A DNA stretch of 64,000 bases, from positions 57,204 to 121,203 of the forward strand of contig JAQGHF010000004.1 in the NCBI GenBank assembly GCA_028288995.1, read 5' to 3'. Below the pieces are notes generated by a model. The model was not told the origin of the DNA. It ran no database searches and worked only from the letters and a program-made list of their open reading frames with translations. The position numbers and the translations under genes were made by a program. The DNA comes from Candidatus Saccharimonadota bacterium. GTDB taxonomy: Bacteria > Patescibacteriota > Saccharimonadia > Saccharimonadales > Saccharimonadaceae. How positions within the stretch are numbered: position 1 is the stretch's first letter; the number at the start of each line of letters is the position of its first letter. This document shows, one piece after another, positions 1-64,000 of this stretch.

Positions 1-686
1 TCGTGGTGCCGAGTTGCACCAATCGTTCCTTGCATCGCCTCTGCAAACTGACCCGCAATATACAGACCAAGTCCACTACTTTGTGGTCGTGCGTGGATTG
101 CTTGTGGCGAGTGTTTCAGCTTCTTTTGCAAGGCACGCCACATATCACTCGATAGTGCCGGACCAAAGTCGCGAATACCAACACGGACCGTTCCTGCTTT
201 TGTAAGCGCTTGAATCTGCATATGCACCGCTGTGCCCGGCTGGCTATAATGCAGTGCATTGTCACTAAAATTCATAATGATACGACGTAATAAGTCACGA
301 TTCGCAACCAGCAACAAAGGATGGGTTCGATGACTCACTGCAAGTGATCGTCCATGGGCTTCAAATAGTGGTGCAAGCTCCGTAGCGATGTCCTGACAAA
401 GCTGTTCAGGATTAATTGGTTCCAGCTCAAACAATGCATCCTCTAAGCGTGCAGAGCGTGTTAAGTCACTCGTTAAACGGAGCGCGCGCTCACTCGTCAG
501 TGTAATCTGCTGAATAAGACGATGCTGCTCGTCTGATACGTCTCCTGAGTCAAGTCGAAGCGCCAATTGACGCATCAGCGCAAGGGGAGATTTTAGCTCA
601 TGTGCCGCCGCAGTCAGTGACGATACTTCATGAGTAGTAACGCCATCCGCACCCATACCAACACCGAGTCCCTCACTCTTTTTCAT
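1..686 (-). CDS. Histidine kinase (HisKA + HATPase), no sensor or TM domain; 3' end runs off the window
   Basis: Manual translation from ATG at 686: MKKSEG...AAHELKSPLALMRQL (H-box), NFSDNALHYS (N-box), IRDFGP (G1), SGLGLYIA (G2). Absent from the ORF track because it is truncated by the window edge. Confidence 0.85.
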   Translation of the reverse strand, partial: MKKSEGLGVGMGADGVTTHEVSSLTAAAHELKSPLALMRQLALRLDSGDVSDEQHRLIQQITLTSERALRLTSDLTRSARLEDALFELEPINPEQLCQDIATELAPLFEAHGRSLAVSHRTHPLLLVANRDLLRRIIMNFSDNALHYSQPGTAVHMQIQALTKAGTVRVGIRDFGPALSSDMWRALQKKLKHSPQAIHARPQSSGLGLYIAGQFAEAMQGTIGATRHH

Positions 687-750
687 ATTCTCAGTGTAGC
701 ATCCGCTCATACCCCATGACAAAGATGAGCACTATGAAGTATAGAGGAGA

Positions 751-1422
751 TTATAAGTTGAATTTGATAGAGGCAACGAGCGCATCGAAATCAGGCTTAA
801 ATGTGTCTGCGTCAGTACGGATAGTTACTGTTTTGTCACGGATCTTAAACAGCACTGCAGAGCCACGAATGTCTTTCGTAAAGTTGCCGTCCAGCCGAGT
901 ACTATCAACACCATTGATCTTTACGGTGCTTGATTTTAGGGCACCCGTTTTCACTAGTGAGGTGTAGGCACTAAGAACAGTGTCGTAATCTTTCGTCTCA
1001 ATCGATACACGAAGTGCATACTGTGTTGCGTCAAGGATTGGAGGAACAGAGACGGGGTTGAGATACGCCTGGAAGGTTCCCGACGCAGCATCCTTACTAA
1101 CATAGGTGCTCCACGTTTTAGGGTAGTCGAAGCTCAGTGACCCAAAGTCTTCTGGACCAGCAAATGTGCGATTTGGCTTCTTGTCCTCAGCTTCAAACGT
1201 TGCCGCATCTTTATCGGCTTGCGCTTTCACAGCAGTAGTGACAGCGGTTGAAACTTTTGTATCAACATTATTTTTTTGATCAAAGTAGTTTATAAGTGCC
1301 CATCCGAACGCAGCACCAAGCCCAACCGTCGTGATAATAAAAACGACACCAAGGATCAGCCATACATTTGTTGCGCCAGATTCCCCAGATTTTGTTATTC
1401 GTGCCCCAAGATTATGATTCAT
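751..1422 (-). CDS. Membrane-anchored exported protein, possibly PsbP/DUF1795-like fold
   Basis: N-terminal TM helix; SLSFDYPKTWS motif resembling PsbP-like proteins. Confidence 0.55.
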   Translation of the reverse strand: MNHNLGARITKSGESGATNVWLILGVVFIITTVGLGAAFGWALINYFDQKNNVDTKVSTAVTTAVKAQADKDAATFEAEDKKPNRTFAGPEDFGSLSFDYPKTWSTYVSKDAASGTFQAYLNPVSVPPILDATQYALRVSIETKDYDTVLSAYTSLVKTGALKSSTVKINGVDSTRLDGNFTKDIRGSAVLFKIRDKTVTIRTDADTFKPDFDALVASIKFNL

Positions 1423-1436
1423 ATCGCCATTATACC

Positions 1437-1967
1437 TTAAGCATTTTTTGGCTGTAAAGGTTGGAATATATAAAGGTGGTACGCCTCATATGTATCGACT
1501 GCTGTAATTCGCTTAAATGGACTTGCGTAACAGAGGAGTTTTAATGGTTTGTTCAGTCGGTTCGCCTCGCGTTGCAAGAGCGCAATTAACTTACCTTCGT
1601 CACGATTCACTGCAAAGGCGTACACAATTGTCGTTTCGTCGGGTAGTTTTGCAAGCCAAAGATTCTGCAGGATCACTTTCACACGCGGATCACGCCATGA
1701 GAGTAGTCTCGAGATACCTACTAATATTGGGTTAATTTCAAATCCAACAGCTTTCGCACCGTACCTAGAGGCAATGCGAAGAATAATACCGTCTCCACTA
1801 CCAACATCAACCAGTAGATCAGAGGAGTTAATGGCAAAATACTCAAATGCTCGTTTCACATCTTTCCGATGGCTTGGGACATACGGCGCGCCGAGGAACA
1901 CCACCAGTCCAAAGAATACGAAGATACAGACGATAATAAAGATGATTGCGGCGGACAGCGAAATCAT
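1437..1967 (-). CDS. Membrane-anchored class I SAM-dependent methyltransferase
   Basis: N-terminal TM, GAPYVPS, motif I LVDVGSGDG, GFEINP. Confidence 0.8.
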   Translation of the reverse strand: MISLSAAIIFIIVCIFVFFGLVVFLGAPYVPSHRKDVKRAFEYFAINSSDLLVDVGSGDGIILRIASRYGAKAVGFEINPILVGISRLLSWRDPRVKVILQNLWLAKLPDETTIVYAFAVNRDEGKLIALLQREANRLNKPLKLLCYASPFKRITAVDTYEAYHLYIFQPLQPKNA

Positions 1968-1975
1968 GTATTCCC

Positions 1976-2185
1976 CTATTCCTCGGCGTCGAATCGTTTC
2001 TTAACAATCTTGATATCGTTTTTGAGTTTCGTGAGATCTTTTTCGATTTCTTCCGCGAGTGCTTCTGCTTCTTTAAATTTATCGAGTGCTGTTTCGAGTT
2101 TAAATGATGCTCCTTGAAACCATCCGACTAATTCGGAAAGGTTAGTTAACTTATCCTGTACTGATTGGTTACTTTTGTCTGACAT
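1976..2185 (-). CDS. xseB: Exodeoxyribonuclease VII small subunit
   Basis: 69 aa, LETALDKFKEAEALAEEI pattern, directly downstream of xseA. Confidence 0.85.
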   Translation of the reverse strand: MSDKSNQSVQDKLTNLSELVGWFQGASFKLETALDKFKEAEALAEEIEKDLTKLKNDIKIVKKRFDAEE

Positions 2186-3260
2186 CTTGTACCTCCGCTG
2201 TAATAATATGTTTCACTGTTTCAATTTCGAGTATTGCGCCGATCCTCTGCTCGCCTCTCAGCAGCGCATAGCCTCGCTTCAACACATTCTCGGGGTTAAG
2301 CTGTGCAACAGCAACCCGTAGCACACCCAACTGCTCAAAGGTTGCATCAAGTTTTTCCTGCATACGCGAGAATGCCGCATTCAAATTTTCTTTCGTCTGC
2401 CGTGAGTAACTATCGATCGCCTGCGTCAAAAGATAGCCGACTGAACTCGCCTGCGCCCTGCTACTGCGAATAATTTCTTGGCGATCTGGCACGAGAATCT
2501 GCGCTGCATTCGTTGGCGTTGCCGCACGTACATCGGAAATCATATCAGCAAGTGTGTGATCAACCTCATGCCCTACACCCACGAGCGTTGGAATACGACT
2601 CTCAGCAATTGCCCTGACCAGCGGCTCGTCGTTAAAGGTCGACAAATCTTCAGCACTGCCGCCTCCACGAATAATGACCAGTACTTCGGGTAGTACCTCC
2701 AGGCTATTGAAGTACCGAATTGCCCGAATAATCTGATCAGGTGCAGGCATACCTTGTACCTGGGTATGTGCGACATCAACCTCTAGTCCACCCCACCTTT
2801 CGTTAATGATTTTGACAAAGTCCGCGTATGCCGCCGATTCAGTGCTGGTGATAACAGCAATATGCTTCGGGACGCGTGGCAGTTGTCGTTTTCGTTCTTC
2901 AGCAAACAAGCCCTCTTTTTCAAGCTTCGCTTTCAACAGCTCAAAGCCTTTTTTGATTGAACCCTCACCCACCGGTTTTACGGCACGGATATTAAGATTG
3001 AAATATCCTTTCACATTGAGGCGTGGCGCCGCGACAACCACCACTCGCATCCCATCCTCAAGCGGCACACGCATCTGTGACAGCGCTGTAAAACAGTTCA
3101 CGATTGCACCGTCGTCTTTTAGCTTAAAACTCACCCATTTGCCCTGGGCAATGCGGAATTCAGCCACCTCTCCCTCTACTTGAACGGTCGGATAGGCATA
3201 TTCAAGTGTCTGATTGATGACCGCAACAAATTCGCTGACGCTAAGAAGAACGTTTTCCAT
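2169..3260 (-). CDS. xseA: Exodeoxyribonuclease VII large subunit
   Basis: OB-fold VEGEV, IAVITSTESAAYADF, RGGGSAEDLSTFNDE, GVGHEVD, AATPTNAA. Confidence 0.95.
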   Translation of the reverse strand: MENVLLSVSEFVAVINQTLEYAYPTVQVEGEVAEFRIAQGKWVSFKLKDDGAIVNCFTALSQMRVPLEDGMRVVVVAAPRLNVKGYFNLNIRAVKPVGEGSIKKGFELLKAKLEKEGLFAEERKRQLPRVPKHIAVITSTESAAYADFVKIINERWGGLEVDVAHTQVQGMPAPDQIIRAIRYFNSLEVLPEVLVIIRGGGSAEDLSTFNDEPLVRAIAESRIPTLVGVGHEVDHTLADMISDVRAATPTNAAQILVPDRQEIIRSSRAQASSVGYLLTQAIDSYSRQTKENLNAAFSRMQEKLDATFEQLGVLRVAVAQLNPENVLKRGYALLRGEQRIGAILEIETVKHIITAEVQDVRQK

Positions 3261-4296
3261 ATTTCAATACCGTAAATTGATAAAATACATACCCGAACAG
3301 AATCGTTCCAAGCACCAAAGTCACGCGTGCAAGCAGTGTTCCGGCGATGGCAACATCGGGTGGCACGTTACTTGAAGCAAGGAACGCAATCATAATTGCT
3401 TCGTAGATACCGGCACCACCAGGTGTGACCGAAATAGCGCTGGCAAGTGATGAAACACCGAATGCGACGAACAAAATCGCAGGACTGACTTCGTACCCTA
3501 GTGACCAAAATGCAATCCAAATCAGCGCAACATCAGCAAGGTTCGTAAAGATCGCCCAGACAAATGGCTTGATAAGGATGCGGGCATCTTTTCGGATCGA
3601 GAGATAATCTTGATGTAATTCGCCAAAGAAGTTCGGAAGTACATCACCCTTCAATACATGAGGTTTTTTGCCACGTGTCAGTTTACTCACTGTGCGATTC
3701 GCAAAACGCGTCAACGAATGTGAAACATTATTTAACCGTCGATTATTTCCAATAATGAAAATTGTCGCAAAAATAACACCAATACAGACAGCAACGATAA
3801 GACTCGCAAGAAAGATAATAAGGCGATTAATACGACCATCGGCGGCGAGGAATATCACCGCGAAAATAAGAATCATCACAAAAGCGACGAATGTCAGTGT
3901 AAAGCGAATCAGCTGCGAAATCGTCGAACGACTTGGCTTTACGCCGTACTTTCCGAGCACCCATCCTAAGTACGAAAAGCCTGCCGCACCCCCGCTGGGC
4001 AAAATGTGATTCACAAAATTAAGTTCGAGTGCGAAACGGGCAATGCGCCAACGCGAAACATCTTTCAATTCACCTTTTGAACGAAGATAGCTAAATATCA
4101 TACCGCCCGTTGCGTAGTAGCTAAATAATTGGACAGGCACAAGCAGTGCCAAAATTCGTAGGTCAACGTGATCAAGCAGCCGCCATGCTTTCATAATCTC
4201 TGGCCATGCAAAAATAACAACCACCGCTAAAAGCACGAGCGTTACAAGCGTCAACCATCCACGAAAAGATAACTTTAAAGACATCCCTTTTCCCAT
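3241..4296 (-). CDS. Lysylphosphatidylglycerol synthase TM / flippase-like membrane protein (UPF0104)
   Basis: Polytopic; NHILPSGGAAG and TPGGAGIYEA motifs. Start moved to ATG 4296, which has TATAAT 7 nt upstream. Confidence 0.8.
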   Translation of the reverse strand: MGKGMSLKLSFRGWLTLVTLVLLAVVVIFAWPEIMKAWRLLDHVDLRILALLVPVQLFSYYATGGMIFSYLRSKGELKDVSRWRIARFALELNFVNHILPSGGAAGFSYLGWVLGKYGVKPSRSTISQLIRFTLTFVAFVMILIFAVIFLAADGRINRLIIFLASLIVAVCIGVIFATIFIIGNNRRLNNVSHSLTRFANRTVSKLTRGKKPHVLKGDVLPNFFGELHQDYLSIRKDARILIKPFVWAIFTNLADVALIWIAFWSLGYEVSPAILFVAFGVSSLASAISVTPGGAGIYEAIMIAFLASSNVPPDVAIAGTLLARVTLVLGTILFGYVFYQFTVLKYGKRSS

Positions 4297-4343
4297 ACGG
4301 ATCATTATATAGCATCAGGTGTCGTATCAGGTATACTAAAGCT

Positions 4344-5522
4344 ATGCACATCGCCATCTTAGGTCGCCAGCCAGCCATCTCGATCGCCGAACTCGAACGA
4401 GTATACGGCGACGTTAGTTGGTTTTCTGAAATAAGCGCACTCGTTAATGCCGATTATATCGATATCACACGACTTGGTGGCAGCCAAAAAGCTGGTACCG
4501 TTGTTCTGCAAGTTCCTGGTCGCGATTGGCGAACAGCATCGATGAAAATCGTTCAGCACTACTCCGGGGCTTGGGCTCATAAAGAGGGCAAAATCACTCT
4601 TGGTATCAGTGCCTACGGATTTAATGAAGGTCCACGCGATATTCAAAAAACAGGTCTTGTCCTAAAAAGTAAACTAAAGTCGACTGGCACGAGCCTGCGC
4701 TTGATCCCAAACCAAGAATCTGTTCTTTCGACCGCAACGTCGCATCACAATAAACTTGGACTATCTGACAACAAAGTGGAACTTATCGTCGTGAAGGGTC
4801 AATCTGGCATCATCATTGCTGAAAGTACCGGTGCCCAAAACATTACCGCCCTCGCCGCTCGTGACCAAGGTCGTCCAAAACGCGATGCCTTCGTGGGTAT
4901 GCTTCCGCCAAAGCTTGCACAGATCATGATTAATCTTGCAGGACCACTCACTGCCGATCCAGACGCCGAACTTAAGCAGCCGCGTATCCTCGATCCATTC
5001 TGTGGCACCGGCGTTATTCTGCAAGAAGCCGGTCTGATGCGTTACGCTGTCTACGGCACTGACCTTGTAGAAAAAATGATCGACTTCTCTAGGACTAACC
5101 TCAAGTGGATTCAAGAAAAAGATAACCTCGACCTAAACGTTACACTACAGGTTGGTGACGCGATGACAACAACATGGGATATGCCTATCGACGCCGTTAT
5201 TGCCGAAGGCTACCTTGGACAACCGTTTAGTGCACCGCCATCGAACTCAAAACTTGTCGAAGTTCGTGGCAACACCAATCATATCCTTTCAGAGTTCTTA
5301 AAAAACCTGGCCAACCAAATTAAACCTGGCACGCCAGTCGTGCTTGCCGTTCCAGCTTGGAAAGATATCGACGGTCGCTTCACTCACCTGCCACTCATCA
5401 CAAAAGTTGACGAACTCGGCTACGAATACATCCAAATGCGCAACGTTCGCCCCGACCAACTACTTTATTTCCGCCCCGACCAAATCGTCGCCCGCGAAAT
5501 TCTTGTTCTCGTCAAGAAATAA
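4344..5522 (+). CDS. Trm11-like SAM-dependent (probably RNA) methyltransferase
   Basis: GMLPPKLAQIMINLA, ILDPFCGTGVILQEA, GTDL...M, EGYLG. Confidence 0.8.
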   Translation: MHIAILGRQPAISIAELERVYGDVSWFSEISALVNADYIDITRLGGSQKAGTVVLQVPGRDWRTASMKIVQHYSGAWAHKEGKITLGISAYGFNEGPRDIQKTGLVLKSKLKSTGTSLRLIPNQESVLSTATSHHNKLGLSDNKVELIVVKGQSGIIIAESTGAQNITALAARDQGRPKRDAFVGMLPPKLAQIMINLAGPLTADPDAELKQPRILDPFCGTGVILQEAGLMRYAVYGTDLVEKMIDFSRTNLKWIQEKDNLDLNVTLQVGDAMTTTWDMPIDAVIAEGYLGQPFSAPPSNSKLVEVRGNTNHILSEFLKNLANQIKPGTPVVLAVPAWKDIDGRFTHLPLITKVDELGYEYIQMRNVRPDQLLYFRPDQIVAREILVLVKK

Positions 5523-5589
5523 ACAGCTACAATTCAGTTAAGTATTACTACATCATATTTTTTGCTAGAGGTATATACTATAGTCCAGT

Positions 5590-6762
5590 ATGTTCAAGCC
5601 ATCACCGGAGTTTCAGAAACGCCTCGATAAAGACCGGGCGACCGACGAAATTGAAGCCAAAGCTATAAAGCACGAACAACGCCGCATGCGCACCTTAAAA
5701 GGTATCAGCAGCACGGCAATCTTCTTTACCTTTGCCAGCGTTCCGGTCGCTGAATACGCCGCGGATGTCCGTCACAACCAAGAGCTACAAGCAAACTCTA
5801 TTATTACCGTTGAAAAGTATGCCGATGCCCTACACCCCGAAAATCGCACACACGGAATCCTTAACATTGACGGATTCGGTTCTGAAAATGCAAATGTGCT
5901 CACCAAATACTTTGATCAAGCGATTCACAACGTTGAAGACGGTGTCGAATTAACCGTAGGCTACAATGATGCACCGCTAAAATACGAAAATATTGCCGAT
6001 AAAGCCATCGAGTTAGCGAATGAAGAAGGAATCACCTCCCTCTCGATTGTCGGCGAAAGTGGCGGTGGTCCGATCGCAATGGAAGTGCAAGAACGCATTC
6101 GAGAGAAGTCGAGCATCGCGGTCACCGCTATCTATCTCTTGTTTGCACCAAATGGCATCGGTGGGCTTCGCCAAGACCATCAAGATCAAATGAACTTTAT
6201 CGATGACGCGAAAGGCTTCCCTGGCATTACCTATTCCACGCCTATTCGCCTTGGTGCGGAAGTAGCTTTTCGATCTGGTGATTATACTGGGGGAACGTTT
6301 AGTCAAAATACAAACAACTTCTTCACGACTGTCCATGACGTCAGTAACTCGATTTCAGAACAGAAACTCCCAGGTACCTGGCTTATGGTCGACCAAGCGC
6401 TACAAATTGCAAATGCAGATCTCAAGACTCGCTTTGAGAATATGAAGAAAGCCCCTGCTTACGAAATGCGACCGACAATCGTATACATTGGTACTGATAA
6501 TGACCCTGTGGTTAATAACAAAAAATCTTCGGGTGAGATTAGTGACTATGCCAATGCTGCTCATATTCCCTATTTTTATCTCAATGTCTCTGGAGTCGTT
6601 CATGGACAACCACAATTCAATAACGATGCATATATAAAAGCTTTAGGTGGCGCAAAAACAGAAATCCAGGACAGTATTCATGCAGAGCAAGCCCGCGCCA
6701 GCCTTCACCGCATCACAAGCATAGCTCGCCCATACAATTCTGCCCAGACACCTCAAGGCTAA
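5590..6762 (+). CDS. Membrane-anchored protein, putative alpha/beta-hydrolase fold
   Basis: One N-terminal hydrophobic segment; GESGGG elbow; later DNDPVV and VVHGQ could supply Asp/His. Confidence 0.45.
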   Translation: MFKPSPEFQKRLDKDRATDEIEAKAIKHEQRRMRTLKGISSTAIFFTFASVPVAEYAADVRHNQELQANSIITVEKYADALHPENRTHGILNIDGFGSENANVLTKYFDQAIHNVEDGVELTVGYNDAPLKYENIADKAIELANEEGITSLSIVGESGGGPIAMEVQERIREKSSIAVTAIYLLFAPNGIGGLRQDHQDQMNFIDDAKGFPGITYSTPIRLGAEVAFRSGDYTGGTFSQNTNNFFTTVHDVSNSISEQKLPGTWLMVDQALQIANADLKTRFENMKKAPAYEMRPTIVYIGTDNDPVVNNKKSSGEISDYANAAHIPYFYLNVSGVVHGQPQFNNDAYIKALGGAKTEIQDSIHAEQARASLHRITSIARPYNSAQTPQG

Positions 6763-6823
6763 AAACTAAGACCGAGCGAGCCTGCGCATCAATCATTAAC
6801 TTTTTATTACCCCCCGTCACCTC

Positions 6824-6852
6824 TTGACTATTCCCCCATTTTCGAGTAAACT
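6824..6852 (+). promoter_or_regulatory. Sigma70-type promoter of rpmA
   Basis: TTGACT-17 nt-TAAACT. Confidence 0.7.
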
Positions 6853-6905
6853 AAATCAGATTGAATGAGTAGCGCGAACAGCACTGCCATAAGGAGAAAT
6901 AATAT

Positions 6906-7178
6906 ATGTCACACGTAAAAGCTGGTGGTTCAAGTAAAAATAACCGCAACAATGCCGGACAACGTCTTGGTGTGAAACGCTTTGGTGGCCAAACAGTAAA
7001 CACTGGTGAAGTACTTATTCGCCAGACTGGTAGCACTAAAGTTGCAGGACCTGGTACTTTTATCAGCCGTAACTTCACTATCCACGCTGCAAAAGACGGT
7101 ATTGTTACCTTCTCTAAAATTAAAAAGACTCGTTTCACAGGTAAAACTGCACAGCGAACTCAAGTTAGCGTTATCTAA
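6906..7178 (+). CDS. rpmA: 50S ribosomal protein L27
   Basis: SHVKAGGSSKNNRNNAGQRLGVKRFGGQ; SD AAGGAG. Confidence 0.97.
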   Translation: MSHVKAGGSSKNNRNNAGQRLGVKRFGGQTVNTGEVLIRQTGSTKVAGPGTFISRNFTIHAAKDGIVTFSKIKKTRFTGKTAQRTQVSVI

Positions 7179-7190
7179 TAACTCTCCTCT

Positions 7191-7228
7191 TATAAAATAA
7201 CCTCTCATTTCTGGGAGGTTATTTTATA
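7191..7228. terminator. Bidirectional intrinsic terminator between convergent genes
   Basis: TATAAAATAACCTC / GAGGTTATTTTATA inverted repeat. Confidence 0.75.
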
Positions 7229-7243
7229 TTCATAGCTCGAGAA

Positions 7244-8056
7244 CTACCCCTTTGTTTGATCTATCCGTTTGCGAAGGTCAAGATAAGTATTAGCAGCGGC
7301 CGTATATTCTCTTAGAAAACCTTGGTCAAAGCCATATGTAAGCTTTTTAAGCGCAGAGTCTCGTTCAGCATAGTTAATTGAGATTGCATACTGCCATGCA
7401 GCTGCGCGATCTTTATCAGACGATATTGAATCCTTTAACTCATTAAACTTGGCTTCAGCGACCTGAAACTGAGTCTCTAGGTCATTCGAAGGTGTAGCCT
7501 CTGGTGCAGGTTTGCCAGTTATCATCCCACCAGGGTTCGGAAGAGTTGGAATCTCTTGATCAACGATACGACGTGCAGCTTCACGCATGGCTTTAATCTC
7601 ATAAGAAGTGTATTTCCTGTCGATTTCCGATGGATCTTCAAGGCCTAAAACGTCTTCGATAGCCTCATCGGCGATGTCTTCCTGTGCGTCAGTGAGGAGC
7701 GCACTCTTAACCTCGGGTGCAATAGGAGCACTTTCTGGCTTTTTAACCGCAAACTCCGGAACCTTCATATATCCCTGTGTATCAGTATCCCAACCAGCTT
7801 TTTCGGCCGACTGTCGGTTTGGAGAAATAAGGTTCACTTTTTCACCCTGTTCATTGTAGAAGTAACCCTCAACAATGCCACGAAGCGCCTCACCTTCTAC
7901 TTGTTGGAAACTGACACTTTTTACCGCATCCTCAGTTCTGAACATGATAGGATCCTCCGCAGTTGGACGATTTTTATCCCACTTATTATTAAGCGCTTCC
8001 TCTGAGTATGGGTTTGGCTGCGGTTCCTGTGATGATGGTAAAGATTGTTCGCTCAT
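7244..8056 (-). CDS. Hypothetical acidic soluble protein
   Basis: 270-aa ORF filling the gap; no recognisable motif. Confidence 0.6.
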   Translation of the reverse strand: MSEQSLPSSQEPQPNPYSEEALNNKWDKNRPTAEDPIMFRTEDAVKSVSFQQVEGEALRGIVEGYFYNEQGEKVNLISPNRQSAEKAGWDTDTQGYMKVPEFAVKKPESAPIAPEVKSALLTDAQEDIADEAIEDVLGLEDPSEIDRKYTSYEIKAMREAARRIVDQEIPTLPNPGGMITGKPAPEATPSNDLETQFQVAEAKFNELKDSISSDKDRAAAWQYAISINYAERDSALKKLTYGFDQGFLREYTAAANTYLDLRKRIDQTKG

Positions 8057-8085
8057 GTTTGTTTTTTAAATCGCCTATTTTATTA

Positions 8086-8484
8086 TTACTCTTGTGGTTT
8101 TTCAGCCAACATCCCAAGATGGAACTTGACGCGCTCGATGACGTCGCCAATAACAACTTGCGACTTTACAAGATAATCGTTCACACCAAGCGCTTCAGCA
8201 CGTTCTTTATCCTTTGGCTGGCTGAGTGCGGTCAACATAATGACACGAACCTGTGCGGTCTCTGGAGTGTTACGAAGGATATCAAGGACGTCAAATCCAC
8301 TGATCTTTGGCATCATTGCATCCAGAAGGATCAGATCAGGTTTGAATTCGATAGCGGCAGACAAAGCGTCTTCACCGTTATACACGCCCTTCGTGTCAAA
8401 GCCTTCAATCTCGAGACGAGATTTATAAACCGAGGCCAGTGCTTCATCGTCTTCAACGAGTAGGATTTTTTTCTTGGCGTCCAT
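8086..8484 (-). CDS. Single-domain response regulator (receiver only)
   Basis: ILLVEDD, PDLILLDAMMP (phospho-Asp), MLTA, DYLVK. Confidence 0.93.
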   Translation of the reverse strand: MDAKKKILLVEDDEALASVYKSRLEIEGFDTKGVYNGEDALSAAIEFKPDLILLDAMMPKISGFDVLDILRNTPETAQVRVIMLTALSQPKDKERAEALGVNDYLVKSQVVIGDVIERVKFHLGMLAEKPQE

Positions 8485-8547
8485 ATTGCTTCAATTGTAC
8501 TACAGTGGCGAAGAAAAGCACAAGCTGTGTGCTTTACCTGCTCGCCT

Positions 8548-9777
8548 CTACTGTAGCAGCGCCTTTGCTGCATCAAGTTGAGGATCACGTCCGGCATTGA
8601 TATCGTCAGTTGAGATCGAGACCGCTTTATCTGGTGCAATGCCTTCTTTTGAGATGTTCTTGCCGTTTGGTGTGTACCATTTCGCAATTGTCACCTTCAG
8701 CTGTGCGCTATCTGGAAGCCCGATAAGTTTTTGGACACTTCCCTTACCAAACGTCTTCTCACCGACAAGTTTTGCCGTACCGTAATCTTGCAATGCGCCG
8801 GCGGTGATTTCACTTGCGCTTGCGCTGCTGGCGTTCACCAGAACAACCGTTGGGAGTCCAGCCAGGATTGGATCTGTGCCTGATTTTAGTTCGTCGACAA
8901 CTTTACCGTTGGTTTTTTCAGTCACGACAGTCTTATTGTTTTCCCATAGACCAACAACGTCCTGTGCGGCCGTCAGATAACCGCCACCGTTGCCACGAAG
9001 GTCAAGGATGACTGACTTTACGTTCTGACTCTTGAAGCTCGCTGCAGCTGACCGTGCGAGCTGACCAGTCTGGTCATCAAATCGAGAGATGGTCATAATA
9101 CCAATACCGCCAGACACAGTACTATAGACGCTTGGATTCGTTACTTCTGCACGGGTAATGGTAAAGTCTTTCGTTTCGGTGCCACGTGTCACCGTAATCT
9201 TCACAGTTGTACCAGCATCGCCACGGATCTTCGATACAATAGAGTCAATAGCATCTGTTGAAGCAACCGTGGTGTCGTTAATCTTTGCGATCACGTCACC
9301 AACAGCCATACCGGCTTTTTCAGCTGGATTATCGGCCAGTACTCGAATCACTGTAATCTGATTGTTGCGAAGGCTGAGTTCTACACCGATACCGCCGCCG
9401 ATAGTACCCGTCAGATCCTTATTAAAGTCACTTGCCTCTTTTGCGTTGAAATAGAGCGTATACGGATCACCGAGTGAATTAACCATCCCCTTGTTTGCCG
9501 CTTCAATCAGTGCTTTATCATCAATCGTGCCATCATAGTTCGCTTTAAGCGCCTGGTACGTCGCCTGAAGGCTTGATGTATCGAGTGTGCCAGCATACGC
9601 CTTGATACCAAACGCAGGTGCGATGGTGCTTATAATCTGGTTGTTGAATGTTCCGGTGATGTAGCCAAGTCCCAGGATAAAGATAAGTCCAATAGCAAGA
9701 ATTGATCCTGGAATACGGCGTGCATTTGTTTCTCGTACTTTTCGGACACGTCGTGGTATTAGTGAATGCTCGGCCAT
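8548..9777 (-). CDS. S41 C-terminal processing protease (CtpA-like) with PDZ domain
   Basis: DPYT, GIGV PDZ, LDLRGNGGG, SASASEI, TFGKGSVQ. Confidence 0.93.
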   Translation of the reverse strand: MAEHSLIPRRVRKVRETNARRIPGSILAIGLIFILGLGYITGTFNNQIISTIAPAFGIKAYAGTLDTSSLQATYQALKANYDGTIDDKALIEAANKGMVNSLGDPYTLYFNAKEASDFNKDLTGTIGGGIGVELSLRNNQITVIRVLADNPAEKAGMAVGDVIAKINDTTVASTDAIDSIVSKIRGDAGTTVKITVTRGTETKDFTITRAEVTNPSVYSTVSGGIGIMTISRFDDQTGQLARSAAASFKSQNVKSVILDLRGNGGGYLTAAQDVVGLWENNKTVVTEKTNGKVVDELKSGTDPILAGLPTVVLVNASSASASEITAGALQDYGTAKLVGEKTFGKGSVQKLIGLPDSAQLKVTIAKWYTPNGKNISKEGIAPDKAVSISTDDINAGRDPQLDAAKALLQ

Positions 9778-9912
9778 GTGTTTTATGTAACTCCCAAGAT
9801 TGATTTTCGTGATTGATATTCGTAGCTAAAAAAGATACGTTGCTTCCTACAATTATAGCGTATCTGGCTAAGAGTACGCTATAAAAGTTATGGTTTGCTT
9901 AAGAGATTATTA

Positions 9913-11124
9913 TTATGGTTTTACGTATTGATTAAAGAAGTTAGCGGATAGCCACATTTCACTATACATGCCGTATCCGGTACCGTAGTCGTAATTATAC
10001 TGGGTGACAAGAATCTTTCCACCATCAACCGCCTCAACATACGCGGTGTGTCCTGGGTTTCCCCAAAGTGATGCGACTGAGCCAGCTTGTGGGGTACTTC
10101 CGAGGTTTGTCCAACCGTGCTTACTCACAAGGTTTTGCGCAGTCTGTCCACCGTTACCTAGGTCATTGTAGTAAACGCCTGTGGCCTTCGCAACGCGGTA
10201 TGCTACATAGCTCACACATTGACGGCAACCATAGCCGTGACCATCACCGCCGTTGCCGTCGGATCCACCGGTTGACATATATCCAGACATCGGGCAGTTC
10301 GAACTGTTCCATGGGTAGTCCGGCAAAGAACCTCCGTCAACAAGTGTGTAACCACCGGTCGCATTAGATCGTGCACGTAGGGCAGCTTGGGTTGCTTTTG
10401 CAGCGGCGATTTGCGCAGAACTACTTTGAATCATTGTTTGATAATTCGCTTCGTTACTTTGTGTCTGGTTCAAGAGTGCTTGCTGTTCATTCTGCTTCGC
10501 GACAAGTGTATCGCGAGCATCTTTTTGTTGTGCAAGAACTTTATCAAGATCAGATTTCTGTGTATCGAGTTGGACCTTCAAGGCTTTCACCTTTACGATC
10601 GTGTCGTTCAACTGAGTCTTTACGGAGGTTCGGTACTCTTGCTTATTCAAAAAGTCACCAATATTAGTGCTGCTGGCAAGCAGTTCGATCGGTGAGGTGC
10701 TATCGTCAATATAAAGATCGGCAATCGTCTTTCCGAGAGCGTCTTGGTTCTGGGTAATTTGCGTCTGAGTGTCGGCGATATTAATAACAAGCTTGTCGGA
10801 CTGTGCTTGGTTCAAGTTAATTTGTGCCTGCAACGCGTTCTTTTCATTATCAAGCTGTGCAACAGCATTTTGTAATGTGTTCGCCTGAGCGTTCAATTGG
10901 TCGGCTTGTGCCTGGTACTTCGCCATATCCTGCGTCAGTGCAGCAATCTGGTCATCATATTGGTCAGCAGCAGCGGGTTTCACAGTTGGAAGTGTTCCAA
11001 TAACTGTGAGTACAGAGATACCTACCAAGAGAATACCCTTCGATATTCGAGAAATTGAGACTGGTGTGGTGGATCGCAGCTTCATATCTTTAATAATCCT
11101 AGCATAACCACTATACTTAGTCAA
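9913..11124 (-). CDS. PcsB/CwlO-like coiled-coil + CHAP peptidoglycan hydrolase
   Basis: Signal peptide, long coiled coil, RQCVSYV (Cys), GHTAYVE (His); follows ftsEX. Confidence 0.88.
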   Translation of the reverse strand: MTKYSGYARIIKDMKLRSTTPVSISRISKGILLVGISVLTVIGTLPTVKPAAADQYDDQIAALTQDMAKYQAQADQLNAQANTLQNAVAQLDNEKNALQAQINLNQAQSDKLVINIADTQTQITQNQDALGKTIADLYIDDSTSPIELLASSTNIGDFLNKQEYRTSVKTQLNDTIVKVKALKVQLDTQKSDLDKVLAQQKDARDTLVAKQNEQQALLNQTQSNEANYQTMIQSSSAQIAAAKATQAALRARSNATGGYTLVDGGSLPDYPWNSSNCPMSGYMSTGGSDGNGGDGHGYGCRQCVSYVAYRVAKATGVYYNDLGNGGQTAQNLVSKHGWTNLGSTPQAGSVASLWGNPGHTAYVEAVDGGKILVTQYNYDYGTGYGMYSEMWLSANFFNQYVKP

Positions 11125-11139
11125 TCGTCCTCAGCTCTG

Positions 11140-12123
11140 TTAAAGCTTCAGATATCGACGCGTCGCCATTAAGGATGAAATGATACCAATTAAGGCACCC
11201 ATAAAGATCATGCCAAGTAGGACAAATCCGGCATAGAACGTCAGTGCATCAATCGTTGGCTGAATGTTGAAATACATCTTGAGACCTGGTGCCGCAATAA
11301 TCACGATAGCCGCACCTAATCCAGTCGCAATCAATGCGGCAAAGAATCCGTAAACAATTGCTTCAACCACGAATGGACCACGAATAAATGAGCGCTCTGC
11401 CCCGATCAGCTTCATCATCTGAATCTCTTCACGACGGTTAAAGATGGCCATACGAATCGTATTGAAGATAATGAGTGTTGAAACAATCACAAAGACTGCA
11501 CTGACGACAATACCGATCTTTTGGGCAAAGTTAGCCGCATTTCCAATCGATTCGATTGTTGCACGACGCGTCCCTGCGAACGACGGTTGATGATCAGGAT
11601 CCTGGTTTGCCAGGAACGTCTGGTTCGTCTTCACAAAATCAGATAGTTGCGTTGTGTTATTAATATCCTGCACCTTCACGTTCAGTGTCCACGGAAATTT
11701 ATTCGTCGCCTGCTTTAATACCTCGAGCGATTGTGGATCAAGTTTGTTCTCCTGAATATACTTATCACGGGCTTGTTGTGGGGATACAGTATCAACGCTC
11801 AATACACTCGATTCTTTACCTAGGTCGGCAGCAACTTTCTTGGCGTCGTCTGGTGTCGTTTCGGTCTTGAGATAAATCGACATGCTGACGTTATCACGAA
11901 GACTCGTCAGCGTATCAATCAGGACATTACGAGAAACAACACTGGTAAAGATAACGAATAGTGTAATTGTCATCACAGCGGTTGCCGCAATAGTGAGCCA
12001 AGCGTTACGGGTAAAGTTATTAATACCGTATCGGCACATACGCATAAATGTCGTCCACTGCCTTCGGTGACGTTTTTGCTGCGCGTAGCTTTTTGAATCG
12101 AGTTTCTTTTTTCCCTTAGCCAT
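11140..12123 (-). CDS. ftsX: Cell division permease FtsX
   Basis: NFTRNAWLT, IFNTIRMAIFNRREEIQMMKLIGA, GPFVVEA. Confidence 0.92.
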   Translation of the reverse strand: MAKGKKKLDSKSYAQQKRHRRQWTTFMRMCRYGINNFTRNAWLTIAATAVMTITLFVIFTSVVSRNVLIDTLTSLRDNVSMSIYLKTETTPDDAKKVAADLGKESSVLSVDTVSPQQARDKYIQENKLDPQSLEVLKQATNKFPWTLNVKVQDINNTTQLSDFVKTNQTFLANQDPDHQPSFAGTRRATIESIGNAANFAQKIGIVVSAVFVIVSTLIIFNTIRMAIFNRREEIQMMKLIGAERSFIRGPFVVEAIVYGFFAALIATGLGAAIVIIAAPGLKMYFNIQPTIDALTFYAGFVLLGMIFMGALIGIISSLMATRRYLKL

Positions 12124-12141
12124 ATCTAAATCCTTGTGTCT

Positions 12142-12825
12142 TTACTGACGATAACTTCCTTCGGCTTGATCACCGGTTATTTTTCCGCCTTCAATCGTAA
12201 TTACTCGCCTTTTGAGCTTGTTGACGATGTCGACGTTGTGCGTCGTCAAGAGAACGGTCGTGCCATACTTATTAATCTTTTCAAGTAATCGAACGATATC
12301 CCAGCTGTGCTTTGGATCGAGGTTTCCTGTTGGCTCATCGGCGATAAGAATCTTTGGCTGACGCACCACTGCACGAGCAATCGCGACACGCTGACGTTCA
12401 CCACCGGAAAGCTGGTGTGGGAACTGCTTTTCTTTACCGGCAAGCCCAACGAGGTCAATCACCTTTGGAACAGTATTCTTAATTTCGCGCGTGGTCATAC
12501 CTGCAATCTCGAGGGCAAATGCAATATTCTCGAAAACAGTTCGTTGCGGCAACAATTTAAAGTCTTGGAAAACGACGCCAATCTTGCGACGAAGCATCGG
12601 AATCTGACTGTCCTTCAATGTATCGTAGTCAATACCACCAACAACGATCTTGCCACTGGTCGGCTTCTCTTCACGTGTGAGAAGTTTGAGGAGTGTCGAT
12701 TTGCCAGCACCTGAGGTACCAACAATGATGACAAATTCTCGGGGCTCAATAAACAGACTCAGCCGACTTAATGCCGGTGCTGTGTCCTTGCCGTATGTCT
12801 TGGTTACCCTATCTAGCAGAATCAT
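12142..12825 (-). CDS. ftsE: Cell division ATP-binding protein FtsE
   Basis: GTSGAGKST, GVVFQDFKLL, LSGGE, ADEPTGNLD; upstream of ftsX. Confidence 0.93.
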   Translation of the reverse strand: MILLDRVTKTYGKDTAPALSRLSLFIEPREFVIIVGTSGAGKSTLLKLLTREEKPTSGKIVVGGIDYDTLKDSQIPMLRRKIGVVFQDFKLLPQRTVFENIAFALEIAGMTTREIKNTVPKVIDLVGLAGKEKQFPHQLSGGERQRVAIARAVVRQPKILIADEPTGNLDPKHSWDIVRLLEKINKYGTTVLLTTHNVDIVNKLKRRVITIEGGKITGDQAEGSYRQ

Positions 12826-12901
12826 TTCTATAGTTAGTATAGCATAAACGTAAAGCCCCGTAAGGGGGTAATATCAATAGATACGAAGTAATTTGAATCA
12901 T

Positions 12902-12930
12902 CGGAGGGGTGCTTTTGGGGCACCCCTCCG
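12902..12930. terminator. GC-rich hairpin closing the Clp-N islet gene
   Basis: CGGAGGGGTGC-7 nt-GCACCCCTCCG, 11-bp stem; no clear U-tract. Confidence 0.5.
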
Positions 12931-12942
12931 GAAGACTCAGCG

Positions 12943-13398
12943 CTAGTTACCGGGTGTCTTCTTGAGCAGGACCTGAACAGCCCAGCGGTTGACGTCGAAC
13001 GCACGAAAGATTCTTTCGGCGCCTGGGTCCTGCTCCTCGATGATCGCTCGAAGCAGATGCACCGAACGAACGGGCGACCGAGCACCATCCTCCTCATAGG
13101 CGATGGCGACAGCGCGATCAAACGCGGCGTTGACTGATCGTCCGAATGGGATGATGGTCTGCTCGCGACGACCTTCGTAAGACGGGTAGAGCTCCTTCAG
13201 CGCGGTTCGTGCGCGGTCGACCGGACCAGCCTGCTGCGCAAGGACGCGTGATGCGCCATTGGCGTCAGGTCGGACGGCGTAGGCCACGACGATGTGTGCG
13301 ACCTCCATAGAAGCTTGCGACTGGAGTTTCACCTCCAGCGTCGCAAGGTCAATGACCCGAAGGGTTTCGGGCGTGGCGTTTGCTTCGGTGAGATACAT
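12943..13398 (-). CDS. Stand-alone Clp N-terminal (repeat) domain protein
   Basis: Two helical repeats (…AHIVVAY…; VRSVHLLRAII…GAERIF); strong SD AAAGGAG; ~60% GC in the two lines counted. Confidence 0.65.
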   Translation of the reverse strand: MYLTEANATPETLRVIDLATLEVKLQSQASMEVAHIVVAYAVRPDANGASRVLAQQAGPVDRARTALKELYPSYEGRREQTIIPFGRSVNAAFDRAVAIAYEEDGARSPVRSVHLLRAIIEEQDPGAERIFRAFDVNRWAVQVLLKKTPGN

Positions 13399-13678
13399 AC
13401 TACTCCTTTGATAGGTAGAACCGATATAAAGACTGAGTCTTCCGAGGCAATTTGCCTCGTATCTATAGATATAATTGTCAAAATGCCCGAAACCTCAATT
13501 TCGTACGTATATTATATCATACTTATGCTAAATAATCAATAGACGCATCCAATTTACCCCTACAATTCTTAGTGCACTAGTCAAAAAAATGTATTCCTTA
13601 CATTGCTTTGGTTAGTGCCCGAGATTATACGCTCTCGGGCAGCGTTATCGCGCTGGAGGGGCGATTCCCTACCGCTGT

Positions 13679-14260
13679 CTACCCCTGCACTAGCTTCTGA
13701 AACTGCTCAGGGGTCAAATTCACGGTAATACGCGTGTCAAGGGGATCACCAAGGTGATCTCCGAATTGCATATCAATGTTGTCCTGCAGTGTGTACCCGC
13801 TGTTCCAGTCGTCAAAATGGAACTTTCCAGCTGGCTTCACCCCAACTTCTTGGTGGAAGATGACGCGCTTCACTGGAACAGAAAGGATATACGAGTCACC
13901 ATTCGGCGCCTTGTAACCAATTCTGATAGTATCCTGCGTCTGGCTTGTAATGCTGCCAGCAAACAAGATGATTGCTCCATTGACAGACGGTTCGCTGTTG
14001 ATGGAGTTTGCGATAACAAGCGGTGACTCGCGATCATTGACAATGCCAACTTGGCGAGTCATGTCACGCATGTTAGCCACATGTTGCTGTGAATCCCATG
14101 TGGTCATGACAAGCACGCCGTAGGTTATCACTCCGCCGGCAACGATTAGCAGGATAGTCGTGATAACCATCCAAAAAGGTGGTCTCCACCTTTTTTTTCG
14201 TGACACAACGGATTGCACAGGTACTGCTGGTGAAGAACGAGTTTTCTTAACCCGAGACAT
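13679..14260 (-). CDS. Hypothetical single-pass membrane protein
   Basis: Basic N-terminus + TM. Start moved to ATG 14260 (SD GGAGGTG 6 nt upstream); TTGACT...TATAAT promoter upstream. Confidence 0.65.
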   Translation of the reverse strand: MSRVKKTRSSPAVPVQSVVSRKKRWRPPFWMVITTILLIVAGGVITYGVLVMTTWDSQQHVANMRDMTRQVGIVNDRESPLVIANSINSEPSVNGAIILFAGSITSQTQDTIRIGYKAPNGDSYILSVPVKRVIFHQEVGVKPAGKFHFDDWNSGYTLQDNIDMQFGDHLGDPLDTRITVNLTPEQFQKLVQG

Positions 14261-14347
14261 CCATATCACCTCCATAAAGTAGAAGATATCTCAGATACAT
14301 ATTATACATTATATTATTAAAAAGTCAATACATGCTTGGGTGGAGTG

Positions 14348-15433
14348 CTAGTTAGGTAGCTCTGGCGACTCAAGATATGCCGTCATAAATGGCTCAAGGT
14401 CGCCGTCAAGAACTCCCTGAGCATTATTTGTCTCATATTTAGTTCGTGTATCTTTCACGAGTGTATAGGGATGCAGGACGTAATTTCGAATCTGACTGCC
14501 CCAGTTGGCCGACTCCCCCGCCTGCAACTCAGTAATTGAGCTAGTGTGCTGATCCAGCTGCATCTTGGCAAGTTTCGAACGAAGCAGTTTCATGGCAGTT
14601 TCGCGGTTTTGTAGCTGCGAGCGTTCATTCTGAATCGCCACGACAATGCCGGTCGGAATATGCGTCACACGAACAGCACTATCGGTTGTATTGACCGATT
14701 GCCCACCATGACCACCGGCGCGGTAGACATCAATCTTTAAGTCTTTATCATCAATCTTCACTTCATCAGGTGTATCGATTTGTGGCAAGACTTCTACCAA
14801 CGCAAAGCTGGTCTGGCGAAGATTGTCACTATTAAAAGGGCTAAGGCGCACCAAGCGGTGTACACCATTTTCGCTGCGAAGTTTTCCATAAGCAAACGGA
14901 CCCGTCACTCCGATAACGACCGACTTCACACCTGCTTCTTCACCAGCGGAACGTTCAATTGTCGACGCCGACATGCCCGATTTTTCTGACCAGCGAAGAT
15001 ACATACGCTCCAGCATCTCTGTCCAATCTTGCGCATCTGTGCCACCAACACCAGCACTGAGGCGAAGAATCGCATTATGATCGTCGTACTCACCATCAAA
15101 TAATAGATCTTTTCGTAGAGCAGCAAATTCTTTTTCAAGGGCGATAATCTGCCCCTCAAACTCACCAAGAAGACTATCGTCATCAAGATCCATCAGTTCT
15201 ACCATATCGCTCGTCTGAGCATGTAGGGTGAGCCACGGGTCAACCATTGATTTAACGGCTGCAAGTTGTTTGCTGAGCGACTGCGCATGCGCAGGATTAT
15301 TCCAGATTTCAGGCGTTGCTAGTTGTGCTTCTAATGCTTCAACGTCGGCTTTCTTCTCATCAATATTCAAGCGAACAAGTGCGGCGTCCACTTGGGTTTC
15401 TAGTTCTTTCAGTCGTTTTATCAGAGGTTGCAT
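14348..15433 (-). CDS. prfB: Peptide chain release factor 2 (continuous ORF)
   Basis: GGTDAQDW, SPF anticodon-mimic motif, GGHGGQSVN (GGQ). Confidence 0.97.
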   Translation of the reverse strand: MQPLIKRLKELETQVDAALVRLNIDEKKADVEALEAQLATPEIWNNPAHAQSLSKQLAAVKSMVDPWLTLHAQTSDMVELMDLDDDSLLGEFEGQIIALEKEFAALRKDLLFDGEYDDHNAILRLSAGVGGTDAQDWTEMLERMYLRWSEKSGMSASTIERSAGEEAGVKSVVIGVTGPFAYGKLRSENGVHRLVRLSPFNSDNLRQTSFALVEVLPQIDTPDEVKIDDKDLKIDVYRAGGHGGQSVNTTDSAVRVTHIPTGIVVAIQNERSQLQNRETAMKLLRSKLAKMQLDQHTSSITELQAGESANWGSQIRNYVLHPYTLVKDTRTKYETNNAQGVLDGDLEPFMTAYLESPELPN

Positions 15434-15464
15434 GCTTCCCTTTACTATACAGGAAATTCTCCAC

Positions 15465-16775
15465 CTAAAGACTAGTTACTGCGGTGATAAACTGATCACC
15501 GCGATCGGCATAGTTTTTAAATAAGCCAAAACTTGCGGTGGCAGGACTTAGTAAGACAACAGATCCTTCTTTAGCGAGTTCATGCGCCCGTGCTACTACC
15601 TTTTCCATAGTTGGCGCTTCAATAATTTCAAAATTCGTAAAGCCCGCAGCCCGTAAGACTTCGGCAATATGTACGGCTTCATCACCGATAAGTAGCGCGT
15701 GAACCTCGTGCTGGGTGAGTTCTTTTGCAAGTTCCGAAAAATCAGAACCTTTTGATGAACCACCCAGAATAATCACTTTTGGCGTATCAAACGCACGAAG
15801 CGCAGCGATGGCAGACGTTGGTGTGGTTGCGATACTGTCGTCGTAGTAGTCAACACCACGGAAATTGCGAACGAATGCCAATCGATGTGGCAATCCGCGG
15901 AACGTTCGGAGTCCTGTTTCGATCACCTCTGGGTCTTTGGTGAATTTCCAGGCAGCATCAATCGCAGCTAACGCATTTGATTGATTGTGTACACCTGGTA
16001 TCTGTAAAGCATCGACTGAACAAATTTTTTGTTCACCATTATAAAAGTCCCTGTCTTTGATATGCGCGGTTAATTCGCTTGGAAAGCCTATCTTTATACC
16101 ACTTGAAAGCTCCGCAATTGAACGGGCGTATTCATTTTCTTGATTGTAGATAACAATGTCGTCCGCAGACTGGAACTTGGCAATATTCGCCTTTGCCCCG
16201 ACGTATTCTTCCATGTCTTTATGGACATCGAGGTGTTCCTGTTCAATAAATAATACTACTGCTGTCTCTGGTGAACGTTCGACATCCCATAATTGGAAGC
16301 TCGACAGTTCGTACACGACGATATCGCTTGGTTGAATATATTCAAGGACGTCTAGCGCTGGTTGACCAATATTGCCGACGAGATGAACCGTCCGCCCAGC
16401 CGCACGCAGGATTGAGGTAATCAGACTTGCGGTCGTTCCCTTCCCCTTTGAGCCTGTGACACCGATAATAGGAATCTTTACAGCAACACCTTCACGTTCT
16501 TTCGTACACTGTAAGAAGAACTCGTTCGTTGCTGACCAAATCTTACCATCAGTCTTAATCTTCCACGGTGGAATACCAGCGGAACGCATCACCAGCTCAA
16601 AGCCATCGAGTTTTTCGAATGCACCTGGTCCAAAGATAGTTTTAGCACCTTCAGGAAGGAGTTCTGGTGCGATTTCAACCTCATCAACTATCGTTATGTC
16701 GACCATAGGCATGCGTTTCCAGTACTTGTAGCTTGACTGTCCTTCAACCCCATAGCCCGCGATAGCAATCTTCAT
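15465..16775 (-). CDS. murD: UDP-N-acetylmuramoyl-L-alanine--D-glutamate ligase
   Basis: GVTGSKGKGTT, GNIG, ELSSFQL, LPHRL, DDSIAT, LLSPATASF. Confidence 0.92.
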   Translation of the reverse strand: MKIAIAGYGVEGQSSYKYWKRMPMVDITIVDEVEIAPELLPEGAKTIFGPGAFEKLDGFELVMRSAGIPPWKIKTDGKIWSATNEFFLQCTKEREGVAVKIPIIGVTGSKGKGTTASLITSILRAAGRTVHLVGNIGQPALDVLEYIQPSDIVVYELSSFQLWDVERSPETAVVLFIEQEHLDVHKDMEEYVGAKANIAKFQSADDIVIYNQENEYARSIAELSSGIKIGFPSELTAHIKDRDFYNGEQKICSVDALQIPGVHNQSNALAAIDAAWKFTKDPEVIETGLRTFRGLPHRLAFVRNFRGVDYYDDSIATTPTSAIAALRAFDTPKVIILGGSSKGSDFSELAKELTQHEVHALLIGDEAVHIAEVLRAAGFTNFEIIEAPTMEKVVARAHELAKEGSVVLLSPATASFGLFKNYADRGDQFITAVTSL

Positions 16776-16784
16776 AGTTCTATT

Positions 16785-18071
16785 CTACTCGGATTTGAAC
16801 AATCCTGTAAGCTTATCCCCTAGTTCAACAATTTCGTCGCGGTCACCACTACTAACAGCTGCGAGTACCCATGTATTGGCGTCAACAAAGCTCTGCGTCG
16901 TCGCCATGATCTTTTCACGCGTCACGCGGCGAATCAGATCAGGCACTTTGTCGTAATCTTTAATAAAGTCATCGGCAAAGTAGCGATTCGTGTAAAAACC
17001 GCTAATCTGCGAGACAGTCTGTGCGCCCATCTGATAACGCCCAAGTCCAAACGATTTTGCCGCATCGATTTCTTCGTCGGTGAGTTTACCATCAAGCACC
17101 GCTTGAATCTCAGTTGCAATAATATTGAAGAGTTCTGGCGCGGTATCGTGGTTTACTTGCCCAGAAATGTCCCAAGCGCTGTCAAAAAAGCCTGCACCGG
17201 TATATGAACCGACACTGTAGGCAAGCCCTTTAGAACGGGCTTTTCCGAAGATACGAGAGTGTGTCGTTCCCGTCAAAATGTGGTTCAAGTTGTGCATAGC
17301 GTCTAGCTCTTCATCAGAAAGTTCGCGTGGCACGCTGAGTGTAAATCCAAATGTTAAGTTGGTTGCGTCTTTACGACGAATTAAGGCAGGATGGGCGCTT
17401 TTTAGTTCGTCGCGTGGCACTTCAAAGCGTTCGCCTTCCGGAAGTTCAAATGCTTCAAGTTGACGAATGATCTCACCCTTACGACCGCGGAGTTTTCCAG
17501 CGATCACAAACCGCATATTATGCGTTGTGTGCGTACGACGGTGGTGTTCGCGAATATCATTTAAGGTGACATTGGCGATCGTTGGAATCGCCTGACGATA
17601 CGTCAGCACATCTTCACCAAGTAATTGCTGTACACGTGGCCACAAGATGCGGTGATGGTCGTTAAGATAATTCGTTAACTCGCTGCGAACATTCCCCTTC
17701 TCGGCTTCCATTTCAGTTGTGTTGAACTTTGGCTGACAGATACTGACCTTTTGTAATTCTAGGATACGATCCCATTCAAAGTCAGCACAGTCAGACTCAT
17801 AGACCATCGAGAGATCGCTGGTGTAGGCATTATGGTACGCGCCGTTCTTGGTAAACTCGGACTCAAAATCGTGCTCAGACTTAAACTGTGCGTTGGCACC
17901 AAAAGCCATGTGCTCCATGATGTGAGCAACTTGTTCAATATCTTTATTTTTCGCATACCGACTACCGGCTCGAAACTGAAACTGCATACTCATGACGGTT
18001 GCGCCGGGAATGTTTATAAGGAGGCCTTTTGCGCCATTTTTTAGTTTCACTTCTTCAACGGTGTGGTTCAT
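16785..18071 (-). CDS. M16 family zinc peptidase
   Basis: AHIMEHMAF (HxxEH), NAYTS, RIFGKARSKGLAYSV. Confidence 0.9.
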   Translation of the reverse strand: MNHTVEEVKLKNGAKGLLINIPGATVMSMQFQFRAGSRYAKNKDIEQVAHIMEHMAFGANAQFKSEHDFESEFTKNGAYHNAYTSDLSMVYESDCADFEWDRILELQKVSICQPKFNTTEMEAEKGNVRSELTNYLNDHHRILWPRVQQLLGEDVLTYRQAIPTIANVTLNDIREHHRRTHTTHNMRFVIAGKLRGRKGEIIRQLEAFELPEGERFEVPRDELKSAHPALIRRKDATNLTFGFTLSVPRELSDEELDAMHNLNHILTGTTHSRIFGKARSKGLAYSVGSYTGAGFFDSAWDISGQVNHDTAPELFNIIATEIQAVLDGKLTDEEIDAAKSFGLGRYQMGAQTVSQISGFYTNRYFADDFIKDYDKVPDLIRRVTREKIMATTQSFVDANTWVLAAVSSGDRDEIVELGDKLTGLFKSE

Positions 18072-18138
18072 AAGACGGTAACTTTTCTTTTACTAATTTA
18101 ATGTTGGTAAGGTTAATTCAGGGAAGCCGGTGTATCGG

Positions 18139-20763
18139 TTATTTGCGGCCGGTTTTACGGTTCTGACGCTGGCTCTTCTTTTTCTTACGAGCAGCGTTTT
18201 TCTTGTGGTTTGCTTCAGATGCAGTTTCAGCTTTCTGCACATTAAAGTCGCCATCACGGTTCGATTCACCAGAGGTGACTTCGTTCACACCCTTTTCGAC
18301 AGCATTTTCAGCAAGTCGAGTCAGTTCTGTTTCGTGGCGTTCTGCAGCGCGCGCAACAGCGTCTCGTGCAGATACGTGAGTAACAGCGCGGAGTACTTCA
18401 TCGCGGAGGGTCGCCTGGAGACTATCAAAGAGTTTTTGAGATTCACTTCGGTATTCAACGAGTGGGTCACGTTGTCCAACGCTTCGCCAGTGAATACCAT
18501 CACGAAGGTGCTGCATGTTCTCAAGGTGTTGCATCCAGAGTGTGTCGAGGACTTGAAGGTACACTTCACGCTCAACTTTACGAAGTGCGTCGATTTCGAT
18601 TTCCTCTTCTTTTGCTTTATAAAGTTTTGTGACTTCCTTTAGTGCAAGTTCGTAGCGAGCTTTGTCGTTTTTCTCGGCACCAATTGCCTTAAGGCGCTTG
18701 TCGCTGAGCGGGAAAATCTCTTCAAATTGTGCATTGAAATTCTTGTTGTTCTTGGCAGGAAGCAGTGTTAAGTCGTGCACTTTCGCTTCAATCAGACGTT
18801 CAATTTCGGTCTTGATATCCGCACCTTCAAGAATCTTGCGACGGATCGTATAGACGACACGACGATGACGATTAATCACGTTGTCGTACTGGACAACGTT
18901 CTTACGAATGTCAAAGTTGAAGCCTTCGACACGTTTCTGTGCTGCTTCAAGTGTGTTTGAGACCATCTTGTGTTGGATTGGTGTGTCATCATCCATACCA
19001 ATACGACCCATCAGGGTTGAGATACGCTCACCTTGGAAGATACGCATCAGGTCATCTTCGGTTGAGACGTAGAACTGGGTCAGTCCTGGGTCACCTTGAC
19101 GTCCACCACGACCACGAAGCTGATTGTCGATACGACGTGATTCGTGGCGTTCTGAACCAATCACAACCAGTCCACCGAGCTCAGTCACCCCTTTACCAAG
19201 CTTGATGTCGGTACCACGACCAGCGATATTGGTTGCGAGTGTAATTGCGCCCTTTTCACCAGCCTTTTCAATAATCGCTGCTTCACGTTCGTTGTTTTTC
19301 GCGTTCAAAATCTCAAACGGAACTTTAGATTTCTTGAGCCAGTCAGCAATCAGTTCATTCTTTGCGATTGAAGCTGATCCAACCAGCACAGGACGTCCTT
19401 CTTTGTGATATTCCACGATAACGTCTGCAATTGCCTTCAATTTCGCCTTTTCAGTACGGAAAATGAGATCTTGTTGGTCATCCCGCTTTATAGGCATGTT
19501 TGAAGGAATCTGGACAACATCGAGGCTGTAGATCTGTTGGAATTCCTCTGCCTCGGTAAAAGCAGTACCGGTCATACCAGAAAGTTTCTTGTACAAACGG
19601 AAGTAATTCTGGAATGAGACGGTCGCAAGCGTCATGCTTTCTTGAAGCACGTCTACTTTTTCTTTTGCCTCAATTGCTTGGTGAAGTCCTTCGTTGTAGC
19701 GACGACCTTGCATCAAACGACCAGTAAATTCGTCGACGATAATCACTTCACCGTCATTGCTCACCACGTAGTCTTTGTCGCGTTTGAAGAGTGTCTGTGC
19801 GCGCAGTGCTTGGTCAAGGTGATAGACAGAGCGAACGTATTCAGGACTGTAAAGGTTCTTGACACCAAGGAGGCGCTGAATCTTATCCACACCGTCATCG
19901 GTCAATGCAACCATCTTTCGCTTTTCATCAAGCGTGTAATCTTCTGGGACAAGGTTTGCTGCGACTTTCGCAAACTGGATGTAGCTTTCTGGGTTTTCGG
20001 CTGCAGGAGCGCTAATAATAAGTGGTGTACGAGCTTCGTCAATCAAAATCGAGTCAACCTCGTCGACGATCACGTAGTGAAGATCGCGTTGGCGAAGCAA
20101 CTCAACTTCGTCGACCATGTTATCGCGCAGGTAATCGAACCCAAATTCATTGTTTGTACCGTAAGTAATGTCTGCAGCGTAGGCTTCTTTTCGAGTTACC
20201 GGACGAAGGTGCGTGAGACGTGGATCGTCGTGTGACGCATCGGCAGTGTAGCTTGGGTCAAAGATAAATGAAGCGTCGTTAATAATAACGGCGGTTGAAA
20301 GACCAAGGAAGTGGTAGAGCTCACCCATCCATGCGGCGTCACGCTGCACAAGATAGTCGTTGACTGAGACAATGTGTACGCCTTTTTCCTCAAGCGCATT
20401 GAGGTAGGCAGGAAGTGTCGCAACCAGCGTCTTACCTTCACCGGTTTTCATTTCGGCAACGCTACCTTCGTGAAGAACCATACCGCCAATTAACTGAACA
20501 TCGAAGTGACGCATGCCAAGGATACGGGTGCTTGCTTCGCGAACAAGTGCAAATGCATCAGGAAGAATAGAGTCGAGCGACTCACCCTTTTTCTGAAGAC
20601 GCTTCTTCAGGACTTCTGTTTGTTTCTTAAGATCAGTCTTTGAGAGTTTTTTGTACTTCTCTTCAAGACCGTTAATCGTAACGACTTTTTTCTGTAGCCG
20701 CTTAATTGTTTTCGCTTGAGGATCACCAAAAATTTTGGTGAGTGCACCTTGTCTACTAATCAT
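18139..20763 (-). CDS. secA: Preprotein translocase ATPase SecA
   Basis: MKTGEGKT, DEVDSILIDEARTPLIIS, TNIAGRGTDI, RIDNQLRGR. Confidence 0.98.
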   Translation of the reverse strand: MISRQGALTKIFGDPQAKTIKRLQKKVVTINGLEEKYKKLSKTDLKKQTEVLKKRLQKKGESLDSILPDAFALVREASTRILGMRHFDVQLIGGMVLHEGSVAEMKTGEGKTLVATLPAYLNALEEKGVHIVSVNDYLVQRDAAWMGELYHFLGLSTAVIINDASFIFDPSYTADASHDDPRLTHLRPVTRKEAYAADITYGTNNEFGFDYLRDNMVDEVELLRQRDLHYVIVDEVDSILIDEARTPLIISAPAAENPESYIQFAKVAANLVPEDYTLDEKRKMVALTDDGVDKIQRLLGVKNLYSPEYVRSVYHLDQALRAQTLFKRDKDYVVSNDGEVIIVDEFTGRLMQGRRYNEGLHQAIEAKEKVDVLQESMTLATVSFQNYFRLYKKLSGMTGTAFTEAEEFQQIYSLDVVQIPSNMPIKRDDQQDLIFRTEKAKLKAIADVIVEYHKEGRPVLVGSASIAKNELIADWLKKSKVPFEILNAKNNEREAAIIEKAGEKGAITLATNIAGRGTDIKLGKGVTELGGLVVIGSERHESRRIDNQLRGRGGRQGDPGLTQFYVSTEDDLMRIFQGERISTLMGRIGMDDDTPIQHKMVSNTLEAAQKRVEGFNFDIRKNVVQYDNVINRHRRVVYTIRRKILEGADIKTEIERLIEAKVHDLTLLPAKNNKNFNAQFEEIFPLSDKRLKAIGAEKNDKARYELALKEVTKLYKAKEEEIEIDALRKVEREVYLQVLDTLWMQHLENMQHLRDGIHWRSVGQRDPLVEYRSESQKLFDSLQATLRDEVLRAVTHVSARDAVARAAERHETELTRLAENAVEKGVNEVTSGESNRDGDFNVQKAETASEANHKKNAARKKKKSQRQNRKTGRK

Positions 20764-20867
20764 TACGTACCCCCGCCTTTCAGGAAATTGTTCAGTCTAT
20801 TTGCTTTAGGTATTATTATACGATTTTATGGGGTAGTTAACAAGGATTTTAGACAACAATTATGGGG

Positions 20868-21245
20868 TTATTCGACCTGTTCTGCTGCCTGAGTACGCTT
20901 AAATCGACTGAGTGCGCGTCGATTCGCAACATGCGTAATCGTCTCCTGCTTGTATTTACGCATTTGGTTAACAAGCTTGGCTTCGACAATGTCGATAGCT
21001 GCGAACATATTCACGGTTGAGTCTTTCGCCGTGAGGCGTTTATCGGGAACGTTGATGATAATTTCGGCTTCATATTTGTTGCCGTGATCACGATTCACCT
21101 GTTTTAATTTCACGTCAGCAGTCACACTTTTTCGAGCATGCCGTGGCAGATATCTATCGAGTCGGGCGATTTTTCGCATGACATATTTCTGAACCTGGTC
21201 CCCTGCAATATATTTTACGCCGGTGATATCAATTGATGCTATCAT
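20868..21245 (-). CDS. hpf: Ribosome hibernation factor (HPF/RaiA)
   Basis: KIARLDRY, AEIIINVP...LTAK, MFAAIDIVEAKLVNQMRKYK; upstream of secA. Confidence 0.88.
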   Translation of the reverse strand: MIASIDITGVKYIAGDQVQKYVMRKIARLDRYLPRHARKSVTADVKLKQVNRDHGNKYEAEIIINVPDKRLTAKDSTVNMFAAIDIVEAKLVNQMRKYKQETITHVANRRALSRFKRTQAAEQVE

Positions 21246-21323
21246 CTACCCTCCGTTTCCGTCAGTTATTGATACTTTTAGTATACTCTCGTGGTACTTA
21301 GAGTGGGCTGTATTTTTATCTGA

Positions 21324-22622
21324 CTAGATAACTTCTTTTCCGCCAAGGTACGGACGAAGGGCTACTGGAACACGAATCGTCCCATCTGCATTCTGACCAT
21401 TTTCGATAATTGCAATCATTGCACGACCAAGTGCAAACGCAGTGGCATCATTGGTGTGGATCAATTCAAGTTCACCAGATTCGCGGCGGACACGAGTATT
21501 CAAACGACGCGCTTGGTAGTCAGTCATGTAATCGGCTGTGTGTGTTTCACGGTATTGCTGTTGGCCAGGAAGCCATGCCTCCATGTCGATACCACGTGCG
21601 TTTGGCTTACCGATATCAGCAGTACATTTTTGAATGACACGGTACGGTACTTCAAGTTGGGTTAAAAGATATTCTTGAATGGCAACAAAGAAGAGGTGCT
21701 CGTTCATGCCAGTTTCTTTCGTTGCAAAGCTTTCCATCTCGAGCTTATCGAATTGGTGCATGCGAAGAATGCCTTCCATGTCTTTTCCATAGGTTCCTGC
21801 CTCGCGGCGAAAGCTGGTTGCGTAGCCCAAGTAACGAACCGGTAAATCTGACTCTTCGAAGATTTCATTGGCGTGCATGCTGCCAAGCACATGCTCAGCA
21901 CTTCCCTGCAACCATAGGTCATCATTCTCAAGCTTGTAACGCTCATCCTGAGGCTCCAAACGATCCATAGCGTCATAGAGCTCTGTACGAATCATAAGTG
22001 GTGGCAGCACTGGCGTGAATGGCTTCAGTGATACGGCAACGTTTGCGTTTATCGCGATACCAGCCAACACTGTTTCGTCACTCAAGGCATTAATCACAAA
22101 TTGGACGATGGCGAGCTGCAAGCGAACAAGATCGCCCTTGATGTACGCAAATCGACTTCCGGCTACTTTGGCAGCACGCTCCTTATCAAGCCAACCGCGT
22201 TCATTTGCAATATCAGCATGGTTACGTGGTTCAAAATCAAACGTCGTGGGTGTGCCTACTGTTTTTGCGACGATATTCTCGTCTTCTGAGGCACCGACTG
22301 GCACATCTTCAGCAGCCATGTTCGGAACTTTTTTAAGGAGTGTTAAGAATTCAGTATCAACCACGTTCAAGGCAGTCTCTTTTTCCACAAGCTCAGCCTT
22401 TATGGCGCGACCTTCGTCGATCGTTGCCTGGTCGGGCTTGCCACCTTGCATCTTTGAGGCATTGGCATTACGTCGCTCACGCAGTTCATCGACTTGCTGC
22501 AACAAAGCTCGTTTTTCGGCATCCCGCTCCAAAATTCGCGCAATATCAACATCGTAGCCCTTTTTACGAGCATTTTCTTGAACAGCTTCAGGATTCTCCC
22601 GAACAAAGCGAATATCTAACAT
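21324..22622 (-). CDS. serS: Serine--tRNA ligase
   Basis: MLDIRFVREN, GSAEH, FRREAG, RMHQFDKLE, HTNDAT. Confidence 0.97.
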   Translation of the reverse strand: MLDIRFVRENPEAVQENARKKGYDVDIARILERDAEKRALLQQVDELRERRNANASKMQGGKPDQATIDEGRAIKAELVEKETALNVVDTEFLTLLKKVPNMAAEDVPVGASEDENIVAKTVGTPTTFDFEPRNHADIANERGWLDKERAAKVAGSRFAYIKGDLVRLQLAIVQFVINALSDETVLAGIAINANVAVSLKPFTPVLPPLMIRTELYDAMDRLEPQDERYKLENDDLWLQGSAEHVLGSMHANEIFEESDLPVRYLGYATSFRREAGTYGKDMEGILRMHQFDKLEMESFATKETGMNEHLFFVAIQEYLLTQLEVPYRVIQKCTADIGKPNARGIDMEAWLPGQQQYRETHTADYMTDYQARRLNTRVRRESGELELIHTNDATAFALGRAMIAIIENGQNADGTIRVPVALRPYLGGKEVI

Positions 22623-22654
22623 ACGACAATTATATAACAGATTCTAACAGATCC

Positions 22655-23938
22655 CTATTCGGTACGTAGGGCTTCAATTGGGTCAAGGCGTGAAGCTTTC
22701 CGAGCCGGCAAAATTCCCGCGCCAACAGATATGAGAATGAGTCCAACAATCACGATAGCAACCTGGGTCGGTGCAAACTTCAAAAGAGAAATGTCACCAA
22801 GATTCAGCGCCTTTGTAATCAATGGGTTTGCCAATGTTCCAACAATAAACGCGAAGCCAGAGCCAATGACACCGCCAAGGAATCCGACCCAAGCGGCTTC
22901 ATACTTGAATAGCCGTCCGACATCGCGTGCGCTCATACCAAGCGCTTTCATGAGACCAATCTGCTGCGTTCGCTCTAGGACACTGATGTACTGCGTATTA
23001 ATGATCCCGAAGACCGAGGTCAGTACTGCCAGCGCGCCAAAGCCAAGCAGAATACCGAGTAAGACATTAATGAAGGTATTAACCGTTCCAAGCACGTCTG
23101 CAGCAGTCTGCGCATCATAGCCTTTGCTAGCGAGAACACTCTTTATATCACTTGCCTTGCTTGCGTCCTTCACATGGACAGAAGTAAGTAAGAATTGACC
23201 ATAGGCTGACGTACCTTCGTTCACATATGTGTAAATATTTTTCGCTTCGTTAATTGAAATAAGCATTGAGCTTTGTGACCTAAACGCGAGTCCAGATTTG
23301 CTACTCACCGCCTTGACCACAAATGTATAGTCTTTGGTCTGTGGCACCTTTTCAAAACTCGTAGAAAGCTTGGTAGCGTTAATCACAACTGTTTTTCCGA
23401 CTGCATCAGCGGCATTGGCAAAGCCAAGTACCGCCGCGTAATCCTGAGTCAGGATAATCTCATTATCACCAAGCTCGCCGCTGACTGAACCGGCAGCATA
23501 CTCGAGTGCCACGCTTGGACTATATGTCGCCAGCGTTGCAACGTACTTTTTCTGACCCTCAGTTGTAATATAGTTTACTGACGGTTCATAGTTTGGAGTG
23601 ACACTTTCAACGCCATCAATCTTTTGAATATCGGCGATATCGGCATTTGAGATTGTTGCAACACTGCGACCAAGTGGACCTGTTGACGTTCCACCCGTAT
23701 TGGGAGCATATTCTTGAATAGCATTTGCCTGTGGTGCCTTTTTCGTCACAAGAAGTTCATTGACGTCCGTATTGGCTTTCACGATCGCATCTGTATAGTC
23801 ACGGCCCCCCTGTCCGCCTGCAAGACTTAAAGTAATCGTAAACGCACCAACGCCAATAGCGAGGCTTGTGAGAAGTGTTCGCGCTTTTGCCTGGCGAAGG
23901 CTTCGTCCAGCGCGTCGAATTGTATCAGAGATTTTCAT
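22655..23938 (-). CDS. MacB/FtsX-like ABC permease
   Basis: RTLLTSLAIGVG, SVLERTQQIGLMKALG, PARKASRLDPIEALR. Confidence 0.92.
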   Translation of the reverse strand: MKISDTIRRAGRSLRQAKARTLLTSLAIGVGAFTITLSLAGGQGGRDYTDAIVKANTDVNELLVTKKAPQANAIQEYAPNTGGTSTGPLGRSVATISNADIADIQKIDGVESVTPNYEPSVNYITTEGQKKYVATLATYSPSVALEYAAGSVSGELGDNEIILTQDYAAVLGFANAADAVGKTVVINATKLSTSFEKVPQTKDYTFVVKAVSSKSGLAFRSQSSMLISINEAKNIYTYVNEGTSAYGQFLLTSVHVKDASKASDIKSVLASKGYDAQTAADVLGTVNTFINVLLGILLGFGALAVLTSVFGIINTQYISVLERTQQIGLMKALGMSARDVGRLFKYEAAWVGFLGGVIGSGFAFIVGTLANPLITKALNLGDISLLKFAPTQVAIVIVGLILISVGAGILPARKASRLDPIEALRTE

Positions 23939-24642
23939 TATGCGATCTCCCCTTCGCTCGTCTCTTTCAAGCCTTTTGTTGAATAGATCTTACCATCAAC
24001 AATTTCGATCTGAGCATCACATTTACCCGCTAGATCGGGATCATGCGTCACAATGATCAGTGTTGCCTTGTTGGTTCGCGAATAATTAAAAAGGAAATCC
24101 TCGACAACCCCGCCGGTTACCGAGTCGAGGTTTCCGGTTGGCTCATCAGCAAACAAAATCTTTGGTTCATTGACGATAGCACGAGCGATTGCAAGACGCT
24201 GCTTTTGACCACCTGAAAGGTTGGCGGCTTTAACACGAATCTTGTCACCCAGTTCGACTGCAGCGAGCGCAGCCTCAACTTTCGCACGTCGTTGTCCTCT
24301 GGAGACTTCGGCAATTTCAAGTGGCAACACGACATTGTCATAGCAAGTTTCATTCGGCTGGATAAAGAAGCTCTGGAAAATAAAACTCATCTTTGATGCA
24401 CGAAAGGCATCAATCTTGCGCTGCTTTAACGTCAGAATATTTTCGCCATCAATAACCACTTCACCAATTTCAGGTCGATCAAGTCCGCTCATAGCATGCA
24501 TTAAAGTTGACTTACCACTTCCTGACTTCCCGATAATCGCAATTGTCATCCCGTCAGGAACGTCAAAACTAATATTGTCGAGTGCTAAAAAAGCATTCTG
24601 TTTTTTCCCGTACGTCTTTGTAATGCTCTTAATCTCAATCAT
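23938..24642 (-). CDS. ABC transporter ATP-binding protein (LolD/MacB type)
   Basis: GKSGSGKST, LSGGQ, ADEPTGNLD, VTHD. Confidence 0.94.
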   Translation of the reverse strand: MIEIKSITKTYGKKQNAFLALDNISFDVPDGMTIAIIGKSGSGKSTLMHAMSGLDRPEIGEVVIDGENILTLKQRKIDAFRASKMSFIFQSFFIQPNETCYDNVVLPLEIAEVSRGQRRAKVEAALAAVELGDKIRVKAANLSGGQKQRLAIARAIVNEPKILFADEPTGNLDSVTGGVVEDFLFNYSRTNKATLIIVTHDPDLAGKCDAQIEIVDGKIYSTKGLKETSEGEIA

Positions 24643-24659
24643 ATGTACCTACTATAGAG

Positions 24660-24691
24660 GAAAACCCCGCTAAGCGTTAGCAGGGTTTTCT
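24660..24691 (-). terminator. Probable terminator after lysS
   Basis: GAAAACCC-cGCTAA..TTAGC-aGGGTTTTC hairpin. Confidence 0.55.
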
Positions 24692-24714
24692 AAAGAACAG
24701 TCTGAACAAAAAAG

Positions 24715-26226
24715 TTAGTCAAATTTGATGTCGGGGTAGATTCCCTTTGTCACTTCGTCGTATTCGTAACGAAGTTGCGGGAACGGCACACCTTCGCGCG
24801 CGGTTACCCCTTCGAAGATCCAGAACACACGTTCACTATATCCCCAACCTACGGCTGGTGGCATACCGTATTCGAGCATTTCGATAAAGTCGATATCGAG
24901 CATCATCGCCTCATCGTCACCGCTATCACGCATCCCTTGTTGCTCTTTAAAGCGGTTCAGCTGGTCGATTGGGTCGTTTAACTCGGAGAATCCATTACCA
25001 AGTTCAGATCCAGCAATCACCGGTTGGAAACGCTGCACAACGTCGGCGTTGTTTGGATCAGTTTTCGCAAGCGGACTAATAAAGGTTGGTGTATTGACCA
25101 GCCAAACAGGTCCCGCGACGCCTTTACGAATATTCTTCCAAAGTTTATCGATACCGCGAGCACGATTTTCGGTCTTCTCTACTTCTAGTTTGTTGTCAGC
25201 GAGCGCTTTCTTCACGTCATCAAGAGATGATTCGAACACATCAATGCCGTATCGCTCTTTAATAACGGTTGCGTAGTCCCACACTTCCCATTCTTTACCC
25301 ATGTTGACGTCAAACTCGCCAAGCTTAAATTGCAGTGTTCCAAACGTCTTTTGCAGCACGTCTTTATACATTGCCTCCATGAAGTTTTTGCCATCCTGCC
25401 AGTTGGCGTACGCCCAGTACCACTCCATTGCAACGTGCTCTGGAAGGTGTTCATCACTATAGTTTTCGTTTCTGAAACGCGCACCGATATCATAGACTTT
25501 TTCAAAACCTGCGCCGATAAGACGTTTTAAGGGAAGTTCGTGACTAATACGTAGGTAAAAATCTTGATCCAAAGCGTCCATGTGCGTCACAAACGGAGTC
25601 GCATCGGCACCACCAGTGGTGTGTTCGAGGACTGGAACATTCACTTCAATAAAATCATTGTCATTAAGGAAATCACGAGTTGCTTGCCAGAACTTGCTAC
25701 GGCGCACAAAACGATCACGCACGTCCTGATTGACGTTCATGTCGATATAACGACGGCGCATGCGCTCTTCTTTGTTTGTAAAGCCTTCCTGTGCGCTTGG
25801 CATTGGACGAAGTGACTTTGTCAGCAAGCGAAGTTCTTTCACAAAGACAGATACTTCACCGGTTTTGCTCTTCCCTACTGATCCAACGGCTTCAATAAAG
25901 TCACCTGTATCAAGTAGCGGAAGGTCTTCAATGCCAAGACGGTTTGACTCCACATCACGCGGTTCAACCTCAGCTTCGTTGAGGTAAAGCTGCACTTGAC
26001 CGCTAAAGTCTTTGACAACAATAAATGCGAGCTTACCGAATTTACGAATCGCTAGGATACGCCCTGCAACCGTCACCGTTTGATTCTCGAGCGCATCGAA
26101 ATCAGAAATAACTACACCCGCATTGTGCGTGCGATGTGAATCAGCCGGATAAGGATTAAATCCAATAGTTTTTAGGTCTTCGAGTTTGCGAAGCCGTTCG
26201 TCGCGGAAGTCTTTTAGTGTTGCCAT
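24715..26226 (-). CDS. lysS: Lysine--tRNA ligase (class II)
   Basis: VAGRI..IRKFGK, GGADATPFVTH, LRISHELPLKRL, FRNE, ELGNGFSELNDP, GMPP. Confidence 0.97.
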   Translation of the reverse strand: MATLKDFRDERLRKLEDLKTIGFNPYPADSHRTHNAGVVISDFDALENQTVTVAGRILAIRKFGKLAFIVVKDFSGQVQLYLNEAEVEPRDVESNRLGIEDLPLLDTGDFIEAVGSVGKSKTGEVSVFVKELRLLTKSLRPMPSAQEGFTNKEERMRRRYIDMNVNQDVRDRFVRRSKFWQATRDFLNDNDFIEVNVPVLEHTTGGADATPFVTHMDALDQDFYLRISHELPLKRLIGAGFEKVYDIGARFRNENYSDEHLPEHVAMEWYWAYANWQDGKNFMEAMYKDVLQKTFGTLQFKLGEFDVNMGKEWEVWDYATVIKERYGIDVFESSLDDVKKALADNKLEVEKTENRARGIDKLWKNIRKGVAGPVWLVNTPTFISPLAKTDPNNADVVQRFQPVIAGSELGNGFSELNDPIDQLNRFKEQQGMRDSGDDEAMMLDIDFIEMLEYGMPPAVGWGYSERVFWIFEGVTAREGVPFPQLRYEYDEVTKGIYPDIKFD

Positions 26227-26247
26227 ATCAGTAGTAAGTATATCAAA

Positions 26248-27651
26248 TTAATTAATCTTTAACTTCGAAATGCCAAAGATCGTTTTGATTAATGCTTTCT
26301 TCTTTTGAATGGGCAGCTGGCCTTTGATAGTTATCTTGTCATGAATAGTTGGCAAATTCGTCGAATGATATGCCTTGCGAAGCCGCTCATAAGCCTTTTT
26401 GTCATACATTGACCAAAACTCTTGTTCAGTAAAGTATGAGTACGCATATGACCACTTTTTTCCTTCCAACTGCAATACGCGCTGCTCGATGGCTCGATTC
26501 TTCTCGACGAATTCGCCATAGTTCGTAATCCCGGCACCCCAGACACCAACATTAATAATCGACGTCGTCTTGAGATTGTTCAATTGAAATGTTGCTTTGG
26601 TATCAACCAACATTGGGCAGAGCCATAGTGGATACGTGTGCAATTCTTGATCGACAAACTGACAAAATTTCACGAAATTTTTTGCTGGCAGTACAAGATC
26701 TTGCACAATGTGCTGTTGCGACTGTCCGCTTTCTTGTAATGCTTGATACAGTTTTCGAGTGTTTAATAATGGATTAAGTATGAACCGTGTCACTCGGTTG
26801 TATGGAACCTTAAACATCGAGAAAGCAAACCGTCCTACCCAAAACGCACCACGATCATAGCGAAACAGATAGTCCTCAAGCGGCACAGTTTCTTTCCAAC
26901 CCTTCACATGTGTCAAAACGGATGACTCAACATGCAAGTAATACCATTGATCGCGTGCACGGTGGAACTTTACTATAGTGCCAACCGCCCTATTGCTTAG
27001 AACCCCTTTAATAATGACGCCCCTGTCTTTTGAGAACATGATGCCATCGATAAAATCGTTTGTCTTATTGCGACTGAGCGATTCGATAACTTTTTTTGCT
27101 TCGCTAAAGTTGTGAACAACGACGTATTCAAGTACCACGTACTTCTTTGCAGGAATGAGTTGCAATTCCGCGACCGTCAGGATACCCAGCGTTCCTGCAG
27201 TACCAGGGACACCATAAAATAGATCGGGGTGTTTGTCTGTGGCTGTCTGTAGAACTTCACCATTGCCTGTAATGATTTCATGCGACGTGACTGTTTGATT
27301 AAAAGCACCCCATTTGAACGAGCTGCTCTCACCACCATTCCCTTGAATTGCGCCACCAACCGTAATACCCGGAAATTCCATAACAACAGGTGGGATAAGA
27401 CCACGCCGTAGTGTCGCCCGAACTAACTTGTCCATCGAAACGTTTGGCTCAACGTGCGCGAGGCGTTTCTTCACATCGATAGCGAGAATGCTGTGTAAGT
27501 CCGAGATATCAACGAACTCATTCTTTTTAAACTGCAGGACACGTGTAGAGTTCGTGCTGCCATGAAATACTCTAAAAGGCGTTTTGCTTTTAGAAAACGC
27601 GGCGATTTGTGCTGAGATACGAGCTACTTTGGCTGCGTGTATATCATCCAT
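26248..27651 (-). CDS. FAD-linked oxidoreductase, Delta(24)-sterol reductase (DHCR24/DWF1)-like
   Basis: VEPNVSM, PVVMEFPGITVGG, YLFRYDRGAFW, IVQDLVLP, YPLWLCP, NVGVWG, GKKWSYAYSYF. Confidence 0.8.
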   Translation of the reverse strand: MDDIHAAKVARISAQIAAFSKSKTPFRVFHGSTNSTRVLQFKKNEFVDISDLHSILAIDVKKRLAHVEPNVSMDKLVRATLRRGLIPPVVMEFPGITVGGAIQGNGGESSSFKWGAFNQTVTSHEIITGNGEVLQTATDKHPDLFYGVPGTAGTLGILTVAELQLIPAKKYVVLEYVVVHNFSEAKKVIESLSRNKTNDFIDGIMFSKDRGVIIKGVLSNRAVGTIVKFHRARDQWYYLHVESSVLTHVKGWKETVPLEDYLFRYDRGAFWVGRFAFSMFKVPYNRVTRFILNPLLNTRKLYQALQESGQSQQHIVQDLVLPAKNFVKFCQFVDQELHTYPLWLCPMLVDTKATFQLNNLKTTSIINVGVWGAGITNYGEFVEKNRAIEQRVLQLEGKKWSYAYSYFTEQEFWSMYDKKAYERLRKAYHSTNLPTIHDKITIKGQLPIQKKKALIKTIFGISKLKIN

Positions 27652-27676
27652 AGAGCTTATTTTAACAGAGATAGGT

Positions 27677-28132
27677 CTAGTTAATTTCAGCGATCTTATA
27701 GGTCACGCTACCCTTAGGTGTCGTGATAGTTGCGTCGTCACCGACTTTTTTGCCAAAAAGCGCTTCACCAATTGGTGATTCGTTGCTGATCTTACCCTCA
27801 AGTGGGTTAGCTTCAACAGGACCGACAATTGTATAAGTTACTGTTTTGCCGTCAGTTGTTAGTTCAACTTTGCTTCCAAGGTCGATAATCGTCTTGCGAC
27901 CACCCTTGATGATGTCCGCATTATTGATAATGTCTTCAATTTCAGCAATTCGAGTTTCAAGAAGACCCTGCTCTTCACGGGCGGCGTCGTATTCAGCGTT
28001 TTCGCTAAGGTCACCAAAGTCACGAGCTTCAGCAATCTTGTCAGCAACATCGCCACGACGTGACTTTAAAGCAGCCAACTCGATCTCGAGTTCCTTTTTT
28101 CCTTCAGCAGTGATTTGATAATGTTTCTTCAT
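27677..28132 (-). CDS. greA: Transcription elongation factor GreA
   Basis: EARDFGDLSENAEYDAA, ISNESPIGEAL. Confidence 0.97.
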   Translation of the reverse strand: MKKHYQITAEGKKELEIELAALKSRRGDVADKIAEARDFGDLSENAEYDAAREEQGLLETRIAEIEDIINNADIIKGGRKTIIDLGSKVELTTDGKTVTYTIVGPVEANPLEGKISNESPIGEALFGKKVGDDATITTPKGSVTYKIAEIN

Positions 28133-28230
28133 AAATTCTCTTTCTTGAAATAGGTGCCTGCAGATTAAAAATTTCTTTTTAAGGCGCCCTACACCACATA
28201 TAGCGTAGGACGCCTGCTTTGCATCTCTAT

Positions 28231-29469
28231 TTAGCTTAGTTTATCAAGCAGATCTTCACCTGTCAATAGTTCTGATTCGCCGCTGGCTCGTGGTGTAAAT
28301 TCAAATTTTTGGTCGGCAATAAGTCGCTCACTAATTGTTACCCGATACGGGATCCCAAGAAGCTCTGCATCTGCGAACTTAGCGCCAGCTCGCTCGTTGC
28401 GATCATCGTACAATACCTCGATTCCTTTTGAGGTCAATTCATCATACAGTGCATCAGCCTGAGTTGCAACATCTCCGATACTCACAAGGTACACTTTGAA
28501 CGGTGCAACGGTCTCTGGCCAGACAAGTCCTTTGTCGTCAGCAAACTTCTCGATAATAACGCCCATAACCCTTGTGATACCGATACCATACGAACCTAGG
28601 AAGATAGGCACTTTCTTGTCGTTTTCATCCGTGTAATAGATACCCATTTGTTCAGATTTGTCGGTACCGAAATTAAAGATATTACCGACTTCAGCGCTCT
28701 TTGTTTTGGTCAACTCATCGCGAGTTACCCCAAGTGTTGCAAGTGTTTCGTCGTTTAATACTTCTTCATTAACAGCGATCCCCTTTTCACGGTTCACATA
28801 GATAATGTCTTCACCGGCTTCACAGATTGTCTGGAATTCATGACTAAACTGTGTAAATGCACCACCGCTCGCAAAAGTGACATACGTATCATCACCAAGA
28901 CCGAGGCGATCGTAGACTTTCTTATACGCAGCAATGGTCGCTTGGTAGAATGTTTCGTGCTGATCGGCATCCGTACTCAGTGAGTACATGTCTTTCATCA
29001 CAAACTCACGTCCACGCATAATACCGCTCTTTGCACGTACTTCGTTACGAAGCTTCGTTTGGAACTGGTAGACATTGGCAGGAAGATCTTTATAACTCTT
29101 GATGTAATTCTTCATCATTGTCATGATAGCTTCTTCGTGTGACCAGGCGAGTCCCACTTCAGTATCATCTTTTAACTTCGTCTTAAACCAGATGTCAACG
29201 ACGCTATCATCCCAACGAGTGGTGATTTCCCAATCCTCTTTTGGCTGGAGATTCGTCATGATCAATTCTTGACCACCAATAGCATTCATTTCTTCGCGAA
29301 CAATTTTTTTAATATTTTCAACAACCCGAAGACCAAGCGGTGTGTAGGCATAGACACCCGCCATAACTTTGTAAATGTATCCTGCACGAATCAGAAGCTG
29401 CGCGTTTTTCGCAACTTCATCAGCTGGCGCGTCTTTACTGGTCTTTGTAAATAATTGTGAAATTCTCAT
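28231..29469 (-). CDS. proS: Proline--tRNA ligase (short, no INS editing domain)
   Basis: LLIRAGY, HEE, YQFQTKLRNEVR, GREFVMKDMYS, GSYGIGITR. Confidence 0.95.
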   Translation of the reverse strand: MRISQLFTKTSKDAPADEVAKNAQLLIRAGYIYKVMAGVYAYTPLGLRVVENIKKIVREEMNAIGGQELIMTNLQPKEDWEITTRWDDSVVDIWFKTKLKDDTEVGLAWSHEEAIMTMMKNYIKSYKDLPANVYQFQTKLRNEVRAKSGIMRGREFVMKDMYSLSTDADQHETFYQATIAAYKKVYDRLGLGDDTYVTFASGGAFTQFSHEFQTICEAGEDIIYVNREKGIAVNEEVLNDETLATLGVTRDELTKTKSAEVGNIFNFGTDKSEQMGIYYTDENDKKVPIFLGSYGIGITRVMGVIIEKFADDKGLVWPETVAPFKVYLVSIGDVATQADALYDELTSKGIEVLYDDRNERAGAKFADAELLGIPYRVTISERLIADQKFEFTPRASGESELLTGEDLLDKLS

Positions 29470-29488
29470 ATCTTCTCCCTACTTTAAT

Positions 29489-30244
29489 TTAAAGGAGTGG
29501 ATTAATAAAGAGGAAGTAGAACGCAATGCCGTTTTTGATCATGTGTAACACGATCGATGGCCATAGTCGACCGGTCTGAATACGGAGCAAACACAGGATG
29601 ATACTAAGCGCGAAGACATCAACACCAACATTCCATTCGAAGTGAACAATGCCAAATAAAAGACTGGTGATAAGGATCGATGCCCAGACAGGAACATACT
29701 TTCGGAGCTTTCCTAACAGATAACCGCGGAACAAAATTTCTTCCGAGACAGGTGCAATGATAACGAGCGTGACGAATGCCAAAATGTATTCATAGCCGTG
29801 ACTGAGACCAGAAAAGCCTGTGTTTTGCACTTGATTGACGTTATAGAACGGGAAGTGCGCAGCGATCGATGTCAGGACAAACGACAGAAGTATATAGACA
29901 ATAAACGCAGCTGGCGCGAGTAACAAATCTGTCCACGTTAGGTGATGATCAAAGCCAAGTTCTTGTTTCGATGTCCGATATTTCATCACCAGCCACGGAA
30001 GTCCGATGACAATGCCAAGTGACAGCAGATAAATGACAATAGATCCAATCGTTTGAATCGACGACTCATCAATATTTTTTAGAGGAATTTTTAAGAAGTC
30101 TAATAGATACAGAAGCAGCCCGACAATCACCTGCGCCACCATGAATCCAACGAACACCCATACAGGGAGCGCAAGGGCCATCCACGACTTGAATCCCTGT
30201 GGCTTTACAAAGAGTTTACTTAAAGAGTTTCGCCACATCACCAA
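29489..30244 (-). CDS. CPBP (Abi/CAAX) intramembrane glutamic endopeptidase
   Basis: APVSEEILFRG, FGIVH, SIVLHMIKN. Confidence 0.92.
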   Translation of the reverse strand: MVMWRNSLSKLFVKPQGFKSWMALALPVWVFVGFMVAQVIVGLLLYLLDFLKIPLKNIDESSIQTIGSIVIYLLSLGIVIGLPWLVMKYRTSKQELGFDHHLTWTDLLLAPAAFIVYILLSFVLTSIAAHFPFYNVNQVQNTGFSGLSHGYEYILAFVTLVIIAPVSEEILFRGYLLGKLRKYVPVWASILITSLLFGIVHFEWNVGVDVFALSIILCLLRIQTGRLWPSIVLHMIKNGIAFYFLFINPLL

Positions 30245-31355
30245 TAGTTACCACTACGATTAGTATCATAAGCACCGAGAACCCAATCGCCTGAATCTTT
30301 TCCTCGCGCTCTTTGGTCAGCTTCTTCTTACGAAGCTTGTAGAGCACCATGACAAACCAACGTCCTCCATCGAGGGATGGAATAGGAAGCGTGTTCATGA
30401 CTGCGAGTGTCAGTGAAATAATCGCAGCGAGGAATAATACTTCAATAGGACCAGCTTTACTGGCTGCCGGGAAAATTGTGCCAAGAATACCGATTGGACC
30501 AGCGACGCTGTCCCCTGCTGCCGCGAGATCAGTGCTGGCGGTATTACGTGTCGCCTGGTTTGGACTCAGTTGCCCGACAAGACCAGATGCAAGGTTACCA
30601 AGAAGTTGTCCAAGACCTTGAATCGTGACCCACGTAAACTGCCCAGTCGTCGCAATACCAACGATTGGCGCAGACCATGTTGCGCGAATCGATTGCTGCT
30701 GCGAAAGTGTTGAACCAAAGACCGCAGCATCAGCATCGCGAAGCGTCACATTGGTCGTCTCGTTCTTACCATCACGGACATATTGAATCGCGACTGTCTT
30801 ACCCTTATTCTCTTTCGTAAGCGCAATAAACTCATTAGTACTATCGATTGGTTCCCCGTTGAGGGCGGTGATCTTATCGCCGCTTTTCAGACCTGCTTTT
30901 GCTGCTGGGTAATCTTTTACGAGTGATGAGAGTGCGACCGGCTCCGTCACTTGGTATGTGTCGGCTGGAACGACGAACTGGTTTGGAATAATTTTAGGAA
31001 GACCGACAAGTGCCAATACTGTCAGTAAAAACGCTGCAACAATCCAGTTAACAAGCACACCGGCAAGGAGAATTTTTGTCTTTTGCCAAAACGTTGCTGC
31101 ACCATAGTCACCTTTTTTATTCGCCGCATCGTGCTCGCCTTGCAGCTTTACGAATCCACCCAGTGGCAACCAGTTAAGACTGAAGACAACACCGTTCTTT
31201 AGTTTTTTACTCCATGCACGTGGCGGAAAGCCGATACCGAATTCTTCAAGAACCACGCCATTACGACGCGCAATAATGCCGTGTCCCAGCTCGTGCACTG
31301 CTACCAAAATAACCAGTACAACAATTCCTATGATGATGCCCAATAGTAAATCCAT
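30216..31355 (-). CDS. rseP: RseP-like M50 protease with PDZ domain
   Basis: VHELGH, LPLGGFVK, NTLPIPSLDGG. Confidence 0.92.
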   Translation of the reverse strand: MDLLLGIIIGIVVLVILVAVHELGHGIIARRNGVVLEEFGIGFPPRAWSKKLKNGVVFSLNWLPLGGFVKLQGEHDAANKKGDYGAATFWQKTKILLAGVLVNWIVAAFLLTVLALVGLPKIIPNQFVVPADTYQVTEPVALSSLVKDYPAAKAGLKSGDKITALNGEPIDSTNEFIALTKENKGKTVAIQYVRDGKNETTNVTLRDADAAVFGSTLSQQQSIRATWSAPIVGIATTGQFTWVTIQGLGQLLGNLASGLVGQLSPNQATRNTASTDLAAAGDSVAGPIGILGTIFPAASKAGPIEVLFLAAIISLTLAVMNTLPIPSLDGGRWFVMVLYKLRKKKLTKEREEKIQAIGFSVLMILIVVVTIGDVAKLFK

Positions 31356-31373
31356 ATGTGTTTTAGCCCCTCA

Positions 31374-32093
31374 TTATGATCCGAAGCGCCGTTGCCGACG
31401 CGAATATTCCTTTATTATAGCGGTGACATCATCTTTTGTCATTTCTGGCCACATCTTATCGAGAAAAATAATTTCACTATACGCTGCGCGCCATAACATA
31501 AAGTTACTGAGTCGCATCTCACCACTGGTACGAACGATTAAGTCCATCGGTGGCACATCGGGCAGGTAGAGATTTTCAGCGATCAATTCTGATGTCACGT
31601 CTTCTTCTTTTGCGCCGCTATGAACAATTTTCTTGACCGCATCGACGATTTCTTGTTGCCCACCATAATTAAAACAGAGTGCAAAGACACCGCCAGTATT
31701 ACTCTTCGTCGCCTCTTCGGCAGCAGCCATTGCTTTGACAATCTTTGGATCGACACCAACCCGAGACCCAATAATACGAAGCTGCACGTTATATTTGTTA
31801 AACAACGGTACGTCAGCAGTCACTACTTTTAGGGTCAGGGTCATCAAGCGTTTCACTTCATCGGCACTTCGTTTCCAATTTTCTGTCGAGAATACGTAGG
31901 CAGACATATATTCAGCGCCCGCTTCAAGCGTCGCGATGCCAACATCTTTTAAGGCGTTATATCCCGCAAGGTGACCTTCGTAAACCGGCAGTCCGTGTTT
32001 TTTCGCCCAACGACGATTACCATCGACGATATAGCCCACGTGACGTGGAATTGCTGGCCCTTCAACGGGAACATCAGCGCGATCTTGTGGCAT
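31374..32093 (-). CDS. uppS: Undecaprenyl diphosphate synthase
   Basis: HVGYIVDGNRRWA, FSTENWKR, RTSGEMRLSNF. Confidence 0.96.
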   Translation of the reverse strand: MPQDRADVPVEGPAIPRHVGYIVDGNRRWAKKHGLPVYEGHLAGYNALKDVGIATLEAGAEYMSAYVFSTENWKRSADEVKRLMTLTLKVVTADVPLFNKYNVQLRIIGSRVGVDPKIVKAMAAAEEATKSNTGGVFALCFNYGGQQEIVDAVKKIVHSGAKEEDVTSELIAENLYLPDVPPMDLIVRTSGEMRLSNFMLWRAAYSEIIFLDKMWPEMTKDDVTAIIKEYSRRQRRFGS

Positions 32094-32647
32094 TAGAGAG
32101 TAAGAATATCCTTCTCTTTTTCCTTGAACGCTGCGTCAAGTTTGGCGTTTGAACTGGCGACACTGGCATCAATAGATTTTTCGATGTCCTTCATGTCGTC
32201 TTCTGAGACTTCCTTGAGTTCTTTTTTGCGTTTCGCCTCTTTTAAAGCGTCCTGGCGAACGTTTCGAAGGGCAATACGAGCTTCTTCAACCTTTTCGCTA
32301 GTTTGCTTTACAAGCAGCTTACGACGCTCTTCAGTCAGCGGTGGAATTGGGACACGAATAACTCGCCCGTCGTCACTTGGATTCAGTCCCAGTGCTTGAT
32401 CTTGGCGAATGCCGGCAGCAATCGCTTGGATGTTGCTTGGGTCAAACGGTGTCACGGTCAAAAGCTGTGGTTCCGGCGCAGTGACGTTCGCAACTTGGTT
32501 CAGTGGCATTCTCTGACCATACGCTTCAACATGAACGCTATCCAGCATGCCAGGGTGCGCGCGTCCGGTACGGACTTTCTTTAGTTCATCCTCAAAGTGT
32601 GCAACGGCTGCATTAAATCGATCTTCATAGGGTTTCGTGTCAAACAT
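32093..32647 (-). CDS. frr: Ribosome recycling factor
   Basis: VRTGRAHP, NPSDDG, PPLTEERR, RNVRQDA. Confidence 0.96.
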   Translation of the reverse strand: MFDTKPYEDRFNAAVAHFEDELKKVRTGRAHPGMLDSVHVEAYGQRMPLNQVANVTAPEPQLLTVTPFDPSNIQAIAAGIRQDQALGLNPSDDGRVIRVPIPPLTEERRKLLVKQTSEKVEEARIALRNVRQDALKEAKRKKELKEVSEDDMKDIEKSIDASVASSNAKLDAAFKEKEKDILTL

Positions 32648-32667
32648 AATACTATTAGTATAGCAGG

Positions 32668-33018
32668 CTAATAGTCGATTTCGGCAGTGGTCGCACGAAG
32701 AATAACCCTACCCGTCATCCGAGCTCGTTCGGCACCAGTTTCAATACCGTTTCGATTTGTGACGAGAACATAATCCGTTGTGTCCTGTTCCCCATTTCCT
32801 AGATCTTCACGAAGTGCATACACTTCACCTTCGGCATCACGTTCTTGGAGAAGACGAACGATACGTTCGTTCGAATCGAGTAAAATATCTTGCCTGGGCT
32901 GAGGGTCCATAAGACCAATTGCAATTGTCGCTAAGATTCCACGCGCGGTGAAATGATTTTCACCACGGTCAAACTTTTGCTCAACTCTACTTACAATGCG
33001 TTCACTCAGCTCAGGCAT
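32668..33018 (-). CDS. Hypothetical protein at the usual pyrH position
   Basis: 116-aa ORF between tsf and frr; GAG/GAGA SD-like sequence upstream. Confidence 0.55.
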   Translation of the reverse strand: MPELSERIVSRVEQKFDRGENHFTARGILATIAIGLMDPQPRQDILLDSNERIVRLLQERDAEGEVYALREDLGNGEQDTTDYVLVTNRNGIETGAERARMTGRVILRATTAEIDY

Positions 33019-33030
33019 ATATGCTCTCGA

Positions 33031-33627
33031 TTAATCGTTAACGCCAAGTTCGATTCGCTTGAAACGACGAACGATAATATTCTCACCAACTTGACCGATA
33101 GTCTGCTTGAGGTATGTACCGACGGTCATAGAATCGTCCATGATGTACTGCTGGTTCAAAAGTACTTTTTCAGCAAAGTACTTCTTTACCTGTCCATCGA
33201 TGATCTTTTCAGCGATGTCAGCTGGCTTACCTTTGGTAGAGCCGCTTTCGATTGCTTCGTTTCGGACTCGTTCAAGCTCCTCGGCTGGAATCTCGTCTTC
33301 AGTCACATAGACAGGTGACATAGAGGCAACCTGCAACGAAATCATGTGAGCGAATTCTTTGAATCCATTAGTACGTGCAACGAAGTCAGTTTCACAGTTT
33401 ACTTCGACAAGAACGCCGATACGACCACCGTGAACGTAGCTGTCGATCACACCTTCAAGTGCTTCGCGGTCAGCTTTCTTTTCAGCCTTCGTCAGACCTT
33501 TTTTGCGCATTTCTTCAAGTGCCTTGTCAAAGTCACCGTCGGCAGCAACGAGTGCTACTTTCGCGTCAGTCAGACCAACGCCGGTCAGTTCTTTGAGCTT
33601 CTTGATATCATCAATTGAGACGGCCAT
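33031..33627 (-). CDS. tsf: Elongation factor Ts (short form)
   Basis: IKKLKELTGVG, VEVNCETDFVA, LLNQQYIMD. Confidence 0.96.
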   Translation of the reverse strand: MAVSIDDIKKLKELTGVGLTDAKVALVAADGDFDKALEEMRKKGLTKAEKKADREALEGVIDSYVHGGRIGVLVEVNCETDFVARTNGFKEFAHMISLQVASMSPVYVTEDEIPAEELERVRNEAIESGSTKGKPADIAEKIIDGQVKKYFAEKVLLNQQYIMDDSMTVGTYLKQTIGQVGENIIVRRFKRIELGVND

Positions 33628-33630
33628 AAT

Positions 33631-34374
33631 TTATTTGTCCTCCCCTTTTTCAGCTCCTGCGTCTTCCTGGGCGACGACTGGCTTCGCTTTGCTTTGACCT
33701 TCAACGATTGCTTGGCTGACGTAGTCGAGTAAAAGATGTACACCCTTGATCGCGTCGTCATTCGCTGGAATCACGTAGTCAACGAGTGTTGGATCTGCGT
33801 TTGTATCAACAACAGCAACAACTGGGACGCCAATTGTCTTTGCTTCTTTGATGGCATTGATATCACCAAGTACATCGATGATAAAGACAGCGCCTGGCTT
33901 GCCGCTTAGGTTCTTGATACCACCGTACTTTAGATTCAGTTCGTCGATTTCCTCTTGGAAACGTTGGATCTCAAGCTTGTTGTACTTCTTTTCAAGTTCA
34001 CCTGATACCATTCGCTTTTCAAGATCTTTAAGTTTCTTGATCTGCGCAGAGATAGTACCGACGTTTGTGAGTGTTCCACCAAGCCATCGGTTGATCATGT
34101 ATGGTTGATTAAGGGCTTCAGCTGCAGCTTTGACTGCATCCTTCGTGTGCTTCTTTGTTGCAACGAAAAGAATTGATTTACCGCTTGCAGCGACCTTTGT
34201 TAAGAAAGGAAGTGCGGCTTCAAGACCTTCAACAGTTTTGTTGAGGTCAATGATGTGGTTATCCTGACGTTTGCTGTGGATGTATGGCGCCATTTTAGGG
34301 TGCCAGCGGCTTGTTTTGTGTCCAAAGTGGACACCGGCTTCAAGCAATGCCTTAATATCGACAGATACTGCCAT
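33631..34374 (-). CDS. rpsB: 30S ribosomal protein S2
   Basis: LLEAGVHFGHKTSRWHPKM, RWLGGTLTN, IPANDDA. Confidence 0.98.
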   Translation of the reverse strand: MAVSVDIKALLEAGVHFGHKTSRWHPKMAPYIHSKRQDNHIIDLNKTVEGLEAALPFLTKVAASGKSILFVATKKHTKDAVKAAAEALNQPYMINRWLGGTLTNVGTISAQIKKLKDLEKRMVSGELEKKYNKLEIQRFQEEIDELNLKYGGIKNLSGKPGAVFIIDVLGDINAIKEAKTIGVPVVAVVDTNADPTLVDYVIPANDDAIKGVHLLLDYVSQAIVEGQSKAKPVVAQEDAGAEKGEDK

Positions 34375-34384
34375 AATTGTTGAA

Positions 34385-34470
34385 CTCCTTGTTCCTCACC
34401 TTCCGCCCCAATTCTTTATAAGTATTTAGGAGTTATGCGGAAAGTTGTGTCATTAAATAGTGTTACCTTA
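34385..34470 (-). promoter_or_regulatory. Possible S2 autoregulatory leader
   Basis: Minus strand: TATACT box, then a TTCCGC...GCGGAA helix before SD AAGGAG. Inferred from position and known rpsB leaders. Confidence 0.4.
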
Positions 34471-34616
34471 TGAGTATACCACTCCTTCACCCCTTAGTCA
34501 ACAGAGGTCACTCTTCCTGACCCTCACTTGGCAGCTATACGTCACCATTATATAATAATAGTGCTCAGACAGAGTGAACCTTCCCACTACGAGAACCAGA
34601 AATGAGGTGGTGCGTC

Positions 34617-35159
34617 ATGATTGACGTTCCTAAAGAGAAAGCAGTCGAGGAACTCGAAATTCGGCTGGTGACGTTGGCGGATGCCGGAGCACAACTCACC
34701 GATCTTACTAGTGAGGTCGACAGGAAGATGCAGGCAGTTCGCGCCGAGTACGCACCGCGTATCGACCAGTTGACCGAACTGCGCGAGATAACAGTGACAG
34801 AAATCACTGCAATCTTCCAGCAGCATCGCGACTCCCTCACCGAAGAGACGGGTAAAACCGCTACGTTGCGCGGCGGCACGCTGAGTGCGAGACTGAGTAA
34901 AGAAGCGCTCGAGATTGTCGATGCGACAAAACTCGAGAAGTTCCTACGACGCAAAGGTCGTTGGCTGAAATACACCATACAACCCGCGCGTCGCATCGAC
35001 AAAATAGCGCTCAAAAAGGATCGTGCCCTCATCGAGAGTGCTCCCAATGATACGGTGCACTTCACACGGGACGAGAATCTGATCATCAAGCTACCCAAGT
35101 TGCAGCTAGAGATCAAGCGGATCCTCCATCCACTACGCAGTTCCCTCAAAAAGAGCTAG
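34617..35159 (+). CDS. Mu Gam-like host-nuclease inhibitor / DNA end-binding protein
   Basis: N-terminal coiled coil, then KTATLRGGTLSAR, LEKFLRRKG, IDKIAL, matching the Mu Gam layout. Start moved to ATG 34617 (SD GAGGTGG). Confidence 0.75.
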   Translation: MIDVPKEKAVEELEIRLVTLADAGAQLTDLTSEVDRKMQAVRAEYAPRIDQLTELREITVTEITAIFQQHRDSLTEETGKTATLRGGTLSARLSKEALEIVDATKLEKFLRRKGRWLKYTIQPARRIDKIALKKDRALIESAPNDTVHFTRDENLIIKLPKLQLEIKRILHPLRSSLKKS

Positions 35160-35160
35160 C

Positions 35161-35212
35161 ATACCCTGCTTCGCTCGAGGCAATGCCTCGCGGAGCGGGG
35201 TATTACCTTTTT
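35161..35212 (+). terminator. Intrinsic terminator after the gam-like gene
   Basis: ATACCCTGCTTCG...CGGAGCGGGGTAT stem (with GU pairs), inner CGAGGC/GCCTCG, followed by T-run. Confidence 0.7.
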
Positions 35213-35220
35213 CTTACCTC

Positions 35221-35249
35221 TAGACAAAACGACCAAAAACAGATACAAT
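35221..35249 (+). promoter_or_regulatory. Sigma70-type promoter of rpmE2
   Basis: TAGACA-17 nt-TACAAT, 10 nt before ATG. Confidence 0.65.
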
Positions 35250-35259
35250 AGTCCAGATT

Positions 35260-35586
35260 ATGAAGACTAACCTACATCCAAGTGACTACCGCCCTGTCGT
35301 ATTTAGCGACGAAACGGCTGATTTTGCTTTCTTGACTCAGTCAACTGCGCAAACAACCGATACTATTAAATGGGAAGATGGTAACGAATACCCTCTCGTT
35401 AAGTTGCACATTTCAAGTGCTTCTCACCCATTCTTTACCGGTGAAGAAAAGATCATCGACACCGAAGGTCGTGTCGACCGATTTAAGAACCGCGCCGCAG
35501 CAGCAGTTGCCCGCAAAACAGAGCTTGCCAACAAAGCAAAGAAAACTGCCGCAAACAAAGCTAAAAAATCTACTAGCGAAAACTAG
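35260..35586 (+). CDS. rpmE2: 50S ribosomal protein L31 type B (Zn-independent)
   Basis: [29 protein letters not shown]; no Cys. Confidence 0.95.
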
Positions 35587-35595
35587 CCACACTAT

Positions 35596-35630
35596 AAAAA
35601 AGAGCCTTATATCTGATAAGGCTCTTTTTT
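35596..35630. terminator. Intrinsic terminator after rpmE2
   Basis: AAAAAGAGCCTTAT / ATAAGGCTCTTTTT. Confidence 0.8.
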
Positions 35631-35682
35631 GTTAGAATAAAGGAGTAACAACCTAAGGTAATTACTTTAGAAACTATCAATT

Positions 35683-36753
35683 ATGCCAAAGATCAATCTC
35701 AATATCGAAGAACTACAGGCCGAGAAACAAGAACTCGATGCCTTTTTGGCGCGTCCTGATGCCTATGCTGACCCTGATTATTCGAAAAAAAATAAGCGAT
35801 TCATCGAAGTACAGACAATTCTTGAAAAAGCATTGCTTCGCGAATCCCTTGAGGCACAGATTGTCGATGCCAAAGAAATGGCTGGCGGTAATGACGAACT
35901 TGCCGATCTTGCAAAGCTAGAAATCGAAGAAAACACCCAAAAACTGGCTGACCTTGAAGAAGAACTCTTTACAATGCTGGCGCCAAAAGATCCTAACGAC
36001 GACAAAAACGTCATTATTGAAATCCGTGCTGGCGCTGGTGGTGACGAAGCCAGTCTTTTTGCTGCAGAACTGTATCGTATGTACCTTCGCTACTGCGAAA
36101 TGCACAACCTCAAGACCGAACTGATCAGCGAAAGCGCCAACGACACCGGTGGCTACAAAGAAGTTATCTTCAGCGTTCGTGGCGACGCTGTCTACTCTCA
36201 ATTAAAGTATGAATCTGGTGTTCACCGCGTGCAACGCGTCCCCGCAACCGAATCACAAGGTCGTATTCACACCAGTACAGTCACCGTTGCCGTCCTTCCT
36301 GAAGCCGAGGAAACGGACCTTGAAATTAATCCAAGTGATCTTCGTATCGATATCTACCGCTCAGGTGGTCATGGTGGTCAGTCGGTCAACACAACCGACA
36401 GCGCCGTTCGTATTACCCACGTTCCATCGGGACTCGTCGTGATTAACCAAGACGAAAAGTCACAGCTCAAAAACAAAGAAAAAGCCATGAGTGTCCTTCG
36501 GAGTCGCTTGTTACAGATTAAGACTGATGCAGAAAACGCAAAGCTCGATGCCGAACGTCGTAATTTGATCGGTTCTGGCGATCGTTCTGAAAAGATTCGA
36601 ACTTACAACTTCCCCCAAGATCGTATTACCGACCACCGCATTGGTTACAGCCGAAGTGGTATTCCTCAAGCATTAAACGGATCAATCGATGATCTCGTAG
36701 AAAACCTTCAAGCATATGAACGAGAACTCGCTGCCTCAAGCGCTAGCAATTAA
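35683..36753 (+). CDS. prfA: Peptide chain release factor 1
   Basis: [16 protein letters not shown] (PxT), [17 protein letters not shown]. Confidence 0.97.
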
Positions 36754-37576
36754 CGATTGGCTGGCTGACGCGACTCGTCAGTTGGTATTTGCTGGGATTC
36801 CTAGTGCTCGCCTTGATAGCGAGCTGATCCTGGCACACACGCTCCGTAAAAATCGAAGTTATCTCCACGCACATCCCGAAGAGCCAGTCACCGACCGTTC
36901 TGTTGAAATTGCCAATGCTCGGCTTTCGCTGCGTATCGAACGCGTGCCAGTTGCCTATATCATTGGTCACAAAGAGTTTTATGGTCGCCAATTCTCTGTG
37001 ACGACTGCAACACTGATACCTCGTCCTGAATCTGAAGCATTACTAGAGCTTTTGAAACAAGTTATTCCACGAAATATTTCACTTCTAAAAGATAGTCCGC
37101 TGCGACTTATCGATGTCGGAACTGGGAGTGGTAACCTCGGTATTACTGCAAAACTACTCTATCCAGAGCTAAACGTCACTCTCGGTGATGTGAGTCGCCA
37201 CGCACTAAGAATTGCCGAAAAAAATGCCAAAGAGCTGCAAGCAGATGTGACTATTCTTCAAAGTAATCTTCTGGCTGACTATCCGTTCACGGCTAATATT
37301 ATTATCGCTAACCTCCCCTACGTTGATATACAGTGGGAACGCTCACCAGAAACTGAACATGAACCTGCAAGCGCCCTTTTCGCAGCAAACAATGGCAAAG
37401 CATTAATCTACGAACTGCTTGTGCAGACAAAAGACAAACTAGTAAACGGTGGTTCACTTATCCTTGAAGCTGACCCGTTGCAGCATGCTGATATTATTAG
37501 CGAAGCAAAAAAATATGGCTTGCTGCTTTCTGGACAAGATGGCTACGGGATATTACTCGAGAAAATTGCTCCTTGA
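36716..37576 (+). CDS. prmC: Release factor glutamine methyltransferase
   Basis: [33 protein letters not shown]. Confidence 0.93.
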
Positions 37577-37584
37577 TGAGGCGG

Positions 37585-38385
37585 TTAGATCGCTGTACCA
37601 ACGCGGTTGAAGACAAGAACTAATACAGCGATAATACTCAGTGTAAAAAGAAGGGGCAAAATAATATCACTGGTACGAATTTTTTGGTGATGATAAAACG
37701 AGTCGTATGACTTATATCCAACGAAGCCAATCAAGACTGCAATAATCGAGACTTGTGGCACCAGAAGACTTGTCACGACCGGGAGAGAATAGGCAATCGC
37801 CCAGTGGTATGCGACCCAACCGATCTCAGCAGAAATAATACTCCATGTCAGGCTGAGGAATAATGCGTGTGTTTCGTCGTCATATGTATTAAGGATGTGG
37901 TTTGCCGCACTATAGCCAATCAACCACATACCGACAACGACAATAGATGCTGGCCAGTTAAACGATATCGTAAAGAGTGCCGCTGTACCAAGGAGGACCG
38001 CAATCCCTGCCTGTGCAGCAACGTAACTTCGCTTTGAGCGAGGCTTAATAATAAGCAGCCACACGATGTAGAGTGCGGTCGCAACACCAAGAAGGATGAA
38101 CTTTCGGAAATCGGTAAGGTTTGATGTATCGATTGTATAGAGGTGCAGCACAACACTGACGCTGACGATGATATCAATGAGGTTTGAACGAATATTCACA
38201 AACCAATACCTTGCGCGAACAGCAAGCACGCGCCACTTACTAATAAGCACGAGACCCAGCGCCAACGGAATCGATTCGGTATAGTGAATCACGACAACCA
38301 ACGCCACTGCGAAAGCGACGTTAAGAACCGTGTATACCACTTCACTCACAAATGAGCGACGTCGAACTAGTTTCAAGAACTCCAT
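37585..38385 (-). CDS. Polytopic membrane protein of unknown function
   Basis: About 8 hydrophobic segments; TATAAT box just upstream. Confidence 0.7.
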   Translation of the reverse strand: MEFLKLVRRRSFVSEVVYTVLNVAFAVALVVVIHYTESIPLALGLVLISKWRVLAVRARYWFVNIRSNLIDIIVSVSVVLHLYTIDTSNLTDFRKFILLGVATALYIVWLLIIKPRSKRSYVAAQAGIAVLLGTAALFTISFNWPASIVVVGMWLIGYSAANHILNTYDDETHALFLSLTWSIISAEIGWVAYHWAIAYSLPVVTSLLVPQVSIIAVLIGFVGYKSYDSFYHHQKIRTSDIILPLLFTLSIIAVLVLVFNRVGTAI

Positions 38386-38415
38386 ATTATAGCTATTATA
38401 CCACGGGCAAATGAG

Positions 38416-40074
38416 TTATTGAGCTGGACCAATAATCACAACGAAATCGGTTGTTCCTACGACGCTGACTGGAGGCGTCGTCGTCAGTAGTGTCACACCG
38501 TACAGTTGTTTAAGCTTTGCAGCAGTCAGTGGCTTGTTTTTCGCAACTTGATAGATAGTGACTGCAGGATAGGTACCACTTGGCGCATTATCAACACTAT
38601 CAACAGTGAATCCCTTAGCGATCAACTTATCTGCTTCAGATTGTGCCATACCTGCTGCTGAACCACCATTCAGTACCATGACGTGCGGATTTTCTTTGAC
38701 AAAAGGTTCCTGGGTGATCATCTTGTTTAAGTATGCCTGCAGATCACTATACTGATATTGACCCTGTACCGGTTGGCCAGATCCATCGAATATTGCTTCG
38801 CCTGTTTTGTGGAGGTCGATTGAGGTGATCTTGTCTGATGGAATATCTTTTGCAAGTCCCATAAGGGTACGGATTTCTTTCGTTTGAATGTTCGTGCGAA
38901 GGTTCTTGCCCAGTGCATCAAGCAATCCGCTCACCGAACCAACGTTCGTCAACACACCGGTACTTAGTGCCTTTTCACGGATTGCTAGGAGAATCTTCTG
39001 TTGGTTACGTTCACGGTCAAAGTTCGACTGTGCCAGTCCGTATGTCGGCATGGCATCACCACGAGCCTGCGCAAGGTAGAGCGCGTGTTCGGCATCAAGT
39101 GTCTGATTGCCTGGGTTATAGTCGATAAAGTGACCATTTGGCGGACAGACGGTTTTACGTTTTGCGTAATTAGGACCGCACTTCCAGTCAAAGTTGCTAT
39201 CCATAATACCAATGTTTGGTTGCTGTCCCTGACCCTGGTCACCTTCGATATTAACAGTAATGCTGCCCCCAATTGCGTTGACAACGTCACGCATTACCGT
39301 GTAGTTAACGTGGACACCATACTGGATATCCATACCGACAATATTGCCAATAAATGCTTGTGTCTTCGTCAAACGATCTTGTTCCGAAGCATCATCGGTA
39401 CCGCTGTTCGCACAACTAAAGTACACGTTGATCTTTCCTGAATAGCCAGAGACACACGCTTCGCCATACTGCACCACGAGGTCTCGTGGAATACTAAAGG
39501 TAAAGGCGTCCTTTGTCGTCTGGTTCACGCTCAGTACCATAATCGTGTCTGTTAGATTTGCTCCTTGGTGACCCGGGTCATCTTCCGACGTACCAAGAAT
39601 CAAGAAGTTGCTTCGTCCATTTGCATCTTGCTTCAATGGTTCTGTCTTTACCAAATCAAGAAAACTTCCCTTAAAGACAGAGTCACTGGCATTTATGGCC
39701 TTAAATACAAGGTAACCACCAATCGCGAGGAAAATAATAAGTAAGCCGATCAGCACCCATTTAATAATGCGTCGAGCTTTGCTCTTTGGCTTCTTATTAG
39801 CTTTCTTATCACGGCGTTTTTCAGCACGGCGTTTTCGGCGACTACCACGCTCTCCATCAGGGTCGTCTATTTCACGAAGTGAATCATCGATATCAGATCG
39901 ACCGATAATTTTGCTTTCACGAGGAACGCCAACCACTTCCCTAGCATCACTGTCTCCAGTGTGGAGTGATCGGTCAATCGGTTCTTCTTTTTCTTCGTTG
40001 TGAAGACTCCCAAGTTGGGCGCCGGGACGACGTGGAATAAAACCATCAATGGAAGTTTGTGTACGCTTCTTCAT
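38416..40074 (-). CDS. LCP family glycopolymer transferase with C-terminal LytR_C domain
   Basis: NFLILG, TDTIMVLS, SIPRDL, KIN, YLAQAR, DFDRERNQQ-like segment, VMVLNG. Confidence 0.92.
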   Translation of the reverse strand: MKKRTQTSIDGFIPRRPGAQLGSLHNEEKEEPIDRSLHTGDSDAREVVGVPRESKIIGRSDIDDSLREIDDPDGERGSRRKRRAEKRRDKKANKKPKSKARRIIKWVLIGLLIIFLAIGGYLVFKAINASDSVFKGSFLDLVKTEPLKQDANGRSNFLILGTSEDDPGHQGANLTDTIMVLSVNQTTKDAFTFSIPRDLVVQYGEACVSGYSGKINVYFSCANSGTDDASEQDRLTKTQAFIGNIVGMDIQYGVHVNYTVMRDVVNAIGGSITVNIEGDQGQGQQPNIGIMDSNFDWKCGPNYAKRKTVCPPNGHFIDYNPGNQTLDAEHALYLAQARGDAMPTYGLAQSNFDRERNQQKILLAIREKALSTGVLTNVGSVSGLLDALGKNLRTNIQTKEIRTLMGLAKDIPSDKITSIDLHKTGEAIFDGSGQPVQGQYQYSDLQAYLNKMITQEPFVKENPHVMVLNGGSAAGMAQSEADKLIAKGFTVDSVDNAPSGTYPAVTIYQVAKNKPLTAAKLKQLYGVTLLTTTPPVSVVGTTDFVVIIGPAQ

Positions 40075-40177
40075 AAATACTTACCCTACTATACCCGACC
40101 AAGCTTAATTTATGAAGTATGACATAAGCATATTTAATGTAGAGTCCACCTGCCCCGTGATATAATTGACCAAGTTA

Positions 40178-40783
40178 ATGGAAGCAACCTATTTCACTCG
40201 CCACCCGTTTGCAAAAGACATCATTGGAATTGTCATTTTTATTGTCTGCGTCGTTATCGGCACGATTCTTATCAACACATTCGTATTCCGCAGCTTTAAC
40301 GTGGTTGGTCCAAGCATGGAGTCAACACTCTACACCGGCGATCGGTTGATCGTCGACCGCTTACCTGTCACCTGGGCACAGCTTCAAAATAAAACCTACA
40401 CTCCAAAGCGTGGTCAAATTATCGTTTTTAAAAACCCCCACTACAGCGTAGGTACTGAGGATGAATTTATCGTCAAACGTGTTATCGGTCTTCCTGGTGA
40501 GCACGTCGTGCTAAAAGATGGTCACTACACCGTCTATAACAACCAATTCCCGAATGGCTTTAATCCAGACGACAATAATCATGGTGAACCAGGTTCTCCA
40601 ACCAGTGGCGAAGTCGACCAAGTTGTTCCTGCCGGCGAGATCTTCGTTTCTGGTGATCACCGCCAAGGCAACTATTCTTACGACTCACGTAACGGGCTGG
40701 GAACGATTCCACTATACGATGTGATTGGTCCTGCTGAACTTCGTATTTATCCGTTCAATAAGATCCGAACATTCCCGACCTAA
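40178..40783 (+). CDS. lepB: Signal peptidase I
   Basis: GPSMESTL, IVKRVIGLPG, GDHRQGNYSYDSR; ATG 40178 preferred over TTG 40166. Confidence 0.93.
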   Translation: MEATYFTRHPFAKDIIGIVIFIVCVVIGTILINTFVFRSFNVVGPSMESTLYTGDRLIVDRLPVTWAQLQNKTYTPKRGQIIVFKNPHYSVGTEDEFIVKRVIGLPGEHVVLKDGHYTVYNNQFPNGFNPDDNNHGEPGSPTSGEVDQVVPAGEIFVSGDHRQGNYSYDSRNGLGTIPLYDVIGPAELRIYPFNKIRTFPT

Positions 40784-40804
40784 GCAAAGAACTTCACAAA
40801 TGTG

Positions 40805-41278
40805 CTAATGTCCCCGTATAGTTACCCACGCGCGCCGGTCTCTTTTTGGTATATCAACCGGGGTTAATTGATGAACTTTCGAAATACCGATAAGTGTTGC
40901 ATACCGCTTATCTCGCTTTTCACTCCAAAATGTTTCATCAACACAAATAGCATCTGTGTATTCTTCTTTGATAAGTTCTATAGGATATTCAGTCAAATCA
41001 AAATCTTTGATCCATGCAATCGTAAAACACCCAACAATGGGTCCGGCTTTTAAGAATACGAGATCGCCTACAGTCGCTTGTTTATACGGTGCAATACGAT
41101 TCAGCGTAAATCTTGATTCAGCCGTTTTAGAACCGTCAAATATACAGGATAAGTACGGCTCGACCATAACTGCGATATGGATAGCATGTGGTTTCTTGAG
41201 ATCAAGGTGAAACCAGTCTTCAAACTGATGTTTTGCACCAGTAATTGTCGATAGTATTTTGGCGGAAAATTCGTTCAT
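40805..41278 (-). CDS. ASCH/PUA-like domain protein
   Basis: EPYLSCIFDGSKTAESR (GxKxxExR), VGDLVFLK; AT-rich. Confidence 0.7.
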   Translation of the reverse strand: MNEFSAKILSTITGAKHQFEDWFHLDLKKPHAIHIAVMVEPYLSCIFDGSKTAESRFTLNRIAPYKQATVGDLVFLKAGPIVGCFTIAWIKDFDLTEYPIELIKEEYTDAICVDETFWSEKRDKRYATLIGISKVHQLTPVDIPKRDRRAWVTIRGH

Positions 41279-41336
41279 CTCTTCTCATCATATCAAAACA
41301 AAAAACTGCTTCGGAACAAGGTTAAGATTTTGCTAC

Positions 41337-42230
41337 CTATTCGCCAAGTAGCTTTTGAAGGCGATCTAAGTCCTTTTCATCGGTGAACTTAATCACGATC
41401 GTGCCGGCACCTTTATTGTTGACTCGGATGTTCACGTCAGTCTTGAGGCGGCTGCGAAGCGTCACGATTTTTTGTTCGTGGCGGGATTCGTTTTCTTTGA
41501 CGGTCTGTACTTTTGGCTGGCTTTTGCCGTTCTTAGCGTTCACGACGTATTGTTCAACTTTACGCGCACTCCACTCTTCAGCAATAATACGGGGCACTAC
41601 TTCATTCACGAATGCTTCGTCCCAGGATATCAGCGGGCGCGCTTGCCCTTCAGTCAATTTTCCTTCAGCGATAAGTTCACGAACGTTCTTTGGTAATTTT
41701 AAGAGTCGCATCGTGTTCTGCACGGCACTTTGTGACTTGTTCACGCGCTTTCCGATGGCTTCATTGGTCAGGTTAAATTGGTCACGAAGTTTTTGGTATG
41801 AGGTTGCGATTTCGATCGTGTTAAGATCACGACGCTGTAGGTTTTCAATTAGTGATACTTCGAGCTTGTTCTGGCCAGTCATCGATCGTATAAGTGCAGG
41901 GATGGTGGTCAGACCAGCAATCTGAGACGCACGAAAACGACGCTCACCGGCAACAATTTGATAGCCGCCATTCAATTTTGTAACAATAATTGGCTGCAAG
42001 ACGCCATGTTCTCTCACCGATTCAGCAAGTTCATTCAAGGCATCTTGATCAAAGGTACGACGTGGTTGATCCGGATCGGCGGTGATGTCAGAAAGCTTCA
42101 AGTTCTTTAACTCACTCACCTGTTCATCAATCTGTTTTGTCGTGTCGAAAGAATCATCCAATAGATCGATAGGGATCAGTGATTCAAAGCCTCGTCCGAG
42201 ACCTCGTGATGGACCTTTTTTCTGTGCCAT
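41337..42230 (-). CDS. parB: Chromosome partitioning protein ParB
   Basis: GLGRGFESLI, DQPRR, IVAGERRFRA, IENLQRRDLN. Confidence 0.96.
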   Translation of the reverse strand: MAQKKGPSRGLGRGFESLIPIDLLDDSFDTTKQIDEQVSELKNLKLSDITADPDQPRRTFDQDALNELAESVREHGVLQPIIVTKLNGGYQIVAGERRFRASQIAGLTTIPALIRSMTGQNKLEVSLIENLQRRDLNTIEIATSYQKLRDQFNLTNEAIGKRVNKSQSAVQNTMRLLKLPKNVRELIAEGKLTEGQARPLISWDEAFVNEVVPRIIAEEWSARKVEQYVVNAKNGKSQPKVQTVKENESRHEQKIVTLRSRLKTDVNIRVNNKGAGTIVIKFTDEKDLDRLQKLLGE

Positions 42231-43015
42231 TACTTTCGTTCTCCAACAGCAACAGAAGTCCTCTGAATAACCTCTTTAGCGAGTGCTTTATAGGCACGTG
42301 AACCTTTTGAGAATTTATCGTAGACACCAATCGGCACACCGTGACTTGGTGCTTCAGCGAGGCGAATATTGCGTGGAATCGTAATATCAAAGACTTTTCC
42401 CGGGAAGTGACGCTTAATCTCTTCATGAACTTGGTTACTGAGTGTTGTTCGACTATCAAGCATTGTCGGTAGCACGCCGAGTAGTTCAAGTCCTGGATTC
42501 ATTCCCTTACGGACCAATTTCATCGTCTCGAGAAGCTGTCCTAAGCCCTCTAACGCGTAAAACTCTGCCTGAACTGGCAGTAACACGTATTTTGCGGCAA
42601 TCAGCCCATTAACGGTTAAGAGGCTGAGGCTCGGTGGACTGTCGATAATAATGTAGTCATAGGCACCATTACTTGCTTCAACGGCATTTCGAAGCCGTGA
42701 AAATTTCTTGTCAGCCTGCGCTAATTCCACCTCTGTGTTTGCAAGGATCGAAGTGGTTGGTGCGAGCCATAAGTTCTTGTGCTCGGTCGGAACAACCACC
42801 GAAGCAAGGTCGTTGCCGCCAATAACAACATCTGTCATTGTTGTGGTCAGTTCAGCCTTATTTACCCCAAGCCCACTGGTTGCGTTCCCTTGTGGATCAA
42901 AGTCGATCAAAAGGGTCTTTTTATCAGCCTTGGCGAGGAAATACGCCAAGTTAATAGCGGTGGTTGTCTTACCAACGCCCCCCTTCTGATTGGTCACTGC
43001 GATAACGATCGACAC
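42230..43015 (-). CDS. parA: Chromosome partitioning ATPase ParA/Soj
   Basis: NQKGGVGKTTT, DFDPQGNA, IDSPPSL, IPRNIRLAEAPSHG. Confidence 0.96.
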   Translation of the reverse strand: MSIVIAVTNQKGGVGKTTTAINLAYFLAKADKKTLLIDFDPQGNATSGLGVNKAELTTTMTDVVIGGNDLASVVVPTEHKNLWLAPTTSILANTEVELAQADKKFSRLRNAVEASNGAYDYIIIDSPPSLSLLTVNGLIAAKYVLLPVQAEFYALEGLGQLLETMKLVRKGMNPGLELLGVLPTMLDSRTTLSNQVHEEIKRHFPGKVFDITIPRNIRLAEAPSHGVPIGVYDKFSKGSRAYKALAKEVIQRTSVAVGERK

Positions 43016-43145
43016 TTCTGTATATATTCCCTATTCTTTGTACCTATTGTAGCACGAGCACCTTCGATTCAAGGGGGTTTTTCGGGGGTATATGACCGAG
43101 AAAACGTGCAAAATAGATTCCCTAGGATCTATTTCAACCCAACGC

Positions 43146-43176
43146 AAAAAGAAACCCCCGGTGGGAGTTTCTTTTT
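43146..43176 (-). terminator. Terminator after rplU
   Basis: AAAAAGAAAC...GTTTCTTTTT hairpin. Confidence 0.65.
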
Positions 43177-43216
43177 AAAGAGTGTTTTCGAGGTCATATT
43201 AACCTCGGAAACCGGC

Positions 43217-43525
43217 TTACTTGATCGAAGTAATTTCGATCTTGCTGTACTTTTGGCGGTGTCCGTTTTCCTTGTGTACGCGCTTTTTAGCTTTGTAACG
43301 GATAACACGGATTTTGTCACCCTTTACGAGGTCATCAATGACCTTCGCGGTAACTTTCACATCTTTGACAGTTGGCGTACCAATAGTGACGTTGTCACCA
43401 TCGATAAGCAACAGTGCGTCCAGAGTGAGCTCTTTAGTTCCTTCCTGGAGGAGGTCCACCAGTAGGGTCTCTTTTTCGGTGACAATAAATTGTTTTCCAC
43501 CGATCTTAACGACTGCTTTTGTCAT
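43217..43525 (-). CDS. rplU: 50S ribosomal protein L21
   Basis: AVVKIGGKQF, GHRQKYSKIEI. Confidence 0.96.
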   Translation of the reverse strand: MTKAVVKIGGKQFIVTEKETLLVDLLQEGTKELTLDALLLIDGDNVTIGTPTVKDVKVTAKVIDDLVKGDKIRVIRYKAKKRVHKENGHRQKYSKIEITSIK

Positions 43526-43631
43526 GTTGTTCCTTTAATTATGTAACAATTCAGTTGTTCACTATAACAGATGTAGGGCTGAATTTCAAGAGAAGGTGCT
43601 GCGCTTGTGGTTACCTAGCTATATCAATGGA

Positions 43632-44555
43632 CTAGATCGAGCCACCACCGGTCGCAAAGACGATAACCAGCGCCAAGCCAACCGTTCCAGCTAGCGTATA
43701 CATCCCGTGATGGAGTTTCCAACTCCGTCGCCACGCAACCGGAAGTTTGTTTCGATAGTGATGCGCTGCAATGGCAACCGCACCGACGAGCGTCAGCAAC
43801 GCTAAGGTTCCTAGCGTTGCTGGAGTCAGCGATTGTAGCGCCGTTCCAAAGTATGTCAGCGGGTTTCCAATCCCTTGTTCAATCGGTGCCGCATAGACAA
43901 TAGCTGGTTTGCTATTTTTCACACCCTCAACCGCTGCCGTTGCTGGAGCACCGTAATACGCCACAACAAGCGTCGTTGGGCGACCATCAAGGGTGCCGTC
44001 TACCACCGCAAGTCCGATGTCCTGATATTTGGTGTTCAAAATATTTGCTCGGTGCGTTGGCGATGCCATCCACGCATCCACGGTCGCTTGTGCGGTTGCA
44101 TAATTCTTCGCGAGATTCTCGCCTGCGACGTCATAATTATAGCCCGCATCCCCTAACCACTTCCATGGCGTTACTCCTGTTGGTGAGGTATGCGCCCAGT
44201 AATTATTCACAAACATATCTTTTGCTTTCGCAAAGGCTGCGTTATTCAATGCGTCGTTTACTTTCAAGTTTGGCAGTGATGACTGTGCGCGTGCAGTGTT
44301 TGTGTCAGTCAAAAGATCACTGGCACTAATACTCGACACACGACCGAGTACTTCAACTCGTCCCGAAGAGACAAACCCATACGCAAGCTGCATAAGTACA
44401 GCCAACACTAATACAGCCGTTATACCATGGAGTCTGACCAAATGTGGTCGGTAATGGTTCCCTTTATGAGGGACCAGTGCATGCTTTAGGTGTGTACGGA
44501 CTTGTGTTTGAAGTGTTGTCTTTTTATGACTACTGCGTTTTTGTGTTGTTCTCAC
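43632..44555 (-). CDS. CAP/SCP domain membrane protein
   Basis: KAKDMFVNNYWAH, AGENLA, WMASPTHRANIL; TM segments at both ends. Confidence 0.9.
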   Translation of the reverse strand: MRTTQKRSSHKKTTLQTQVRTHLKHALVPHKGNHYRPHLVRLHGITAVLVLAVLMQLAYGFVSSGRVEVLGRVSSISASDLLTDTNTARAQSSLPNLKVNDALNNAAFAKAKDMFVNNYWAHTSPTGVTPWKWLGDAGYNYDVAGENLAKNYATAQATVDAWMASPTHRANILNTKYQDIGLAVVDGTLDGRPTTLVVAYYGAPATAAVEGVKNSKPAIVYAAPIEQGIGNPLTYFGTALQSLTPATLGTLALLTLVGAVAIAAHHYRNKLPVAWRRSWKLHHGMYTLAGTVGLALVIVFATGGGSI

Positions 44556-44625
44556 GCTGACAATAGCATACCACTTACGTTTCGGTTTGAAAAGAAAACT
44601 CCCCTACTTTAAGAATTGCTTTTAA

Positions 44626-47523
44626 CTAAGCTTGTCCTTCGTCTCGACGACGAATCGCAGCGATGATGTACCAAGCAATAGCAGCAAGTGCAGCGATAAT
44701 CAAAATCCACCAGTACCACGCAAGTCCAAAGATGGTTCCCTTGTTCGCATCCGAGTTAACTGCGGCAGCGGCAAGTTTGTTGTCAGTGACGCCCTTTACG
44801 CTAGTGTCACCTGTTGGTAAGGTGTCAGTGGTTGCACCAAGGACAGCTGCGGCAGCAGGGTTAGTGATGATTGGAGTCACAGTGGTTGTTGGTGTTGTTG
44901 CGGGCGGAGCAACAGCAACAATCACGTCTGCAGATTGAGTCGTTGAGTTACCGTTTACGTCCGCAGCAGTGATTACAAATGAGTAAGTTGCATTCGGGAG
45001 AGCTACGGGTACAGTAAAGCTAAATGCACCGTTATTGTTTGTCACTGCAAAGTCAGCTCCATTGAAGGTTGCGAGGAGCGTTGCGTTACCATCATTTACC
45101 GTACCAGTAATCGTTGGCTGATTACCAGTTATGTCAGTCTGTGGAGCAATCGTAACAGTTGGAGCTGTGTTGTCGATAGTAATAACTACTTCACTGGTTG
45201 TGCTGTTACCAGCGGCGTCAGTACCAACCAATGTTGCGATGTATGTGCCGCTCGCTACGCTAGTTGTGTTCCAGTCGTATGATGTGAAGCTCGTGCCACT
45301 ATCGGTAGCAAGTGGCGTTTGACCGGTATTACCAATCGAAAGTGTGTATGAGACTGCATCACCAGTTGTACCCGTAATAGTAACTGGTTTATGATTACCA
45401 AATACCGCACCGTTTGAAGGTGTTGAAATTGTCACCGTTGGTGGTGTCTGATCGATCACAACCGTTCCAACTGATTCAGGACCAGCTGGGCTTCCGGCAT
45501 TATCAAGTGCACGAACGTGAAGTTGGTATGTACCAGCAGAAGGTGCTGTTGTTGCAACACTTGTTGCTGTCACGTCGGTCCAATCCGTAATAATCGTGCT
45601 TCCATTTGTGAACTGGTACTGGTATCCCTTTACACCAGAGGCATTAGCAGCAGGTATTGGCAGGTCAGTTGCAGCAGTCCAAGTCCAGTTGCTTGTGAGG
45701 CTGTTAGTTAGCGCTGTTGTCGTTGGTGTTCCGGGAGCAGTTGGTGGTGTCTGTGGTGTTGAGAAAGCAGGCGTTGAAACAATTGCGTTACCAGCAAGGT
45801 CTCGCACGTTGCTGACACCCCATAGTTGTTCACCAGAAACATACCAGCCTAGAGTCGTAAAGCTAACAGTTGCCGTTTTTGTCGCGGCATCATACGTAAC
45901 GTCAGCGTGACCAGTCAGTGGACCTGAACCACCAGCACCAGGCCAGTTAGCGAGGAAGTAGTTTGCTGGGTTTTGAGCATCAGCAACTTGCACTGCTTCA
46001 CTATAGTGAACTTTGAAGCTTGTACCAGCCGAGCCGACAATCGGGAATTCTAATGTCGCGGTTGGCTTTTGCGTGTCAAGAATGACAGACCAGATGTCGC
46101 TCCACTGACTATAGTTTCCAGCAGCATCTTTTGCACGGACTTGGTAGAACCATGCGCCGTCCCCTGCACCACTAGAGTGGATCATAGACGTCGCAAGTAC
46201 ACCAGAGTGCCAAATGCTGGCACCATTCAATACTTGATTAGAATCACGTGAAGGATCTTGTGATGCTTGGAATTCATAAGTAAGTGGTGACGCATCGACA
46301 GCATCGTTCCAGTCGAAATCAAATTCATTTGTGTTAAGAGAAGCTCCGTTTGACGGCAATGCTAATACTGGTTTGGTTGGTGCAGTCGTATCAACAGTGA
46401 CACCATTAATAGCACTCCAATCACTCCAGTTTCCGTAGTTATCACCGGCACGAACCTGCCAGTAGTAGGTTGCCTGTGGTGTGCCATTATTATGACGAGT
46501 AATCGTTGTTGCACCTAATTCGTAATTTGATGCAGTATCGCTGGCGTCTTGGTATATCAATGCGCCGAGTGTTGTTGCATCAACCTTGGTGTTAGAAGTA
46601 CGGTACTCATACTTCGTCGCACCCGTTACCGCACCCCATGTCATTGAAAAGTTTGGATCGTTTGTGACGACACCATCTGCTGGCGTTAAGTTTGTTGGAG
46701 CATCAATATCTGAAGCCTTAATGTTGATAGCTAAGTGATTTGGAGACCAGCCAGCATCAGATATAAGACCACCGCTATACCCAGGGTACGTCGTATCCCA
46801 GTACATAGTGTCAGTATTGTAGTCTGTCCCGGTGCTTGGTCCACTCGTTGGAAGGCTGACGTTCAAAGAATCATAAGGACCAGTTGAACCAATTGGGTGA
46901 ACACCGAAAGTACTGGTATCGTAAGCAACTGTTGCGATCACATCAGTCGGCAGTACAGCAGCGTTCGCTGTAAAATCGAAATCAACATTAAATGCTTTTC
47001 CGTTATTACAGGTTGCAGTCGCAGCGTCGTACCACTTGCCAAGGTCAGTACCGCTACAGTGAGTAGGATCTGCTGAAGGTCGGTAGAGGGCATTAACGGT
47101 CTGGGTTTTGGTTGTAATAAGTGTATCGACAGTTCCATCAGGATTAACTGCATAGAGATTCACTGTTACAGGATGAGCAAACGTTGCACCGACGGCGCTG
47201 ACGCAGTCATTTGTGCTCCAAGTACCTGTTTGACAAGCCCATGAGCTCAAACTCACGGTGACAGTATCAAGATGTCGACCACTCCCCGCAAGTGTCAGAC
47301 GGTCGCCAAACTCCTTAGTTGAAGTCGCTTCATACCCAAGACTTGGATAATTAGCAGACTGAGTAGCGGGAATACCTCGATACACATAGCTACTGGTTAC
47401 CGCATCTGCCTTTTGGCTAAATAAAAACGGCACACTGGCCGTAAGAGTACTCACCACTAGCATAGCTGCTAGCGCAAAATTTGTTAGTCGTTGGGTCCGT
47501 TTGCTCGCAAAAAACTTCATCAC
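44626..47523 (-). CDS. Large surface protein with FN3/Ig-like repeats and a C-terminal membrane anchor
   Basis: Signal peptide; repeated W-x-V-R-A-x-D-x-x-G-N and D-x-T-x-P-T linkers; Thr-rich stalk; TM + RRR. Confidence 0.88.
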   Translation of the reverse strand: MMKFFASKRTQRLTNFALAAMLVVSTLTASVPFLFSQKADAVTSSYVYRGIPATQSANYPSLGYEATSTKEFGDRLTLAGSGRHLDTVTVSLSSWACQTGTWSTNDCVSAVGATFAHPVTVNLYAVNPDGTVDTLITTKTQTVNALYRPSADPTHCSGTDLGKWYDAATATCNNGKAFNVDFDFTANAAVLPTDVIATVAYDTSTFGVHPIGSTGPYDSLNVSLPTSGPSTGTDYNTDTMYWDTTYPGYSGGLISDAGWSPNHLAINIKASDIDAPTNLTPADGVVTNDPNFSMTWGAVTGATKYEYRTSNTKVDATTLGALIYQDASDTASNYELGATTITRHNNGTPQATYYWQVRAGDNYGNWSDWSAINGVTVDTTAPTKPVLALPSNGASLNTNEFDFDWNDAVDASPLTYEFQASQDPSRDSNQVLNGASIWHSGVLATSMIHSSGAGDGAWFYQVRAKDAAGNYSQWSDIWSVILDTQKPTATLEFPIVGSAGTSFKVHYSEAVQVADAQNPANYFLANWPGAGGSGPLTGHADVTYDAATKTATVSFTTLGWYVSGEQLWGVSNVRDLAGNAIVSTPAFSTPQTPPTAPGTPTTTALTNSLTSNWTWTAATDLPIPAANASGVKGYQYQFTNGSTIITDWTDVTATSVATTAPSAGTYQLHVRALDNAGSPAGPESVGTVVIDQTPPTVTISTPSNGAVFGNHKPVTITGTTGDAVSYTLSIGNTGQTPLATDSGTSFTSYDWNTTSVASGTYIATLVGTDAAGNSTTSEVVITIDNTAPTVTIAPQTDITGNQPTITGTVNDGNATLLATFNGADFAVTNNNGAFSFTVPVALPNATYSFVITAADVNGNSTTQSADVIVAVAPPATTPTTTVTPIITNPAAAAVLGATTDTLPTGDTSVKGVTDNKLAAAAVNSDANKGTIFGLAWYWWILIIAALAAIAWYIIAAIRRRDEGQA

Positions 47524-47656
47524 ACACTCCTTAGATTATTTCTACGAAAAGACTGCCCACGACGCTGGTCTTACTTAAACACAACTCTCTCAACTTTTGT
47601 ATTTTTCTTAACTTTACCATCTTCACGACATACTAGCAATGAAATTTAAACTAAAT

Positions 47657-48232
47657 CTAAGAATGTTGAGCGACTCGTCGATGCGTCTGAAACCTCTCCA
47701 TAACGAGGCGTCCTAACACGACAATTGCAGCAATCGCCAACACCCACCAATACCAGGCAACACCAAAAATCTTCCATCCCTGCGAACTTGGCTGCAAGGG
47801 TGTCTGGATCGCAGCCCCAAGAACAGCAGCATCACTTTTGCCTCCAATGGTCGGCAAACTATAGCTGACAAAATCCCGTGACATTGCTGGCATGGTACTT
47901 TTTGCGTCACTTACAGGCACAATAGTAGGCAGCTGTTGATCAGGCATATTCACTGCGGTAAAAGATGTAGTAGCAGGTTGTGAAGCAGGTTGGTTCGAGG
48001 GTGCCGTCGGAGTCGCAGCTTTATTTGAGGGACCTGTCTCCGCAGTTGTTGACTTACCTGATCCAGACTCAGATGCTGGAGTCGGGGTTTGTTGAGCAGC
48101 AGGCGCAGGCTGGCATTGAACACCCAACAACCCAACGACACCACAAGTCGTCTTATATAAAAGACTCTCGGCCTGAGTAGGTCGAGAGGAAGCTCCAGAG
48201 ATGATAGCTGATACAAGCATAACACTTAGCAA
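47657..48232 (-). CDS. Small exported Ser/Thr/Pro-rich protein with a C-terminal anchor like the neighbouring adhesin
   Basis: Signal-like N-terminus, CGVVGLLGVQC, low-complexity stalk, IFGVAWYWW-TM-HRR. True start may lie further upstream (see findings). Confidence 0.75.
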   Translation of the reverse strand: MLSVMLVSAIISGASSRPTQAESLLYKTTCGVVGLLGVQCQPAPAAQQTPTPASESGSGKSTTAETGPSNKAATPTAPSNQPASQPATTSFTAVNMPDQQLPTIVPVSDAKSTMPAMSRDFVSYSLPTIGGKSDAAVLGAAIQTPLQPSSQGWKIFGVAWYWWVLAIAAIVVLGRLVMERFQTHRRVAQHS

Positions 48233-48353
48233 AAATATCGTGATTTTTGCTCCTCGCAGGATTGGTGTCGCACGATTTCGCTGCTTGATAACTGTCCTCC
48301 CTTTTCAACGCACTACTAGTAGTACTTTGCTCTACCAGTATACCACAAGCAGC

Positions 48354-48746
48354 TTAAGCGGGAGAACCTTCACCCCTTTCAAGGGCATGAATCCGTTCAT
48401 GATCAAGACCATAGTAATGGGCAATTTCGTGCCACAATGTACGTTTGACCTGCGCGTATAATTGCTGGGAATCTGTAGCAATCATCATCATTGAGTGTTT
48501 AAACAACGTGATTTTATCAGGCAAGACGAAGGTGTAATTGCCGCCACGTTTCGTCAATGGAATACCTTCGTATAGTCCAAGTAGGATATTCCCCTCACGC
48601 AGCCCAGATTTCTTAATCTGATATTCGTCGGGGTCATCGGCATATAAAATCGCAACGTTGTTTAAGCCCTTAATGTATTCTTGGGGCAGTTCGTCCATAG
48701 CCTGGCTAATCAGGCGATCAAATTCTTCGTCAGTAAGTTCCATCAA
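48354..48746 (-). CDS. Minimal zincin-like metallopeptidase
   Basis: LLGLYEGIP, PDKITLF, WHEIAHYYG (HExxH). Confidence 0.88.
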   Translation of the reverse strand: MMELTDEEFDRLISQAMDELPQEYIKGLNNVAILYADDPDEYQIKKSGLREGNILLGLYEGIPLTKRGGNYTFVLPDKITLFKHSMMMIATDSQQLYAQVKRTLWHEIAHYYGLDHERIHALERGEGSPA

Positions 48747-48762
48747 TATACTTAGTATAGTT

Positions 48763-48987
48763 CTATTGATCCGAAAACGTAAGCTTTTCAGAATCCTTTT
48801 TTAAGTCGTTCATCACCATGTCCCACTCTTCATCAAGCACAGATTCATCAATATCTGCTTCCAGATCAATGGTTTCATCATGTTCGTATTCGTCTAACGG
48901 GCTAACGCTATCATCGTCAGTTGGCTCAACGGGTTGTAGTTGGAGGAATTGTAAAATAGACATATGTTTGTATTTATTTAATAACAT
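48763..48987 (-). CDS. Small acidic hypothetical protein
   Basis: 74-aa Asp/Glu-rich ORF filling the gap. Confidence 0.5.
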   Translation of the reverse strand: MLLNKYKHMSILQFLQLQPVEPTDDDSVSPLDEYEHDETIDLEADIDESVLDEEWDMVMNDLKKDSEKLTFSDQ

Positions 48988-49035
48988 GTCTATTTAAGCA
49001 TAAATAGTATTAAAAGTCAACAACTCCCCCGTTGA

Positions 49036-49752
49036 CTACAGGTTCGCGCCAACAAGATGACCAATGAGGTATGTGACCGCCATCGCGACACCGCCACCGA
49101 TAAAGACACGGAGCGCCGCAACAACCCTGTTGCCGCCACCGATAAATGCACCAATCATGCCAGAAATCGCCAGTGCAACTAACGACACAACGACGATCAG
49201 CGTTGCACCGTCTCCGCTCAAATTTGTATTGGCAAAGATTGCTGCCAAGATTGGGACGAGTGATCCGAGAGCAAATGCCAAGGCGGACGTTACCGCTGCC
49301 TGGAATGGATTTACTTTCATATGCGTCGTGATACCTAGCTCATCGCGAGCATGTGCATCGACAGCGTCGTTATTTTGTAGCTGGATGGCTACTTCTCTTG
49401 CAAGTTGTGGTTCAAGACCACGTGACTCATATATATCAGCAAGTTCAGCCAGTTCACCTTCAGGGTTATCTTTCAGTGCTCGCTTTTCAATTTCGATGTC
49501 CGCACGCTGGGCATCTTTTTGCGATGCTACCGACACGTACTCACCTGCTGCCATCGAGAATGCACCAGCAACCAGCGATGCGATACCGGTCGTTAGGATG
49601 ATCTTGTAATCGGCATTTGCAGCCGTCAGTCCCAACATAATACTAGACGTCGAAACGATACCATCATCAACCCCAAGCACCGCAGCGCGCAGCCAGTTTG
49701 ATCGATCCGAACGGTGGATTTCGGTTGGGTGTGGACTCGTTTTTTCTACCAT
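49036..49752 (-). CDS. VIT1/CCC1 family Fe/Mn transporter
   Basis: WLRAAVLGVDDGIVS, SMAAGEYVSV, HARDELG. Confidence 0.93.
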   Translation of the reverse strand: MVEKTSPHPTEIHRSDRSNWLRAAVLGVDDGIVSTSSIMLGLTAANADYKIILTTGIASLVAGAFSMAAGEYVSVASQKDAQRADIEIEKRALKDNPEGELAELADIYESRGLEPQLAREVAIQLQNNDAVDAHARDELGITTHMKVNPFQAAVTSALAFALGSLVPILAAIFANTNLSGDGATLIVVVSLVALAISGMIGAFIGGGNRVVAALRVFIGGGVAMAVTYLIGHLVGANL

Positions 49753-49770
49753 AATCTTATGATACTACGG

Positions 49771-52700
49771 TTAGTTCTTTTGAAGGCTTAGTTGAAGCGT
49801 TTTGCCTTCAATTGTCAGCGTTTCAGCGTGCGCATATTCGCCGGTTGAGATTGCCCCCGCTAATGTTTCAGCCGCAATTGCTGATCCAAATTCTGTAATC
49901 GCTTGCGCCAGTTCTTCATCTTCAGTCGTGAGGCTGAGGTCAATATGATCGTCAACGTTCAAGCCCGCATTTTTACGAGCTGCCTGTGCGTAGCGAATGA
50001 TTTCACGAGCGTAGCCTTCGCGTTTTAATTCTGGCGTTATTTCAAGGTCGAGCGCTAACTCGTTACCCTGAATAACTTTTTTGACATTCAATTCTTCAAT
50101 CAGGACATCTTCGAAGTTTACGAACTCACCAAGTGTCGGCACCGTAATGCTCGCAAGCGGTTGGCGAATCTTCATCTTTGATGACGCACGAATGCTAAGT
50201 GCCTGATTGACGTACTCGCGAACGGTTTCCATGTCTTTGACGACTAACTCGTTGATGTGACCAACCTCTGGCCAATTTGTGAGGTGAACACTTTCTTCAC
50301 CGGTGAGATTACGGTACAGTTCTTCAGACAAGAATGGCACAAATGGAGCCAAAGCCTGGCTAAGACGAACTAGTACGTAGTGGAGCGTTTGGTAGGCATT
50401 ATTCTTGTCGGTATCGTCCTCCGATTTCCAGAAACGGCGACGTGAACGGCGAACAAACCAGTTACTCGCATCGTCGATGAATGGCAAGATCGGCTTCACG
50501 GCATTTGGAATATCGTAGCCGTCCATGTTCTTTTCAATCTCTTCGATAAGTTGGTGCAACCGACTGACGACCCATTGGTCGAGTGGGTTTGTGAGGTTTT
50601 CTGACGGGTCTTCGAGCTTGCCGTCTTGACTTGGAATGAACTCCCAGCCATCAACTTCAGCATACAGCGTAAAGAAATCGTACATGTTCCATACCATGCT
50701 GAGTTTTCGCGCGACGTCCCCCACTTCCCTGTCTTTCAGGGCAAAATCTTCACCGGAAAGCAGTGGGCTTGAAAGCAGTGTAAAGCGAAGGCTATCAGCA
50801 CTATACTGATCCATCAATAGGTTCGGATCGGTAAAGTTGCCCTTGCTCTTACTCATCTTGAGACCGTCGTTACCTGCGACATTTCCAGTAACAATCACGT
50901 TCTTAAATGCGTTGTGACCAAATAAACCGACGTTCACAGCGTGCACATAATAGAACCAAGCACGAACTTGACCAACGTACTCAACGATAAAGTCACCCGG
51001 GAAATTAGCTTCAAATTTTTCAACGTTTTCAAAAGGATAATGGAACTGCGCGAATGGCATTGAGCCAGACTCAAACCACCCATCGAGGACTTTGTCGATA
51101 CGTGTGTAGTGCACACCATCGAGGTCAAATTCGACGTCATCAACCCATGGGCGGTGATAATCTTCAAGTTCGACGCCCGAGAGTTCTTTTAGTTCAGCGT
51201 AGCTTCCGACCACTTTGACGAGTTCGTTGCCGTCTTTGTCAGTTCCCTTCCAGACTGGCATTGCCGTTGCCCAGAATCGGTCACGTGATAAGTTCCAGTC
51301 GGGTGCAGTTTCAATTGTTTTTTCAAAACGACCGTGTTTGATATGCGGTGGGAACCAATTAATGTGTTCAGCGTTCTCGTCGAGCATCTGCTGGCGCTGG
51401 TTATCAATATTAAAGAACCAACTTGGGTGCGCGCGGTACATCAAACGATGCCCAGTACGTGGATTGTGTGGATATTCGTGACGAATATAATCAATTTTCC
51501 ACACAACGCCGCGTTCTAATAAGGTCTTGGCGATAGTTTTGTTAATCGCCCACACTTCCTCACCAATCCAGTCACCTTCGGTGTACACACCGTATTCATC
51601 AAGCACATGAACGATTGGAATGTTGTTTTCTTTTGCGAAGATAAAGTCCTCTTCACCGTAAGCGGGTGCAAGGTGCACGATACCGGTACCAGATTCGGTC
51701 GTCACGTAATCGGCTGACCAGACTTTGTGGGCGTTTTCACCGCGATCTGCGAAGAGTGGCTCGTATTCGAGACCAACAAGCTCATCGCCCTTGAGGCTAC
51801 GCACAATTTCATATTCTAGTGGCTGATGTTTTTCGTCGGTAAATACTTTTGCAGCAAGATCTTTGGCGACAATCAATTGTTCATCACCAATCTTCACTTC
51901 GACATATTCCACTTCACTATTTACTGCGAGTGCTACGTTAGCGGGAAGCGTCCATGGCGTTGTTGTCCACGCAAGCAAAGAGCTACCAGAAAGGCTATCG
52001 TCAACGATGACACCCTCGGCTAATTGCTTTACTCGACTCTCAATTTGCGCACGTGCATCACGATTTTTCTCCCAGCTTTCACCGCGAGGATCGAGAACAT
52101 TCCACCATACGACGTTGTCAGCATTCAGCCAATCAGGAGTTTGCTCTTTTTCGGCAATATTTACGACAAGATCGTACTGCTGCAGCATGTCTTCAGTAAG
52201 TTTTTGACGTTTGTGACCTGTTACATCAACCCCTACCTCTTCCATAGTTGCCGTCGTTTTAATACTGCCTGGCTTCAATTCACCCAGTATGTCTTCGAGC
52301 GCAACGAGTGTCGTTGCCTCTTCCCAGTGCGCGTCAGGATTGACGCCCGCAGACTCGGCACTGGCTGTTTCTGTGAAATGATTGTAGAAACCCTGAGCAA
52401 AGTGCGAACGACCAGCATTTGAGTAACAGACGAAAAGCACTTTCGCCTCTTTCGACAAATTTGCGGGTTTAGAGTGGTTCTTTAACTTGAATTTCACATA
52501 CACGCTCGGATCCGTGACATTCACATACGCCCCAGCATCCATCGTCACTTCAGCTTTTGAAAGTGGTGTTGCCCACTGCGTGTCATACATAAGGACGCGT
52601 TCACCTTCGTAGATTTTGCCTTTTTCGTAGAGTTCTTTGAATGCCCACCAGACTGACTCCATATAGTCTTTGTCCATCGTGCGGTACGCGCCTTTAAAGT

Positions 52701-53130
52701 CGACCCAGCGACCAATGCGGTCGATTGTATCTTCCCAAAGCGCAGCGTTTGAGACCATACTTTCACGGGCAGTCGTAATGTAATCAGCAAGGCTAATCTT
52801 CTCACCCACGTCGTGACGACTGGTAATACCGAGTTTTTTCTCGATAAAGTTTTCAGCTGGTAGTCCGTGTGTATCCCAACCCCAGACACGCTCGACATGC
52901 TTCCCCTTCATCGTTTGGTAACGCGGCACGGCATCTTTCACAATCGAACTAAGGAGTGTTCCATGGTGCGGCACGCCGGTAATAAACGGAGGACCATCGT
53001 AAAAGACATACGAATTATCTATCGGTCGTTGATCGACTGATTTTTCGAAAGTTTTGTTATCTTTCCAGTAACGAATAATGTCTTTTTCGTATTCGAGTGC
53101 GCGGCGGCGTGTGCCTGATTTGAATTTCAC
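49771..53130 (-). CDS. ileS: Isoleucine--tRNA ligase type 2 with an inserted LMW-PTP/ArsC-like domain
   Basis: FYDGPPF, GWDTHGLP, WTTTPWTLPAN, WNLSRDRFW, GQVRAWFY, KMSKS; GTG start with SD AAGGAG. Confidence 0.96.
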   Translation of the reverse strand: MKFKSGTRRRALEYEKDIIRYWKDNKTFEKSVDQRPIDNSYVFYDGPPFITGVPHHGTLLSSIVKDAVPRYQTMKGKHVERVWGWDTHGLPAENFIEKKLGITSRHDVGEKISLADYITTARESMVSNAALWEDTIDRIGRWVDFKGAYRTMDKDYMESVWWAFKELYEKGKIYEGERVLMYDTQWATPLSKAEVTMDAGAYVNVTDPSVYVKFKLKNHSKPANLSKEAKVLFVCYSNAGRSHFAQGFYNHFTETASAESAGVNPDAHWEEATTLVALEDILGELKPGSIKTTATMEEVGVDVTGHKRQKLTEDMLQQYDLVVNIAEKEQTPDWLNADNVVWWNVLDPRGESWEKNRDARAQIESRVKQLAEGVIVDDSLSGSSLLAWTTTPWTLPANVALAVNSEVEYVEVKIGDEQLIVAKDLAAKVFTDEKHQPLEYEIVRSLKGDELVGLEYEPLFADRGENAHKVWSADYVTTESGTGIVHLAPAYGEEDFIFAKENNIPIVHVLDEYGVYTEGDWIGEEVWAINKTIAKTLLERGVVWKIDYIRHEYPHNPRTGHRLMYRAHPSWFFNIDNQRQQMLDENAEHINWFPPHIKHGRFEKTIETAPDWNLSRDRFWATAMPVWKGTDKDGNELVKVVGSYAELKELSGVELEDYHRPWVDDVEFDLDGVHYTRIDKVLDGWFESGSMPFAQFHYPFENVEKFEANFPGDFIVEYVGQVRAWFYYVHAVNVGLFGHNAFKNVIVTGNVAGNDGLKMSKSKGNFTDPNLLMDQYSADSLRFTLLSSPLLSGEDFALKDREVGDVARKLSMVWNMYDFFTLYAEVDGWEFIPSQDGKLEDPSENLTNPLDQWVVSRLHQLIEEIEKNMDGYDIPNAVKPILPFIDDASNWFVRRSRRRFWKSEDDTDKNNAYQTLHYVLVRLSQALAPFVPFLSEELYRNLTGEESVHLTNWPEVGHINELVVKDMETVREYVNQALSIRASSKMKIRQPLASITVPTLGEFVNFEDVLIEELNVKKVIQGNELALDLEITPELKREGYAREIIRYAQAARKNAGLNVDDHIDLSLTTEDEELAQAITEFGSAIAAETLAGAISTGEYAHAETLTIEGKTLQLSLQKN

Positions 53131-53142
53131 GTTTACTCCTTT

Positions 53143-53343
53143 AAAAAATAAAAATCACTTCTTCTGAATGTCAGAGTCCCTGAATGAGGACGGTTCCATC
53201 TGACTTCCAAAAGAAGTGATTCTTCTTCTAGCGCTTAGTTGATCGCTGTGTCGCCGCGTTCACGTTCGGTTCTACTGTCCCCAAAATAGTATCAAGGATT
53301 TCTTCCGAAGACTCGTGGCTGATGACCACTCAATCGTCTTGCC
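53143..53343 (-). ncRNA. ileS T-box riboswitch, ultrashort-Stem-I (actinobacterial class II-like)
   Basis: Stem I 53308-53340 with AUC in the terminal loop; CUUCGGAAGAA and CAGUAGAACCGAACG blocks; antiterminator GUCAGA-UGGAACC-GUCC / GGAC-UCUGAC; TAAAAT at 53347-53352. Confidence 0.88.
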
Positions 53344-53400
53344 CCTATTTTAGCGCACCCCTACCGCTAAAGTAAAGTGAGTAAAGTCACATGAACAGTA

Positions 53401-54024
53401 CTATGCAAACAGCGCTTGACCGAACTTCAGGAAGACCAGGATAACCATCAACGCGATCCATGCCAGCACGATCATTTGGTGGAAGCCACTTTTGAGGAAA
53501 TACTGCACTTTTGTGTTCAGCGTATCCTTCAATTTGAAGGTGTTTTCTTTCAAGTTAAAGTGAAGATAACTCGCAAGCATGACGGTCATCGACGTCGTCA
53601 CAACCAAGCACCATGGACACAACACTTGGATGACGTACACACTTTGGAAGAAGAGCCAGTAAGAAAACAGGAAGCCGAGAAATAGTGCAATAATTGATGA
53701 GATCAAGAACCAACGAGGCAACTTTGTCCCTGAAAGCCCCAGCACGGCGATGGTGATAAGCACAGGAAATGCTATCAGACCGATAATCATATTCGGGAAG
53801 CCAAAGACGTGTGATTGCCAGGTTTCCATGACCTTAGAACAGTTCAGTACGATATTGATGCTGCACGAAAGCACTGCGTTTGGATCTTGTAAAACCTTAA
53901 ACTTATCAAGCGTCAACACAAATGCCGCAATCAGTGCCGCAATACCCCCAAGTAGCATGAAGCCAAATGTAACGTAACGATAACCCTTTCCGTTTGCACC
54001 TTTTTTGAATAATTTATTGAACAT
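53401..54024 (-). CDS. Vitamin K epoxide reductase (VKOR) family disulfide-formation protein
   Basis: SCSINIVLNCSKV, FGFPN, CPWC. Confidence 0.93.
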   Translation of the reverse strand: MFNKLFKKGANGKGYRYVTFGFMLLGGIAALIAAFVLTLDKFKVLQDPNAVLSCSINIVLNCSKVMETWQSHVFGFPNMIIGLIAFPVLITIAVLGLSGTKLPRWFLISSIIALFLGFLFSYWLFFQSVYVIQVLCPWCLVVTTSMTVMLASYLHFNLKENTFKLKDTLNTKVQYFLKSGFHQMIVLAWIALMVILVFLKFGQALFA

Positions 54025-54274
54025 AATAGCTTACCTCACTTATCGTTGGGAGCGGCAGTCCAGCCCACGTATTTTGCATCACTCCTTCATCAGAGATCGC
54101 AATGAGCATCGGAAGTTCCATAATGTCGTAGGTCTGTGTAAAATCGATGCCAACAGGAGATTCGGGGTCCACCGTCTCTAGGTCATGTCCGGTTTGGCGC
54201 TTAAAATCGGCAATATAATCAATCACCTGACGTGCGTAATCGGTCTGCTCTTTGTAGACCACTACCACGCGCAT
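54014..54274 (-). CDS. Small thioredoxin-like-fold protein without CxxC
   Basis: Start moved to ATG 54274 (MRVVVVYK...YDIMELP), just after the nrdR stop; the longer track ORF overlaps nrdR. Confidence 0.6.
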   Translation of the reverse strand: MRVVVVYKEQTDYARQVIDYIADFKRQTGHDLETVDPESPVGIDFTQTYDIMELPMLIAISDEGVMQNTWAGLPLPTISEVSYYVQ

Positions 54275-54278
54275 AAAC

Positions 54279-54743
54279 TTAGGCAGCCTTCTTTTGTTCG
54301 TTCGCTTGCTTTCGTTGTTCGAGGATTTTGACGAAGTCGTCAAGTGTTTTAAAGTCCTGGTAGACGCTTGCGAAACGGACATACGCAACTTCATTTCGAA
54401 GCGCGAGCTCATCAAGTACTTTGTCGCCAATTTGCTTTGAGGTAATTTCGTTTTCGCCCAGTGCGTACAGTCCATCTTCGATTTCGTCGATCATTTCTTC
54501 TACTTCAACTTCCGAGTCAAAGAATTTTCCGACCGATCGTTTTACCGCAATCGAAAGTTTGTCGCGATCAAATAATGTGCGCGAACCGTTCTTTTTAATA
54601 ACGGCGAGGTTTGGCTTTTCAATACGCTCATAGGTGGTAAACCGTTTACCATCTGGTGATTCACGACGACGACGAATAGTGACACCATCACTGACTTCGC
54701 GTGATTCGATAACCCGACTGTCACCAATGTTTAATTGTGCCAC
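54279..54743 (-). CDS. nrdR: Transcriptional repressor NrdR lacking Zn-ribbon cysteines
   Basis: RVIESR, IRRRRE, RFTTYER, ATP-cone, VAYVRFASVY. Confidence 0.93.
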   Translation of the reverse strand: MAQLNIGDSRVIESREVSDGVTIRRRRESPDGKRFTTYERIEKPNLAVIKKNGSRTLFDRDKLSIAVKRSVGKFFDSEVEVEEMIDEIEDGLYALGENEITSKQIGDKVLDELALRNEVAYVRFASVYQDFKTLDDFVKILEQRKQANEQKKAA

Positions 54744-54749
54744 GTGTGT

Positions 54750-55946
54750 TTACTCCTCTGACTTTTTATTGCGCTTCTTGCGGCGACGGAGAAATGCAGG
54801 CGTGTCAGATTCGTCTTCGTGCTCTACAGGCTGACTCCACATGTTTTCTTGGTTTTCCTCATTAAAGATTGCCGCTGCTTCTGTGTGATCAAGATTCATA
54901 TCGACATTGCCGACAACTTCTTCGGTCATACGGTCGTTCAGATGTGCAGTATCAGCTTCTTGTTGTTCTGTCTCGGTTTCCTGGAAATAGGCTGAGTCAA
55001 AACCAGTTGCAATCACGGTAATGATGAGTTCATCTTCAATTTCTGGCTTCAATGTTGCACCAAAAATGATGTTTGCGTCAGGTGATACAGCGCTGGTGAT
55101 GATTTCAGCAGCTTCCTGGATTTCAGACATGCTCATGTCGTAGCCACCGGTGACGTTGAAGAGAACACCCTTCGCGCCATCGATAGAGACTTCGATGAGT
55201 GGTGACTCAATCGCTTGCTGTGCGGCTTGGGCGGCACGGTTATCGCCACTTGCGCGACCAATACCCATAAGCGCTGAACCAGCATTGCTCATAATCGCCT
55301 TTACGTCAGCGAAGTCGAGGTTGATCAGACCGTGTTCGGTGATCAGTTCAGAAATACCCTGAACGCCTTGTCGAAGGACATCATCCGCAATTTTAAAAGT
55401 TTCGAGGAGTGGAGTTCGTCGATCAATCGTCTGTAGCAAACGGTCGTTCGGGATAGTAATTAATGTATCCACATGTCGACGAAGTTGAGAGATTGCCCAG
55501 TCAGCGTTTTGACGGCGCTTTTCACCTTCAAAACTAAATGGCTTTGTGGCAACACCAACGACGAGGATACCAAGTTCACGGGCGACTTCAGCCACAACGT
55601 AGCCAGCACCCGAACCTGTACCACCACCAGCACCGATAGTCACAAAGACCATGTCGGCACCTTGCAGTGCATCTTTAATTTCATCACGAGATTCGTTTGC
55701 AGCTGCTTCACCTACCGCAGGATCTGCACCTGCACCAAGACCACCAGTTGTACTGTGTCCTAGATGAATCTTTGTATCTGCTTTTGAATTGTGGAGTGCC
55801 TGCGCATCGGTGTTCATTGCAATAAATTGCACACCAGAAAGACCAGCGTCCTTCATGCGATTAACGGCTGAACCACCGGCACCACCAACACCAACCACTT
55901 TTATGCTGGCAAACGTCTGTATATCACTTGGCTTTACTTCAGGCAT
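54750..55946 (-). CDS. ftsZ: Cell division protein FtsZ
   Basis: [16 protein letters not shown] tubulin motif, NLDFADV, PAFLRRR tail; start moved to MPEVKP at 55946. Confidence 0.98.
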
Positions 55947-56029
55947 GTCGTCCCTTAATCTCCTTAGGTCTTCTCTTCTTACTTTTCCTAGTATACCATC
56001 TTGGCGCATGGAATAAAGGGTTGCGCAAA

Positions 56030-57265
56030 CTACGCTTTAAATCGAGCAAATAATTTAGTCAGGATGCCTTGGACATCCTTAACCGCATGACCAGATTTCT
56101 TACTCTGACCACGGTTATTTACTACGATACGTTCTGCATCAAAAAGCATCAGTCCAATTGCAGTGGCAAATGAAGGTTTTTCAATATCATCAGCAACACC
56201 ACCGTAACCAGTTGGCTTACCAACACGTGCAGCGAGTCCGAGGAAATTCTTCGCGTACTCAGCAATATGCTTGAGTTGTGCGCCGCCACCAGTCAGAACA
56301 ACACCACTTGGAAGCTTGCCTGCGCGACCAGCTTTCTTCAGTTGATGCTGAATTGCTTCAAAAATTTCTTCTAGGCGAGCTTCGACGATTTCGTCGATAT
56401 CACTCGTTTTAAATGTCAGCACTTCCCCATCGTGTTTCAAGCTGATGCCGGCTTCTTCTTTACGAACCACTGCAGAGGCGTGCTCAAGTTTAATCTTCTC
56501 GGCAACTTCAGGATCAGTCTTCAGACCGATCGCAAGGTCGTTGGTGATGTTTGTGCCACCAATAGGAATAACGCCCGTGTACTGGAGATCACCTTCTTCG
56601 TAGACAGCGATACTGGTCGTTGCACCGCCCATATCTATGACAGCAACACCGTTTTCAAGTTGTTGTTCACCAAGCACCGCACGTGCCGCCGCAATAGCCG
56701 AGGCAACGACTGAATTTGGATGTACTTTGGCAGTTTCAGCTGCTTTCTGCACGTTCACGAGATATGGAGTCAGCCCTGAGATAACATGTGCATCAATTTC
56801 AAGGCGCGTGCCCGTCATGCCGAGTGGATCTTTGATGTTATCTTGACCATCAAGTTTATAAGCATGTGGAATGACGTCAAGGATTTCGCGGTTCGCAGGG
56901 ATTTTGCCAAGTGTGGCAACTTCTTCAATGCGAGCTAAGTCGTCGCGAGTAATTTCGTGATCAGCAGCCCCAACGGCAACCATGCCATCAGCGTGTGTAC
57001 TCAGAATGTGTGCACCGTTGACGCTAATCGTCGCAGCGTCGACTTGGTAGCCGCTCATTCGTTCAGCTTCACCAAGCGCATCATCAATCGCTTGCGCTGG
57101 ACCGTTTAAGTTAACGACAACGCCTTTGCGCATGCCGGTATTTGGAACTTGACCGACGCCAACAATAGTTGGAACCCCTGTTGAACCATCGATGTGTGCC
57201 ACTACGGTTCTGACAGTTGTTGTTCCAACGTCAATTCCGACGGCGTAGGTAGAACCTTCTTGCAT
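56030..57265 (-). CDS. ftsA: Cell division protein FtsA
   Basis: [24 protein letters not shown]-terminal amphipathic helix; start moved to MQEGS at 57265. Confidence 0.95.
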
Positions 57266-57342
57266 GAAGCTTAGTATAGCGCTTACGTCTGTTGTTGCAA
57301 AGTCATAAAACTTGGAAATAGCCAATAAATGTTGAGTAGCGC

Positions 57343-57462
57343 CAACAATCCGCCACTTACTTCCCTTCGGAGGTCGCTCTATGGGGAACTAAAGTTCGCC
57401 CATGGCGCTTGGCTCGCCCTTTCGGGGACATCCTCCTTAGTTAAGTAAGTGGCGGATTGTTG
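57343..57462. repeat. Palindromic structured element, copy 1
   Basis: Perfect 20-bp arms (57343-57362 / 57443-57462) enclosing a 72-nt core (57366-57437). Confidence 0.9.
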
Positions 57463-57470
57463 AGATGCGC

Positions 57471-57986
57471 TCAAATTAATTTTTTTGCCGCAATGAGTAA
57501 CGTTAGATCTCTTTTAACGATTGATGTTCCTGAGTAATCATCAGTTTTACTGTTCTCAAGCAGTACAATCGCTTCATCAATATTTTTCGCCCATCGTATT
57601 TCAAAGCCGTTCGCTAATTCCTCATCAGTAAAATTAGGTTCAGCTTTTTCACCAATTTGTTTTGCTAAATAACAATACGATGTTTGTTTTAGTTGCTTTT
57701 CACCTAAATACTGAACAATTTCACCAACTTCACCAATAACTTGAGCTTTACATCCGATTTCCTCAAGCAGCTCACGAGCTAGCGCTTGCTTCACGTCCTC
57801 ACCATCTTCGATGCCACCGCCAGGTAACTTGTAATAATTGTGATTCCCTACTTTTAGTAACGCAACTTGATTCAAGTCGTCCAATACGATTGCTCGGGCA
57901 GCGGTACGTGTTCGAAAACCATTTGGGTCAACATCAATGACTCCTTCGTAAAGGTCAGAGTCACGAATTGTAGGTAATATGTTCAT
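57471..57986 (-). CDS. NUDIX hydrolase
   Basis: Nudix box GGGIEDGEDVKQALARELLEEIG. Confidence 0.93.
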   Translation of the reverse strand: MNILPTIRDSDLYEGVIDVDPNGFRTRTAARAIVLDDLNQVALLKVGNHNYYKLPGGGIEDGEDVKQALARELLEEIGCKAQVIGEVGEIVQYLGEKQLKQTSYCYLAKQIGEKAEPNFTDEELANGFEIRWAKNIDEAIVLLENSKTDDYSGTSIVKRDLTLLIAAKKLI

Positions 57987-58328
57987 TTAGCGACCAACAA
58001 ACACACTGACAGCAGTTACTACGATAAATAGAGCAAGGACAACGGCTACTGCGGCGAGAAAAACCTTACTCGGTTTTTTAAAATATTTTCGTTCTGTGAT
58101 TGGGATTATCTTAACGGGAGCAACATTCGTTGCTTCAGGCATTAAGTGATCTTTGATTTCCTCAAGATCCTGCTGAAGCTTAAACGTTGCTGTTTGCACC
58201 TGCCAGGCACGAAGAATAAAGACGATCAGCAACACAAAAAGGATCAGTCCGATGAGTACAGCTAACGCTGCCATACCTTCGAGCGTTAGAAAGAAGCGAT
58301 TTAAATTATCAGGATAAGATTGATTCAT
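57987..58328 (-). CDS. Hypothetical two-TM membrane protein
   Basis: Two hydrophobic helices; ATG 58328 has TATACT 6 nt upstream. Confidence 0.65.
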   Translation of the reverse strand: MNQSYPDNLNRFFLTLEGMAALAVLIGLILFVLLIVFILRAWQVQTATFKLQQDLEEIKDHLMPEATNVAPVKIIPITERKYFKKPSKVFLAAVAVVLALFIVVTAVSVFVGR

Positions 58329-58364
58329 ACTTGAAGTATAGCATCGAAATTCGCACAACTTTGC

Positions 58365-58487
58365 TCCATCCTTTTCTCACCGTTTTCTAGAGGAGGATGT
58401 CCCCTCACGGGGCGAGCCAAGCGCCATGGGCGAACTTCAGTTCCCCATAGAGCGGCCTCCGAAAGAGAATGGTGAGAAAAGGATGGA
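58365..58487. repeat. Palindromic structured element, copy 2 (core inverted relative to copy 1)
   Basis: Perfect 17-bp arms (58365-58381 / 58471-58487) enclosing a 73-nt core (58391-58463). Confidence 0.9.
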
Positions 58488-58488
58488 A

Positions 58489-59244
58489 TTACAGCTGCGT
58501 TAAAATCTCAGCGCCATCCTCAGTAATAAGCACCGTGTGCTCAAAATGAGCCGCAAGGCTGCCATCACGAGTCGAGATTGTCCAACCGTCGTCTTCTTGT
58601 TTGATGCGTTCACCGCCAAGCGTTGCCATTGGTTCAATTGCGATCGTATCGCCCGGCGTTAAGAATGTGCCAGTTCCCTTTTTGCCGTAGTTTGGCACTT
58701 CAGGTGCTTGGTGCATTTCGTGACCAACACCGTGACCGACGAGTTCGCGGATAACACCGAGTTTCGCTTCTTTCAGAACCTTCTCAACAGCCGCGCCAAT
58801 ATCACCAGTTCGCACTGGACCTTTAATGGCATCAATCCCTGCGTAAAGACTTCGTTCGGTTGCATTGATTAAGTGCTTTTGGGCACCGTTTGGCTCGCCG
58901 CCAACGACCGTCGTAAAGGCACTATCAGTCTTCATACCTTTGTACGTAATGACTAAATCAAAGCTAACGATATCACCTTTTTGTAGGATGTAATCGGTTG
59001 GAATACCATGCACAATCTGCTCGTTTGTTGAGATACAAATGGCTGCAGGAAACTCTACTTCGGGAGTTTTATACGTTGCGATTGCACCAAGTCGCATAAT
59101 TTCTTTATCCACCCAAGCATCGAGTTCTTTTTCGCTGACACCAGGGACAATTTGCTTTTTAAGACCATCGAAAACAGTCGCGAGGATCTTACCGCCATCG
59201 CGCATTGCTTGAATTTCTTCAGGGGTTTTTTGTGGACCTATCAT
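58489..59244 (-). CDS. map: Methionine aminopeptidase type I
   Basis: CISTNEQIVHGIP, DSAFT, GHGVG..MHQAP, AIEPM, AAHFEHT. Confidence 0.96.
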   Translation of the reverse strand: MIGPQKTPEEIQAMRDGGKILATVFDGLKKQIVPGVSEKELDAWVDKEIMRLGAIATYKTPEVEFPAAICISTNEQIVHGIPTDYILQKGDIVSFDLVITYKGMKTDSAFTTVVGGEPNGAQKHLINATERSLYAGIDAIKGPVRTGDIGAAVEKVLKEAKLGVIRELVGHGVGHEMHQAPEVPNYGKKGTGTFLTPGDTIAIEPMATLGGERIKQEDDGWTISTRDGSLAAHFEHTVLITEDGAEILTQL

Positions 59245-59786
59245 GCGAGTTCTCGACTTGTCAGTTCTGCAACAACGCGGTCGTGCACTTGTCCCACTGT
59301 GCCCGTTCCATCGATGTGAACAATCGGAACATTTTGTTCAGTAAGGTAATTCAGCACTGGGTACATTTCTTGGCGATAAATTTTGAGACGTTCGTCGATT
59401 GCTTCTGGTGTATCGTCGGCACGTCCACGAATTGCGAGACGCTTTAAGAGTTCTTCGCGTGGTACTTCGAGGACAATCACGAGCGCAACCGAACGACCAT
59501 GCTCTGGCCGACTGTCAACAAGCCACTGTGCCTGCGGTAGTAGCCGTGGAAAGCCATCAAGAATCAATTGATCAATGTTCGCCGCGTGTGAGATCGCTTC
59601 GCCCATAATCTTTGTAATGGCTTCGTGCGGCACCATTTTTCCCTCGTGCATCACATGCAAAAGGTCAACGTCTTTGGTGTCACGAAGCAATTGTCCGGCA
59701 CTTAACCAGCGCCAACCCATACGGGCAGCTAAGATTTGTCCCTGGACACTTTTTCCTGCGCCGGCAGGTCCGAAAAATACAATCAT
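59241..59786 (-). CDS. adk: Adenylate kinase (short LID)
   Basis: GPAGAGKS, ILDGFPR, RGRADD. Confidence 0.88.
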   Translation of the reverse strand: MIVFFGPAGAGKSVQGQILAARMGWRWLSAGQLLRDTKDVDLLHVMHEGKMVPHEAITKIMGEAISHAANIDQLILDGFPRLLPQAQWLVDSRPEHGRSVALVIVLEVPREELLKRLAIRGRADDTPEAIDERLKIYRQEMYPVLNYLTEQNVPIVHIDGTGTVGQVHDRVVAELTSRELA

Positions 59787-59806
59787 ATCTCTATAGTATA
59801 GGGCGG

Positions 59807-60265
59807 TTAAAGATTAGCCAATGCTTCTTTGACAAGACGAGCAATTGTGCCGCCATCAGCACTGTTGCCGAGTTGGCTTTTAACTGCGCCGATAACTTGA
59901 CCCATCATTGCTGAGTTAGTAGCGCCAGTAGCAACAATTGCTTCATCAACAGCAATTTTAATATCTGCTTCCGAGGTTTGCTCGGGCAAGTATTTCTCCA
60001 GAACTTTTGATTCCGCACGTTCTGTTTGTGCAAGTTCTGGGCGCTCGGCACCATCGTAAATCGCAGCACTTTCAGCGCGCTTTTTCACTTCACGAATAAG
60101 GATTTTTTCAATCTCAGCATCAGCCAGACCAACGTCACGCTTCTTTTGTGCTACTTCTTCGTTCAGCACGGCTGCTTTGAAATCACGCAGCACACTCGCA
60201 GTAAAACGATCGCCGCTCAAAAGAGCGGCTTTGATATCGTTATCGAATTGTTGCTTTAAAGCCAT
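59807..60265 (-). CDS. GatB/YqeY domain protein
   Basis: EVKKRAESAAIY, LEKYLP, MGQVIG, ADGG; next to rpsU. Confidence 0.92.
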   Translation of the reverse strand: MALKQQFDNDIKAALLSGDRFTASVLRDFKAAVLNEEVAQKKRDVGLADAEIEKILIREVKKRAESAAIYDGAERPELAQTERAESKVLEKYLPEQTSEADIKIAVDEAIVATGATNSAMMGQVIGAVKSQLGNSADGGTIARLVKEALANL

Positions 60266-60269
60266 GAAC

Positions 60270-60485
60270 CTACTTTAGGCCTAGGCGGGCTTTGTTTAGC
60301 TTGTCAGCTTTGCGCTCTTTGCGAATAATCGCTTTTGCACGGCGTTCAGGCTTGCTGATTGGCTTTGCGAATCGCATTGAAGCCTTCGCTTCTGCGAGGA
60401 CACCACTTTGCAAAACCTTTCGGTTGAAACGACGAATAATATTCTCGTTTGCTTCTCGTTCGTCTTTACGTGTTACTTGTACCAT
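60270..60485 (-). CDS. rpsU: 30S ribosomal protein S21
   Basis: ENIIRRFNRKV..SGVL, RFAKP; TTGTCA-17-TACAAT promoter upstream. Confidence 0.88.
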   Translation of the reverse strand: MVQVTRKDEREANENIIRRFNRKVLQSGVLAEAKASMRFAKPISKPERRAKAIIRKERKADKLNKARLGLK

Positions 60486-60539
60486 ATGTGATGTATTGTA
60501 ACAGATGTAACTAAGGTTGACAAGTGTTTAGAGGCACCA

Positions 60540-60591
60540 AAGAAAAAGAGTCCGCACTTGAGAGAGCGGACTCAATCTCTTGTGCGGACTC
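60540..60591 (-). terminator. Intrinsic terminator with a duplicated 5' arm
   Basis: Minus strand GAGTCCGCAC..GAGTCCGC..GTGCGGACTC-TTTTTCTTT. Confidence 0.7.
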
Positions 60592-60605
60592 GTACCTGGT
60601 AACGA

Positions 60606-61007
60606 TTACGAATCCATTCTGTGATAGTGAGGCCGTGGCGATTCGACGTAGACCTTGTACTCCTTGCGGACATACGAGATCGTTTCGTCTTCGTTCACAA
60701 CCTCGTCGTAGGTGCAGCCTCTGAAGACGTACGAGCCACTCAGCTCATCCATCACACCAAAGCTGGTGATTTCCACAAGCGTCACCTCCTCGGTTTCGAC
60801 ATCCGCATGAGCGCGAAGCTGACCATCCTCGGTAGTACTGACACTGTCGAATTCCCAGCCGATCACCCACGTCAGAGTAATGCCTGCGTCGTCTTGAATC
60901 GCCTTCGCAACCTGCTCGGCGCTTGGCCATGCAAGAACACTGTCTGAACTCAGAGAGATGTTCTTCAACGCCTTGTCGGCGTCCTTGTTAATCGTTGATA
61001 CTACCAA
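60606..61007 (-). CDS. Hypothetical acidic protein (islet)
   Basis: 133-aa ORF, TTG start with SD-like AAAGGTG, own terminator. Confidence 0.55.
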   Translation of the reverse strand: MVVSTINKDADKALKNISLSSDSVLAWPSAEQVAKAIQDDAGITLTWVIGWEFDSVSTTEDGQLRAHADVETEEVTLVEITSFGVMDELSGSYVFRGCTYDEVVNEDETISYVRKEYKVYVESPRPHYHRMDS

Positions 61008-61083
61008 TGTACATTCACCTTTCGCCTAGAGCATCGCGGAATTTCCGAAATGAAGTCTGTGAATTAGGTATATTATACAACTA

Positions 61084-62763
61084 TTAGTCAATTATTTCAA
61101 GGTGTAAAAGTTGTCCCTCAACATTCCGCCTACCGTTCCATTCGTTCACATCCACGGTGTACCAAACTGTCACGGTTTCACCTGGCTCGGCAAAGAAATG
61201 ATCGGGCGCATTAAAGGCGATCATGTCGATTTTTCGACCAGCCATATCGAGGCTGAGTTTGACGTGCTGGCTGTCCGCGCCCATTTTTCGCTGGTTCACA
61301 ACGACGACGTTATTGGATTTTAAGATCGGTTGCGGATTGCCACTACCGAATGGTTCAAGCTGCTTTAACGAATCGACGAGTGCTTCGTCCAGGTCGTGAA
61401 ATGCGGCGTCACTATCTGCTTTTGGTAGCAATAATAACGGCTGATTAATCAATTTCTGCTGTTTGTAAAAGTCATTTACGCGTTTTCGGAAGGCTGGAAT
61501 ATTTGCGGTTGGTAATGTCACGCCAGCAGCAAGTTTATGCCCCCCACCCTTGGTAATAATGTCGTCGGAAGCACGAATTGCATCGGCTGCACTAAAATCA
61601 CCGTAACTTCTAGCAGAACCTTTCGATTCTTCACCCATTTCTTCCAATACGTAGGTTGGTTTCTTATATTTTTCAAGAAGTTTCGCTGCAACAATCCCCA
61701 CGATACCGTGGTTCCAGCCCACGGAACTCACGACCAACACTGGCAACGAGGCGTATTCCTCCGCCTGAATAATTGCCGCCTTTAAAATTTCATCCTGTTC
61801 TGCTCGGCGTGCTTTATTCATTGCATCCAGTTGATTCGCAATCTCCAAAGCTTTCAAACCATCAGTTGCGGTGAGAAGATCAAGCGAATGCTGCGCCGTC
61901 TCCATACGCCCTGAGGCGTTCATACGTGGACCGAGTCCAAATCCCAGGCTTCGTGCGTTTAGGCTCTCTGGGCGGACGCTAGCAACCGCCATGAGCGCTT
62001 TTAGACCGGGTCGCCTGGTCTGCGACAAGACTTTCAGTCCCCAGAAGACGTGCATACGATTTTCATCGATGAGTGTGACGACATCACAGACGGTTCCGAG
62101 TGCTACCAAATCGAGCAGCCATTTTTCTTGACCCTTCGGTAATCCTTCAAGGACAGTCTGCAACGCTTGCACTAATTTGAAAGCAACACCAACCCCAGGA
62201 ATATCAAGGAACGGATAAAGTTTTTTGTCGGCGTCGGGCTTTAATAAAAACCCTTCGTAACTATCAGGATTATCATGCAAAAGCCGCTTCGGGTTGATCG
62301 TCGCAATCGCTGGCGGCGGTGTATCAGCGACATTATGGTGGTCAGTCACAATAACGTCGGCGCCAAGTTCGTTGGCGCGAGCAATTTCAACGTGGCTCAA
62401 ACTTCCACAGTCAACGGTCAGAATAAGCTCTGCACCAGTAGCAGCAATCTTCTCGACCGCATCAACCGTTAGCCCATAACCCTCGACGAAACGATTTGGA
62501 ATAAATGCCGAGACGTTCTCGAAACCGAAGCTCCCAAGCGCATCAATCAGCAGTGTTGTCGCGGTCAATCCATCAATGTCATAGTCACCGTAAATCGTAA
62601 TCTTCTGTTGCTTGTCGTGGGCAACGACGAGGCGATCCACGGCTGTTTGCATGTCAGGCAACAGGAACGAATCGTGCTTTTTTTCGTAATCCGGCGACAA
62701 AAAAACAGCCCGATTCTCGGGCGTAATTCCTCTTGCTTTTAAGATGTTTTCAAATAATGACAT
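61084..62763 (-). CDS. recJ: Single-stranded-DNA exonuclease RecJ
   Basis: YGDYDIDG, PNRFVEGYG, VDCG, DHH, GSAR, GGHKLAAG. Confidence 0.96.
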   Translation of the reverse strand: MSLFENILKARGITPENRAVFLSPDYEKKHDSFLLPDMQTAVDRLVVAHDKQQKITIYGDYDIDGLTATTLLIDALGSFGFENVSAFIPNRFVEGYGLTVDAVEKIAATGAELILTVDCGSLSHVEIARANELGADVIVTDHHNVADTPPPAIATINPKRLLHDNPDSYEGFLLKPDADKKLYPFLDIPGVGVAFKLVQALQTVLEGLPKGQEKWLLDLVALGTVCDVVTLIDENRMHVFWGLKVLSQTRRPGLKALMAVASVRPESLNARSLGFGLGPRMNASGRMETAQHSLDLLTATDGLKALEIANQLDAMNKARRAEQDEILKAAIIQAEEYASLPVLVVSSVGWNHGIVGIVAAKLLEKYKKPTYVLEEMGEESKGSARSYGDFSAADAIRASDDIITKGGGHKLAAGVTLPTANIPAFRKRVNDFYKQQKLINQPLLLLPKADSDAAFHDLDEALVDSLKQLEPFGSGNPQPILKSNNVVVVNQRKMGADSQHVKLSLDMAGRKIDMIAFNAPDHFFAEPGETVTVWYTVDVNEWNGRRNVEGQLLHLEIID

Positions 62764-63065
62764 TAGGCCTGATTGGGAGTAGTTCGCTTTGGCCGAGTCG
62801 CTTGTTGCTGAGACTTAATAACGATACTCTGTAGTTCCTTAAAGATTGGGAACTGTTTGTTAGTTGCGTAGATCTTGGTGTTACCCTGCTTCTCGCTGGT
62901 AAGGAACCCGACTTTTTCGAGACGCTTCAATTCGCGCTGAATATTTCCTGGATCTTCTTTAATAAGTTTGGCAAGACCACGAACATGAGTACGGAAATCA
63001 GGGTACTTGGCGTATACCACCACAATTTTTCGTCGCACCCGAGATGTAATAAATACGTCTAACAT
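62763..63065 (-). CDS. Winged-helix DNA-binding protein coupled to recJ
   Basis: HVRGLAKLIKEDPGNIQRELKRLEKVGFL; TAATG stop/start overlap with recJ. Confidence 0.8.
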   Translation of the reverse strand: MLDVFITSRVRRKIVVVYAKYPDFRTHVRGLAKLIKEDPGNIQRELKRLEKVGFLTSEKQGNTKIYATNKQFPIFKELQSIVIKSQQQATRPKRTTPNQA

Positions 63066-63141
63066 GTTTCCCCTTAATTAACCTCTCGTTCACATTCACT
63101 GTAACGTTGATTTTTATTCTACACTTTTTCACTATCTACGG

Positions 63142-63798
63142 TCAACGCCAATTCAGGACTATTTTATTAATTTTGGCGACTGTTTCCTCGTGAGATGGAA
63201 TCGTATTCTGATTATAATAATGATTCGTATCGAGATAGTTTTCCTTCACATCCAGAATGTGGAGCTCGTCCGCAAGCATGTGGAGCTTGTCGACTGCCTG
63301 CACTGACGCAACCGGGGCGGCAATGACGAGGCGCGAAATTCGAATCGGTTTTAAGAAATCGATTGCCGCGTCGAGTGCTGCACCGCTGTTAAACCCATCT
63401 GCCACCAAAATCACAACATGATCCCGAAGCATTTCGTGATCGATAAGTCCCCCATCACCAAGTAAACGGTTGATCTTTTGGAATGCTTCGCGCTTCTGCT
63501 CCTCGAGATACCCGTGATATTCACTGGTGTACTCCTCCATCTCACCTTCTGTGAATGAGCTATTAAGACTAAAAGATCCGTCCTGAGAGACAGCACCAAA
63601 ACTCATACTTTCGCCTGGAATATCAATGCTCTCAACGAGCAGCATCGTCAGGATACTATGAAGTGCCGCAGCGATTTGCTCACCAACAAGAACACCACCA
63701 TCACTTAAGGCAACCACCGCACAGTTCTCATAGCGATAGCGTTCTAATAGGTCCGCGGCAAGCTTTGCTCCGGCTTCTTCTCGACTCTCAAAATACAT
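63142..63798 (-). CDS. Type I phosphoribosyltransferase-family protein
   Basis: FESREEAG..LA, VALSDGG, VILVADGFNSG (degenerate PRPP loop). Confidence 0.82.
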   Translation of the reverse strand: MYFESREEAGAKLAADLLERYRYENCAVVALSDGGVLVGEQIAAALHSILTMLLVESIDIPGESMSFGAVSQDGSFSLNSSFTEGEMEEYTSEYHGYLEEQKREAFQKINRLLGDGGLIDHEMLRDHVVILVADGFNSGAALDAAIDFLKPIRISRLVIAAPVASVQAVDKLHMLADELHILDVKENYLDTNHYYNQNTIPSHEETVAKINKIVLNWR

Positions 63799-63849
63799 AT
63801 GCTTATATTAGCATGATTATTGCCTCGCAGAAGGCGCTATACTAGGTAC

Positions 63850-64000
63850 ATGTCCAGGGAGTTACATTACTACGAGGTTGCGCCTTTACGCATTATTCGA
63901 GCCGGCAGCTCGACCTTTACGTATGCCTCCGTAGAGCCGTTACTAGTTGGTCACATCGTCACGATCGAAGTCGGTAAAAAGATCCTCGTTGGAGTGATTA
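63850..64000 (+). CDS. priA: Primosomal protein N' N-terminus (partial)
   Basis: Manual translation MSRELHYYEVAP...FTYAS...VGHIVTIEVGKKILVGVI resembles the PriA 3'-binding domain; only ~50 codons visible. Confidence 0.6.
   Translation, partial: MSRELHYYEVAPLRIIRAGSSTFTYASVEPLLVGHIVTIEVGKKILVGVI

Follow-up and report, generated by a model that had tools for sequence, protein, structure and literature searches.

The locus lies on the minus strand of the 64,000-nt stretch of DNA that was analyzed (the window), and its feature coordinates refer to that strand. ileS (49771–53130) encodes a 1119-aa type-2 isoleucyl-tRNA synthetase (IleRS) with the Pfam domains tRNA-synt_1, Anticodon_1 and DUF5915; its best PDB matches are the type-2 entries 8c8u (656 bits) and 1ile (590 bits), against 298 bits for the type-1 entry 1ffy. 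The Shine-Dalgarno (SD) sequence and start (53142–53128) consist of AAAGGAG (53142–53136, with GGAG at 53139–53136) and GTG (53130–53128). Upstream of the leader is a VKOR gene with its stop at 53401, and no separate terminator was found between this stop and the leader. A consensus scan identified a promoter-like site (53376–53347; −35 TTTACT 53376–53371, 18-nt spacer, −10 TAAAAT 53352–53347), which places the predicted transcript start at about the first base of Stem I. Of 62 related leaders, 52 have a TAnWAT hexamer just 5′ of Stem I.

By sequence inspection, the segment 53340–53143 upstream of ileS contains the full set of T-box leader modules: an ultrashort Stem I, Stem II with an S-turn, a IIA/B pseudoknot, AAGCG–Stem III–AA, and A1–UGGAACC–A2, in that order. 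The motifs quoted in a preliminary description of the locus are all present in their places on this strand. The same element precedes ileS in approximately 74 of the 80 closest Saccharibacteria species genomes, the fold of the 241-nt leader has a z-score of −3.4, and every helix carries compensatory changes across Saccharibacteria leaders; on these three counts the element is far beyond chance. TM7i (CP075337, L046) is a candidate for a cultured carrier of the element. The minimum-energy fold of the whole leader pairs promoter-region bases with bases of Stem II (inverted repeat I2), and was rejected for lack of conservation and because the promoter-region bases probably precede the transcript start.

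The decoding half and the antiterminator-type core

Stem I (53340–53308) is 33 nt long and reads AAGAC (53340–53336), GAUUGA, GUGG, the 7-nt loop UCAUCAG (53325–53319), CCAC, GA and GUCUU (53312–53308), with a basal AAGAC/GUCUU helix, a GA (K-turn-like) motif and an apical GUGG/CCAC helix. The specifier loop is the terminal loop, and carries the Ile codon AUC at 53323–53321 followed by a purine (AUC-A). Among 30 aligned leaders AUC is invariant, the next base is always a purine, and the apical helix shows 98% pairing as well as compensatory changes. The Rfam T-box family RF00230 has a long Stem I whose distal platform (AG bulge plus distal loop) binds the tRNA elbow; this is missing here, and the Rfam alignment of one relative (L001) contains a 71-nt deletion of distal Stem I.

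Stem II and the IIA/B pseudoknot, which occur in all but glycine T-boxes, are both present. In Stem II (53307–53267), the base CGG (53307–53305) pairs with CCG (53269–53267), and the S-turn internal loop places AAGAA (53304–53300) opposite AGUAGAA (53276–53270) below a variable apical part. These elements lie in the sequence blocks CGGAAGAA (53307–53300) and CAGUAGAACCGAACG (53277–53263). The base pairs at the foot of Stem II are 100% paired, the blocks GGAAGAA and AGUAGAACC are kept in all relatives, and the Rfam alignment of L001 puts the Stem II blocks on the GAA/AGUA Stem II positions of T-boxes. Stem IIA/IIB (53264–53244) comprises IIA, CGU (53264–53262) with GCG (53254–53252), and a IIB pseudoknot between loop CGC (53258–53256) and GCG (53246–53244), the block CACAGC occupying 53250–53245. 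In a structure-blind MAFFT alignment IIA is 97% and IIB 85% paired, and four of four IIB pairs covary. An F-box-like CGACA spans 53253–53249; in M. tuberculosis, the ileS T-box has CGUCA as its F-box (PMC11297988). The decoding half has, as in other T-boxes, a specifier matching the amino acid of its gene, a Stem II S-turn and a IIA/B pseudoknot with an F-box.

The T-box discriminator has been defined as 5′-RRRxG-Stem III-AA-3′ (PMC7583486), and this arrangement, the 5′ part of the discriminator here, is found at 53236–53205: AAGCG (53236–53232), Stem III, and AA (53206–53205). Stem III itself has 10 bp and −8.8 kcal/mol (5′ strand 53231–53222, loop AAUCA 53221–53217, 3′ strand 53216–53207). 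AAG.G and AA vary little or not at all, AA being kept in 63 of 63 sequences. With an ungapped register of 8 bp, pairing of Stem III reaches 95.4% in 35 distinct sequences, and none of 1000 column shuffles reached this value (86.1 ± 0.9% paired), the covariation being drawn from few sequence groups and measured against a high shuffle background of 86%. Five relatives (L025, L034, L035, L073 and L076) have no Stem III; in these, the outer helix described below pairs with the AAG box.

The antiterminator-type core (53204–53170) is formed by helix A1, GUCAGA (53204–53199) with UCUGAC (53175–53170), and helix A2, GUCCU (53191–53187) with GGGAC (53180–53176), with the 7-nt T-box bulge UGGAACC (53198–53192) between them. 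Across 52 leaders GAUGG.A.C is invariant, and the bulge of the window conforms to UGGN-ACC; A1 is 100% paired with four of six pairs covarying, and A2 94.7% paired with five of five covarying. The bulge had been described as canonical, and UGGAACC is indeed present, but the UGGA of the window departs from the UGGU of 46 of the 52 aligned leaders. The base N is A in the window and one relative (L077, complete genome CP011211), C in four others, and U in most relatives. If the tRNA-Ile has the usual A73 discriminator, UGGA would be a mismatch, which counts against the model proposed below; no tRNA genes lie within the 64-kb window. As judged by the AUC specifier, the conserved modules and the covariation, the sequence supports the earlier assignment of the element as a T-box riboswitch, specific for tRNA-Ile and located upstream of ileS.

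The enclosing hairpin and its U-run

The core is predicted to be enclosed by a terminator-like hairpin (53221–53153; total −33.1 kcal/mol), in which an outer helix of 16 bp (53221–53206 with 53168–53153), visible as an inverted repeat, stacks on the 6-bp A1 helix. The perfect 10-bp pairing of AUCACUUCUU (53220–53211) with AAGAAGUGAU (53163–53154) reported earlier is present, and is part of this longer helix. For its 5′ strand, the outer helix takes the Stem III loop and 3′ strand, so that only one of these two helices can form at a time.

Thirteen modelled outer pairs are 95.5% paired in 69 homologues, one per species, and 12 of the 13 are changed on both sides, in an alignment that had been fitted to this structure; none of 500 shuffles matched the observed pairing, and slid controls were 36–55% paired. 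All 62 distinct homologues show the same hairpin and U-run arrangement with an outer helix of 9–19 bp, and in 62 of 62 sequences the helix takes 5–8 of the last 8 nt of the Stem III 3′ strand. Predicted folds of these 62 sequences depend on transcript length: transcripts ending just past A1 adopt the Stem III fold in 58 of 62 (median −21.5 kcal/mol), and full-length transcripts the long-hairpin fold (median −33 kcal/mol). For the window, the minimum-energy fold switches between transcript ends 53160 and 53155.

Directly 3′ of the outer helix is the U-run UUUUUAUUUUUU (53154–53143), into which the last pairs of the hairpin extend, a predicted intrinsic termination site. The U-run is present in all homologues, and the alignments show little or no variation at three U positions right after the helix. 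A stable hairpin 0–2 nt before a U-run is the layout of an intrinsic terminator; termination itself is a prediction, and use of intrinsic termination by the source organism is assumed. The element escapes a simple terminator scan, for which a “loop” of more than 8 nt is too long, and a hairpin-plus-U scan of 20 kb (40–60 kb) returned 21 terminators against 19.7 ± 4.3 expected, with no excess. The leader sequence was found only in DNA runs of soil and sediment metagenomes; no RNA sequencing run contains it.

We analyzed the complementarity of the core and of the SD sequence to evaluate the two known T-box expression platforms. The 3′ strands of A2 and A1 form a best duplex of only −5.6 kcal/mol with the downstream 70 nt (shuffles −7.4 ± 2.1 kcal/mol, 239 of 300 at least as good). 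No terminator or sequestrator is built from these strands, and the sole strong alternative helix encloses A1–bulge–A2. For the SD region, the most stable duplex with any part of the leader has −8.3 kcal/mol (shuffles −9.0 ± 2.0 kcal/mol); there is no masking beyond chance, and no SD-sequestering OFF helix of the kind found in actinobacterial translational ileS T-boxes. Moreover, conservation of the element does not continue past the U-run, and unrelated accessory genes with their own SD stand between the element and ileS in approximately 21 species. Because the U-run is found in all homologues, unrelated genes follow the element in these species, and neither the SD nor the A1/A2 strands have a partner beyond chance, we favor termination over SD masking. 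The expression platform is thus unusual and terminator-like, as the preliminary description had it, with a covarying outer helix and an abutting U-run; what had been missed is its reuse of the Stem III 3′ strand.

Relation to known T-boxes and origin of ileS

The closest described counterparts are the ileS T-boxes of Actinobacteria (M. tuberculosis, M. smegmatis and N. farcinica), which precede the same gene, encoding a type-2 IleRS. They share with the window: (i) an AUC specifier presented by the terminal loop of a Stem I that has no distal platform; (ii) the Stem II S-turn CGGAAGAA ... CAGUAGAACCG, the IIA/B pseudoknot and a CGUCA-type F-box; and (iii) RAG-x-G, Stem III, AA and A1–UGGNACC–A2. 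The known actinobacterial ileS T-boxes control translation, with a sequestrator formed by the 3′ strand of the antisequestrator and the SD (PMC7583486, PMC11297988; Sherwood et al. 2015, Battaglia et al. 2019). The window differs in having no SD sequestrator and in having the outer helix and U-run, which are absent from two actinobacterial leaders examined; it also belongs to a different phylum (Saccharibacteria/CPR), and its leader is A+U-rich. With the canonical transcriptional T-boxes of Firmicutes (RF00230; B. subtilis tyrS and glyQS) it shares the presumed output, a terminator blocked by uncharged tRNA. In those T-boxes, the 3′ half of A1/A2 serves as the 5′ strand of the terminator, so that either the terminator or the antiterminator can form, but not both, whereas the terminator of the window holds an intact antiterminator and excludes Stem III; the window also does not have the long Stem I with its elbow platform. 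To our knowledge, the terminator or sequestrator of every described T-box uses the A1/A2 3′ strands and destroys the antiterminator. Transcriptional T-boxes have been argued to need a long Stem I for fast tRNA capture, and an ultrashort Stem I, as in the window leader, is typical of translational T-boxes (PMC7583486).

The actinobacterial character proposed earlier, an ultrashort Stem I with dependence on Stem II, is borne out by covariance-model searches with two models, R1 and R2. R2, built from 30 Saccharibacterial decoding domains only, matched a Pseudonocardiaceae ileS leader (L082, 442–560) end to end over model positions 1–109 (25.9 bits, E 7.7e-5, search space 67 kb), and the common blocks are visible in both actinobacterial leaders; R1 matched these two leaders only over AA–A1–bulge–A2. 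The two leaders (L081 and L082) come from contigs of N-terminal IleRS fragments, found with a 62-aa IleRS probe; at a third actinobacterial locus (L083), the available space is too short for a leader. R2 also gave a weak match at window positions 7553–7657, which is inside a 270-aa ORF and has broken Stem I pairs, and was set aside as chance. The label “class II” given to this type in the preliminary description does not appear in the text of the TBDB preprint.

Over the whole window Rfam had no match at the gathering threshold (93 bits for RF00230), the leader being well under this cut-off, and Rfam matches with E ≤ 10 on 53050–53450 were limited to chance hits of microRNA and sRNA families on the long hairpin. 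The leaders of relatives were matched below threshold (22.8–38.9 bits, 7 of 19 loci below E 1), and RF00230 aligns the leader of L001 end to end (E 2e-7). A genuine Pseudonocardiaceae ileS leader scores only 17.3 bits and a Brachybacterium-like leader is missed; since genuine actinobacterial leaders also fail, the RF00230 cut-off is uninformative for the short-Stem-I subclass. Standard Rfam annotation misses this whole subclass, and R1 and R2 together recover it. In the searchable literature there are no T-box reports for the Saccharibacteria/CPR lineage.

Acquisition of ileS and its riboswitch from an actinobacterial host, as suggested in the preliminary description, is unsupported. The best 120 IleRS homologues are all of Saccharibacterial type (at least 67% identity), and the next representatives of 50%-identity IleRS clusters are 43–47% identical; among the nearest non-Saccharibacterial clusters 2 of 10 carry any name, and the only phylum named is Peregrinibacteria. 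The G+C content of ileS is that of its flanks, and the T-box is near-universal in the group. N-terminal identities to the actinobacterial IleRS fragments reach 54–64% over approximately 80 aa, a range not comparable with the full-length values. An ancient common origin with the actinobacterial element is possible.

A proposed switch between Stem III and the outer helix

Based on these observations, we propose, as the probable reading, that a tRNA-Ile-sensing T-box controls ileS by transcription attenuation through a non-canonical Stem III/outer-helix switch. By analogy with known T-boxes, AUC in the terminal loop of the ultrashort Stem I of the nascent leader would bind the GAU anticodon of tRNA-Ile, and the 3′ NCCA of the tRNA would pair with the UGGN bulge between A1 and A2. 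A1–bulge–A2 would be kept in both states, the contest being between Stem III and the outer helix, whose 16 bp join the loop and 3′ strand of Stem III to the purine-rich strand just before the U-run. Stem III and its flanking AAGCG and AA purines would act as the charge-sensing discriminator. In the ON state, docked uncharged tRNA-Ile would hold Stem III and the purine latch, so that the last-transcribed strand is excluded and RNA polymerase proceeds into ileS. With charged tRNA or none, the weak, A–U-rich Stem III would be displaced, the long hairpin would close at the U-run, and transcription would stop (the OFF state). Recent single-molecule work reportedly places the charge-sensitive step at the docking of Stem III and the purine latch. 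For the ileS T-box of M. tuberculosis, base pairing of a charged-tRNA mimic with the bulge persists as the linker is undocked and Stem III shifts away (PMC12647780).

The switch between Stem III and the outer helix leaves out the five relatives in which Stem III is absent. These relatives keep the outer helix and U-run, which suggests that competition by Stem III is not strictly required, and the same structural data would also fit attenuation in which bound tRNA blocks the outer helix directly, through sterics or A1/A2 stacking, with Stem III as part of the sensor rather than a competitor. We consider this unlikely: the outer helix overlaps the Stem III 3′ strand in 62 of 62 Stem III-bearing sequences, and the tRNA-binding bulge is approximately 22 bp away from the hairpin base, a long way from the closure next to the U-run. 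The same five relatives bear on a translational T-box of actinobacterial kind, in which uncharged tRNA-Ile would free the SD and the long hairpin and U-run would be incidental, since their A1/A2 3′ strand GCUCCU is, as read by eye, complementary to their AAGGAG SD. The decoding half is, moreover, homologous to that of actinobacterial ileS leaders acting on translation, and its ultrashort Stem I is of the type common in translational T-boxes (PMC7583486). Against this, the SD of the window finds no better-than-chance complement in the leader, the conserved element ends at the U-run with a different gene and SD next in approximately 21 species, and the A1 3′ strands vary between groups without a matching change in the SD, which makes translational control distinctly improbable.

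The near-continuous duplex of approximately 22 bp might instead act mainly in RNA processing or stability, as with an RNase III site, or as a constitutive terminator of the VKOR gene, with the position of the T-box core being secondary. RNase III reportedly cleaves a T-box leader in S. aureus (PMC7913692), and the VKOR gene has no other terminator before the leader. These roles would leave the constant use of a Stem III strand by the helix unexplained; the conserved U-run abuts the helix, and the −10-like hexamer, which 52 of 62 relatives also have, separates VKOR from Stem I, and we accordingly give them little credence. Finally, the UGGA bulge in place of UGGU and the missing Rfam match of the window could point to a decayed relic that has lost tRNA sensing. 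However, the functional positions are all kept across approximately 70 species, each helix has compensatory changes, and the low Rfam score is shared by the genuine actinobacterial leader; decay is therefore very improbable.

For the preferred reading, attenuation through the Stem III/outer-helix switch, we judge the chances about even that it represents a third T-box expression platform, in which the OFF helix spares the antiterminator and displaces Stem III, docking of Stem III with its purine latch is what is read out, and an ultrashort Stem I serves transcriptional control in a CPR lineage. The T-box is the textbook example of an RNA that recognizes which tRNA it has bound and whether that tRNA is charged. 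If the proposal is correct, the leader would be a natural design in which the antiterminator survives and Stem III is contested, and would provide an independent test of the idea that docking of Stem III and the linker reports aminoacylation. It would also mean that a T-box without an elbow-binding platform can work during transcription, contrary to the kinetic argument in current reviews, and would extend T-boxes to Saccharibacteria. Saccharibacteria are reduced epibionts that obtain amino acids from their hosts, and because of this dependence, sensing of tRNA-Ile charging may be among the few nutrient-responsive controls that they possess.

Locus, gene product and conservation of the leader

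On the minus strand, a VKOR-family gene ends at 53401 and ileS begins with GTG at 53130; the 270 nt separating them contain the leader (approximately 53340–53143), and all T-box motifs listed in the preliminary description are found there by reading the sequence. A promoter-like site (TTTACT, 18 nt, TAAAAT; 53376–53347, minus strand) is located about 7 nt 5′ of the first base of Stem I, and a TAnWAT hexamer occupies a comparable place in 52 of 62 related leaders. No tRNA or tmRNA genes were found anywhere in the 64-kb window (1–64000).

Downstream of the leader, the ileS reading frame (49771–53130, minus strand) encodes a type-2 isoleucyl-tRNA synthetase (IleRS) of 1119 residues, the best solved relatives of which are 8c8u (656 bits) and 1ile (590 bits); the type-1 S. 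aureus enzyme scores 298 bits. A PF01451 domain (low-molecular-weight phosphotyrosine phosphatase/ArsC-like; Pfam, E 1.7e-9, 38.5 bits) is inserted at residues 231–371 (52018–52440, minus strand), between a VKFKL strand and the start of the editing domain, LLAWTTTPWTLP, and keeps an intact C-X5-R-S motif (CYSNAGRS). Most of the 120 homologues listed are about 953 residues long and lack this insert; six are longer (1112–1148 residues) and align over the full query, with PF01451 present in P0016, P0091, P0092 and P0113, and absent from P0052 and P0072.

Relatives were collected with the first 220 IleRS residues as query against a set containing a single genome for each GTDB species. The best 80 of the 548 found (ileS loci, L numbers) are Saccharibacteria, bar three records labelled Dongiaceae, Parcubacteria and Nanosyncoccaceae. 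By eye, the same leader lies directly 5′ of ileS in 53 of these 80, and R1, a covariance model of the leader 3′ half, recovers it in about 74. Invariant or nearly so are the AUC codon plus a purine in the 7-nt terminal loop; the blocks GGAAGAA and AGUAGAACC; AAG.G; the AA 5′ of A1; GAUGG.A.C; and three U's 3′ of the hairpin. At position N of the UGGN bulge, the window (53195, minus strand) and L077 have A, four species (L007, L037, L068, L074) have C, and the rest have U; UGGUAAC replaces UGGUACC in L004, L006, L009, L027, L029 and L078. In many relatives (L001, L004, L007, L014, L018, L021 and others), though not in the window, a further small hairpin, e.g. GGAC-G-CCUUUAUUAGG-U-GAGCGAC, separates the Stem I basal helix from the GA motif and makes a three-way junction. 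Some relatives carry lineage-specific insertions of 15–60 nt in the loop of Stem III (L058, L059, L061) or at the top of A2 (L011, L023, L043, L049, L079); these leave both stems intact, and similar insertions are reported for translational T-boxes (PMC7583486).

Assignment of the leader to the T-box family

Base pairing in the decoding half was counted in a structure-blind MAFFT alignment of 30 leaders, where the Stem I apex is paired in 98% of cells (covariation in 2 of 4 pairs), the Stem II base in 100% (2 of 2), Stem IIA in 97% (1 of 3) and the IIB pseudoknot in 85% (4 of 4). For this half as a whole, the observed pairing was met by 0 of 500 shuffles, and slid controls were 25–40% paired. 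A1 and A2, counted over 69 discriminators in a model-fitted alignment, are 100% and 94.7% paired, with covariation in 4 of 6 and 5 of 5 pairs, respectively. Stem III is 95.4% paired over 8 bp in 35 distinct sequences, placed in an ungapped register anchored on AAG.G and AA; column shuffles gave 86.1 ± 0.9, and the observed value was met by 0 of 1000. The leader features agree with published T-box anatomy, both in the discriminator motif, 5′-RRRxG-Stem III-AA-3′ (PMC7583486), and in the F-box, which is CGUCA in the M. tuberculosis element (PMC11297988).

Rfam 15 assigned no family at gathering score in the whole 64-kb window, and its T-box model, RF00230, gave no match to the 401 nt around the leader even at E ≤ 10. 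On leaders of close relatives, RF00230 gives end-to-end alignments at 23–39 bits (E 2e-7 for L001 in a 321-nt search), and it matches 7 of 19 related loci at E < 1. The alignment omits 71 distal Stem I positions and assigns GAA/AGUA to Stem II, CG..CGUCA to Stem IIA, AAG.G and its hairpin to Stem III, and UGGUACC to the antiterminator bulge. RF00230 does worse on two genuine actinobacterial ileS leaders, one from Pseudonocardiaceae (L082; 17.3 bits) and one Brachybacterium-like (no match); its failure thus reflects the short-Stem-I subclass as such, and does not speak against T-box identity.

The proposal that the element is of actinobacterial type holds for its tRNA-binding parts. All 109 positions of R2, a covariance model built from Saccharibacterial decoding domains only, align to the Pseudonocardiaceae leader (25.9 bits, E 7.7e-5 in 67 kb), and both actinobacterial leaders share the Saccharibacterial layout and, in part, its words (UCCGG-CUAUCA-CCGG, CCGGAAGAA, CAGUAGAACCGGG, CCGUCACAGCC, GAGUG-Stem III-AA and GGGG-UGGUACC). 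R1 matches them locally over AA-A1-bulge-A2 only, leaving the flanking outer helix and U-run unmatched. The Pseudonocardiaceae leader contains GUCCCCG twice 3′ of the bulge (L082 600–650), so that Rfam and R1 disagree on the A1 3′ strand; the two choices may correspond to alternative antisequestrator and sequestrator states of this leader.

The leader has every testable sequence and structure feature of a T-box except the one defining the switch mode, and we regard it as almost certainly a member of the family. Full-text searches found no paper that brings together T-box and riboswitch with Saccharibacteria, the candidate phyla radiation or Patescibacteria, and no description of a terminator enclosing an antiterminator; in the TBDB preprint, the isoleucyl translational model is applied to Actinobacteria only.

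A putative expression platform enclosing the antiterminator

In the window, A1 (GUCAGA/UCUGAC), the UGGAACC bulge and A2 form the tip of one long hairpin (predicted energy −33.1 kcal/mol), the base of which is a 16-bp outer helix (53221–53206 with 53168–53153, minus strand) running directly into UUUUUAUUUUUU. Stem III, itself 10 bp with a predicted −8.8 kcal/mol, supplies the 5′ strand of this helix from its loop and 3′ strand. In folds of successively longer transcripts, Stem III plus A1/A2 (−22.5 kcal/mol) is predicted up to 53160, and at a transcript end of 53155 the fold flips to the long hairpin (−31.4 kcal/mol). Among 62 distinct homologues, the outer helix comprises 9–19 pairs and in every case takes 5–8 of the last 8 nt of the Stem III 3′ strand; transcripts cut after A1 are predicted to adopt the Stem III fold in 58, and the median predicted Stem III energy among homologues is −5.6 kcal/mol. 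The outer helix is 95.5% paired, with both sides changing in 12 of 13 pairs, in a structure-fitted alignment that inflates pairing somewhat; its pairing was met by 0 of 500 shuffles, and slid controls were 36–55% paired. Stem III and the outer helix are thus conserved, covarying and mutually exclusive structures; the tRNA-end-binding core is intact in both, and the U-run follows the outer helix.

Both known kinds of platform are absent in the window: no downstream partner for the A2/A1 3′ strands was found beyond chance (−5.6 vs −7.4 ± 2.1 kcal/mol), nor any partner within the leader for the Shine-Dalgarno (SD) region (−8.3 vs −9.0 ± 2.0 kcal/mol). Together with the enclosing, covarying helix and U-run, this bears out the earlier suggestion of an unusual expression platform. 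Five loci (L025, L034, L035, L073, L076) have variant leaders 5′ of ileS that lack Stem III. In this group, a conserved UAAGUCCC (AAG) box pairs with GGGGC just 5′ of the U-run, and the A1/A2 3′ strand, GCUCCU, could base-pair with the SD (AAGGAG); these leaders may therefore differ in working, using SD masking or a dual mechanism.

Proposed mechanism and origin

In T-boxes, the NCCA end of uncharged tRNA pairs with the bulge; binding of this end depends on Stem III and the purines on either side of it, which together form a steric filter against aminoacyl-tRNA (PMC7583486). With a charged-tRNA mimic, the M. tuberculosis ileS T-box keeps the bulge pairing, while its linker undocks and Stem III moves off (PMC12647780). 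The Saccharibacterial terminator would read out precisely this docking/undocking step: (i) a docked, latched Stem III would resist invasion by the last-transcribed strand, letting polymerase pass the U-run, and (ii) an undocked, A-U-rich Stem III would be displaced, and the hairpin would terminate transcription. The conserved element stops at the U-run and is followed by unrelated genes in about 21 species, an arrangement more in keeping with a portable transcriptional device than with one tied to the SD. Against the model weigh the current thinking that transcriptional T-boxes depend on a long Stem I to capture tRNA quickly (PMC7583486), and the finding of no excess of simple intrinsic terminators in 20 kb of genome scanned. 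The UGGA bulge of the window (UGGU in most relatives) is a further weak point, as are, for Stem III displacement, the five relatives without this stem. On balance, we consider transcription termination to be the probable output, and lean, with less assurance, towards the full Stem III-displacement model.

Transfer of ileS and its riboswitch from an actinobacterial host, as first proposed, is unsupported by the IleRS identities, the G+C content and the near-universal presence of the leader in the Saccharibacterial clade. The best 120 IleRS homologues listed are of Saccharibacteria type (67–93% identity); representatives of the next 50%-identity clusters fall at 43–47%, no group clearly standing out as nearest, and the single one with a phylum name is from Peregrinibacteria; and in G+C content ileS (47–49%) does not differ from the flanking sequence. 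An ancient origin in common with Actinobacteria, in either direction, would be consistent with the T-box subtype and type-2 enzyme that the two share.

In the roughly 21 species with unrelated genes after the U-run, the leader lies 250–1100 nt upstream of ileS, with a variable accessory gene between the R1 match and ileS (L003, L019, L023, L026–L028, L030, L032, L038, L040, L041, L044, L046, L053–L055, L062, L067, L072, L077, L079). Judging from inspection of the sequences, their products include CYTH-like, GNAT-like, NUDIX-like, ArsC/Spx-family-like, Tag glycosylase-like and HAD-like proteins. Placed between the putative T-box terminator and ileS, these accessory genes are presumably also under tRNA-Ile control.

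Follow-up and report, generated by a model that had tools for sequence, protein, structure and literature searches.

The window, that is, the whole stretch of DNA of 64 kb that was analysed, carries a small islet between the conserved genes map (methionine aminopeptidase) and ftsA, and this islet, which consists of a NUDIX hydrolase gene and an ORF of 123 aa with a probable ATG at 58328, is bordered by two inverted copies, A and B, of a branched hairpin element (table 1). The gene assignments in and around it (ftsZ, ftsA, NUDIX, a 123-aa ORF that has no Pfam family, map and adk) hold. The promoter of ftsA (TTGCAA-N16-TATACT) is located at 57273-57300, and the ATG at 57265 is apparently leaderless.

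Table 1. Features of the map-ftsA region in window coordinates. F is the strand on which the element folds.
Feature	Position	Strand	Remark
ftsA with promoter	56030..57300	-	conserved right border
Element B, whole hairpin	57343..57462	- (= F, co-directional with NUDIX and ftsA)	starts 8 nt past the NUDIX stop codon
Element B, closing helix arm CAACAATCCGCCACTTACTT	57343..57362		20 perfect bp with 57443-57462
Element B, core	57366..57439	+ (strand of the preliminary description)	covariance-model match, 89.7 bits
Element B, closing helix, other arm	57443..57462		partner of 57343-57362
Variable islet between the twins	57471..58358	-	123-aa ORF and NUDIX hydrolase
NUDIX hydrolase	57471-57986	-	within the islet
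Element A, whole hairpin	58365..58487	+ (= F, antisense to map)	starts 1 nt past the map stop codon (58489-58491)
Element A, closing helix, 5' arm on F	58365..58388	+	pairs with 58464-58487
91-nt unit in element A	58381..58471		an identical copy lies at a third locus in this genome
Element A, core	58389..58463	- (strand of the preliminary description)	covariance-model match, 87.1 bits
Element A, closing helix, 3' arm on F	58464..58487	+	partner of 58365-58388
map (methionine aminopeptidase)	58489..59244	-	conserved left border gene

The two cores had been described as near-identical, and re-reading bears this out: across 54 nt they share 96% identity and differ in two substitutions and one swapped hairpin loop. 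A 39-nt core pattern (up to 3 mismatches) matches the window exactly twice, against 0 matches expected from 100 shuffles. The core of element A forms a three-way junction of P1, a long P2 with an internal loop and a variable tip, and a short P3. The perfect outer stems of 20 bp and 17 bp that had been reported as private to each copy are present, and the second (58365-58381/58471-58487) extends to a closing helix of 24 bp that includes two G-U pairs on the + strand; each of the outer stems occurs in the window solely as its own two arms. Both copies adjoin a stop codon, as had been noted, and both whole hairpins fold far better than shuffled sequences (z -7.5 to -10.6). Contigs of the source run match the window sequence with zero differences, one unitig ending at the 91-nt repeat, and the same arrangement is present in independent assemblies from other samples, which rules out an assembly artefact.

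Elements A and B belong to an apparently low-copy family in Candidatus Microsaccharimonas (soil Saccharibacteria) that occupies at least nine loci across relatives; about 25 further copies were recovered from contigs of this genus. The genome of the window carries at least three copies, two within the 64 kb and one elsewhere. With filters off, the covariance model detected no further copy in the window, and none except the truncated A on the two extension contigs (L044 and L045). An exact 20-mer marks one locus in an 845-kb contig and one in a 298-kb contig; the scan of reference-genome contigs, which returned L001 alone, underestimates the spread, its 22-mer including four variable bases of the P2 tip. 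The copies are dispersed and intergenic, and they lie in both orientations relative to genes and replication. Each has a stop codon at a distance of 1-45 nt on one side and the next promoter downstream of it, and F runs antisense to the flanking genes at about half of the loci. At least seven other loci carry solitary copies, without a partner and without variable cargo. No copy was found in viral contigs, phages or plasmids with core patterns and blastn (the sole 20-mer match in a viral contig, L043, is not an element), and an origin from phages or plasmids was rejected on these results.

The fold is backed by covariation. In the covariance-model alignment 94.6% of the cells are paired, compared with 37-54% in slid-alignment controls, 11 pairs show double-sided changes, and none of 500 shuffles was as good. 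RNAalifold, run independently on 16 full-length hairpins of the F strand, yielded 44 pairs, 29 of them with compensatory changes, and four to five pair types in each closing-helix column; these figures are to be read as coming from a single genus in which template switching, known to yield compensatory changes without selection on RNA (PMC8794818), could mimic compensation. Double changes reach the otherwise invariant proximal part of P2, where L035A has replaced ATGGG/CCCAT with ACAGG/CCTGT. L014B and both copies of L039 have swapped a G-C for an A-T pair. The P2 tip varies in length from 11 to 20 nt between invariant blocks, as expected of a hairpin that protrudes but not of a site bound as double-stranded DNA. 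With a fold that homologues of different genomes share and that covariation supports statistically, the element qualifies in this respect as a generic conserved structured RNA motif. The covariation also supports the earlier view that structure is retained while arm sequence is replaced.

The proposal of a branched three-way junction therefore stands as to its fold, which the covariation supports, but not as to its strand, since the pairing is under selection on one strand, F, which is the reverse complement of the strand originally read. This follows from the isolated mismatches of the closing helix, which on F comprise 21 G-U, no A-C and 7 other oppositions (about 18 versus 3 independent events). 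F is also more stable than its complement in 16 of the 22 elements, and its internal loops are purine-rich, with tandem G-A beside P1. Many tips are C-GNA-G triloops, which are classic stable mini-hairpins of DNA. G-T is the least destabilising mismatch in single-stranded DNA too, so the strand test is compatible with a DNA hairpin.

Orthologous copies keep the core over times that saturate neutral sites: 45 core positions are 89-100% identical in orthologous A and B copies, compared with 36-59% identity at the fourfold-degenerate sites of map. In the head of about 75 nt the junction, the proximal helices and the GCC/AGA internal loop are near-invariant, and both hairpin tips vary freely; coding potential was discarded, because short ORFs cross the core on both strands but tip and loop lengths vary out of frame. 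The closing helix, or handle, is 8-31 bp long and keeps its pairing but not its sequence. The arm of window element B has homologous but diverged counterparts, with mirrored changes, in the orthologous B copies of L012, L014, L031 and L039, and orthologous B handles in general retain homologous blocks, every other change being mirrored in the opposite arm. The private stems, although perfect and real as first described, are no peculiarity of the two window copies; when genomes with saturated neutral sites are compared, any helix of this family constrained for pairing alone looks like this. Selection for pairing only could have produced their perfection, possibly aided by template switching within the hairpin during replication. 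Perfect hairpins attributed to template switching (PMC8794818, PMC10710096, PMC13100816) resemble the handles in that arms become or stay complementary, indels are mirrored and repeats extend outwards; unlike the elements described here, template switching denotes a mode of mutation, not a class of elements, and it explains neither the conserved head nor the strand bias of the wobble pairs.

Within one genome the cores are homogenised by concerted evolution, and each locus retains its own handle. In L039 the A and B cores are identical, loops included, and the handles differ. The third locus of the window genome has the identical 91-nt unit in an unrelated palindromic handle, with the foreign flanks GGTAATTCGACTCT / AGAGTCGAATTTACC; read depth at this unit is 23.9, against about 14. 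Other origins of the handles were tried and set aside. Captured foreign or guide sequence is contradicted by the absence of the L013 stem from viral contigs and by the 11-mer matches of 17 handles across all loci, which stay at chance level; copying from local flanks, by the handle of L040, which has no counterpart in the empty site L042; and insertion into a pre-existing terminator hairpin, by the empty sites L037 and L042, in which no hairpin is found, and by handles that do not carry the A/T tracts of the genome's terminators.

Between map and ftsA lies a hotspot of gene turnover, whose borders are marked by the inverted pair with its F strands facing outwards. The preliminary description had asked whether the flanked genes vary, and they do: the twin arrangement is present in six distinct map-ftsA loci, where cargo genes differ, lie in both orientations or are missing altogether, one genome having the pair back to back around a 15-nt spacer. 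NUDIX is common to the window and L039, with different partners and in a different position; L008 has cargo with a single copy, and in L031 an additional ORF lies outside the pair. In other genomes the site has one copy or is empty. The element is absent there from three genomes and degenerate in one, which makes it dispensable at map-ftsA. The earlier remark that no transposase lies nearby agrees with the Pfam assignments, which contain no transposase, integrase or HUH gene among the 63 ORFs of the window; HUH, RAYT and transposase genes are likewise missing from about 400 kb of fetched flanks, and no integrase or recombinase gene was found near an element in either set.

The element could be assigned to none of the known families considered. 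Rfam 15 gave no match in the window at the gathering score, and at E up to 10 only chance matches between 57200 and 58600 (miRNA and snoRNA models, 12-22 bits with cut-offs of 47-297); none of these was to a self-cleaving ribozyme (hammerhead, twister, twister-sister, pistol, hatchet or HDV-like). ARAGORN found no tRNA or tmRNA gene in the window. In REPs and REPINs the whole repeat, arms included, is conserved within a genome, whereas A, B and the third copy have unrelated arms and only the core in common. A DDE-type MITE is contradicted by terminal helices (P1, inner stem and handle) that covary around an invariant interior, and by flanks that are inverted, not direct. Integron attC sites are not matched either: AAC/GTT ends are confined to some of the B-type handles, each copy is either solitary or inverted relative to its partner, and no integrase was found. 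As for intrinsic terminators, the terminator scan was silent, and on neither strand is an arm followed by a T run, whereas the canonical terminators of this genome carry A/T tracts. TIGR arrays (TIGR-Tas, PMC12045711), which have been reported from CPR bacteria, share palindromic stems that flank a functional loop, but their units are arrayed beside a gene for Tas (Nop domain), with box C/D and variable spacers in the loops; the present element has no tandem array, Tas gene, box C/D or spacers, its loop is a conserved junction and its neighbours are map, NUDIX and ftsA. The preliminary description had proposed an undescribed structured ncRNA or ssDNA element, a proposal supported by the missing Rfam match, the many copies and the strong covariation, and it had named three grounds for abandoning it: a known family, an assembly artefact, or a lack of further copies and covariation. 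Since further copies and covariation were found, and neither a known family nor an artefact, none of the three applies.

Our preferred interpretation, to which we assign a probability of roughly 0.45, is that the elements form a small family of structured RNA modules, which are strand-specific, evolve in concert and are probably bound by protein or processed. The long persistence in situ, the conserved core and the concerted evolution speak for a functional RNA family more than for a MITE or REPIN. The folded molecule would be RNA transcribed from F, and its double-stranded handle may allow processing of the RNase III type to release it from longer transcripts or to stabilise it; the head would be bound by a conserved protein, and the family would behave as a multi-copy RNA gene or cis-element family and not as a transposon. 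The conserved twin cores may in addition act as homology arms for islet exchange. The RNase III processing stems that flank rRNAs and other stable RNAs would be the best analogy for this design of handle and head, because there too a long stem of flanking sequence encloses a conserved RNA and keeps its pairing while its sequence drifts; they differ in that the RNA enclosed here measures about 75 nt and matches no known RNA, that processing of the handle is putative, and that some handles are shorter than two helical turns. A more far-reaching version appears unlikely as a whole. It supposes a new functional RNA class, in which the head recruits a dedicated protein or is catalytic, RNase III cuts the handle of 20-30 bp, thereby punctuating transcripts at operon borders and releasing a stable RNA of about 85 nt and possibly locus-specific small duplex RNAs, and the outward-facing pair defines and insulates a slot for accessory genes swapped by recombination between the invariant cores.

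As to transcription, consensus scans found neither a promoter nor a U-tract terminator flanking either strand of the element. By eye, several B copies are preceded at 5-10 nt by -10-like hexamers, and in several A copies TAGCAT stands opposite the cargo promoter, inconsistently in both cases. An own promoter or terminator was consequently dismissed, the scan being empty and the hexamers too inconsistent. Where F is antisense to the flanking genes, as at about half of the loci, F-strand RNA would need unrecognised promoters or antisense transcription. The three metatranscriptomes of the source study have zero coverage across the whole 3.8-kb region, and none of the RNA runs screened holds the related loci L017 or L026.

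The main rival to a structured RNA is a non-autonomous mobile element, similar to REPINs or PATEs, whose folded form would be single-stranded DNA and which would be mobilised in trans by an HUH enzyme (RAYT or of the IS200/IS605 TnpA type) or another structure-specific enzyme that recognises the head; we consider this possible but doubtful. The dispersed, intergenic, low-copy distribution in both orientations to genes and replication agrees with it, although the copies found per genome are few, and so do the 91-nt unit shared by two loci with unrelated flanks and the presence, absence or decay of a copy at an orthologous site, whereas other orthologous copies have stayed conserved in place at a single locus in genomes with saturated neutral sites. 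Folding on one strand without a visible promoter and the C-GNA-G tips likewise suit single-stranded DNA, but the private handles, which lie outside any shared unit, are still under strand-specific pairing selection in situ. Long vertical persistence is no obstacle, as REPINs persist in this way for very long (bioRxiv 10.1101/2021.07.10.451892; PMC3116915). With REPs and REPINs and their RAYTs the element indeed shares the intergenic position in either orientation, the strand-specific hairpin, the long vertical inheritance and a possible action on mRNA 3' ends; REPINs, however, conserve the whole sequence with its arms in tens to hundreds of copies and have a 5' tetranucleotide of the GTAG type and a single-copy RAYT gene, whereas here the apical three-way junction alone is conserved, the arms are private, the copies found are few, neither a conserved flanking tetranucleotide nor a target-site duplication is found, and the window and all fetched flanks lack RAYT or any other HUH or transposase gene. 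The conserved parts (junction and proximal helices) are internal and the terminal helices free, which is the reverse of a MITE or REP. The same holds for the comparison with the Correia (Neisseria) and ERIC (enterobacterial) MITEs, which are also palindromic intergenic units of about 100-150 nt, but which conserve terminal inverted repeats and target-site duplications around a free interior. The transcripts of Correia and ERIC units fold into long hairpins, which RNase III or RNase E can cut and which can change how stable the neighbouring mRNAs are.

Other explanations were weighed as well. One sees in the elements ordinary hairpins that end transcription units and act in either orientation as terminators, insulators or mRNA stabilisers, the core being a passenger spread by gene conversion. 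This is distinctly unlikely: their constant place between a stop codon and the next promoter, the accessory islet that the twins border between essential operons, and the long hairpins without a core in comparable places (for instance L008 3363-3426 and the terminators of the window) would suit this explanation, yet no U/T tract follows the stem on either strand, L021 and L023 already have a canonical terminator 30 nt ahead of the element, a passenger core would not hold its identity of 89-100% while neutral sites saturate, and pairing selection tracks the element's own orientation and not the direction of neighbouring genes. It is very unlikely that the twins are recombination sites, similar to those of attC or invertases, at which a recombinase, or homologous recombination between inverted cores, inserts, exchanges or inverts a cassette. 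The solitary copies at seven or more loci, the single copy beside the L008 cargo and the ORF outside the L031 pair do not fit this, and neither does the lack of a nearby integrase or recombinase gene, even though the six map-ftsA loci with different cargo (one of them cargo-free), the cargo in both orientations and the NUDIX gene in different company in the window and L039 would accord with it. The resemblance to attC extends to structure conserved over stem sequence, strand-specific folding and a position at the 3' end of cassette genes beside variable cargo; on the other hand, attC sites form arrays in direct orientation beside intI/attI, with R and L boxes, extrahelical bases and a variable apical structure, whereas here the apical structure is conserved, the copies form no direct-repeat array, and direct reading of the sequence finds the RYYYAAC/GTTRRRY boxes inconsistently. 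The least probable of these explanations is that the head is a new self-cleaving ribozyme or other catalytic RNA that cuts its own transcripts. Many bacterial hammerhead and twister loci are multi-copy, intergenic and present in both orientations, as are the elements, and the size of about 75 nt, the three-way junction, the invariant junction and internal-loop nucleotides among varying helices and loops, and the lack of an Rfam match for the element would agree with a new class; no signature of a known class is seen in Rfam at E up to 10, however, recognition by protein better fits proximal helices that are invariant throughout and not in a few core nucleotides, and the variation of both terminal loops argues against a conserved tertiary contact mediated by them.

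What makes the family worth following is that a module of about 120 nt is maintained in several copies per genome of roughly 0.85 Mb, and that a core which is near-invariant across species with saturated silent sites must do something. To our knowledge, the non-coding RNAs of Saccharibacteria and other CPR bacteria, whose genomes are tiny and gene-dense, are almost unstudied; if the module acts as RNA, it would offer a first way into the RNA processing or RNA-protein biology of the phylum, and if it is a mobile element at the DNA level, it would be an unusual one, with its conserved part internal and its ends private. In either case the strict pairing selection on a handle free in sequence, next to an invariant junction, is a clean natural case of compensatory evolution. 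The module also marks a recurrent hotspot of gene exchange beside cell-division genes, which bears on how reduced genomes gain accessory functions. In the window, element B lies upstream of the ftsA promoter.

Elements A and B, the hairpin copies beside map and beside NUDIX/ftsA, had been described as near-identical inverted cores within private outer stems, and both points stand. The cores are 96% identical over 54 nt, set apart by two substitutions and a single exchanged hairpin loop, and each inverted-repeat sequence is absent elsewhere in the window. A 39-nt core pattern with at most 3 mismatches occurs exactly twice in 64 kb and never in shuffles, and both hairpins are far more stable than shuffled controls, in RNA and DNA folding alike (z -6.5 to -10.6). 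Pfam bears out the genes, every one of them on the - strand (ftsZ, ftsA, a NUDIX hydrolase, a 123-aa ORF of no family, map and adk), and the copies do abut stop codons, A beginning 1 nt past that of map and B 8 nt past that of NUDIX. Contigs from the source metagenome run match the map-ftsA region with zero differences, which rules out an assembly artefact. Nor is a transposase nearby: a Pfam scan of 63 window ORFs found no transposase, integrase or HUH domain, and no such annotation was found in the fetched flanks of other loci.

Element copies, states of the map-ftsA interval and other window hairpins (L numbers are other genomic or metagenomic loci; F is the strand selected to fold)
Feature	Position or locus	Strand	Detail
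Core of B (~73 nt)	57366-57439	+	
Core of A (~73 nt)	58389-58463	-	
B perfect inverted repeat	57343-57362/57443-57462		20 bp
A perfect inverted repeat	58365-58381/58471-58487		17 bp
F strand of A		+	antisense to map
F strand of B	window	-	
Element after map	A		
Element before ftsA	B		
Element between rpmH and rnpA	L018, L022, L026		beside dnaA
Element between nusA and infB	L001		
Element after dnaB	L030		
Element adjoining rpsT	L016		
Element among small ORFs near topA	L013, L020, L021, L023		
Element before response regulator	L004		
Element	L005		
Element	third locus of window's own genome		
Interval empty	L037, L041, L042		50-85 nt
Interval, one degenerate A	L033/L034		Ca. M. sossegonensis, 56.6 bits
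Interval, B only	L040		
Interval, A + B back to back	L035/L036		15-nt spacer, no gene
Interval, A-cargo-B	window		123-aa ORF + NUDIX
Interval, A-cargo-B	L039		NUDIX + unrelated 143-aa ORF
Interval, A-cargo-B	L012		DUF5677 protein, opposite strand
Interval, A-cargo-B	L014		two small ORFs
Interval, A-cargo-B	L031		Excalibur-domain protein; extra ORF between map and A
Interval, A + cargo, without B	L008/L017		
Hairpins, perfect or near-perfect	7191-7228, 24660-24690, 35596-35630, 43146-43176, 60540-60581		14-19 bp, 3-5-nt loops

Further copies exist beyond the window, in a reference genome, metagenome contigs and contigs retrieved through map homologues. Scanning species-representative genomes with a 22-mer gave one copy, in Ca. 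Saccharibacteria UBA6039 (L001), a lower bound on the spread, as the pattern contained four bases of a variable helix. Among 29 metagenome loci found with a 20-mer, 17 are true elements and the remainder GC-rich coding sequence. A covariance model built on 15 distinct copies revealed second, inverted copies overlooked by the exact-word search, and more copies in the map-homologue contigs, whose names place the window organism in Candidatus Microsaccharimonas. One copy lies between rpmH and rnpA beside dnaA (L026, 2149-4450) and another after dnaB; parA/parB (41337-43015) is ~15 kb from the twins, and in L041 (12858-33610 of an 858,846-bp contig), which represents a near-complete genome, ~23 kb separate the start of the contig from the map-ftsA site. 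Copies may be clustered near the replication origin.

The consensus fold has four parts. P1, the covarying closing helix of 4-6 bp (GGAGG/CCTCC, AGAGG/CCTCT, AAGGGG/CCCCTT, AAGTGG/CCACTT), stands on a long, locus-specific helix, the handle. P2, the long arm, is near-invariant proximally, with a conserved irregular internal loop and a bulge, while its loop and its distal 4-7 bp are free to differ in both length and sequence; P3, the short arm, has 5-6 bp and a variable 3-5-nt loop. Covariation is strong. In the model-fitted alignment the paired share of cells is 94.6%, and 11 pairs have changed on both sides; no shuffle out of 500 did as well, and slid registers reached 37-54%. Independently, MAFFT/RNAalifold on 16 full-length hairpins predicted 44 pairs, 29 of them with compensatory changes, handle columns showing four or five pair types apiece. 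Even proximal P2 compensates where it varies (ATGGG/CCCAT to ACAGG/CCTGT in L035A; G-C replaced by A-T in L014B and L039A/B). The spacing between invariant blocks ranges from 11 to 20 nt, following P2 tip length, which rules out a conserved double-stranded protein-binding site; the conserved state is therefore a folded single strand.

The strand under selection to fold is the complement of the one written out in the preliminary description; this strand, F, reads AGGAGGATGTCCCC...CCTCCGAA. Both arms of every closing helix were aligned, G-T and A-C were scored alike, and isolated mismatches with at least two Watson-Crick pairs on either side were counted. On F these are 21 G-U, 0 A-C and 7 others, or roughly 18 against 3 independent events, allowing for shared ancestry and non-isolated cases. 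F is also the more stable strand in 16 of 22 elements (mean -2.35 kcal/mol); on it the loop adjoining P1 is purine-rich with tandem G-A, the P2 irregularity is a conserved GCC/AGA internal loop, and many hairpin tips are C-GNA-G triloops. The bias tracks the orientation of the element itself and not the direction of neighbouring genes, and therefore one specific strand is selected to fold at every locus. The F strands of A and B point outward from the islet, the variable genes that they enclose.

In comparisons of the window with seven relatives, identity is 82-94% for map proteins and 36-59%, near saturation, for the fourfold-degenerate sites, whereas 45 core positions are 89-100% identical across orthologous A and B copies. 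The core is therefore under strong purifying selection or continual homogenisation. Orthologous B handles retain short homologous blocks (CAACAA.CC, AATCCG, TTACTT), and all their other changes, one indel included, are mirrored in the opposite arm; the L039 A handle (19 perfect bp) has no resemblance to that of the window. Private perfect stems had been taken for an unusual feature. At roughly 0.8 substitutions per neutral site, even between closer genomes, a helix constrained to nothing but pairing is expected to be replaced in full, and no special mechanism is required. Handle arms may be kept perfect in part by intra-hairpin template switching, a documented means of homogenising and extending the arms of inverted repeats (PMC8794818, PMC13100816).

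The two L039 cores, A and B, are identical down to both variable loops and a derived A-T pair, while P1 helices and handles differ. The source-run assembly graph branches exactly at 58381 and 58471, and this 91-nt piece (depth 23.9 vs ~14 in its neighbours) also links a pair of further contigs (27.6 and 38 kb) that are equal in depth and whose ends form another private palindrome, GGTAATTCGACTCT / AGAGTCGAATTTACC. Gene conversion between old paralogous loci explains both observations without a new insertion, though a recent one, bringing a new palindrome with it, may conceivably have taken place. The history of the element is one of concerted evolution rather than obvious transposition. In Ca. 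Microsaccharimonas sossegonensis the degenerate A copy (L033 10777-10852, also L034 3327-3402) has a broken P1, an altered junction and a handle of just 9 bp, which suggests decay in that lineage.

The flanked genes do vary, cargo differing by genome across the many states of the interval, and no hairpin was found in the empty map-ftsA sites; the twins therefore delimit a hotspot of gene turnover, the pair being tied to no particular cargo. Compared with the empty L042, the extra DNA in L040 is the entire palindrome, with arms unlike the empty-site sequence. The islet NUDIX (57471-57986) matches the candidate defence model PADLOC PDC-S07 (E 3e-10) and the DUF5677 cargo of L012 (4627-5301) weakly matches an ABC-3C middle component; the slot may collect defence-like accessory genes.

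What, then, is the element? Rfam 15 at gathering score gave no match in the whole window, and at E up to 10 only chance matches at the element locus; ARAGORN found nothing in the window, and no similar DNA was found in viral contigs, GenBank phages or PLSDB plasmids. Neither Rfam nor full-text literature searches on Saccharibacteria/CPR RNA motifs, hairpins and Microsaccharimonas yielded a description of it. We regard it as a new family, like known kinds (structured ncRNA motif, REPIN-like repeat) but with defined differences from every one of them. Another system of hairpin units known from CPR bacteria, the TIGR stem arrays, requires a Tas gene, box C/D motifs and arrays, all three absent here. 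The closest likeness of the handle-plus-head design is to stable RNAs enclosed by RNase III processing stems, and we therefore favour, at a probability of about 45%, an F-strand RNA module whose double-stranded handle would serve for its processing or stabilisation and whose head would be bound by a protein. Five traits are as expected if functional structured RNAs, or cis-elements, form a small family: conservation that is internal while helices and loops are free, persistence in situ, selection for pairing that is strand-specific and extends to the private handles, concerted evolution of the cores and low copy number. Serious weaknesses of an F-strand RNA are the lack of a recognisable promoter or U-tract terminator at the elements and the fact that F is antisense to neighbouring genes at half of the loci.

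The main rival, a REPIN-like element that would fold as single-stranded DNA and depend for its movement on an enzyme encoded at some other locus, is somewhat unlikely; G-T tolerance and GNA triloops fit DNA equally, but the five traits above are contrary to expectation for a MITE or REP. Plain terminator or insulator hairpins are improbable; the five other window hairpins, taken as a contrast set for the handles, mostly have flanking A/T tracts and resemble the usual bidirectional terminators. A role as recombination sites, in cassette exchange or inversion, is slightly less probable again, solitary copies elsewhere lacking variable neighbours. A new self-cleaving ribozyme is the least probable reading.

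Several neighbouring features were also observed. Element B lies upstream of the ftsA promoter, and ftsA looks leaderless (57263-57300; TTGCAA-N16-TATACT, ATG 7 nt later), as does the first islet gene (58326-58343; extended -10, TGCTATACT, ATG 6 nt later), the same layout being seen for L018 rnpA and for a 474-aa gene of L030. In L035/L040/L042 (~10990-11110) near-identity extends over the ftsA promoter and its first ~20 codons, synonymous positions too, the sole difference being A/G in the -35 region, and map fourfold sites are just ~45% identical; L014 3315-3418 and L008 4054-4157 share 104 nt at 100% identity. Either the leaderless ftsA 5' end is under unusually strong constraint or recombination recurs at that border. 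Between two convergent cargo genes, L008 (3363-3426) has a core-less nested hairpin (outer stem 15 bp, inner stem ACAAAAGT/ACTTTTGT); gene ends in these genomes therefore also bear long hairpins that lack the core. A canonical intrinsic terminator (AGACCGCAAGGTCT then T7) lies ~30 nt before the element on the + strand of L021 (~2560-2650), likewise in the L023 flank, and on the other side an extended -10-like box, TGTGATAAT, faces the element. An imperfect 29-nt inverted repeat (53147-53227; 83% complementary, 23-nt spacer) between the ileS end and a VKOR gene is unrelated to the family. The isoleucyl-tRNA synthetase (49771-53130, 1119 aa) has a low-molecular-weight phosphotyrosine phosphatase/ArsC-like domain inserted into it (PF01451, residues 231-371); its L040 homologue is long too (1131 aa), others having 953-977 aa.
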